Shown here in pieces: positions 1-32,000 of a stretch of 32,000 bases of DNA. Source of the DNA: Candidatus Saccharimonadota bacterium (GTDB taxonomy: Bacteria; Patescibacteriota; Gracilibacteria; BD1-5; UBA6164). The first letter of the stretch is position 1, and each line of letters starts with the position of its first letter. The position numbers and the translations under genes were made by a program. The notes under the pieces were generated by a model, which saw only the letters and a program-made list of their open reading frames with translations, made no database searches and was not told the DNA's origin. The DNA is taken from positions 480,001 through 512,000 of the forward strand of contig CP042461.1 of the NCBI GenBank assembly GCA_004563595.2, in the 5' to 3' direction.

Positions 1-1256
1 CAGTATTTTTAGTCCCTCTTATTTACTTTGTTCTTACATTAAAAGATACAACGAAAAATACCTTATTTAAAATGAACTTAGTATTTGCTTCATTTTATAC
101 TTTTCTTTGGACTATATCAGCATTTGGAATTGTTTGGTACGGAATCACCATGTATTTCAATTTCTTATTAATGATTGCTATAGGTTTGTACTATCTGTCA
201 TGTTACAAAGAAACTGATAGCGAAAAAGAAAAGCAAGTAAAAATGTTTGGATCAATTATAGCATTTTTAATTATAGTTATATATATATTTAATTCAGTTT
301 TTCCTCATAGTTTTAACAATTTGAAATCTGCTTCCTATAAAGAATACAAGCTTGGTGATCTCACAACAGCTGAAGCATCATACCTATACCATCCAGAGTA
401 TTTACCAATTCTTTTTGAGTTGAATATTGCTGAAGATAAAAGAAAGGACTTCATAAAAAGTAAATTAAAACCCTCTACTATTATTGGCGTAAAATGAATT
501 GAAGACTTTGATATAGTAACATTGACTCAAATCTTGAGACAATTATCAAATTTAAAAAACGAATTATCAAATGATGCATATAGTTCATTACAAGATATAT
601 ATTCTGGTATCTCAAATCCAAAAGAAGAATTCAAAAATAAAAAATGAATTTATAGAATAGGAACTTTTCTTAAATACCATATATCTGAAAATAATGTAAG
701 ATTATTAGAGGATTCTCTTGTAACACAATTTGATAATTATATTTATACTTGAAATATTGATACTACAGTTGATAACATTAAGAAACTTTGACTTTGATAC
801 CTACTGGTAGATTTAAATGCTCCAACTATTGATAGAGATCCTCGTCACGCTTTAACAACAAGGTATGAGAAGTTGTTGAGTATTTTTACTTCAGAAAATC
901 TAGAGTTAGTAGAAACAGATAGCATATGTTTGAAAATTGCACTTGAATCTTATGGTAATTCAGAGAAACAGAGCAAAGACTTAACTCGTTATTATAATTT
1001 GGCTTGAGTGAACTATGAAAGCTATACAGATGAATGAAAAATAGTAAGGAGATGAGATAAACAAATTTTATGTTATAGTTATATATATAGACTTATAGCG
1101 GAAGATAAAGTAGATAGTAATAATTATTCATATTTATTAGGACTTAAAGCTCTAATAGATATGAATAAAGATACATTAAATAATGATAATGCTATTTTAC
1201 AATTTCTACACTCAAAAATACCTGCAGGGTATAAAGTTTTATTTAAAGTGAAATAA
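1..1256 (+). CDS. Integral membrane protein, C-terminal part (5' end outside window); function unknown
   Basis: The frame is open from the left edge (codons start at 3, 6, ...) to TAA at 1254-1256 when TGA is read as a sense codon. The track ORF 72-497 is only a fragment cut at TGA 495-497. The N-terminal part is hydrophobic (e.g. FASFYTFLWTISAFGIVWYGITMYFNFLLMIAIGLYYL), followed by a soluble domain of about 250 aa. I recognised no family motif. Confidence 0.7.
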
Positions 1257-1290
1257 AAAAAACTCTCAAATTATTTGAGAGTTTTTTTTA
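1255..1290. terminator. Bidirectional intrinsic terminator shared by convergent genes
   Basis: The sequence is an A-run, then stem AACTCTCAAA (1261-1270) pairing with TTTGAGAGTT (1274-1283), then a T-run. It lies between the + gene stop (1254-1256) and overlaps the - gene stop (1271-1273). Confidence 0.7.
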
Positions 1291-2038
1291 TTATTGATGA
1301 CTTGTATTGATCTTCTTTATATGGTTGGATTCTAATTATTTCTGTTTTTAACTTCTTTTCTTTGATGTACTCAGTCAGTTCACTTGAAAATCAGACTTGA
1401 TCATATCAGAGACATACCACTTTTGGGTTGTAAAGTTTTAGCCACAACATAGGATGCCCTCATTGTCATAAATATACACAGTCTGAAATTCATAAATCAT
1501 GGATATCTTTTACTCTTTCTTTTTCACTACGAATAGGAGTCTTTCCTTTAAACTTAATTACATTTGCGTCTGTTGCCACTATAGTAATAAGTACATTTCA
1601 GTATTTTTTTGATTCTTCCAAAAAATATCTATGTCATGGATGGACTAGATCATATGTACCAAAAGTTAAAACATAATCTTTATGCCTTTTTACGAGTTCT
1701 ACATCTTTTTGTATTTGAGCTCTTAATTCATCTGTTGAATTAAATTTTTTATTTTCTCGTAGTTTCTTTAGAAGAACGATATCAACCTCTTTGCCATATA
1801 TGTCTTTGTTAAAGTCTATGATATAAGATTCAAATGTTCATTTTGCTTTTAAATATGCTCATACTCATAAGTATGTATTATACTCTCAAGAGTCTCCAGA
1901 TTTATAAATGATCACATTCACTTTGTAGGTTCATTCCTCTACATGCGAATCAAGTAATTCAATATTTGCTGTTGGAAATCATAATTTCCTTCCAAGTGAT
2001 AATCATTTTATCACGGTTCCTTTAATTATTTCTACCAT
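1271..2038 (-). CDS. Fusion protein: N-terminal riboflavin kinase domain plus C-terminal cytidylyltransferase-like (RibL/FMN adenylyltransferase-like) domain
   Basis: Code-25 translation gives 255 aa. The N-terminus MVEIIKGTVIKGLSLGRKLGFPTANI...DFNKDIYGKEVDIVLLKKLRENKKFNSTDELRAQIQKD matches the RibF flavokinase domain pattern. The C-terminus LTFGTYDLVHPGHRYFLEESKKYG...TIVATD matches the GxFDxxHxGH nucleotidyltransferase signature. ATG 2038-2036 lies 1 nt after the ribH stop. Confidence 0.75.
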
Positions 2039-2039
2039 T

Positions 2040-2492
2040 TTACAGTTGATTATATTGCTTCAACGTCTTGAGTCATGACATTGCATATGTGTTTGTGATT
2101 CTTTCTATAACTTGCTCTTCAGTATAACATGTTAAAATCCCATTCATGATAGGGGTATTATATTTCATAGATATATTCATAATTCCTCTTGCAGATTCTG
2201 CACATACATAATCAAAATGAGGAGTACCTCATTTTATAACTACTCATAAACAGAGAACTAATGCTATATCATTTGATTGAGAGAGTAATTTATTTGCAAA
2301 GCCTGGTATCTCAAGAGCTCAGGGTACTTTATATGTTTCTATATTTTCAAACCCATTTTCTACAAGGAATTTTTTATTTTCCCATTCGAGGTCAAGAGTA
2401 AAATTTTCATTAAATTCAGATGTTATAATAACAATTTTACTTTGTTTATCTAGATCAGAGAAATCTTCATTTTTTAGTTTATATTCAGACAT
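2040..2492 (-). CDS. ribH: 6,7-dimethyl-8-ribityllumazine synthase
   Basis: 150 aa. Motifs seen are ...YKVPGALEIPGFANKL...[27 protein letters not shown]...PIMNGILT, with several of these Gly residues encoded by TGA. Length (453 nt) is in frame from ATG 2492 to TAA 2042-2040. Confidence 0.9.
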
Positions 2493-2500
2493 TGGTTTAT

Positions 2501-3085
2501 TTAGGAGTTAGAGTGTATTTTATTAATATATTTTCAAATCATATCAAATTCAAGGTTTACTATATCTCAAGTTTTGAGTAATCATAGATTTGTTATTTCC
2601 TGGGTAAGTGGGATGATTGAGACTGACAAGAAGTCTTTTCAGTCATCAACTATAGTAAGACTTACTCCATTAATTGTGATACTTCATTTATTAATGATAA
2701 GGTTTACATGTTTTTCATCAAACGCAACATGGATTATTTTTGAAGCATCATTTTTTGTGTCGAGTTTTTTTATGATTCATGTAGTATCTACATGTCATGT
2801 GACAAAGTGTCAATCAAGAGAGTCTGATAACTTTAAACTTCATTCAATATTGAAATAATCTCAGATTTTTTTATGTGAAAAATTTGTTTTATTTATAGAT
2901 TCTTCCATTACAAAGAAGCTATATTTTTCATTACTTATTTCTGTTATTGTCATACATGCTCAATCATGAGCAACACTATCTCATATTTTTAAATTATTAT
3001 CATTATTAAATATATTTTCAACTGTAAAGACTCATTTATTTATTCAGAGTATTTTTGTCTTATCTTTTATTATTCCCGAAAACAT
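2501..3085 (-). CDS. ribE: Riboflavin synthase alpha chain
   Basis: 194 aa: MFSGIIKDKTKI...GDSVAHDGACMTITE...SLDGHFVTGHVDTTG...KGSITINGVSLTIV...SVSIIPLTQEITNL...GDIVNLEFD. This is the typical two-repeat riboflavin synthase pattern. The 585 nt are in frame. Confidence 0.9.
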
Positions 3086-3142
3086 TAAGATAATCTTAAG
3101 TATTAAATTGTTTGATTCATTATACTCGTCTTATAATAAAAT

Positions 3143-3163
3143 AAAAGCTAATTTTCAGCTTTT
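3143..3163 (-). terminator. Hairpin downstream of the HD-hydrolase gene
   Basis: AAAAGCT (3143-3149) pairs with AGCTTTT (3157-3163) around a 7-nt loop. The flank on the - strand is T-rich. It sits immediately after the stop at 3167-3169. Confidence 0.5.
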
Positions 3164-3166
3164 ATT

Positions 3167-4108
3167 TTATGCAGCCTTTAATTTAGATGACTGTACTAAA
3201 TTGGTAGAATGAGAGAGAATATTATTTACTAAATGTTTTGTTTCTTGACTCACAAATAAAGCATTTTTTATTGATCGTATTGTCCTTATCTTTAAATTTC
3301 TATTTGTAATAAGCTTGTTGATCTGTTTTATCATTATTAAGCAGATTGGGAGATTTCTTTGCCTTGCTACTGGTAAAAAATAATTTATGGTATGATTAAT
3401 TACTTCGGTTACTTTATCATTTGAATATCACTCTAAAGTTGCTAAATTATCTACCCTATCAATAAGCTTTGGAAATAATTCATCATCATCTAGTTCTATC
3501 ATTCCTCAAAAATACTCTCTATCTCTTAACTTTTTTGCATGATGCTTTATGTTTTTGCTAATTCATTTATTTGTCTCAAGTTCATCTCAGGAAATGATGA
3601 TTTGTTTTAATTTTTCTGATTCTTCTTCATAAGTATATTTGGAATTGAGCCTTTTTAATAGGTTATCTCTTTGTACTTTTCTTTTATTTATATATGATTT
3701 TTCTTGTGATGATAAATATTTATTATCTATATCGTAAATATAATCCTTCCAATCTTTTTTACTGAGATGTTGTACTCAGTCGGCAATATCTTCTCAAAAA
3801 AGTTTATTTATAAAATCATGTTCTATATCTGTATTTTCAATAACATCATGGAGAAGAGCAATTATAATTTGTTTTATATTTACGCCTTCAAAGTTTGAAA
3901 GTAATAAGGCCACTCTTTTAGGATGGTCAAAGTACGGAGTTCCATCTTTTCTTTTTTCTGAGTTATGAGCTTTATATGCTAAAAAGTATACGTCTTTTAT
4001 TTTTCTTTTTTCTTCAGCTGATATAGTGAGTCATGATTTTTTTTCGATTTCATTTAAAAAACTATCTACTTCTTTTTCAAGAGTAGTATAGTCTAAAAAT
4101 AATTCCAT
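3167..4108 (-). CDS. HD-domain protein resembling the RelA/SpoT (p)ppGpp hydrolase domain (hydrolase-only, small-alarmone-hydrolase-like) with an extra C-terminal region
   Basis: 313 aa. The segment ...AYKAHNSEKRKDGTPYFDHPKRVALLLSNF...IIIALLHDVIENT matches the SpoT hydrolase HD pattern (YxxHPxxVA...LLHDxxEDT). An alternative in-frame ATG exists at 4135 but would overlap the tgt terminator. Confidence 0.7.
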
Positions 4109-4133
4109 TTGATGTCCCAATCAAGATGTCTCC

Positions 4134-4166
4134 ATAAAAAAATGAAAGGTATTAAGGCCTTTCATT
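4134..4166 (-). terminator. Intrinsic terminator after tgt
   Basis: Stem AATGAAAGG (4141-4149) pairs with CCTTTCATT (4158-4166). On the - strand the hairpin is followed by a run of T (forward A-run 4136-4140). It starts 5 nt after the tgt stop. Confidence 0.65.
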
Positions 4167-4170
4167 ATAA

Positions 4171-5334
4171 TTATAGCTGGTATTTTGTCCAGAAGTTTTT
4201 TCTATATTCTTCAAATTTATTTTCAAGTATAGCTTTTCTTGCATTTTTTGCGAGATGAATAAGGAAATGCAGGTTATGATAACTCATAAGTTGCATTCAT
4301 AGGATCTCATTTTCTAATATAAGATGCCTTAAATATCACCTGGAGTAATCTTTACATACCCTACATTTACATTCGTCATCTATAGGAGACGGATCTAGTT
4401 TATGTTTAAGATTTTTTATTTTAATACTTCAGTATGTTCAAAAAGCAACTCAATGCCTTCAGAGTCTTGTTGGTAATACGCAATCAAACATATCGATTCA
4501 TCTACTTATTCATTCTATAAGGTCTTCTGGAGTTCAAACTCACATCAAATATCTTGGTTTTTTTTCTGGAAGATTATCTTTCATGATATCAAGTACTCTA
4601 TACATGTCTTCTTTTGATTCTCAGACTGAAAGTCCTCATATAGCAACTCAGTGAGTATCTAGTTTTCAGATAAATTCTGCTGATTCTTTCCTGAGGTCAT
4701 CATAGGTAACTCACTGAACAATAGGGAAGAGGGCTTGTTCCTGGAGACCTTCTTGTTTTCTGAGTACATTATTTTTTTCTACTTGATCAAGACTTCTAAT
4801 AGCCCACCTATGTGTTCTATTCATAGCTGCTTTTGCATACTCATGTGTACTTTCTCATGGAGCACATTCATCAAATGCCATTATGATATCTGCTCAGATA
4901 TTTGACTGAATATTCATTACTTTTTCTGGAGTGAAAAAATGTTTTGAACCATCAATAAAACTTTTAAAATGGACTCAATCTTCAGTAATCTTTACTAAAC
5001 TTTCTTTATTTTTATATCCTCAGGTTGAAGTTTGTCAGAGAGAAAATACCTGGAATCATCCACTATCAGTAAGAAGTGGCTTATTGTAATTCATAAATTT
5101 ATGGGCTCCTCAAAAATGTTTTACCACCTCATCTCAAGGTCTGAGGTATAGATGATAAGTATTATTTAAAATAATATCTGCTCACATAGATTCTAGATCT
5201 TCATTTGTAATTCATTTTACGGTTGCTTTTGTTCCAACAGGCATAAATACGGGTGTCTCTATATTTCCGTGAGGAGTAGAAAAAGTACCGGCTCTTGCAT
5301 ATCAATCAGTGTTTTTTAGGTTGAATTTGAACAT
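4171..5334 (-). CDS. tgt: Queuine tRNA-ribosyltransferase (tRNA-guanine transglycosylase)
   Basis: 387 aa: ...[29 protein letters not shown]...GADIILNNTYHLYLRPG...LLTDSGGFQVFSL...MAFDEC...GVAIGGLSVGE...PRYLMGVGTPEDL...GIDMFDCVLPTRLGRHG...CKCRVC. These are classic Tgt motifs. The 1164 nt are in frame. Confidence 0.92.
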
Positions 5335-5391
5335 TTATATCTCTTTAACAATTATTTGCCAAATTATATGAAATTAAAATAAATATCAAAT

Positions 5392-5423
5392 AAAAAACTC
5401 CTTGTGTGACGAGGGAGTTTTTT
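5392..5423 (-). terminator. Intrinsic terminator after the HD-domain gene
   Basis: AAAAAACTCCTT (5392-5403) pairs with AGGGAGTTTTTT (5412-5423), including one G-U pair, around loop 5404-5411. On the - strand a T-run follows. It overlaps the stop at 5422-5424. Confidence 0.65.
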
Positions 5424-6057
5424 ATATTTTTTCATTTTCAAGTTCTTCAAGCATTTTTTCTAAATTTCTTTTATTGAGGGCTTTTTTTTCATCTCTTTCG
5501 TTTTTTTGGGTTCTTGTGTAGTATTTATGTTCTGCAAGGAAATTTATTGATCCATGTTGCCAGTCTGGTTCAAGGATTTTTATATGTTTCATTTCTTCAA
5601 TTTCTTGTTTTAGCTTTTGAGCTCTATCTAAAAAATCTTCTCTTCAGAGATTATCTAAATCAGCATCTTTGATTATTTCTTCATATTTATTTCTCGGAGC
5701 TTTAAAATTTGGATCTGTTGCTAAAATCATTTCACTTATAGTATGGATTTTTTCCTCACTATATAACATGCTTTTTAAATAATTTTGTGCAATCTTAGCT
5801 CCTATGTATTCATTATTATCATATTGAATAGTGAACCCCGTATCATGAAAGAGGGCAGCAATTGCAACCATTTCTATTTCCTCATCAGAAAGTCATTCTT
5901 GAATTCATAGATATACAGATCTTTCCATTACTTCAAGAGCATGATTATATTGATGGTAATAATGTCATTCTAGAGGGCTTAATAATTGATTTACATAATC
6001 GAGAGCTCTTTTGATGTTTCTTCTCTCTTTTATTTCTTGGCATTTATTTGTAATCAT
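5422..6057 (-). CDS. HD-domain metal-dependent phosphohydrolase
   Basis: 211 aa. It contains ...YHQYNHALEVMERS...EMVAIAALFHDTGF...DADLDNLG (H...HD...D signature). It extends the track ORF 5644-5871 in the same frame through TGA codons. Confidence 0.75.
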
Positions 6058-6076
6058 ATTTCGGAGTTATACAGAA

Positions 6077-7396
6077 TTAACTAACAAGTTTCATAATATC
6101 ATTATAAGCTATTAATAAACTTAATGCAATTAAAAAGATGAAAAATAATACATGAATAAGGTTTTCAATATTTGCATTAATAGCTTTTCTTCAAAATAGT
6201 TTTTCTATGATTCCATTAAGGGTAATGAATATAAATCTTCATCAATCTAACGCGGGGATAGGGAGGAGATTAAATACTCATAGATTGATACTAATAATTG
6301 CTGATAGTATCAGTATAAAAGTGAATCCAGCAGACATAGAGTTTGTAATGAAATCTACGATTCATATTGGTCAACTTACTTGTTCAATAGCTTCAGATCT
6401 TTCCTTTGGAGTTTCGGGGTTAAAAATTTTTTTAATAAGGATTCCTAAACCCTGAAATGTTAACATTGATTGGTTATATGTTTCTATAGATCAGTATTTG
6501 ATAGAGTCTAAAAGAGAGTATTTATACTTAAATTCTTTATTTATAGTTACATTTTCTGATAAATATGATCAGATTTTTCCTCTGAGAGATGGTGTGATTT
6601 GTAATGTTTTTTCTCATGATTCACTATTTATGAGAATGATTTCTATTTCTTCTAATGCATTTTTTTTGACTATATCAATAGTCATTTCTATAGAGTTAAT
6701 TTCTTCTCCATTCATACTTATGAGTATATCTCAGTTACTAATTCATGCGGTATCTGCAATACTTCATTCTTCTGGATAGAGAATTATTCAGGGGTTTTTT
6801 ATTAGTAAGCCACTCTCAAGTGCTTGCTGATAGTTTGGAATTATCTTTATATCACGATCAGTTTCTATTTTTGTGTTTACTCAAATAGGTTTTACTCAAA
6901 CAAAGAATAGTATGCTAAATATGAGAGTAGCAAGTACAAAATTCATGAAGACTCAAGCTAAAATTATGATAGCTTGTTGCCATGCAGGTTTATTACATAA
7001 GTTATAATCAGCAGAATTTTCTTCTAATTTTTTTAATATTTGGGTTTTACTTGTTTTTCAAAGTTCTTTTCATTCTTTATCAAAAACAGGAAGATCTTTT
7101 TTGAGGTCTTTTTCAAGATCTATATTATTATATATCGTTCATGTTTTATCAAACACATAAAATGTACTTGGGGATTCTCCTGTCAATTTTACAAAACCTC
7201 CAAGAGGGAACCAGTTGAGACTAAACAGAGTTCATTTTTTATCTGTAAAGATTTTTTTTGCTCTTGGTGGTATTCCTAAACCAAATTCTTCTACTCTGAC
7301 TCAGAAAAAACGAGCAGTAGAAAAATGTCATAATTCATGGATTATGACAATAATAGAGAAAATAAGAATGGATACTATTATTCAGATGAAAATCAT
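6077..7396 (-). CDS. rseP: Site-2 (RIP) zinc metalloprotease, M50 family
   Basis: 439 aa: MIFIGIIVSILIFSIIVIIHELGHF..., where the Gly of HELGH is TGA at 7328-7330. There is a central PDZ-like segment (GDILISMNGEEINS) and a C-terminal INLGVFNLLPIPALDGGR motif. The 1320 nt are in frame. Confidence 0.88.
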
Positions 7397-7476
7397 GTTT
7401 GTTTTTATTATAAAATTCTAGGCTTATTCTATTGAACAGGAGAGATTTGTAAAATTTTTTGTAGAATAATTTATTT

Positions 7477-7505
7477 TTGCATTTTTGTTGAAAAACTGCT
7501 ATAAT
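7477..7505 (+). promoter_or_regulatory. Candidate sigma70-type promoter for the 1335-aa gene
   Basis: TTGCAT (7477-7482), a 17-nt spacer, then TATAAT (7500-7505). This is 29 nt upstream of ATG 7534. An AAAGGA purine tract lies at 7523-7528. Confidence 0.5.
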
Positions 7506-7533
7506 TTAATGGATTATATTTTAAAGGATATTT

Positions 7534-10500
7534 ATGGCTAATAATACTCCAGAAAGTTGAGTAGATGAGGGAAATGAGAAAATAAGTAAAAAAAATATAG
7601 ATAAAAGAAAAACATTTATTAACAATTATTTTAATAGCTTAGACCCAAAAGAAAAGTTCACTTTTTTGGATTCTTTTAAAAACGAAAAATATGTTAATTG
7701 AAACATTAAGTCTGGTTTTGAATTATATTTAATCAAGAATAAAGATAAATACATTTGAATAGATATTAGTGAGATATCTATAATTGATTTGAAAAAAATC
7801 TTGGCTCGTGATATATCAGAGTTGTCTTGAAAGAGGCTTGGTTTAAAAAAACACTTGATGAGTGAATATGATAACTTAGATGAAAGAACCCTTATTTGAG
7901 AGATTGAGAAAAAAGATATAAATGAATTGACGGAACTTATAAAAAATAAAAAAATGAGGCATGAATTTTTGTGACCATTTTTTGAAAAGAACAAGTGAAT
8001 AGAAGAATCAATCAAAGTAAGCTTTTTTGATAAATTAGACTTTAGTGAACAAGAAAAGCAAAAAATTCTAGAACTAGACGAACAAAATCAAGGGAGTATT
8101 TTACCTATCTTAAAGGAACTTAATGGGAGAAATAAAGCTATTTCATTATGAAGTACTGATGTAAATGCATTCGTTGATTTGTTAAAATTAGATTTTTTAG
8201 ATATTGATTTTAAAAAACAAGTTATATCTGATTTTTTACCTATTGTATCTATTTACGATGCTAAAAATATAGGTATTTTAACCGTAAAAGACGTAGATAA
8301 AGAAAAAAGAAAAAAAATTGAGGAAAGTTATGATAGGAGCTATATTCATGATGTTTGATTACAAAACTTAGTAGATTCTTTAAAAGAAGAATCCAATTAT
8401 ATAGATACAAAAGATTATTTAAGTGCTGAAAATGTTACTAAAATTATTGATCAAAATTTTTTGTCTAGAAAAATTGTAGAAAATTTTTCTGATAGTTTTA
8501 ATAATTCTTTGGATATTATAAAAAACAGAGTTTTAGAGACTTGACCTCAAAATATAAATGAACTTATAGTTTGATTAGAACAAATAAATACAAATCAAAG
8601 ATTTAAATGACTAGAAAAATTTAGAAAGGGTAATGTTATAAAATATATTACAAAAGATAAAGAAGGTAATCAGCAAATTTCATATTTAAAAATAGTATCA
8701 GAAAATGAAGAAAAGAAAGCATTCTGAACAAGGCCTATTTGACAATGAAATAAGATCTGAAAGAATAATAATTCTGCTTTAACGGTTAAAACATATTTTG
8801 AATTTTTAGATATTTTAAAAGAGCCATCAATTGAGCTGGAGTTTTTTACTACAAAAGAAATAGATGAACAAATAAAAGATCCAACGAATGCTTTAGAAAA
8901 TATAGGTTTCGAATTGTATACTCTAGATGATTTAGAAGATCTAAATCATAGAAAAGCTTTAGAAAAAAAATACGTAGAAAAATTAAAATGAGAAATAGAA
9001 GATTTAGAAAAAAAATGAGAAATGAGTTGAAAAGATGACGAGTCAAAAAAGCTTTTAGCACAATATAAAAGAAGATTAGAATTGTTATGAACTGAATCAA
9101 ATAATGAAAAATTTCTCAATTTTATTAATCTCCAAAAGTTAATAAAATCATTAGATTGACTAGATCCAGAATGAAAAAAGTATGGTTTTGAAAAGGGGAC
9201 TTTTATTGAAACAAAAGAGGGGTCTTTTGAGGTTACTTGAATAGATGAAGAAAAGTCAGAAATAAGACTCAGTTCGATAGCTTGAGAAGAGAGTCTTCCT
9301 TTTTCTATATTTTTGGATTCATTTGAACAAAATAATGCATACAGAGTAAAAAATATAGATAATTTCGAGACTCTTATTCAAGGAGAGAAAGGTGATAATA
9401 AAAAATGGGAAAATCACGAGTTTATAGATGGGAAATTTATCGCAAAATCTGTTCAGGATTGATCAAAAAAGGTAGATAAAACAGTAAAGTACTTAACTTC
9501 AACTAAAAGTGATACTGTGTTAGAAATTTGTTCAATTAATTGAAATAACGTAGCTGTAAAAGTTTGATCAAGAAAAAATATATGAGACTTAGAGGATGAT
9601 GAGAAAAAGAAGTATAAAAAGGATGAAAAATGAGAAATTTTATATATTAAGTGAGCTGATAAAAAGACTATAAGTCTCAATGAGCTTTCTCAATTTATCA
9701 AAAAAGAAGAACTAGATCCAAATTGGAAAACAGGGAAAACTCATGAGCCAGAGGCAGTTAAAGATTTACATGAAGATATAAAATGAAGCTTCTCAAGTAG
9801 GTTATTTAGCCGTATTTCCATTGCAGAAGCTCTTGCATGATGAAAAATGATGTTTGATTCCCTTGAAGAAACATTAAAAAAATGAAATGACCTACATGCT
9901 GCTAAAGTTGCTCTTGGTATGTGAAAGTTTTTACCAGAAGAAATAAGAGCTGAGCTGGAAATAAAAGTTGAGAGAGCAGAAGGGGATGAAATGGATAAAG
10001 AGTTAGAATGACTTGGTAAAGTTGATTCACCAATAGCAACCAAAAGAATACTTGGGTGGCTAAAAAATAGTGATACTCCTGAAGCGAAAAAAGAAGCATG
10101 ACTTATGTTTATGCTGTCTAAGTACTGAGTACTCTATGCTAAAAAATTAGAAGAATACAGGGGTGAATTTTTATGGTACCAAGCTTTTGGTTGAAGAATT
10201 GGAGATGAGTTATATTTAGAGATCAAAGCACAAGCTGAAGAATCAGATGTAACATTTTCTGAAGAAACACTGATGCATATATTAGTTAATAGGCAATGTA
10301 AAAATAAATTAAAACCGAAAAGAAGATCAAGATTACATAAAGAGTATGAATGAAAATGGAAAGGTTGAATCGATGAAGAGTTTGAAAAATGATACAAAGA
10401 TGCGAATAATAAAAGAACGGCAACAGATATGGTAAGGTGAGGGATGGAAGAAGCAGTTGATGGAACTATTCCTAACGCTATTTGATGGTTTAAAAAAGCA

Positions 10501-11541
10501 ATAGAAAGATGAGGAACTTTAGAGGAAATGAGTGAATGATTTTTCTCTCTTCTGTATTCATGAGCATTATATAATGTAGATCAAGCAACTTTTTTGAAAA
10601 TTAAAGGGTTATGGGATGGTGAATGAATGCCACTTATAATGACAAGATTCTCAACAAAAAAATCAGATATGGTTCTTTTTAATAAAGTAGTTCTTGACGT
10701 ATCTTTAAGGATGCAGGATATTTACCCTGAACTTGATGGGATTTGAAAAGCTGCACAATCACTTTTTAATAGAGCTCAAAAATGAGATGGAAAAGAATGA
10801 GATAGAATTAAAGAAACTCAGAATTTTTGGAAAAAATATGGAACTCCTCTTTCTAGAGCATTAAACTTTTCTAATAATGATGATCCAACGTATGCCAAAA
10901 CTGATAAACTCATTTTTCTAGAACAAGATAAAAATAAGAATTTTAAAAAATACTATGAAGATGTTCAATGATTTACCACTGAATGAACGTTTAAAAAAGA
11001 TTTTATGGATGATGCTTGTTGAGTAGTTGGTTTAACTTGATTAAATACAAATCAGTTGGCAAAGCAATACTTAAAATTAAGTCCATGATGACAATTGATC
11101 GAGGAAAGTGTCGGGGCAAAAGTCTGGACAGAATTTATGAAAGATATAGACTCCATTCCTATGAAAGACTTTCACGAAGATGGGGATAAAAATTTAGAGC
11201 AAAAAAGAAGATATTTACAAAAATTTTTGAGAGATCTTTTTTCAGCATTTCTATCTAACCATGCTTGAAATGCGTTATCTTATTATAATAAATCTACTTC
11301 AGAAATTGGTCAAGTATTGCAATATTGGAGTGTTGATTTAATGAGAGATCTTGATGGAATGTCCTCATCTGACATATCAGAAGGAAAGAAGTGAACAGAG
11401 CTTATAAATAGAGTAATTAATAAAATCCTTAGCTGAAGCACTTCTGGTTGACCCTCTTTTCAGAACCCATTAGATAAAGTGATATCATGATCTAAGCAAG
11501 CTGCTAATGATGCTATGGTTGATCCATTAATGGTAGCTTAA
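7534..11541 (+). CDS. Large (1335 aa) hypothetical protein with no recognisable domain
   Basis: One uninterrupted code-25 frame runs from ATG 7534 to TAA 11539-11541 (4005 nt apart, in frame) and contains dozens of in-frame TGA codons. It has its own promoter-like element and a strong terminator. The N-terminus MANNTPESGVDEGNEK shows no signal peptide. The protein is rich in Lys/Glu/Asp/Asn. Confidence 0.8.
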
Positions 11542-11547
11542 CAAAAA

Positions 11548-11580
11548 ATAAACCCTGAAAAGGGTTTATTTTTTGTTTTT
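11548..11580. terminator. Bidirectional intrinsic terminator
   Basis: ATAAACCCT (11548-11556), GAAA loop, then AGGGTTTAT (11561-11569), followed by TTTTTTGTTTTT and preceded by an A-run. It is shared by the convergent 1335-aa gene and the pilin-like gene, whose stop at 11566-11568 lies inside the stem. Confidence 0.75.
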
Positions 11581-12186
11581 CCAATTACTTAATATTGTCT
11601 TCAATTCAACTTTATGAATATTTGTGGAAGAGCGATCTCTCCATTGGACCAGACTTATAATCTCCATTTTTTCATCATTCGAAGTTGCAGCACCTCAATC
11701 AGTATCTAGGTAGTTAATTTTTATTTCTCTTGTAAACAGTGGAACTAAGTCTGTTCCTCAACTTTGAGTATAAAATCAATTTCAGTCAAGATATATTCTA
11801 TATGCATCTCTATAAGTTGCTACAGAGTAGGACCCATTTATTGCTCAGCTTAAGTACCACCTATCATTATTATTTTGATAGATTATATAATTTCATGATA
11901 TATCGTTTGTTGTACTTGTATCTCAAATACAAGTTGATTCATAATTCAAAGTATTCCAACAATTTTTGTAATCAGAAGAGAATAAAATCCAGTTTGTATC
12001 CCTTATATTTGTCATGGCTTCTATTCACTCTCTTGCTATTTGTATCGCTTGAATTTTATTCACAGTTGAATCAGAGAGCCTAATAGATTCTATGTATATC
12101 TTATACATTCATGTTATTCATGTTACAAGTATGAGCGTGATAACCATTGCTTCAACAATTGAAGTTGCTTTTTTTGAATGTTTCAT
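11566..12186 (-). CDS. Pilin/pseudopilin-like protein (class III signal peptide-like N-terminus)
   Basis: 206 aa. The N-terminus MKHSKKA/TSIVEAMVITLILVTGITGMY resembles a prepilin leader plus a hydrophobic alpha-helix with Glu at +5. It is atypical in having Ala rather than Gly at -1 and Thr rather than Phe at +1. The 621 nt are in frame. Confidence 0.6.
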
Positions 12187-12317
12187 AGAGATTTTTGATT
12201 TAATTTTTAACTATTTTATACTAGTTATTTTTTAGAACTTTTCAAACTATTTTCTCCTTTACAAAATACTAAAACTCTATAAACTCTTCCCCAGAAAATA
12301 TATATTACTAAAAAAAA

Positions 12318-13364
12318 ATGAAATACTCAATACACAATGAAGAAAAAGTAAAAGAAATTTTAAAAGAGAATAAGCTTCCACCTTTTCGTTATGCTCAAAT
12401 TGAAAATGCAATTTACAAAAATTTTATAACAGATTTTGATGAGATTGGAACGATTCCAAAAGTTATGAGAGAAGTTTTAAAGGAAAATTTTTTTTATGAG
12501 TCATTGTCTGTTGATACAATAAAGACATCTGCAAATGGCCAGACAACCAAAATTCTCTTTAAAACAAAAAAAGATGAATTTATAGAAGCTGTTATTATGA
12601 GACACCAAACATGAAGAATTACTTTGTGTGTTTCTTGTCAGGTCGGGTGTCCTATGGCTTGTAGTTTTTGTGCTACATGAAAACTTGGTTTATTAAGAAA
12701 TCTTGATCCAGATGAAATTATTGAACAAGTATATTTTGCTGCAAAGTTACTAAATTCTGAGTGAACTCAATTAAGGAATGTAGTATATATGGGAATGTGA
12801 GAACCATTTATTAATTATGATAGCGTAAAAGAATCTATTCTTTTTATAACAAATCAAAAGAAGTTGAATCTTGCTAATAGAAGAATCACAGTATCAACAT
12901 GTTGAATTGTGCCATGAATAAGAAGATTTACTGAAGATTTCCCACAAACTTCTCTCGCTATTTCACTCCATGCTCCAAATGATGAGATTAGATGAAGTAT
13001 TATGCCAGTTGATCATACCTACCCTCTAGTAGATTTAATGAAATCTTTAGATGATTACGTTGCTGCTACTAATAAAAGAATTTTTTATGAGTACATTATG
13101 ATTAATGGGGTAAATGATCATATTAAGCTTGCTGATGAGTTAGGAAAATTATTAGAATGAAAGCTTGCTCATGTGAACTTTATACCATATAATCCTTGAG
13201 AGGGAACAGGATGAATAGATTATTCTGCAACTCCTCGTTTTGTTATCGAAAAGTTTCAAAGAATCTTAGAAAAATACTGAGTAGTTTCCACTATTAGACA
13301 TACTATGTGAGATGATATTGATGCAGCATGTGGTCAATTAGCAAATAAAAAGGAAGAGGAATAA
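12318..13364 (+). CDS. rlmN: 23S rRNA/tRNA m2A methyltransferase, radical SAM
   Basis: 348 aa: ...[27 protein letters not shown] (CxxxCxxC plus ATG, where that Gly is TGA 12678-12680), ...VVYMGMGEPF..., ...ISLHAPNDEIR..., ...NFIPYNP..., ...AACGQL. By my count 12 of 22 Gly codons are TGA. Confidence 0.92.
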
Positions 13365-13451
13365 AATTGCGTTAGGTTGGAACTTTACATTTTTGGGAAA
13401 GCATATAGACTATTGCACATATATTTTTATATTATTAAGATTTATTATTTC

Positions 13452-15035
13452 ATGAGAAATCTCGTTTTTAGATTATTTTTTATTGTTATATTTTGAGCAT
13501 TATTATTTTCATATATTTTTCCATGGAATTCATACAATATTGAAGTTCCATTTAGTGGAAAGGATTATAAATTATGACTTGATTTACAAGGGTGAATTGA
13601 ACTTGATTATAAAGTTGATTTAGAAGAAGTAAAATTAGAAGAAGGTTATAATAAAACGAAAGAAACAGAAATTATAGAATGACTAAAGTCTATTATTGAT
13701 AAAAGAATTCAAAGTTTAAACATTAATGACTCAGTTCTTACATCAGCAAGTTATGCTGGAGAACAACATATCATTGTTCAAATTCCATTAAAGTGAAATG
13801 ATTCTTTAGAAAATAATGAAAATATTCAAAAAGCAAAAGATGCTATTTGAAAAGTAGTAAAAATTGAGTTTAAAGAAAAAAGGACTGAAATATCTGACGC
13901 TGATATAGCTGAAAGAAAAGTACTTGCAGAAAGTGCTTTGAAAGAAATTAATACAAGTCTATATAATTTTACATTAACGGCTGATAAATTTAAGCTCGCA
14001 TATGAAAATGTAGAAATCTGAGAAACAGAAAATGTTTCAGAAATATTTGAAATAGAAACTCCTGTTTCAAAAGAAATTATTGATACACCAAATGGATATT
14101 TAATTCTATCAGATTTAATTGATAATAGGTATAGTTATATATTTATATCTAAAACTCCTTCAAATTGGCAAGCTGCAAAAGATAGTAAATGAAGAATTTT
14201 AAATGATACATATTTTGTAAACTCTTCAGTTCAATTTAATGAGGCATTTCAACCAATGATAGAGCTTGTATTTAATTCTGAATGAACTGAAATCTTTGGT
14301 GAGCTTACATCAAGACTTACAGGACAACAAATTGCAATATTTGTTTGAGGAGAGTTACTAACAGCTCCAAATGTTAATGAACCAATTTTAACTTGAAAAG
14401 CAGTTATTACATGAAGTTATACAGCTGAAGAAGCAAGGAAACTTTCAACAGATATCAATACATGAGTTGTACCAGCCCCAATTTATCTTACAAGTGAGAA
14501 GACAATTGATTCAAAACTATGAGCAAGTTCATTAGAAAAACTTATTATCGCTTGAGTTTCTGGATTCATCATAATTTTTATATTTTTGATTTTTGTATAT
14601 AGAGTTTGAGGTCTCATGGCTTCTATAAGTTTATTTTTATATATAATTTTAGTTCTTACTATCATAAAAACATTAGGAATAGTATTGACACTTGCTTCAA
14701 TAGCAGGTCTTATTCTCTCTATTGGTATGGCAATTGATGCAAATATACTGATATTTGAAAGAATTAAAGATGAATTAAAAAAATGAAAAGACTTAGAAGA
14801 ATCTACAACTATTTGATTTAAAAAATCATGGACTGCTATTTGGGATTCGAATTTTACATGACTCATTGTAGCTCTTATATTATTTATATTTGGTGTAAAT
14901 ATTATTAAAGGGTTTTGACTTATGCTTGCAATTTGAATTGTAGTATCATTATTTTCAGCAATGTGGATAAGTAGAATTTTACTCATTCTTATTTCTAAAG
15001 TAGTAAAAGATAAGAAAAACTTTATAGGACTATAA
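13452..15035 (+). CDS. secD: Protein translocase subunit SecD
   Basis: 527 aa. There is an N-terminal TM segment (MRNLVFRLFFIVIFGALLFSYIF) and the hallmark LGLDLQGG, with TGA at 13575-13577 and 13593-13595. Also seen are ...QQIAIFVGGELLTAPNV... and C-terminal TM bundle motifs LASIAGLILSIGMAIDANILIFERIKDE. Confidence 0.9.
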
Positions 15036-15053
15036 AATAATAGTTTATCAATC

Positions 15054-15088
15054 AAAAAAACAAGAGTACTTTTACTTTTGTTTTTTTT
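15054..15088 (+). terminator. Intrinsic terminator after secD
   Basis: An A-run, then CAAGAGTA (15061-15068), loop CTTT, then TACTTTTG (15073-15080, one G-U pair), then T8. A TATAAT box at 15103-15108 follows, about 23 nt before the next ATG. Confidence 0.6.
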
Positions 15089-15130
15089 GTTATATACTAT
15101 CTTATAATTTATCTGATTACAGAGAGTATT

Positions 15131-16690
15131 ATGAAGATGACCTTACTAAAAATCCTGTTTGCATTTTCTATATTTACATGACTTATTCTGGGGGTATATT
15201 CATTTTCACTCTTATCTTGACAATGAAATGACGATACAGTAGCTTCGACAAGTGTAGATGATACCTATATACTTGATGACTCAAATCAATGAGTAAAAAA
15301 TCAACTTACCAGTAAATTTTCTTCAGATTATTCAAGTTGAAAAAGACTTGTAATAACGCAACCAGATACATCATGATCATGATTTATTGTTTCAGAACAA
15401 TACGGAGATTTTTATATAAAAAATGAAATTACCTTAACAAAAGATGCTGTAATGTCTCCTTCTTGTTCTACAACAGAATCTGTATCATATAGTTTTTCAG
15501 GAACACTTGAGAGTCCTTCATGGTGAGAAGTCTCTATTACGAGTTCATCGTACTATTGTCCTGCATCAAAAAAATTCTTCCTTCCTCTTTATTCAGATGT
15601 TATTTGATTTATATCAATTTCAGCTACTGGAAGTAAAACTGTAATAACTGGAGTACAAAGTTCAGAGGATATAGCAAAAGATATAGCTGACTCAGCGATA
15701 TTTAATAGCAACAAAGTAAGTGTTTCATGACTTACTTCTAGTAAAGATATATCATGAACTCAATCAGAGTTAAGTTTTGACTATTCTGACTCTGAAAATA
15801 GTCAAAAATTTGTAAATATTGATTATGATATAGCGTCGAAAAAAGCGAATTTTGATTTAGTAATAAATAAAAATATTGCAAGATTAACAAGTTGATTGAC
15901 TCCTATAAACAATAACAGTAGTGCTTTAACGTGATTTTCTCAAGATTTACATTATTATGATTTCTCATGAGTAGCAGCTGCTACATCTCAAAATGAACAA
16001 AATTTTTGAAGAATCCTCACTGTTTGAAATGGATGAGCATGAGACACAAGTTTTAATAAAATGGTAGTAGCTGGTTCAAAGACCCTTATTGTAAAATGAT
16101 GAAACGTATATATCAATGCAGATATATATAATACTTCTGATGTCAGCTTACTTGTGATAATTGTTAAAAAAGATTCAACAAATAAAAATAATTGATGAAA
16201 CATTTATATTGATCCAAAAGTAACCAATATTGATGCAGTATTAATTGCTGATTGAAGTATCTTAAGTTATAATTCATCTGTATGAGTTTTAACAGCTTCA
16301 AATTCATCTCATCTATCTTCACTCACTAAACAGCTTCTTATATATGGCTCTATTTCAACGAAAAATACAATTTGAGATGATAATGCTCCGTATTGATCTG
16401 ATGGGTATATCGCAAATGGAGAATGAGTAGATCAACTTTATAATTTAGAATACCTACGAGCTTTTGAAGTAGAGAAATCTAATGATATAGATGATGCATT
16501 ATTTTGTTACTGATTAAGTGATATTGCTTCAAAATGAGGAGAAGAATATGCTTTTGCATGAAAAAAGAGATGTTATATAACTGACTCTGTAGCTTCTGGA
16601 CTTAGATCTACTGAAAAGGTTTCAGCTCTCGTAATTGAATATAATCCAAGAATAAGCTTGAATCCACCGAAAATATTACAAAAATATTAA
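15131..16690 (+). CDS. Secreted or membrane-anchored hypothetical protein (519 aa), first gene of the A/B array operon
   Basis: The code-25 frame runs from ATG 15131 to TAA 16688-16690. The N-terminal hydrophobic leader is MKMTLLKILFAFSIFTGLILGVYSFSLLSG. The body is Ser/Thr/Asn-rich with scattered Cys. I recognised no family. Confidence 0.75.
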
Positions 16691-16717
16691 TTTTATATTT
16701 TAATTATAGATATAACT

Positions 16718-17725
16718 ATGCTTACAAGTTTCAAAAAATATTTGTTATGATTTATAATAGGACTTTCACTTATATGAAGTGTTTCTTACGCAGCAAATAA
16801 TGGAAGTATATGAGCTTTATTTATAGATATAGCTTGAAACTGGAAACTCATGTGAGACGACGTTCAAGATAGTACAATAGATACATCTGAAATTCAAGAT
16901 AATTCAATTGTGAGTGCAGATATTCAAAATGAATCTATTGAATGAATTGATATTAAAGATGGTACCATTGAAGCTGCAGACCTAGCAGAAATATATATAA
17001 ATTCTACATGAACGTCATTAGATTCAGAAATGTTAGACTGACTTGATAGTACAGATTTTTATACACAAGTCTGAAATATCCAAATAACATCTACATGAAT
17101 TTCAACAAATATTATTGAATTAGATGAGATAATACTATGAGGTGTATCGATTACAGGTGCCTTACTTACCCCTCCTTCTGTATGTACAGATAACGTATGG
17201 TCACCAAGTAGCGCTGAGACTTGTTCAGGAATTTTTTTTACTCAAACAAGTAATTGTTGAGCTACGAAAACTGGAATATGAATAAAAACTTGTCCAGGAC
17301 CATCAAATACTAATTTGGTAATAGGGGTTCCTAAAATTGCTGTAACAGCTGGAGCGAAAATTGATTCTATGATGTATGGAAAGTTTCAAATAAAAGTGGG
17401 ATGTATAGATGTAGATGTTACTTGTACTGTATGATGAACTTGTATGATTTGATGGAATACAATTGGCATGACAGATAATCCATTTTACTTAGATTCTGTT
17501 ACAGTATTTAATGAAACATCCACTATCACACCTTGACAAGCTGCTACAAGTTCTATACATACGAGTTCTGATACAGGAGCTGAATTTACTTGTGTGGTAA
17601 AGTGGGATACAGCTGATAATATGATCAAAGTATATTGAAATGTAGAATCTACTACTTGAACCTATAATACTTATCAAAAGGAATGAGATGTAGCCAATGC
17701 AGTTGCCTGGTATATTTTAGATTAA
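16718..17725 (+). CDS. A1: secreted tail-fibre-like protein (335 aa), paralog family A
   Basis: Signal peptide MLTSFKKYLLGFIIGLSLIGSVSYA/ANNGS. It has four ~10-aa repeats (xDxSIxxxDI), an LDGLDSTDF motif, a Cys motif VCTDNVWSPSSAETCSGIFFTQTSNCG, a variable middle, and a conserved end CVVKWDTADNMIKVYG...AVAWYILD. In frame, TAA at 17723-17725. Confidence 0.8.
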
Positions 17726-17744
17726 TTTATTATAATGAAAAATC

Positions 17745-18233
17745 ATGTTTAAAAAAATATTATGTTCTACGTTTTTGCTATCTACTATTTTTAATTTCAC
17801 TTATGCAGAAGAAATAAAGAGAGACATAGTAGAATTACAAGAGAGATATATATCAGGAGAGATTACTGAAGAAGAAAAAAGTATTTTAAGATCGGTTTGA
17901 CTTATCCAAGATAAAACTCCATCAGAACAATCAGACGGTTATTTAGAAAATATTGATGACACTCAATACTATATTGATAATTCTACATGAAAAAAAAGTA
18001 TAATAATGACTTTTGATGATGTAAGTAAAAAAAATAATGCAGATAAACTTAAGGAATACGAAAAAATGAAAGTACTTATTTGAGAAATGAAAATGGAAAT
18101 TTCAGAAGAACTCCTTAAAAAGCAAAATATAAAAAATGAAACGGTTCATATGAATTATTTATTATGATTTATGTTTATAGTAGCAATTTTAAACTCCCTA
18201 TGAATTACATATCTAATATTACAGAAAAAATAA
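17745..18233 (+). CDS. B1: 162-aa protein with signal peptide and C-terminal TM anchor, paralog family B
   Basis: The N-terminus is MFKKILCSTFLLSTIFNFTYA/EE..., followed by a charged ectodomain. The C-terminus is YLLGFMFIVAILNSLGITYLILQKK. It starts 19 nt after the A1 stop. Confidence 0.75.
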
Positions 18234-18258
18234 TTTTATTTACTAAGCTTATAATTCA

Positions 18259-19233
18259 ATGCTTACAAGTTTCAAAAAATATTTAGTATGATTTGTAATA
18301 GGACTTTCAGTTGTATGAAGTGTTTCATATGCAACGAATAATGGGAGTATATGAGCTTTATTTATCGATATAGCTTGAAATTGGAAGCTCATGTGAGATG
18401 ATATACAAGATAATACTATAGATAGCTCTGAAATAGAGAATAGTTCTATATTAGGCATTGATATTCAAGATGGATCTATAGAATGAGTTGATATTCAAGA
18501 TGGAACTATAGAAGCGGTAGATTTAAAAGACATTTATTTGAATTCTAGCTCAATTGCATTAAATTCAGAAAAATTAGATGGTTTGGATAGTACAGATTTT
18601 TATGAACAAGTATGAAATGTTCAAATAACGTCCACTTGAATCTCAACTAATACTATTGAATTAGATGAAATAATACTTTGAGGTATATCTATTACAGGTG
18701 CTTTAACTACCCCGTCTGCTCCTACGGTTTGTGTGGATTATACGTGGTGACCAAGTACAGCTGAATATTGTTCAGGTGTTTCTTTTGTTCAGATAAGTAA
18801 TTGTGGAAATCCTAAACCTATGTTCTGAATAAAAGATTGTACGGTACCATCAAATCTAACATTTGGAGTTACCAAGAATTTTTTCACGAGCGCACCACTT
18901 GCAAAAGTTGGATGTGTAGATGTTGATATTGCATGTGCCACTCCATGAGTGTGTACTGTTTCATGGAAGTGAATAGGGGTTATATGATCTATATGGCCAA
19001 GTATGAATGTTTCGAGTGATATGTGAACTGCAATTCTGCTACTTTGACAAACAGTTGAAAGCCCCGTTGTGTTGTATTACACGTGAGCAGAAAATTCCTG
19101 TGTTGTAAAATGGGATTCAATAGATAATAATATTAAGGTATATTGAAAAGTACAAAATTACTGAGATTATTGGACCTATCAGAATTGAATTATTGGAACA
19201 CAAAGTGCAGTTGTTTGGTACACTTTAGACTAA
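18259..19233 (+). CDS. A2: secreted tail-fibre-like protein (324 aa), paralog family A
   Basis: MLTSFKKYLVGFVIGLSVVGSVSYA/TNNGS... It has the same repeat stalk, LDGLDSTDF, the Cys motif VCVDYTWGPSTAEYCSGVSFVQISNCG, a divergent middle, and the end CVVKWDSIDNNIKVYG...AVVWYTLD. Confidence 0.8.
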
Positions 19234-19258
19234 TTTTTTATATCATAACTATAGTAAT

Positions 19259-19747
19259 ATGTTAAGAAGATTTTTATGTTTTTTATTTGTATTAGCTAGC
19301 ATCTGAACTTTTGCATATGCAGAAGAATTGAAATATAATACGGTTGAATTAAAAGAAAAATTTGATGCATGAGAAATAAGTGAGGAAGAAATACAAAATA
19401 TTATTTCAGAAAGTTTAAATGCTGGTTGATCACCATCACTAGATCCCGAGGGAAAATTAGAAACTATTGATGGAGTTGAATATTATATTGATATTAAAAC
19501 ATGAGAAAAAAGTATTATTTTAACTTCTGATGAAGCAAATACAAAAAATCACACTACTATCATTAATAAATATGATGGACTAGAAACTCTTATTTGAAAT
19601 ATGAAAATGGAAGTTTTAAAGGAGATAAATATGAAACAAGATAAATGATCTCAGGAAAAACATATACAATATATGCTATGAGTTTTATTTGCTTTGATTA
19701 TTTTAAACTCGGCAGGGATAATATATCTTATCTTTAAAAGAAAGTAA
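19259..19747 (+). CDS. B2: 162-aa protein with signal peptide and C-terminal TM anchor, paralog family B
   Basis: The N-terminus is MLRRFLCFLFVLASIGTFAYA/EE... and the C-terminus is YMLGVLFALIILNSAGIIYLIFKRK. It has the same length as B1 and shares motifs YYID..TG.KSII and LIG.MKME. Confidence 0.75.
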
Positions 19748-19771
19748 TTTTTATTTATTAAATTGAGTTTT

Positions 19772-20719
19772 ATGCTTAACAATCTCAAAAAATATTTGAT
19801 ATGATTTATAATTGGAATATCACTTTGATGACCAGTATTATATGCTGCAAGCACTTGAAGTATAGGAGCTTTGTTTATTAAAGTGTGATTAGATTGGAAG
19901 CTCATGTGAGATGAGATTGAGTATAACACAGTTGATAGTTCAGAAATTGAAGATAATTCTCTATTAAGTATTGATATATTAGATGATACAATTGAGGGAA
20001 TAGATATTAAAGATGGGAGTATTGTATCTTTAGATCTACAAGAAAGTTATCTTACTTCTACATGAATAGCTGTTGATTCTGATAAACTAGATGGTCTAGA
20101 TAGTACAGATTTATATACAGAAGTCTCGAATGTACAATTAACGGCTACATGAATTATTACAAATACCCTTATAGTAGATAATATAGTGTTAGGTTGATCT
20201 TCTTTTACTGGCGTATCTGAAGCTGCTCCTACTTGTACTGATACTACATGGTGGCCAAGTACAGCGGAGTATTGCACGGGTACTGCTTATACTCAAACTA
20301 GTGATTGTGGAAATACTCAAGCCGCTATCTGAACTGCTAGCTGTTCACTCCCTTCTAATATATCAAAAACCACAACAAAAAACCTTTCAACTAAATGATA
20401 TTGGGGAGAATGAAATGGTTGTGTAGATGTTGATATTACATGTGGACCTATATGACAATCTTGTAATATTTCATGGAATAAGATAGGGAATGATTTTACT
20501 TTTAGTAATTTGGGTACAGTTAAAATAGTGAAATGAGATACTGTAGTAAGTTGATCTGTAGCATGAACATTATGAAATCATACATGTACTGTCAAATGGG
20601 ACTCAGTTGATAATCAAATTAAAGTATACTGAAAAGAGCAAAGGACAGGTATATATTGGACTTATCAAAAACAAGGTGCTTGAATAGTAAATGCAGTAGC
20701 TTGGTATATTTTGGATTAA
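19772..20719 (+). CDS. A3: secreted tail-fibre-like protein (315 aa), paralog family A
   Basis: MLNNLKKYLIGFIIGISLGGPVLYA/ASTGS... It has the repeat stalk, LDGLDSTDL, the Cys motif TCTDTTWGPSTAEYCTGTAYTQTSDCG, a divergent middle, and the end CTVKWDSVDNQIKVYG...AVAWYILD. Confidence 0.8.
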
Positions 20720-20756
20720 TTTTTTTGAAATATTTTAATTATATTAACAGTATTGA

Positions 20757-21479
20757 ATGCTTAGCAGTTTTAAAAAATATCTTATAGGATTTATAATTTG
20801 AATTTCATTTGTGTGAAGTATTTCTTATGCTGCAAACACATGAAGTATATGATCTTTATTTAACTACTTATCAGTATGATCTGAGAATGGACTTTCGATT
20901 ATTGGGAGCATTTGGAGGTTAGATGGTACAAAAATTTTAGATGAAACGATTACGAGTTATGAAATTCAAGATGGAACAATTACATGAGATGATTTAAAAG
21001 ATAGCTACGTAAACTCTACATGATGAATCGTGACATGAGATCTTACTATTATCGATAATTTATGAGTCTGAAAAAATTTAGCTGTAAATTGAAATGCTAT
21101 AATAAAATGAAAGTTACTTGTGAATTGAAAAGAAGTTTTAACCGAAGATTATTTTGATTTATATAGTGGGAGTAACACAATTTTTGATTGTATGAATCTT
21201 TGATGAAAATTTTTAGAAGTAGATTGATGACTTAAAATTTGTAAAATACCATGAAATAAGTGTCCTTCTGGTTGGAGTAAATATAAGAATTATTCAACTG
21301 CATGATCATGTGCTCTATGGGCTAGAAAATGAAGGTGTTGATGAGCAGGCTGTTATATATCATGATCAGAATGTAGAAATAATTGAAGAAGTTTTTCAGA
21401 TTCTACAAGAGTATATACATGTGACGTAAGAAAAGTTTGAACTTGTAGAACACCAATAACAGAGGTTTGATGCTACTAG
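20757..21479 (+). CDS. A4: secreted protein (240 aa) with a family-A leader and short stalk but a different, very Cys-rich C-terminal module
   Basis: MLSSFKKYLIGFIIGISFVGSISYA/ANTGS..., one stalk repeat (EIQDGTITGDDL), a beta-helix-like segment GDLTIIDNLGVGKNLAVNGNAIIKGKLLVNGKEVL, then 12 Cys in about 95 aa, including CKIPGNKCPSGWSKY. It ends at TAG 21477-21479. Confidence 0.75.
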
Positions 21480-21501
21480 TTTTTTATACTTTGATAAAGA
21501 T

Positions 21502-21537
21502 ATAAAATAAAGACCACTTATGTGGTCTTTATTTTAT
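21502..21537. terminator. Strong bidirectional terminator shared by the A4 operon and murC
   Basis: A perfect 16-bp stem: ATAAAATAAAGACCAC (21502-21517), loop TTAT, then GTGGTCTTTATTTTAT (21522-21537). The murC stop codon (21518-21520, - strand) lies in the loop. Confidence 0.8.
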
Positions 21538-22840
21538 ATCTTAGATTATCGACATCTCATGCTCATAGAAGTAATATTATAGAATTACTCTTGTTGTCTA
21601 CTTCATAATCCTTAATGAAATTTATCACTCGCTCTAGTCAGTGTCCATTATACTTTTTGTCATGAATGATATTGTCTAGTAGTATATCTGTCGACATAAT
21701 TTTCTTGTCATTATCGGAATCTCTAGATTCATATATATTTGGAATCACTAATATGTCAGTGTCGATAAAGCTTGTCTTAAATCAATCTAGTAGCTCAATA
21801 GTCCTATTATATTGGTGGGGTTGAAATATTGTCAATAATGTTTTGTCTTGGTATTTCTCTTTGATAGACTGTAGCGTGAGTTTGACCTCAGTAGGATGAT
21901 GTCAATAATCACTTATGAGAATATTGCCATTCTCTGTCTGTCCAATAAATTCCATCCTTCTCCATACTCAGTTGTAATTTTCAAGAGACTTTTTAATGTT
22001 GACACATTGTAGTCAAAGAATTATTCATAGGGTATAACTGAGCTTCGCATCAAATAAAATGTGATCTCAAGGAACTTGCATATTTATTTTTGGGAAATCT
22101 ATTTTTGTATTATTGAGTGAATAGTAATTTTCATATACTTCAATATATGTGATATCATTTCTCAATCAAATTAATTTTTTACAGTTTTCATCTTCTCAAT
22201 TTAAAATAACATATCATCAAGACTTTATATTATTTATGAATTCTTTAAATGCTGAAATATAATCATCGAGATCTTTATAATAATCTAGGTGATCAATTTC
22301 TATATTTGTTATGATTCAAATATATGGATTATAACTTAAAAATGATCTATTATATTCACATGCCTCAACTGTGAAATATTTGCTTTCAGAAAAATAAGAA
22401 TTTTTATTATTAAATTCTTTTAGTATTGTTCCAACTATTGCATTTACTCATAGATTAGAATTTTTTAACATGATACTACACATACTTGTAGTAGTTGATT
22501 TCCCATGTGTTCCTGCAATTGCTATGAGCTTTTTATCTTCTGAAATCATGGATATAGCCTGAGGTCATGTCATCATTTCTATTCAGAGCTTTTTTGCTTT
22601 TTGCATTTCCTTTTGAGTTTGTGGAATTGCTTCAGTAAATATAATTTTTTCAAATGAGTTATCTATTCTTGAATCATCTGCTCATATGATAATATTTATT
22701 CATTCATTTATAAGTGATTGTACTAACTCAGAATCTGTAGAGTCACTTCAAAGTACTTCATATCAGTGTTCATTATAATATCTTGCAATAGCAGACATTA
22801 GTATTCAGCCGATTCAGATTATGTATATTTTTTTGTTCAT
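21518..22840 (-). CDS. murC: UDP-N-acetylmuramate--L-alanine ligase
   Basis: 440 aa: [22 protein letters not shown] (GIGG with TGA at 22814-22816 and 22805-22807), ...[15 protein letters not shown]..., ...[10 protein letters not shown]..., ...DYGHHPTE..., ...LLLGAGDV. The 1323 nt are in frame. Confidence 0.92.
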
Positions 22841-22847
22841 GTTTTAT

Positions 22848-23372
22848 TTATATTTCTTTATTTAATACTTCATAAATTTTAGGGAATACTTCATTATCTA
22901 AATCTATGAGTTCTTCTTCAGTAAATTTAGAGAGTACCCAGTCAGATACTTCAAAGTGTGAGTTAAATCACACTCATACTTTGATTCTTTTAAAATCATC
23001 TTTAAAATGCCTGATAATATCTTTGATCCCGTTATGTCATCAAGCAGATCATTTGTCTCTGAATCTTACTTTTCAAAAATCCATACTCATATCATCAAAA
23101 ACCACTATCCAGTCCTCAGGATCTATTTTATAAAAATCTATTATTTTTCTGAGGCTTTCTCAACTGAGGTTCATAAAAGTTTGAGGTTTGAGAAGAATAG
23201 TTTTTTCTCCTTCAAATATTCAATTAGATATTTCTCACTTAAATTTTGATTCAAAATGAAAGTCAGAAAAATTCTCTTTTCAAGCAAAATAATCCAAGAA
23301 TAAAAAACCAAGGTTATGTCTGGTAAGTTTATATTGATCTCAAGGGTTTCAAAGTCATATTATGAGTTTCAT
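22848..23372 (-). CDS. pth: Peptidyl-tRNA hydrolase
   Basis: 174 aa: [23 protein letters not shown] (all three Gly of GLGNPG are TGA, at 23355-57, 23349-51 and 23340-42), ...LLKPQTFMNLSGES..., ...[30 protein letters not shown]. Confidence 0.92.
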
Positions 23373-23716
23373 GGTTTTGTAATATTATTGATATCTGAAT
23401 TTATTCATATTATAGTCCTTCCTAGTTTGAATCTCTGAACATCTCTAAAATTAGTTAAATTATGCTTTTTCGCAAATATTAATATTGCTTCTAATAGGTT
23501 TACTAATGCATCAACTTTACTATTTCCTTGACCAAACATAAGGTCCATTCAATTAATATAGGTAATATAGTCTAGTAGATTATCTTTTTTTAAAGCTGTA
23601 GTTTTTATGAGCCTTTTTGGTATTACGAAAGTATTAAAATTAAATCTTAATATATATTCATTTTTCTCTTCAATAAAAGCCAATTCCTCCTTTTTTCATG
23701 GATTATGTATTCCCAT
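23360..23716 (-). CDS. Hypothetical protein (118 aa)
   Basis: A 357-nt frame free of TAA/TAG runs from ATG 23716 to TAA 23362-23360, with 5 in-frame TGA codons. It overlaps the pth start by 13 nt. The start codon is uncertain: an AAGGAGG tract lies just inside the 5' end. I recognised no motif. Confidence 0.5.
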
Positions 23717-23726
23717 AAAATATTTT

Positions 23727-24647
23727 TTATTTCATAAATTTATTGTGTATTTCCTTTAATTTTGTATTAGTTACGTGTGTATATACCTGAGTCGTTGTAA
23801 TACTAGAATGTCCGAGCATTTCTTGTATAGATCTGAGATCTGCTCAAGCTCAAAGTAATGTAGTAGCAAATGAATGTCTCAGGGTATGTGCTGAGATATT
23901 TTTTAGTATCATAGCTTTTACTGCATAGTTTTTGATCATTCAAGTTATGAAGAAACGAGAGAGTCTAACTTTTTCATCTTCTAGTGCGTCAATATTCTCT
24001 ATCTTAATATTATGTCTGATAAAGAGAGGGGATAGGTGATCATTTCTCTTATTCAGATAATCTTTTATCAGTTGTGCTGCATGTTCAGTTAAATAAACTA
24101 CTCTTACTTTACGTCACTTTCATCTGACCGCAAATTCTTTTCTTTCTAGATTTATATCAGTTTTATTAAGGTTTGTTAATTCTGATACTCTGAGTCATGT
24201 GGAATAAATACATTCCATAATGGCAATATCTCTCATTCAAATCATAGTTGTTGTTTCTGGAGCTTTGAAGAGCCTTTCAATTTCTTCTTCTGTGAGATAT
24301 TCAACCATTCTTGGGTCAGCTTTCATAAGATCAATAGCTGTTGCTGAGAGAGATGGAATTCAATTTTTCTCAAGGTATTTGAGGAAGCTTCTCAGAGTTA
24401 TCATATATGCATTTGCTGTTTTTATACTGATAGATTTATTTCATTTGTATAAATATGTACGAAATCATTCAGATATCTTGAGATCTATCTTTTCAACATC
24501 ATATTTATAACTATCTATATTTTTTTCTTCTAAATACTCACTAAATTTATTTAAATGCCTATCGTATTGTTCAATAGTTCTTTCTGATTTATTTTTTCTT
24601 ACCTCTAACCATTCAAGAAAATCAGTATGTGCTTTGTGAAATTTCAT
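23727..24647 (-). CDS. Tyrosine recombinase, XerC/XerD family
   Basis: 306 aa. The N-terminal SAM-like domain is [35 protein letters not shown]. The catalytic region is ...[10 protein letters not shown]...[40 protein letters not shown] (R...HxxR...H...Y). It extends track ORF 24465-24647 through TGA. Confidence 0.88.
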
Positions 24648-24706
24648 AAATTATAGTTTAGTAAAATGAAAGATTTTATTTGTGTTTTATATTTTTTGCC
24701 AATAAT

Positions 24707-24812
24707 ACTCCCCCTGCCTTTCAGGCATCCCCCTCCATGAGGGGGAACTTAAAAAAAACTATGCATTTTAGTCTCCCTCATGGAGGGAGATGTCCGCTAG
24801 GACAGAGGGAGT
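24707..24812. repeat. GC-rich nested inverted repeat (106 bp) in the map / xer intergenic region
   Basis: The left arm (24707-24746) is ACTCCCCCTGCCTTTCAGGCATCCCCCTCCATGAGGGGGA. The right arm (24772-24812) is TCTCCCTCATGGAGGGAGATGTCCGCTAGGACAGAGGGAGT, approximately the reverse complement of the left arm. The spacer is 25 nt and AT-rich. Each arm also contains its own hairpins: TGCC/GGCA, CCCCCTC/GAGGGGG, TCTCCCTC/GAGGGAGA and TGTCC/GGACA. Confidence 0.8.
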
Positions 24813-24828
24813 TTTTCTAGTTTTCCTT

Positions 24829-25572
24829 CTATATTATAATCTCAGGTTCTCAGTCTGTAATAAGTATAGTATGTTCATATTGACATCAGAGGCCCCCATC
24901 TTTTATATATATTTCCCAGTCTCATTCATCTACTATTTGTCCAGATGTTTCTCATAGAATTGGTTCGATTGCGAGAGTCATTCATTTTTGTAATTTTACA
25001 CCTGTTCAAGCTTTTCAAAAATTTGGGATATATGGTTTTTCATGGAGTTCTTTTCATATAGCATGTCCTGTAAGATCACGAACAACTTTATATCATGATG
25101 CTTCAATTTCATGTTGAATAGCTGCACTAATATCTCAAACTGTGTTTCAAACTTTTGCCATTTTTATTCCAGCATAAAGAGCATCTTTATTTGCTTGAAT
25201 GAGTTTTGCAGCCTTGGGGTTTGTATCATCTCATCAGCATACTAGTGATATAGCTGCATCTGTATTGATTCATAGCTCTTTATCTTTTATTCAAAAATCA
25301 AAAGTGACAAGGTCTCCTTCATTGAATATAAGTCATTTCCTAGCTCTTCCATGTACAACAACATCATTTACACTGACACAAATGTTGTTTGGGAATCAGT
25401 ATACTCCTCTAAAACCACAAAGTACTCAATGCTCTTTTGCAATTTCTCAGCATATCTTATCAATTTCAACAGCAGTTGTTCATACTTTAAACATTTTTCT
25501 TATTGCCGCAAAAACTTTTACATGGATTTTTGCATTTGCTTTCATTTGTAATATTTCTGTATTGGTTAACAT
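24829..25572 (-). CDS. map: Methionine aminopeptidase, type I
   Basis: 247 aa: ...NNICVSVNDVVVHGRA...GDLVTFDFG...NTDAAISL...VRDLTGHAIGKELHEKPYIPN...GMTLAIEPIL...YEHTILIT (metal-ligand pattern D, D, H, E, E). It ends at TAG 24831-24829. Confidence 0.92.
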
Positions 25573-25587
25573 TCTTTTTATTATTAT

Positions 25588-26847
25588 TTAATTATTAAAA
25601 CAGTTTCAATCACCCCTTCATTGTGAATCGCAGACCTTTTCTGCAATCTTTATCGTATCGGAGAGTGTGTTTATACTACTAGACAGATTGTAGTGAAGAT
25701 TTAAAATTCTTGCTTTTAATTTTTCAGTATTTACATCTTCTACTGCAGTGAATGGGATTTCTGATTGATAGAGCGTAGCTATATTTTCTTTAATAGTTTC
25801 GGTTACTTTGAGTTTATTGGTCTTTTTTGTGAGATCAGTAACATTTACAACTTCTTTATCTTCAAAAGCTTGAGTTAAACTTTCTCAAAAACTTTCTAAT
25901 TGATCTGCGACGCTTCCAATAATATTTGAAAAAGAATTTGTGATAAAATTATTATCAGTTGAGTAAAATCATTCAGAATTAAATTTTTCTAGATTTCATT
26001 GTATGATTGCCTGATTTTCCATTGATACTCATTGCCTACTGAGCTCTTTTCCAAGAAGCTCTTTTTCTTGAGTTCTGTAATCTGGATCTTTTGGTGATCA
26101 TGTAAGTAATGTCCAAGCCTCTTTCCATTCTTCAATTCATTTTTTTCAATCTTGACCTAAAAGTGTAATTTCTTCTATACTCTTTTGTATTTTTGAGAAA
26201 AAAGTTCATTCAGATGTGGTACAAGCTTCAAGTCAATATCCATAGTGCCTATTAAACTCTAAGTAAAATTTTCTTTCATCTATAAGTATGAGTTCTTGAT
26301 TTTTTACAGCCTTTTCTGATTCCTGAGTCACGATTGCTCTGTATAGTTGTCAGAGTTGAATTGTATTTTTGAGGAGACTTCAAACGATATCACTGCTTTT
26401 TCATATGAGTTCACAGTTATTTACTCAATCACAAGTATTATTTATTTGAATATTAGAATATCATTTTTTTTCGATTTTATCTAAATATGCTTTCAGTCAC
26501 TTTATTTCATTTTGAATTAATCTATGGTCTCTTTTTATGGGAGTTGGTATTTCGTTTGAAATAGGGAAGAGCACATAATAGTTAAATCAAACAAAGTATG
26601 AATCCCAATCAAGTGTTTCATTAGAAAGCTTGGTAAAATTAAGCCATACAGCATTCGGTACATTTTTTTTCTCATTTGATGACAATAATTCTGCATTTAC
26701 ATTTTTTACTACATTTCGTACATTTTTTATATATTCAGTTAATACTGGAGCTGGTTGATTTTGAATTAAACAAAGACCAGCTGCATGAGTTTGATTCATT
26801 CAGAAGAATATTATTCAGAGTATTATCGGAAAAATTTTCTTTAGCAT
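25588..26847 (-). CDS. Secreted hypothetical protein (419 aa)
   Basis: The code-25 frame runs from ATG 26847 to TAA 25590-25588 (1260 nt) and includes track ORF 26587-26799. Signal peptide MLKKIFPIILGIIFFGMNQTHA/AG. The C-terminus is ...KVCDSQGRGDGNCFNN. No known motif. Confidence 0.75.
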
Positions 26848-26871
26848 AGAGTTGTTATATTATTTATAGTA

Positions 26872-28593
26872 TTATCATACAGGAATTTCTTTCATTTGTT
26901 TGATGACATTTTGTAAGCTTTGTACATAATCAGATATGGCTTTTGAGAATAACTCTAACTCTATAAACTGATCTCAGAAGTCCTCCATAGTTTCATATTG
27001 TACTTTTTTTCAAACTGACTTTCAAATAAAATTAAGTTTTTCTTTTCGTTCATTAACTCTTTTATTAAACTGCTCATGTTTTATAGCTACATCAGTTATG
27101 TTTAATTCTGCAGAATCAAGAAGTGTCTTTAATTCACTCTCACTTTTTGAAAAAATAGAGAGATCATTCCTTCTTTTATAATCAAGGGAAAGCGAATTAT
27201 AGTAGGTTTCAAGCATTTTATCTTTTGAAAATTCACTTTTATCTTTATCTTCAGTTTCTTTTTTTATATCTAGGATTGGTACTGGTTTGGTTTGAATTTG
27301 AAAAGATATATGAAACATGTCAGCTAAATTGAGATCTTTTAGTCAGAGCTCAAAGTTATTTGTTGTCATTTTTGCTGGTGCTAGTGAAGTATTTGCAAAC
27401 TTCCTTAAGTGTTCATTTGATCTATTTAATAGGTATTCAATACTTATATTCTCTCCTCAAACCAACAATTTATGTTCATATACAACAAAATCTACAAATA
27501 TACAAAAGAAATTATTACATGGCCAAGCATCTCCTACCGTTGAATAAGATCAGTTATTTATAGAATCATTATCTGGATTATTATTTGATTCAGAATTATC
27601 ACTTTCATCTTGTTCTCTATTTTCAATAGATGAACTTTCTACTTGTGGTACTGAAATATTTGGGTTCTCTATATTATTTATAAGATTTTCTAGAGTATCA
27701 GGAGAGAATCAGTTTTGAATCTTATCATCATAACTACATATGTATTTATTTGAGTTTCACAGAACCAATGGTAGATTTTTATTCTCTTGATTGGCTTCTT
27801 CTATATTTTCATCTTCAGAGCTTTCAGAAGTACTCTCTGCTCATGAACTCACAGCTGGGGTGGGAGAAAAATTATTTTTATCATTTTTTATTCCAAAATT
27901 TCATGCGAGATAATCATCAATATTTTCATAATCAGCTCATTCATATTCTATTTTACTTGAGAAAATTATAGCATCTATTTTTTGTAAATCATCTACTAAG
28001 TCAAAGCTAGAGTTTTCAATGATACCATCACTGTAAAGTCAGATTTGAGAAATAGAATGAATTTGCTTGGATTTTTCTTCTGCTGAGCTCTGAGCAATAT
28101 TATGAATTTCTTGAATAGCATTTTGAATTTTATTTATTTTTTCTATTGATATACTTTGATCTTCTCACTTGCATTCATCTGTAATTTTTGAAGCTAACAC
28201 TCAAATATCTCAAGCAGATATTTTTTGTATATCAGATGATGAGATATTATCAATAATACATTTTCACACTCAATCAATTTCTAGTATTTCATTTATATAC
28301 TTTGCCATAGAGTCTTCTCATCACTTTAATTCATATTCATAATTTTTGAGTTCTAATTGCTCAAATCACTTATCAATATTTTTATATAAGTCTAATCATA
28401 AATCTTCGCCTAAAAAACTCCCATCATCTTGATATTCACTACTAAATCCTGTTACAGCGTTTTGAACGGATTCTATAGTATTACTATAACTAGATTCTGC
28501 TTTTGCAAAGTCATAAGAATAGCTTATCAATAAAAAGAAGATAAAAAGAAGATAAAAAATGTATGTTATTTTTTGAGACATAGAATGTTTCAT
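26872..28593 (-). CDS. Secreted or membrane-anchored hypothetical protein (573 aa)
   Basis: The code-25 frame runs from ATG 28593 to TAA 26874-26872 (1722 nt) and joins track ORFs 28396-28593 and 27022-27318. The leader is MKHSMSQKITYIFYLLFIFFLLISYSYDFAKA. It has acidic Ser/Asn/Glu-rich linkers and the motif GDAWPCNNFFCIFVDFVVYEH. Confidence 0.75.
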
Positions 28594-28620
28594 TAATTAT
28601 GTGACTCTAAATTTTGCTTG

Positions 28621-28648
28621 ATTATACCCAAAAAACATGATTTTCCAA
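28621..28648 (-). promoter_or_regulatory. Candidate promoter for the 573-aa gene operon
   Basis: On the - strand: TTGGAA (forward 28643-28648), a 16-nt spacer, then TATAAT (forward 28621-28626). This is about 27 nt upstream of ATG 28593 and directly downstream of a terminator hairpin. Confidence 0.45.
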
Positions 28649-28649
28649 G

Positions 28650-28682
28650 AAAAAACCATGTAAAATTTACATGGTTTTTTTT
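28650..28682. terminator. Palindromic intrinsic terminator
   Basis: AAAAAACCATGTAAA-A-TTTACATGGTTTTTTTT, an 11-nt perfect inverted repeat flanked by A- and T-runs. Confidence 0.7.
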
Positions 28683-28712
28683 GTTACTATTCTTAGTAGA
28701 GAATTTTAAATT

Positions 28713-28737
28713 AAAAAAAGCCTTCTGGCTTTTTTTT
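28713..28737 (-). terminator. Intrinsic terminator after the 114-aa gene
   Basis: AAAAAAAGCC-TTCT-GGCTTTTTTTT, a short GC-containing stem with A/T runs on both sides. It lies 24 nt beyond the stop at 28761-28763. Confidence 0.7.
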
Positions 28738-28760
28738 CGACTTAGTGAAATATAAAATAC

Positions 28761-29105
28761 TTAAAAATAGTGGATTCACACTTTGTTAAATGTAAAACCA
28801 AAAATGCCTCCGTTACGGAAAGAAAGCTTTGCAGATATACCAAAACTAGATTTTTCTCCAGTTATTCCATATATCATACGACCATCAGAAAACTTACCTG
28901 ACATTTCGATCATTTTAATATCGTAGAAAGTAAATTTTGCATTATTAAGAGCATCTTTTTTATGAATTTCATTGGCATTTATATCTCCAATTGTAACTAC
29001 TAATAAGCTGTTAGGGTAATCAAAAAATACCGAAATTATATCAGAATCATGAAAATCGCCTTTCAAAGATAGTATTTCTAAAAAATCGTTATTTGATATT
29101 TTCAT
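28761..29105 (-). CDS. Small hypothetical protein (114 aa), cytoplasmic, beta-rich-looking
   Basis: Track ORF 28776-29105 is extended through its terminal TGA (28776-28778) to TAA 28763-28761, giving ...FNKVGIHYF. There is no signal peptide. Only 1 of 11 Gly codons is TGA. Confidence 0.65.
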
Positions 29106-29154
29106 AATTAAAGTTAAGGAACTAATATGTTTGCTCCGTTTCCGATCTTATAGC

Positions 29155-29715
29155 TTAGGCTACATAAGATAGGTTATATTTTTTATTTCCTCATAGGATT
29201 TCTTCTAATTCTGTAATTTCTCAGAGCTGAGATTCCCTAATATAGGTACTTGAAACAAAAAAATCATAAAAATCATTTCAAAAATCTTTTGCCCCCATCA
29301 AACAAAGGTATAGATAATAATTATTTGCTTCGTTTGTAACATCGTAAGTTGCATTATTTTTATTTGAGGAAAAAACAAAGACTTCTCAGAGCGAAGATCA
29401 ATTAAAAAAATCAAATGCTTTTGTTTTTACTAATTCATATTCATTTTCTCTTTGTAATAGTTTTTCGAAATAATCATTATCCATCTCAAATATAACCCCA
29501 TTTACAGAATCTGCTTGCTTATTTGTTTTCATTACATCCAAAGCACACATAGGGATACCTTGAAATTCTCATGTTCTAAAACCAATTGGATCATGGAGAT
29601 TAAAACTTCTTTTGAATTCTTTAATTATTCCAGGGCCAATGACTTGAGCATTTGGCACAGTAAATTGAAGAGATTTTGTATTAATAAGAGATCAAAATCA
29701 AAAAATCCTTTTCAT
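29155..29715 (-). CDS. Gamma-glutamylcyclotransferase-like (GGCT/AIG2/ChaC-like fold) protein
   Basis: 186 aa. The N-terminus MKRIFGFGSLIN matches the (Y/F)G(S)L signature of GGCT-family proteins. The 561 nt are in frame. By my count 8 of 15 Gly codons are TGA. Confidence 0.7.
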
Positions 29716-29820
29716 ATATTATGGTATTAGCTTCAGATAAAATGTAGCTTCTTTTTCCTGCTAAGGAGAGAGAATTAGGCCTTGCATCATCCTTTTGGGC
29801 AAGAGAGAGGTATTTAATTT

Positions 29821-32000
29821 TTACTTCACTTTCAATTCATTTTTCACAATTTCAAGAGTTACAGATGTTGTTTTTGGATTCATAATTATTTTTTCTGCGA
29901 TTTGGTCTTCTACTTGATCTGTTATAAATCTTCTGATTTCTCTTGCTCAGAATTGAGGATTATATACGAATTTGGCTATGAAATTCAGTACTTTTGTATC
30001 ATAAGCTATTGTAACTCAAACATTTTCGAGTCTTGCTTCTAGATTTGCAATTTGGAGCTTAACTATTTTTTTAATATTCCCTTTATCAAGAGGCTTAAAT
30101 ACAATAACTTTATCAATTCTATTTACAAACTCAGGAGAGAAGTAGTCAGTGAGATTTTCTTTTATTTTTGTACTTGCTTTTTCATAGTCAGCCATAACGG
30201 AATCTTCTTGTTCACCTGATGCATCAAAACCAATTCTATGTGCTTTTTCCATAAATTCTTCTTGTCAGATATTCGAAGTCATTATGATAATGGTATTTTT
30301 GAAATTTACCTGTCTTCATTTGTTATCTGTAAGAGTTCAGTCCTCCAAAATTTGGAGAAGAATATTATAGACCTCAAAATCTCATTTTTCAATTTCATCA
30401 AAAAGAATAACTGAATATGGTTTTTTTCTTACTTTTTCAGTGAGCATCCCACCTTCTTCATATCATACATATCAAGCATTTGATCCGATGAGTTTATTTA
30501 CAGCAGTTTTATCTGAATATTCACTCATGTCTATTTTGATAAGAGCATCTTTGTCATCATAAAATTCTTTTGCAAGGACTTTTACAAGTTCAGTTTTTCA
30601 TACTCATGTTGGCCCGAGGAATAGGAAACTTCATAATGGTCTATTTGGATTTCAAATTCCAGCCTTGCTTCTCATAATTGATTTTACGATATTTTCACAT
30701 GCTTCATCTTGACCAATAATACTTTTTTTAATATCCTTTGGTAAGTTCTTAAGCTTATCAATTTCGTGTTTATTTAAATTTGAAATAGGTATTCAGGTAG
30801 CAATATGGAGTACTTTTTGTACATCATCAAGTGTGACACTGAGTCTTTTTTCTTTTGGAATGGTAAATTTTTTCTTTGCTTCAATAATTTTTGCTTCGAG
30901 CTCAGCTTGATCTTCTTTGAGTTTATATGCTTTCTTGTATGATTGAGCGATAACTGCTTGCTCTATATTTTTTTGGAGAGATGCGATTTTTTCACGGAGT
31001 TTTTTTGTTTCTGTTTCATCAAAATTATACTTCATACTTTTTATACTACAAGCCTCATCAATAAGATCAATAGCTTTATCAGGTAAGTATTTATCCGTCA
31101 CATATCTCATTGATAGATCCACTGCTCATTTTACAGCATCAAAATCTATATTAAGGTTATGATAGTTTTCAAAAGATTCTTTGAGCCCATCAATAATTTG
31201 AGTAGCTATTTCTCTCGAAGGTTCATTTACTACAATCTTTTGAAACCTCCTTTCAAGTGCTGAATCTTTTTCTATATATTTTTGATATTCATTATTTGTA
31301 GTTGCTCAGATAACTCTTATTTTTCCTCTTCCCATTGCTGGTTTGAGTATATTTGAAGCATCAAGTGTTCATTCTCAACCTCAAGCTCAAATAATAGTAT
31401 GGATCTCGTCTATAAATAAGATAATTTCATTTTCTACTTTTGAAGCTTCTTCAATGACTTGCTTAATTCTTGATTCAAATTCTCATCTGTATTTTGTCCC
31501 TGCGATCAAAGAAGACATATCAAGTGACAAGACCCTTTTATCTTTCATTGAAAAAGGAACTTTTCATTCTATTATTTTGAGAGCCAATCCCTCTACAATA
31601 GCAGTTTTTCCAACTCAAGGTTCTCATACCAGAGCAGGATTATTTTTTGTTTTCCTATTTAATATTGCTATGAGTCTTTCGATTTCTTTATCTCTTCAAA
31701 GTATAACATCAAATTTTCAATCTCTTGCTTCTTTTGTCAGGTCATTTGAAAAGAAATCAAGTGCAGGAGTAGTAGATTCTTCTTTTTTATTGGTTTGCTC
31801 TTTATTGAGATCAAAAGGTGTGGTATCTCATTCTAAATTTTCCTCTCAAAGAAGGTTCTGAGTTAATGCTCATAATAATTTATCAATAGAATCATCTGCT
31901 AAATTCACATTTGTATTACTTGTTCAATATCATCCATTTTTTAATCCATCAATGGTTCATAATTTATTGAGATCTGTAAGGTTTGTGTCTATATCAGTTG
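29821..32000 (-). CDS. clpC: AAA+ chaperone ATPase, ClpC/ClpB family (N-terminus outside window)
   Basis: D1 Walker A is [16 protein letters not shown] (TGA at 31624-26 and 31615-17). Also seen: ...[14 protein letters not shown]..., [17 protein letters not shown], and a short coiled-coil middle domain. D2 is FLFLGPTGVGKTELVK...[10 protein letters not shown]...IIIMTSNIG...[18 protein letters not shown]. The stop is TAA 29823-29821. The short M-domain favours ClpC over ClpB. Confidence 0.9.

Follow-up and report, generated by a model that had tools for sequence, protein, structure and literature searches.

Gene content, genetic code and boundaries of the locus

In the window, i.e. the whole stretch of 32,000 nt that was analyzed, seven co-oriented genes designated X519, A1, B1, A2, B2, A3 and A4 follow each other with intergenic gaps of 15–37 nt (Table 1). 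TGA is read as glycine in this tiny symbiotic bacterium (genetic code 25): with translation table 11 open reading frames of at least 100 aa are nearly absent from the window, whereas table 25 tiles it, the invariant glycine positions in Pth (GLGNPG) and MurC (GIGG) are encoded by TGA and 128 of the 199 glycine codons of the operon are TGA. The open reading frames obtained under table 25 agree exactly with the seven genes of the first-pass annotation, which had also placed a terminator at each end of the cluster. Both hairpins are real by folding energy and z-score, with −17.7 kcal/mol (z −6.2) for the upstream one and −29 kcal/mol (z −8.8 to −9.0, both strands) for the downstream one; a simple consensus terminator scan detected neither of them because their stems are AT-rich. 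Orientation, spacing and flanking hairpins suggest that the seven genes form a single transcription unit. For A3 the NCBI model (A9Q91_02365) uses the ATG at 19772, which gives 315 aa.

Table 1. Positions of genes and sequence features in the window
Feature	Position (nt)	Strand	Description
Prepilin-type gene	11566-12186	-	3 kb upstream of the cluster
Hairpin with T-run	15054-15088	+	downstream of secD; upstream boundary of the cluster
X519	15131-16690	+	519 aa; predicted to be exported, beta-rich; conserved first gene of the module
A1	16718-17725	+	335 aa; fibre paralog
A1 decapeptide stalk repeats	16862-16981	+	residues 49-88; four in-register matches
A1 Cys motif	17183-17260	+	residues 156-181; C-x-D-x-x-W-x-P-S...C-G
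A1 C-terminal head	17399-17722	+	GC.DVD..C ... C.VKWD..DN.IKVYG ... WY.LD
B1	17745-18233	+	162 aa; partner protein
B1 C-terminal TM	18150-18221	+	between acidic ectodomain and basic tail
A2	18259-19233	+	324 aa; fibre paralog
B2	19259-19747	+	162 aa; partner, predicted to be membrane-tethered
A3	19763-20719	+	318 aa from TTG start; fibre paralog
A4	20757-21479	+	240 aa; shorter paralog with distinct basic head
Terminator hairpin, bidirectional	21502-21537	.	between A4 and convergent murC

Modules of the A proteins and their small partners

A1 is composed of a leader, an N-terminal module (N-module), four decapeptide repeats, the motif LDGLDSTDF, a Cys motif and a head, in this order. A2, A3 and A4 are 61%, 53% and 35% identical to it, and A4 can be aligned to A1 in the N-terminal half only. 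An N-terminal adaptor, G-S/T-I-G-x-L-F ... W-x-L-x-G, is invariant across all four proteins. The decapeptide repeats that had been noticed in A1–A3 were found four times in each of them at residues 49–88 (twice only in A4), far above shuffled sequences, in which we counted on average 0.03–0.08 matches (0.08 for A1 shuffles) and never more than 2. Two further motifs reported as common to A1–A3 were both located: LDGLDSTD starts at residue 106 and the Cys motif lies within residues 155–183. This neck and the Cys motif are restricted to A1–A3, each of which contains 8 cysteines, and the head of A4 is distinct and contains 10. No S74 domain was detected in A1–A4, the A1 head has no match in PDB, Pfam or PHROG, and A4 matches the tail-fibre family phrog_10316 weakly (E 2.7e-4). 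Family searches assigned none of A, B and X519 to a characterized family, in line with the initial assessment. An AF2 monomer of A3 reached a pLDDT of only 36.6 and this model was unusable. With 240–335 aa, A1–A4 are far shorter than known fibres.

The leaders of the A proteins combine a KKY-x-x-GFxxG hydrophobic core with a YA/A site. Across 17 leaders the −3/−1 small-residue rule is kept, and genes resembling SPase I adjoin the fibre loci in L006, L047 and L048. Judged from these sequences and from the 8 cysteines in each of A1–A3, export of the A proteins is plausible. Unusually strong conservation of the leader core and the GxxxG within it mean that the A proteins may be signal-anchored and not secreted; the leader could act as a signal anchor or be a signal peptide that is cleaved off. 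The shared leader described in the first-pass annotation is confirmed.

B1 and B2 (44% identical) show the sequence features that had been ascribed to them: a length of exactly 162 aa, a signal-like N-terminal segment, which ends in YA/EE, and a C-terminal hydrophobic segment of 22–24 residues followed by a basic tail (QKK or KRK). The motif LNS.G..YLI..KK of the TM is kept in two relatives, L001 and L045. The cluster contains two B genes and four A genes.

X519 and a three-part module in Gracilibacteria

X519, which the first-pass annotation could not place, is no orphan: it belongs to a family without characterized function whose members are spread over Gracilibacteria, both in the genomes and in the metagenome contigs sampled. 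Its sequence matches A9Q91_02340 from Ca. Gracilibacteria bacterium 28_42_T64 at 100% identity and has 27 other homologs, and X519 was found in 40 genome loci. Its AF2 model (pLDDT 76.6) gave no fold match in PDB and BFVD, and we found no membrane anchor of its own in the protein. Among 18 evaluable loci, about 15 have an N-module fibre gene following X519. X519, N-module fibre and a small membrane-tethered protein follow each other in L002, L006, L009, L010, L011, L012, L014, L016, L045, L048 and L051; in L050 and L053 we found the X519–fibre pair alone, and the contig ends there. Conservation is highest for X519, and with it as first gene a module of three parts is found again and again in the sampled Gracilibacteria. 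The third gene encodes a lipoprotein, a protein with N-terminal TM or a protein of the B type with C-terminal TM. The B type is clade-specific, lipoproteins holding its position elsewhere, and homology between the two was not detectable (hhalign probability 3%).

L014 and L045 share synteny with the window, secD lying on one flank and murC, pth, a Xer recombinase and map lying on the opposite flank. In L045 the order is secD–X519–A–B with one A and one B-like gene, and the latter is followed by a hairpin nearly identical to the terminator between A4 and murC. L001 retains A2–B2–A3–murC and misses A4; its A2 ortholog is a fragment and its B2 ortholog was found at 2.9e-59 (phmmer). The proposed A–B pairing is therefore kept in two relatives, and the window represents an expanded version of the conserved three-part module. 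Close homologs of the A heads occur in this genome and L001 only, those of B also in L045. Three candidate homologs (P0001, P0002 and P0005) were rejected, since they represent these very genes in a wrong translation that reads TGA as Trp. The comparison of A3 with its L001 ortholog yielded a dN/dS of 0.20–0.24, and values of 0.39–0.54 were obtained for the heads. The ratio is below 1 everywhere, also in the heads, and positive selection is therefore not shown; the genes are under purifying selection. The fibre set, which had been called diversifying, is so in a relative sense only.

A profile search in 1.84 billion proteins revealed that the modules of A1 occur singly in other proteins. The C-terminal tips of N-module proteins differ among Gracilibacteria genomes: we found Peptidase_S74, a tail-fibre chaperone, with intact SDxxxK (E 7e-18 and 3e-17), TSP1_ADAMTS (3e-13) and Lcl_C (6e-31), the remaining tips being without known domain. 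Decapeptide stalk repeats of the A type are also present in giant proteins, three of five tested ending in S74. This sharing of repeats and the S74 ends of N-module relatives support the earlier proposal of a tail-fibre-like stalk. Elsewhere the Cys motif forms a tandem repeat of ~40 aa, including in Bdellovibrionales MAGs, and the head of A1–A3 occurs in proteins without N-module, one of them from a Nanoarchaeota genome. For both Gracilibacteria and Nanoarchaeota, a host-attached lifestyle is assumed.

A candidate set of surface fibres and its alternatives

We give slightly better than even chances to the reading that the cluster encodes a chromosomal, non-phage, Sec-exported set of surface-fibre adhesins with swappable tips which is specific to Gracilibacteria; a tool for gripping host cells is plausible from the sequences. 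A1–A4 would be paralogous short fibres made of leader, adaptor, repeat stalk and head, in A1–A3 with the LDGLDSTD neck plus a Cys motif closed by disulfide bonds between stalk and head. The invariant adaptor would dock all A paralogs onto X519, the product of the single-copy first gene, a role to which synteny points. For B1 and B2 we propose type I membrane proteins, conserved in the TM and variable in the ectodomain, which may keep the fibres in place on the outside of the membrane or assist their maturation; elsewhere in Gracilibacteria this task may fall to lipoproteins. The heads would bind surface structures on host or prey cells, and four A paralogs could provide several binding specificities. 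The interpretation given in the first-pass annotation is partly supported, namely in the tail-fibre kinship, the A–B pairing and the lack of phage genes nearby.

[quoted passage not shown] 2024, PMC10769870). Both are encoded by the cell and not by a phage, start with a signal peptide (here a putative one) and an N-terminal module invariant across paralogs, have a stalk related to phage tail fibres and variable tips of S74 and non-S74 type, and are present in several copies in organisms that need attachment to other bacteria. The Cys motif repeats in Bdellovibrionales MAG proteins are a further likeness to the MAT lineage. However, a sequence relationship between MAT and the A proteins was not shown, and it is by analogy that the latter may be trimers at the cell surface. 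The conserved N-module spans about 25–45 residues here and about 130 in MAT, the fibres comprise 125–660 aa compared to roughly 800–1000+ aa, and co-encoded partners such as X519 and the small membrane-tethered protein did not appear in the consulted passages on MAT. Unlike the MAT bacterium, the organism studied here probably has no outer membrane (no PilQ in the genome paper, PMC6851277).

That the cluster is what remains of the tail-fibre module of a prophage or tailocin is extremely unlikely, although weak PHROG tail-fibre matches (phrog_892, E 0.01, besides phrog_10316) and the S74 domains in relatives would fit it. Phage tail fibres and tailspikes with Peptidase_S74 as intramolecular chaperone at the C-terminus (T5 L-shaped tail fibre, K1F endosialidase; PF13884) are linked to the A proteins by the type of stalk repeat, which occurs in S74-ending proteins, and by Gracilibacteria proteins whose N-module is identical and which terminate in S74 with SDxxxK, but A1–A4 have Sec-type leaders and neither S74, virion attachment domain nor phage context. 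As had been stated at the outset, no phage genes lie nearby: the flanking genes are housekeeping genes, the recombinase is the syntenic Xer-type gene, and phage structural, lysis or replication genes are absent from the 32 kb. A tblastn search against 50,697 phage genomes gave no match, 2.9 million viral contigs contained neither N-module nor head motifs, and the locus stays at one chromosomal site in relatives. Type IV pili, reported to mediate host attachment in Saccharibacteria (Xie et al. [quoted passage not shown] That the proteins belong to a type IV or competence pilus as accessory or tip components, with X519 as a ComZ-like large protein associated with minor pilins and the A proteins as its adhesins, is very improbable. 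The top fold match of X519, ComZ of Thermus thermophilus (6qvi), is weak (probability 0.35, Foldseek E-value 0.28, TM-score 0.15). Gracilibacteria are rich in type IV pilus genes (PMC6851277, PMC11452946), L011 and L012 have a further pilin gene close to the module, and the upstream prepilin-type gene is syntenic in L013; however, the latter is on the opposite strand with rlmN and secD in between, and X519, A and B are all without prepilin leader (Glu at +5).

Distinctly unlikely is a polymorphic toxin or bacteriocin array in which the A proteins would be exported effectors, each joining a conserved half for delivery to a variable, toxic C-terminal part, B1 and B2 membrane-tethered immunity proteins and A3 and A4 orphan modules. 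The layout is typical of such toxin/immunity cassettes, with a conserved N-half, a variable C-half, a small membrane protein downstream and tandem as well as orphan copies; moreover, the B ectodomain changes with the head while the TM is kept (L045 compared to the window), and the A4 head is basic and Cys-rich. Against this, toxin or immunity families were not matched in Pfam, NCBIfam and PHROGs, N-module relatives bear adhesion or fibre-assembly tips (S74, TSP1, Lcl_C) in place of toxin domains, and A3 has the head class of A1 and A2 but no B of its own, as in L001. The conserved upstream X519, which is not part of polymorphic toxin systems, would be left unexplained. A general role in the envelope or in cell structure, for instance as fibres that bind the wall or are associated with an S-layer and serve the cell's own surface architecture and not host recognition, also seems unlikely to us. 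It would agree with the presence of X519 in many sampled genomes and contigs at a housekeeping locus (secD and murC; topA elsewhere), with the S-layer and many extracellular proteins expected in the genome paper (PMC6851277), and with a B ectodomain motif resembling a single cell-wall/glucan-binding repeat, a match that is not significant. However, tip swapping, paralog expansion and faster-evolving heads fit targets outside the cell better, and a Nanoarchaeota genome encodes the head as well.

Anatomy and genetic code of the cluster

The window has a G+C content of 29% and yields essentially no open reading frames (ORFs) with translation table 11, while with table 25, in which TGA encodes glycine, ORFs tile it. 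In Pth (GLGNPG) and MurC (GIGG), TGA encodes glycines that are invariant, and it is also the main glycine codon of the cluster (128 of 199). Translation with table 25 returned seven co-oriented ORFs with exactly the coordinates proposed in the first-pass annotation, in the order X519, A1, B1, A2, B2, A3 and A4, where X519 is a predicted exported protein of 519 aa, A1–A4 are paralogous fibre-like proteins and B1 and B2 are putative membrane-tethered partners of 162 aa. Both flanking hairpins described there were confirmed (-17.7 and -29 kcal/mol, z scores of -6.2 and about -8.8); their AT-rich stems explain why a simple terminator scan did not detect them. Identity to A1 is 61% for A2, 53% for A3 and 35% for A4; B1 and B2 are 44% identical. 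As annotated, A1–A3 each contain four decapeptide repeats in register (residues 49–88), an LDGLDSTD motif at residue 106 and a Cys motif at residues 155–183. Each of the three has eight cysteines, and A4 has two of the decapeptide repeats (shuffled sequences average 0.03–0.08). The description of B1 and B2 also held, with a signal-like N-terminus ending in YA↓EE, a C-terminal hydrophobic segment of 22–24 residues and a basic tail. The feature is real and its anatomy had been given correctly. In addition, the ectodomains of B1 and B2 share a motif at residues of about 64–86 (DG.LE.ID...YYID..TG.KS), which resembles a single cell-wall/glucan-binding repeat of dextransucrase (9i2j) at a non-significant E of 1.9.

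In Ca. Gracilibacteria bacterium 28_42_T64, A9Q91_02340 matches X519 at 100% identity, and A9Q91_02365 is A3. Three database proteins appearing as 94–97% identical homologs of A1, A2 and B1 (P0001, P0002 and P0005) proved to be these very genes with TGA translated as Trp and were therefore rejected as independent evidence; a search for the contigs encoding P0001 or P0005 gave no match. The A4 of this genome is likewise present in public protein collections with TGA as Trp (P0143), and many X519-family records in the databases show the artefact. Mistranslated code-25 genes in public databases can thus mimic homologs from another organism, which is a practical trap.

Module composition and export of the fibre-like proteins

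Searching 1.84 billion representative proteins with an A-family profile, we obtained 908 matches at E ≤ 1e-3. In this search the N-module, that is the shared N-terminal leader and adaptor of A-type fibres, was confined to the N-termini of 80–525-aa proteins. Another 22 or so cluster representatives have it, and the Trp-for-Gly artefact of code-25 genomes is present in every one inspected; 3 of 25 N-module representatives end in Peptidase_S74 (S74, PF13884), the tail-fibre chaperone domain. The decapeptide repeats occur in giant proteins of 1–4.7 thousand aa, three of the five tested ending in S74. Multi-copy stretches of the database proteins P0035, P0045 and P0058, all of which end in S74, matched the A profile with E values of 1e-33 to 5e-18, scores which the repeats may inflate. 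Judged by these profile matches, the stalk repeats of the A proteins are probably homologous to those of S74-bearing fibres. The Cys motif is a widespread tandem repeat of ~40 aa, present for example in proteins from Bdellovibrionales metagenome-assembled genomes (MAGs). Thrombospondin type 1 (TSP1, PF00090/PF19030) gave no Pfam match over this motif in A1–A3; the N-module protein of the related locus L011 contains a bona fide TSP1 (3e-13), and in the database protein P0060 a separate TSP1 domain adjoins Cys-motif repeats. The C-terminal heads of A1–A3 follow the pattern GC.DV.IDC ... C.VKWD..DN.IKVYG ... WY.L with four invariant cysteines. This head has no relative in Pfam, PHROG or the PDB, and it also occurs in proteins that have no N-module and do not look TGA-recoded, including one encoded by a Nanoarchaeota genome.

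None of the seven proteins has a significant match in Pfam, NCBIfam or PHROGs, the only family hints being weak tail-fibre PHROG matches (E 0.01 and 2.7e-4). For A1–A4, a Pfam search with E up to 1 detected no S74 domain, and no Pfam match was found to a YadA-type outer-membrane beta-barrel anchor as in trimeric autotransporter adhesins. With A1, A4, B1 and the head profile as queries, sequence searches of the PDB yielded nothing but noise or designed pentapeptide-repeat proteins. The structure model of X519 (pLDDT 76.6, pTM 0.73) had no match with E below 0.1 when compared by Foldseek to the PDB and BFVD, and the closest fold was ComZ, a weak match (probability 0.35). An AF2 monomer model of A3, for which NCBI's version of A3 (P0003) was the input, was unusable (pLDDT 36.6), and a Foldseek search with it is meaningless. 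As regards targeting by a diversity-generating retroelement, no reverse transcriptase was seen among the translated ORFs of the window, and the A paralogs are old duplicates.

Comparing 17 leaders, we observed conserved small residues at positions -3 and -1 (YA↓A, ADA↓A, AYG↓T) followed by a conserved mature N-terminus. Next to fibre loci, three relatives have genes resembling signal peptidase I (SPase I; GNSM.P[TA]L), a hint at a dedicated leader peptidase; the window contains no such gene. Both the -3/-1 rule and the neighbouring SPase-I-like genes fit cleavage of the leader. However, its hydrophobic core (19 uncharged residues, Kyte–Doolittle hydropathy 1.6–1.8) is unusually conserved and contains GxxxG, so a signal-anchor topology is possible for the A proteins. 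Whether cleaved or anchored, the predicted fibre part would lie outside the cytoplasm. Also among the fibre genes of L006 and L047 are members of a second small exported family, characterised by the conserved leader ..GY.LAGV...PTFASQISSNLVKGF and a motif LVGLDAGGKLPTD.IPA.

Gene order in relatives and history of the cluster

For X519 we found 28 database homologs and 40 genome loci. Its length in code-25 Gracilibacteria is about 500 aa, while in Peregrinibacteria, Peribacteria and a few Saccharibacteria its conserved C-terminal part forms the end of much longer proteins (900–2000 aa) encoded next to topA. At seven Peregrinibacteria/Peribacteria loci (L017, L018, L021, L023, L024, L026 and L028) this C-domain ends exported proteins of 900–1300 aa, always just downstream of topA and with no adjoining fibre gene; topA is also near the X519 locus in L004 (Gracilibacteria). 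Pfam searches of the large Peregrinibacteria proteins were uninformative.

The loci of relatives were translated with table 25 and then searched with the window proteins. The order X519, N-module fibre, small membrane-tethered protein was observed in L002, L006, L009, L010, L011, L012, L014, L016, L045, L048 and L051, and the X519-fibre pair alone, at the end of the contig, in L050 and L053/L054. The fibre precedes X519 in L004, and no fibre adjoins X519 in L008, L015 and L052. Overall, X519 has an adjacent N-module fibre in about 15 of 18 evaluable loci. The N-module following X519 reads KKY-x-x-GFxxG ... YA↓A-x-x-G-S/T-I-G-x-L-F ... W-x-L-x-G and leads into decapeptide repeats, while the C-termini of these fibres are unrelated between genomes: S74 tips with intact SDxxxK are present in N-module proteins of L002, L004 and L047, TSP1_ADAMTS in L011 and Lcl_C in L016, and the rest have no Pfam match. 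In about 11 cases the product of the third gene has a lipobox; it has an N-terminal transmembrane segment (TM) in L048 and is a B-type protein with C-terminal TM in the window, L001 and L045. No homology of B to the lipoprotein partners was detectable (hhalign probability 3%), and we regard them as sharing a position rather than as homologs. What appears to be conserved at the third gene is membrane tethering rather than sequence. A TGA-aware DNA pattern for the B motif, which matches the window and L001, had 0 matches in metagenome contigs.

Three loci bear on the history of the cluster. L014 is syntenic with the window on the murC, pth, Xer recombinase and map side, and has one fibre of 486 aa and one lipoprotein in place of the window's six genes. 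L045, whose X519 is 58% identical, has the order secD, X519, A (418 aa, with a different head), B-like (112 aa) and hairpin; the B-like protein retains the TM FLNSLGLIYLIIKKK and has an unrelated ectodomain. L001 has orthologs of A2, B2 and A3 followed by murC, and A4 is absent. From these gene orders the ancestral state is therefore X519-A-B at the secD/murC site, which the lineage of the window expanded. The downstream hairpin, a bidirectional terminator, is almost identical in L045 despite the divergence of X519, an unusually strong conservation for an intergenic element.

The A paralogs are old (dS 0.75–1.3). Their N-halves are under tighter constraint (dN/dS 0.17–0.26) than the head halves (0.39–0.54), for which positive selection was not demonstrated, and A3 orthologs have a dN/dS of about 0.2. 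These are therefore real genes under purifying selection, with faster evolving heads.

Possible function and related systems

Considering the anatomy, module homologies, conserved synteny, purifying selection and non-phage context, we lean, with somewhat better than even confidence, towards the view that A1–A4 are exported modular fibres. Their shared adaptor would dock them onto a single conserved partner, X519, B1 and B2 may tether or mature them at the membrane, and the variable heads, possibly of trimeric fibres, would bind external targets, perhaps on a host. The tail-fibre-like reading of the first-pass annotation is supported in this respect by module homology and conserved synteny; the host-recognition role it proposed is a conjecture.

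The main mechanistic rival is an array of polymorphic toxins and immunity proteins, whose layout the cluster shares: a conserved N-half, a variable C-half and a small downstream gene that changes with the C-half. The ectodomain of B switches with the fibre head while the TM is constant, which fits an immunity protein and a head-specific fibre partner equally well, so we kept this rival; however, neither the A heads nor B contain a toxin or immunity family in Pfam, NCBIfam or PHROGs, and we regard it as improbable. A purely structural role in the envelope is also unlikely. That the proteins are pilus accessories is very improbable: the fold match of X519 to ComZ is weak, and a prepilin leader (G/A↓F/M/T-x-x-x-E) is absent from X519 and the A and B proteins. 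Least credible is a prophage remnant, since the cluster neighbours are genes for RlmN-like, SecD, MurC, Pth, a syntenic Xer-type recombinase and Map, the A1 stalk had no tblastn match in 50,697 phage genomes, and TGA-aware DNA patterns for the N-module and head, which match the window four and three times, respectively, had 0 matches in 2.9 million viral contigs. Compared to phage tail fibres, A1–A4 lack the defining S74 domain and phage context, although relatives and stalk repeats link them to such fibres.

The closest known system is the superfamily of mosaic adhesive trimer (MAT) fibres of Bdellovibrio bacteriovorus (PMC10769870), whose members combine a signal peptide with an invariant N-domain, a trimeric fibre and swappable tips and fall into S74 and non-S74 subfamilies. 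The design logic is common to both, with a leader and an invariant N-module, and N-module proteins likewise carry S74, TSP1, Lcl_C or unassigned tips on a common scaffold. In contrast, the MAT N-domain is beta-rich and comprises ~130 aa, adaptor and fibres are far shorter in our cluster, the two co-encoded partner proteins seem specific to the Gracilibacteria system, and its bearer probably has no outer membrane, consistent with the lack of PilQ in a Gracilibacteria genome (PMC6851277). At the sequence level no relationship to MAT emerged, and no MAT entry was among the matches when the PDB was searched with the A1 sequence. By analogy, our comparison suggests a parallel to the Bdellovibrio strategy of cell-encoded, tail-fibre-like adhesins, here with extra partners, in a candidate phyla radiation (CPR) bacterium that probably has no outer membrane.

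A broader proposal, possible though doubtful, is that Gracilibacteria have a dedicated three-part surface organ (X519 dock, adaptor fibres with swappable tips and membrane tether) that serves in host or prey recognition, arose from domesticated tail-fibre modules and exchanges heads with Nanoarchaeota and Bdellovibrionales, lineages thought to be episymbiotic or predatory. If true, the fibre repertoire of a genome would predict host range. Gracilibacteria have no cultured representative (PMC11452946) and their hosts have been guessed via co-occurrence or shared repeats (PMC6851277). The module is unmentioned in the genome paper (PMC6851277) and in a metaproteogenomic study of Gracilibacteria (PMC11452946), and a full-text literature search for 'Gracilibacteria' with 'tail fiber' gave nothing relevant. 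A conserved and easily recognised module with swappable tips offers concrete candidates for the means by which code-25 CPR bacteria, among them Gracilibacteria and Absconditabacteria, locate and grip their hosts; recombinant heads may serve as bait for hosts or glycans, and fibre repertoires can be compared across MAGs.

Several other genes of the window were recorded (see table). The gene for the prepilin-type protein has a syntenic copy adjoining rlmN and secD in L013. The gene for the 1335-aa protein lies within the stretch of strongest positive GC skew in the window, and a homologous fragment opens L013. For secD, a Met 25 codons downstream (MRNLVF...) looks like a better start, and the SecD/SecF Pfam domains were confirmed from that Met.

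Coordinates of the cluster, further window genes and elements of related loci
Feature	Sequence	Position	Strand	Remark
1335-aa protein	window	7534–11541	+	no signal peptide, no Pfam domain
Prepilin-type protein, 206 aa	window	11566–12186	-	KKA↓TSIVEAMV, Glu at +5; no Pfam match
secD	window	13377–15035	+	longest ORF begins at TTG
X519 to A4	window	15131–21479	+	
B1	window	17745–18233	+	
B2	window	19259–19747	+	
Downstream hairpin	window	21502–21537		
Exported protein, 419 aa	window	25588–26847	-	no Pfam match; syntenic copy in L014
Exported protein, 573 aa	window	26872–28593	-	no Pfam match; syntenic copy in L014
SPase-I-like gene	L006	12041–12568		
SPase-I-like gene	L047	3006–3539		
SPase-I-like gene	L048	3992–4516		
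Second small exported family	L006	9906–10340		
Second small exported family	L006	11580–12056		
Second small exported family	L047	1507–1962		
Counterpart of downstream hairpin	L045	about 4520–4570
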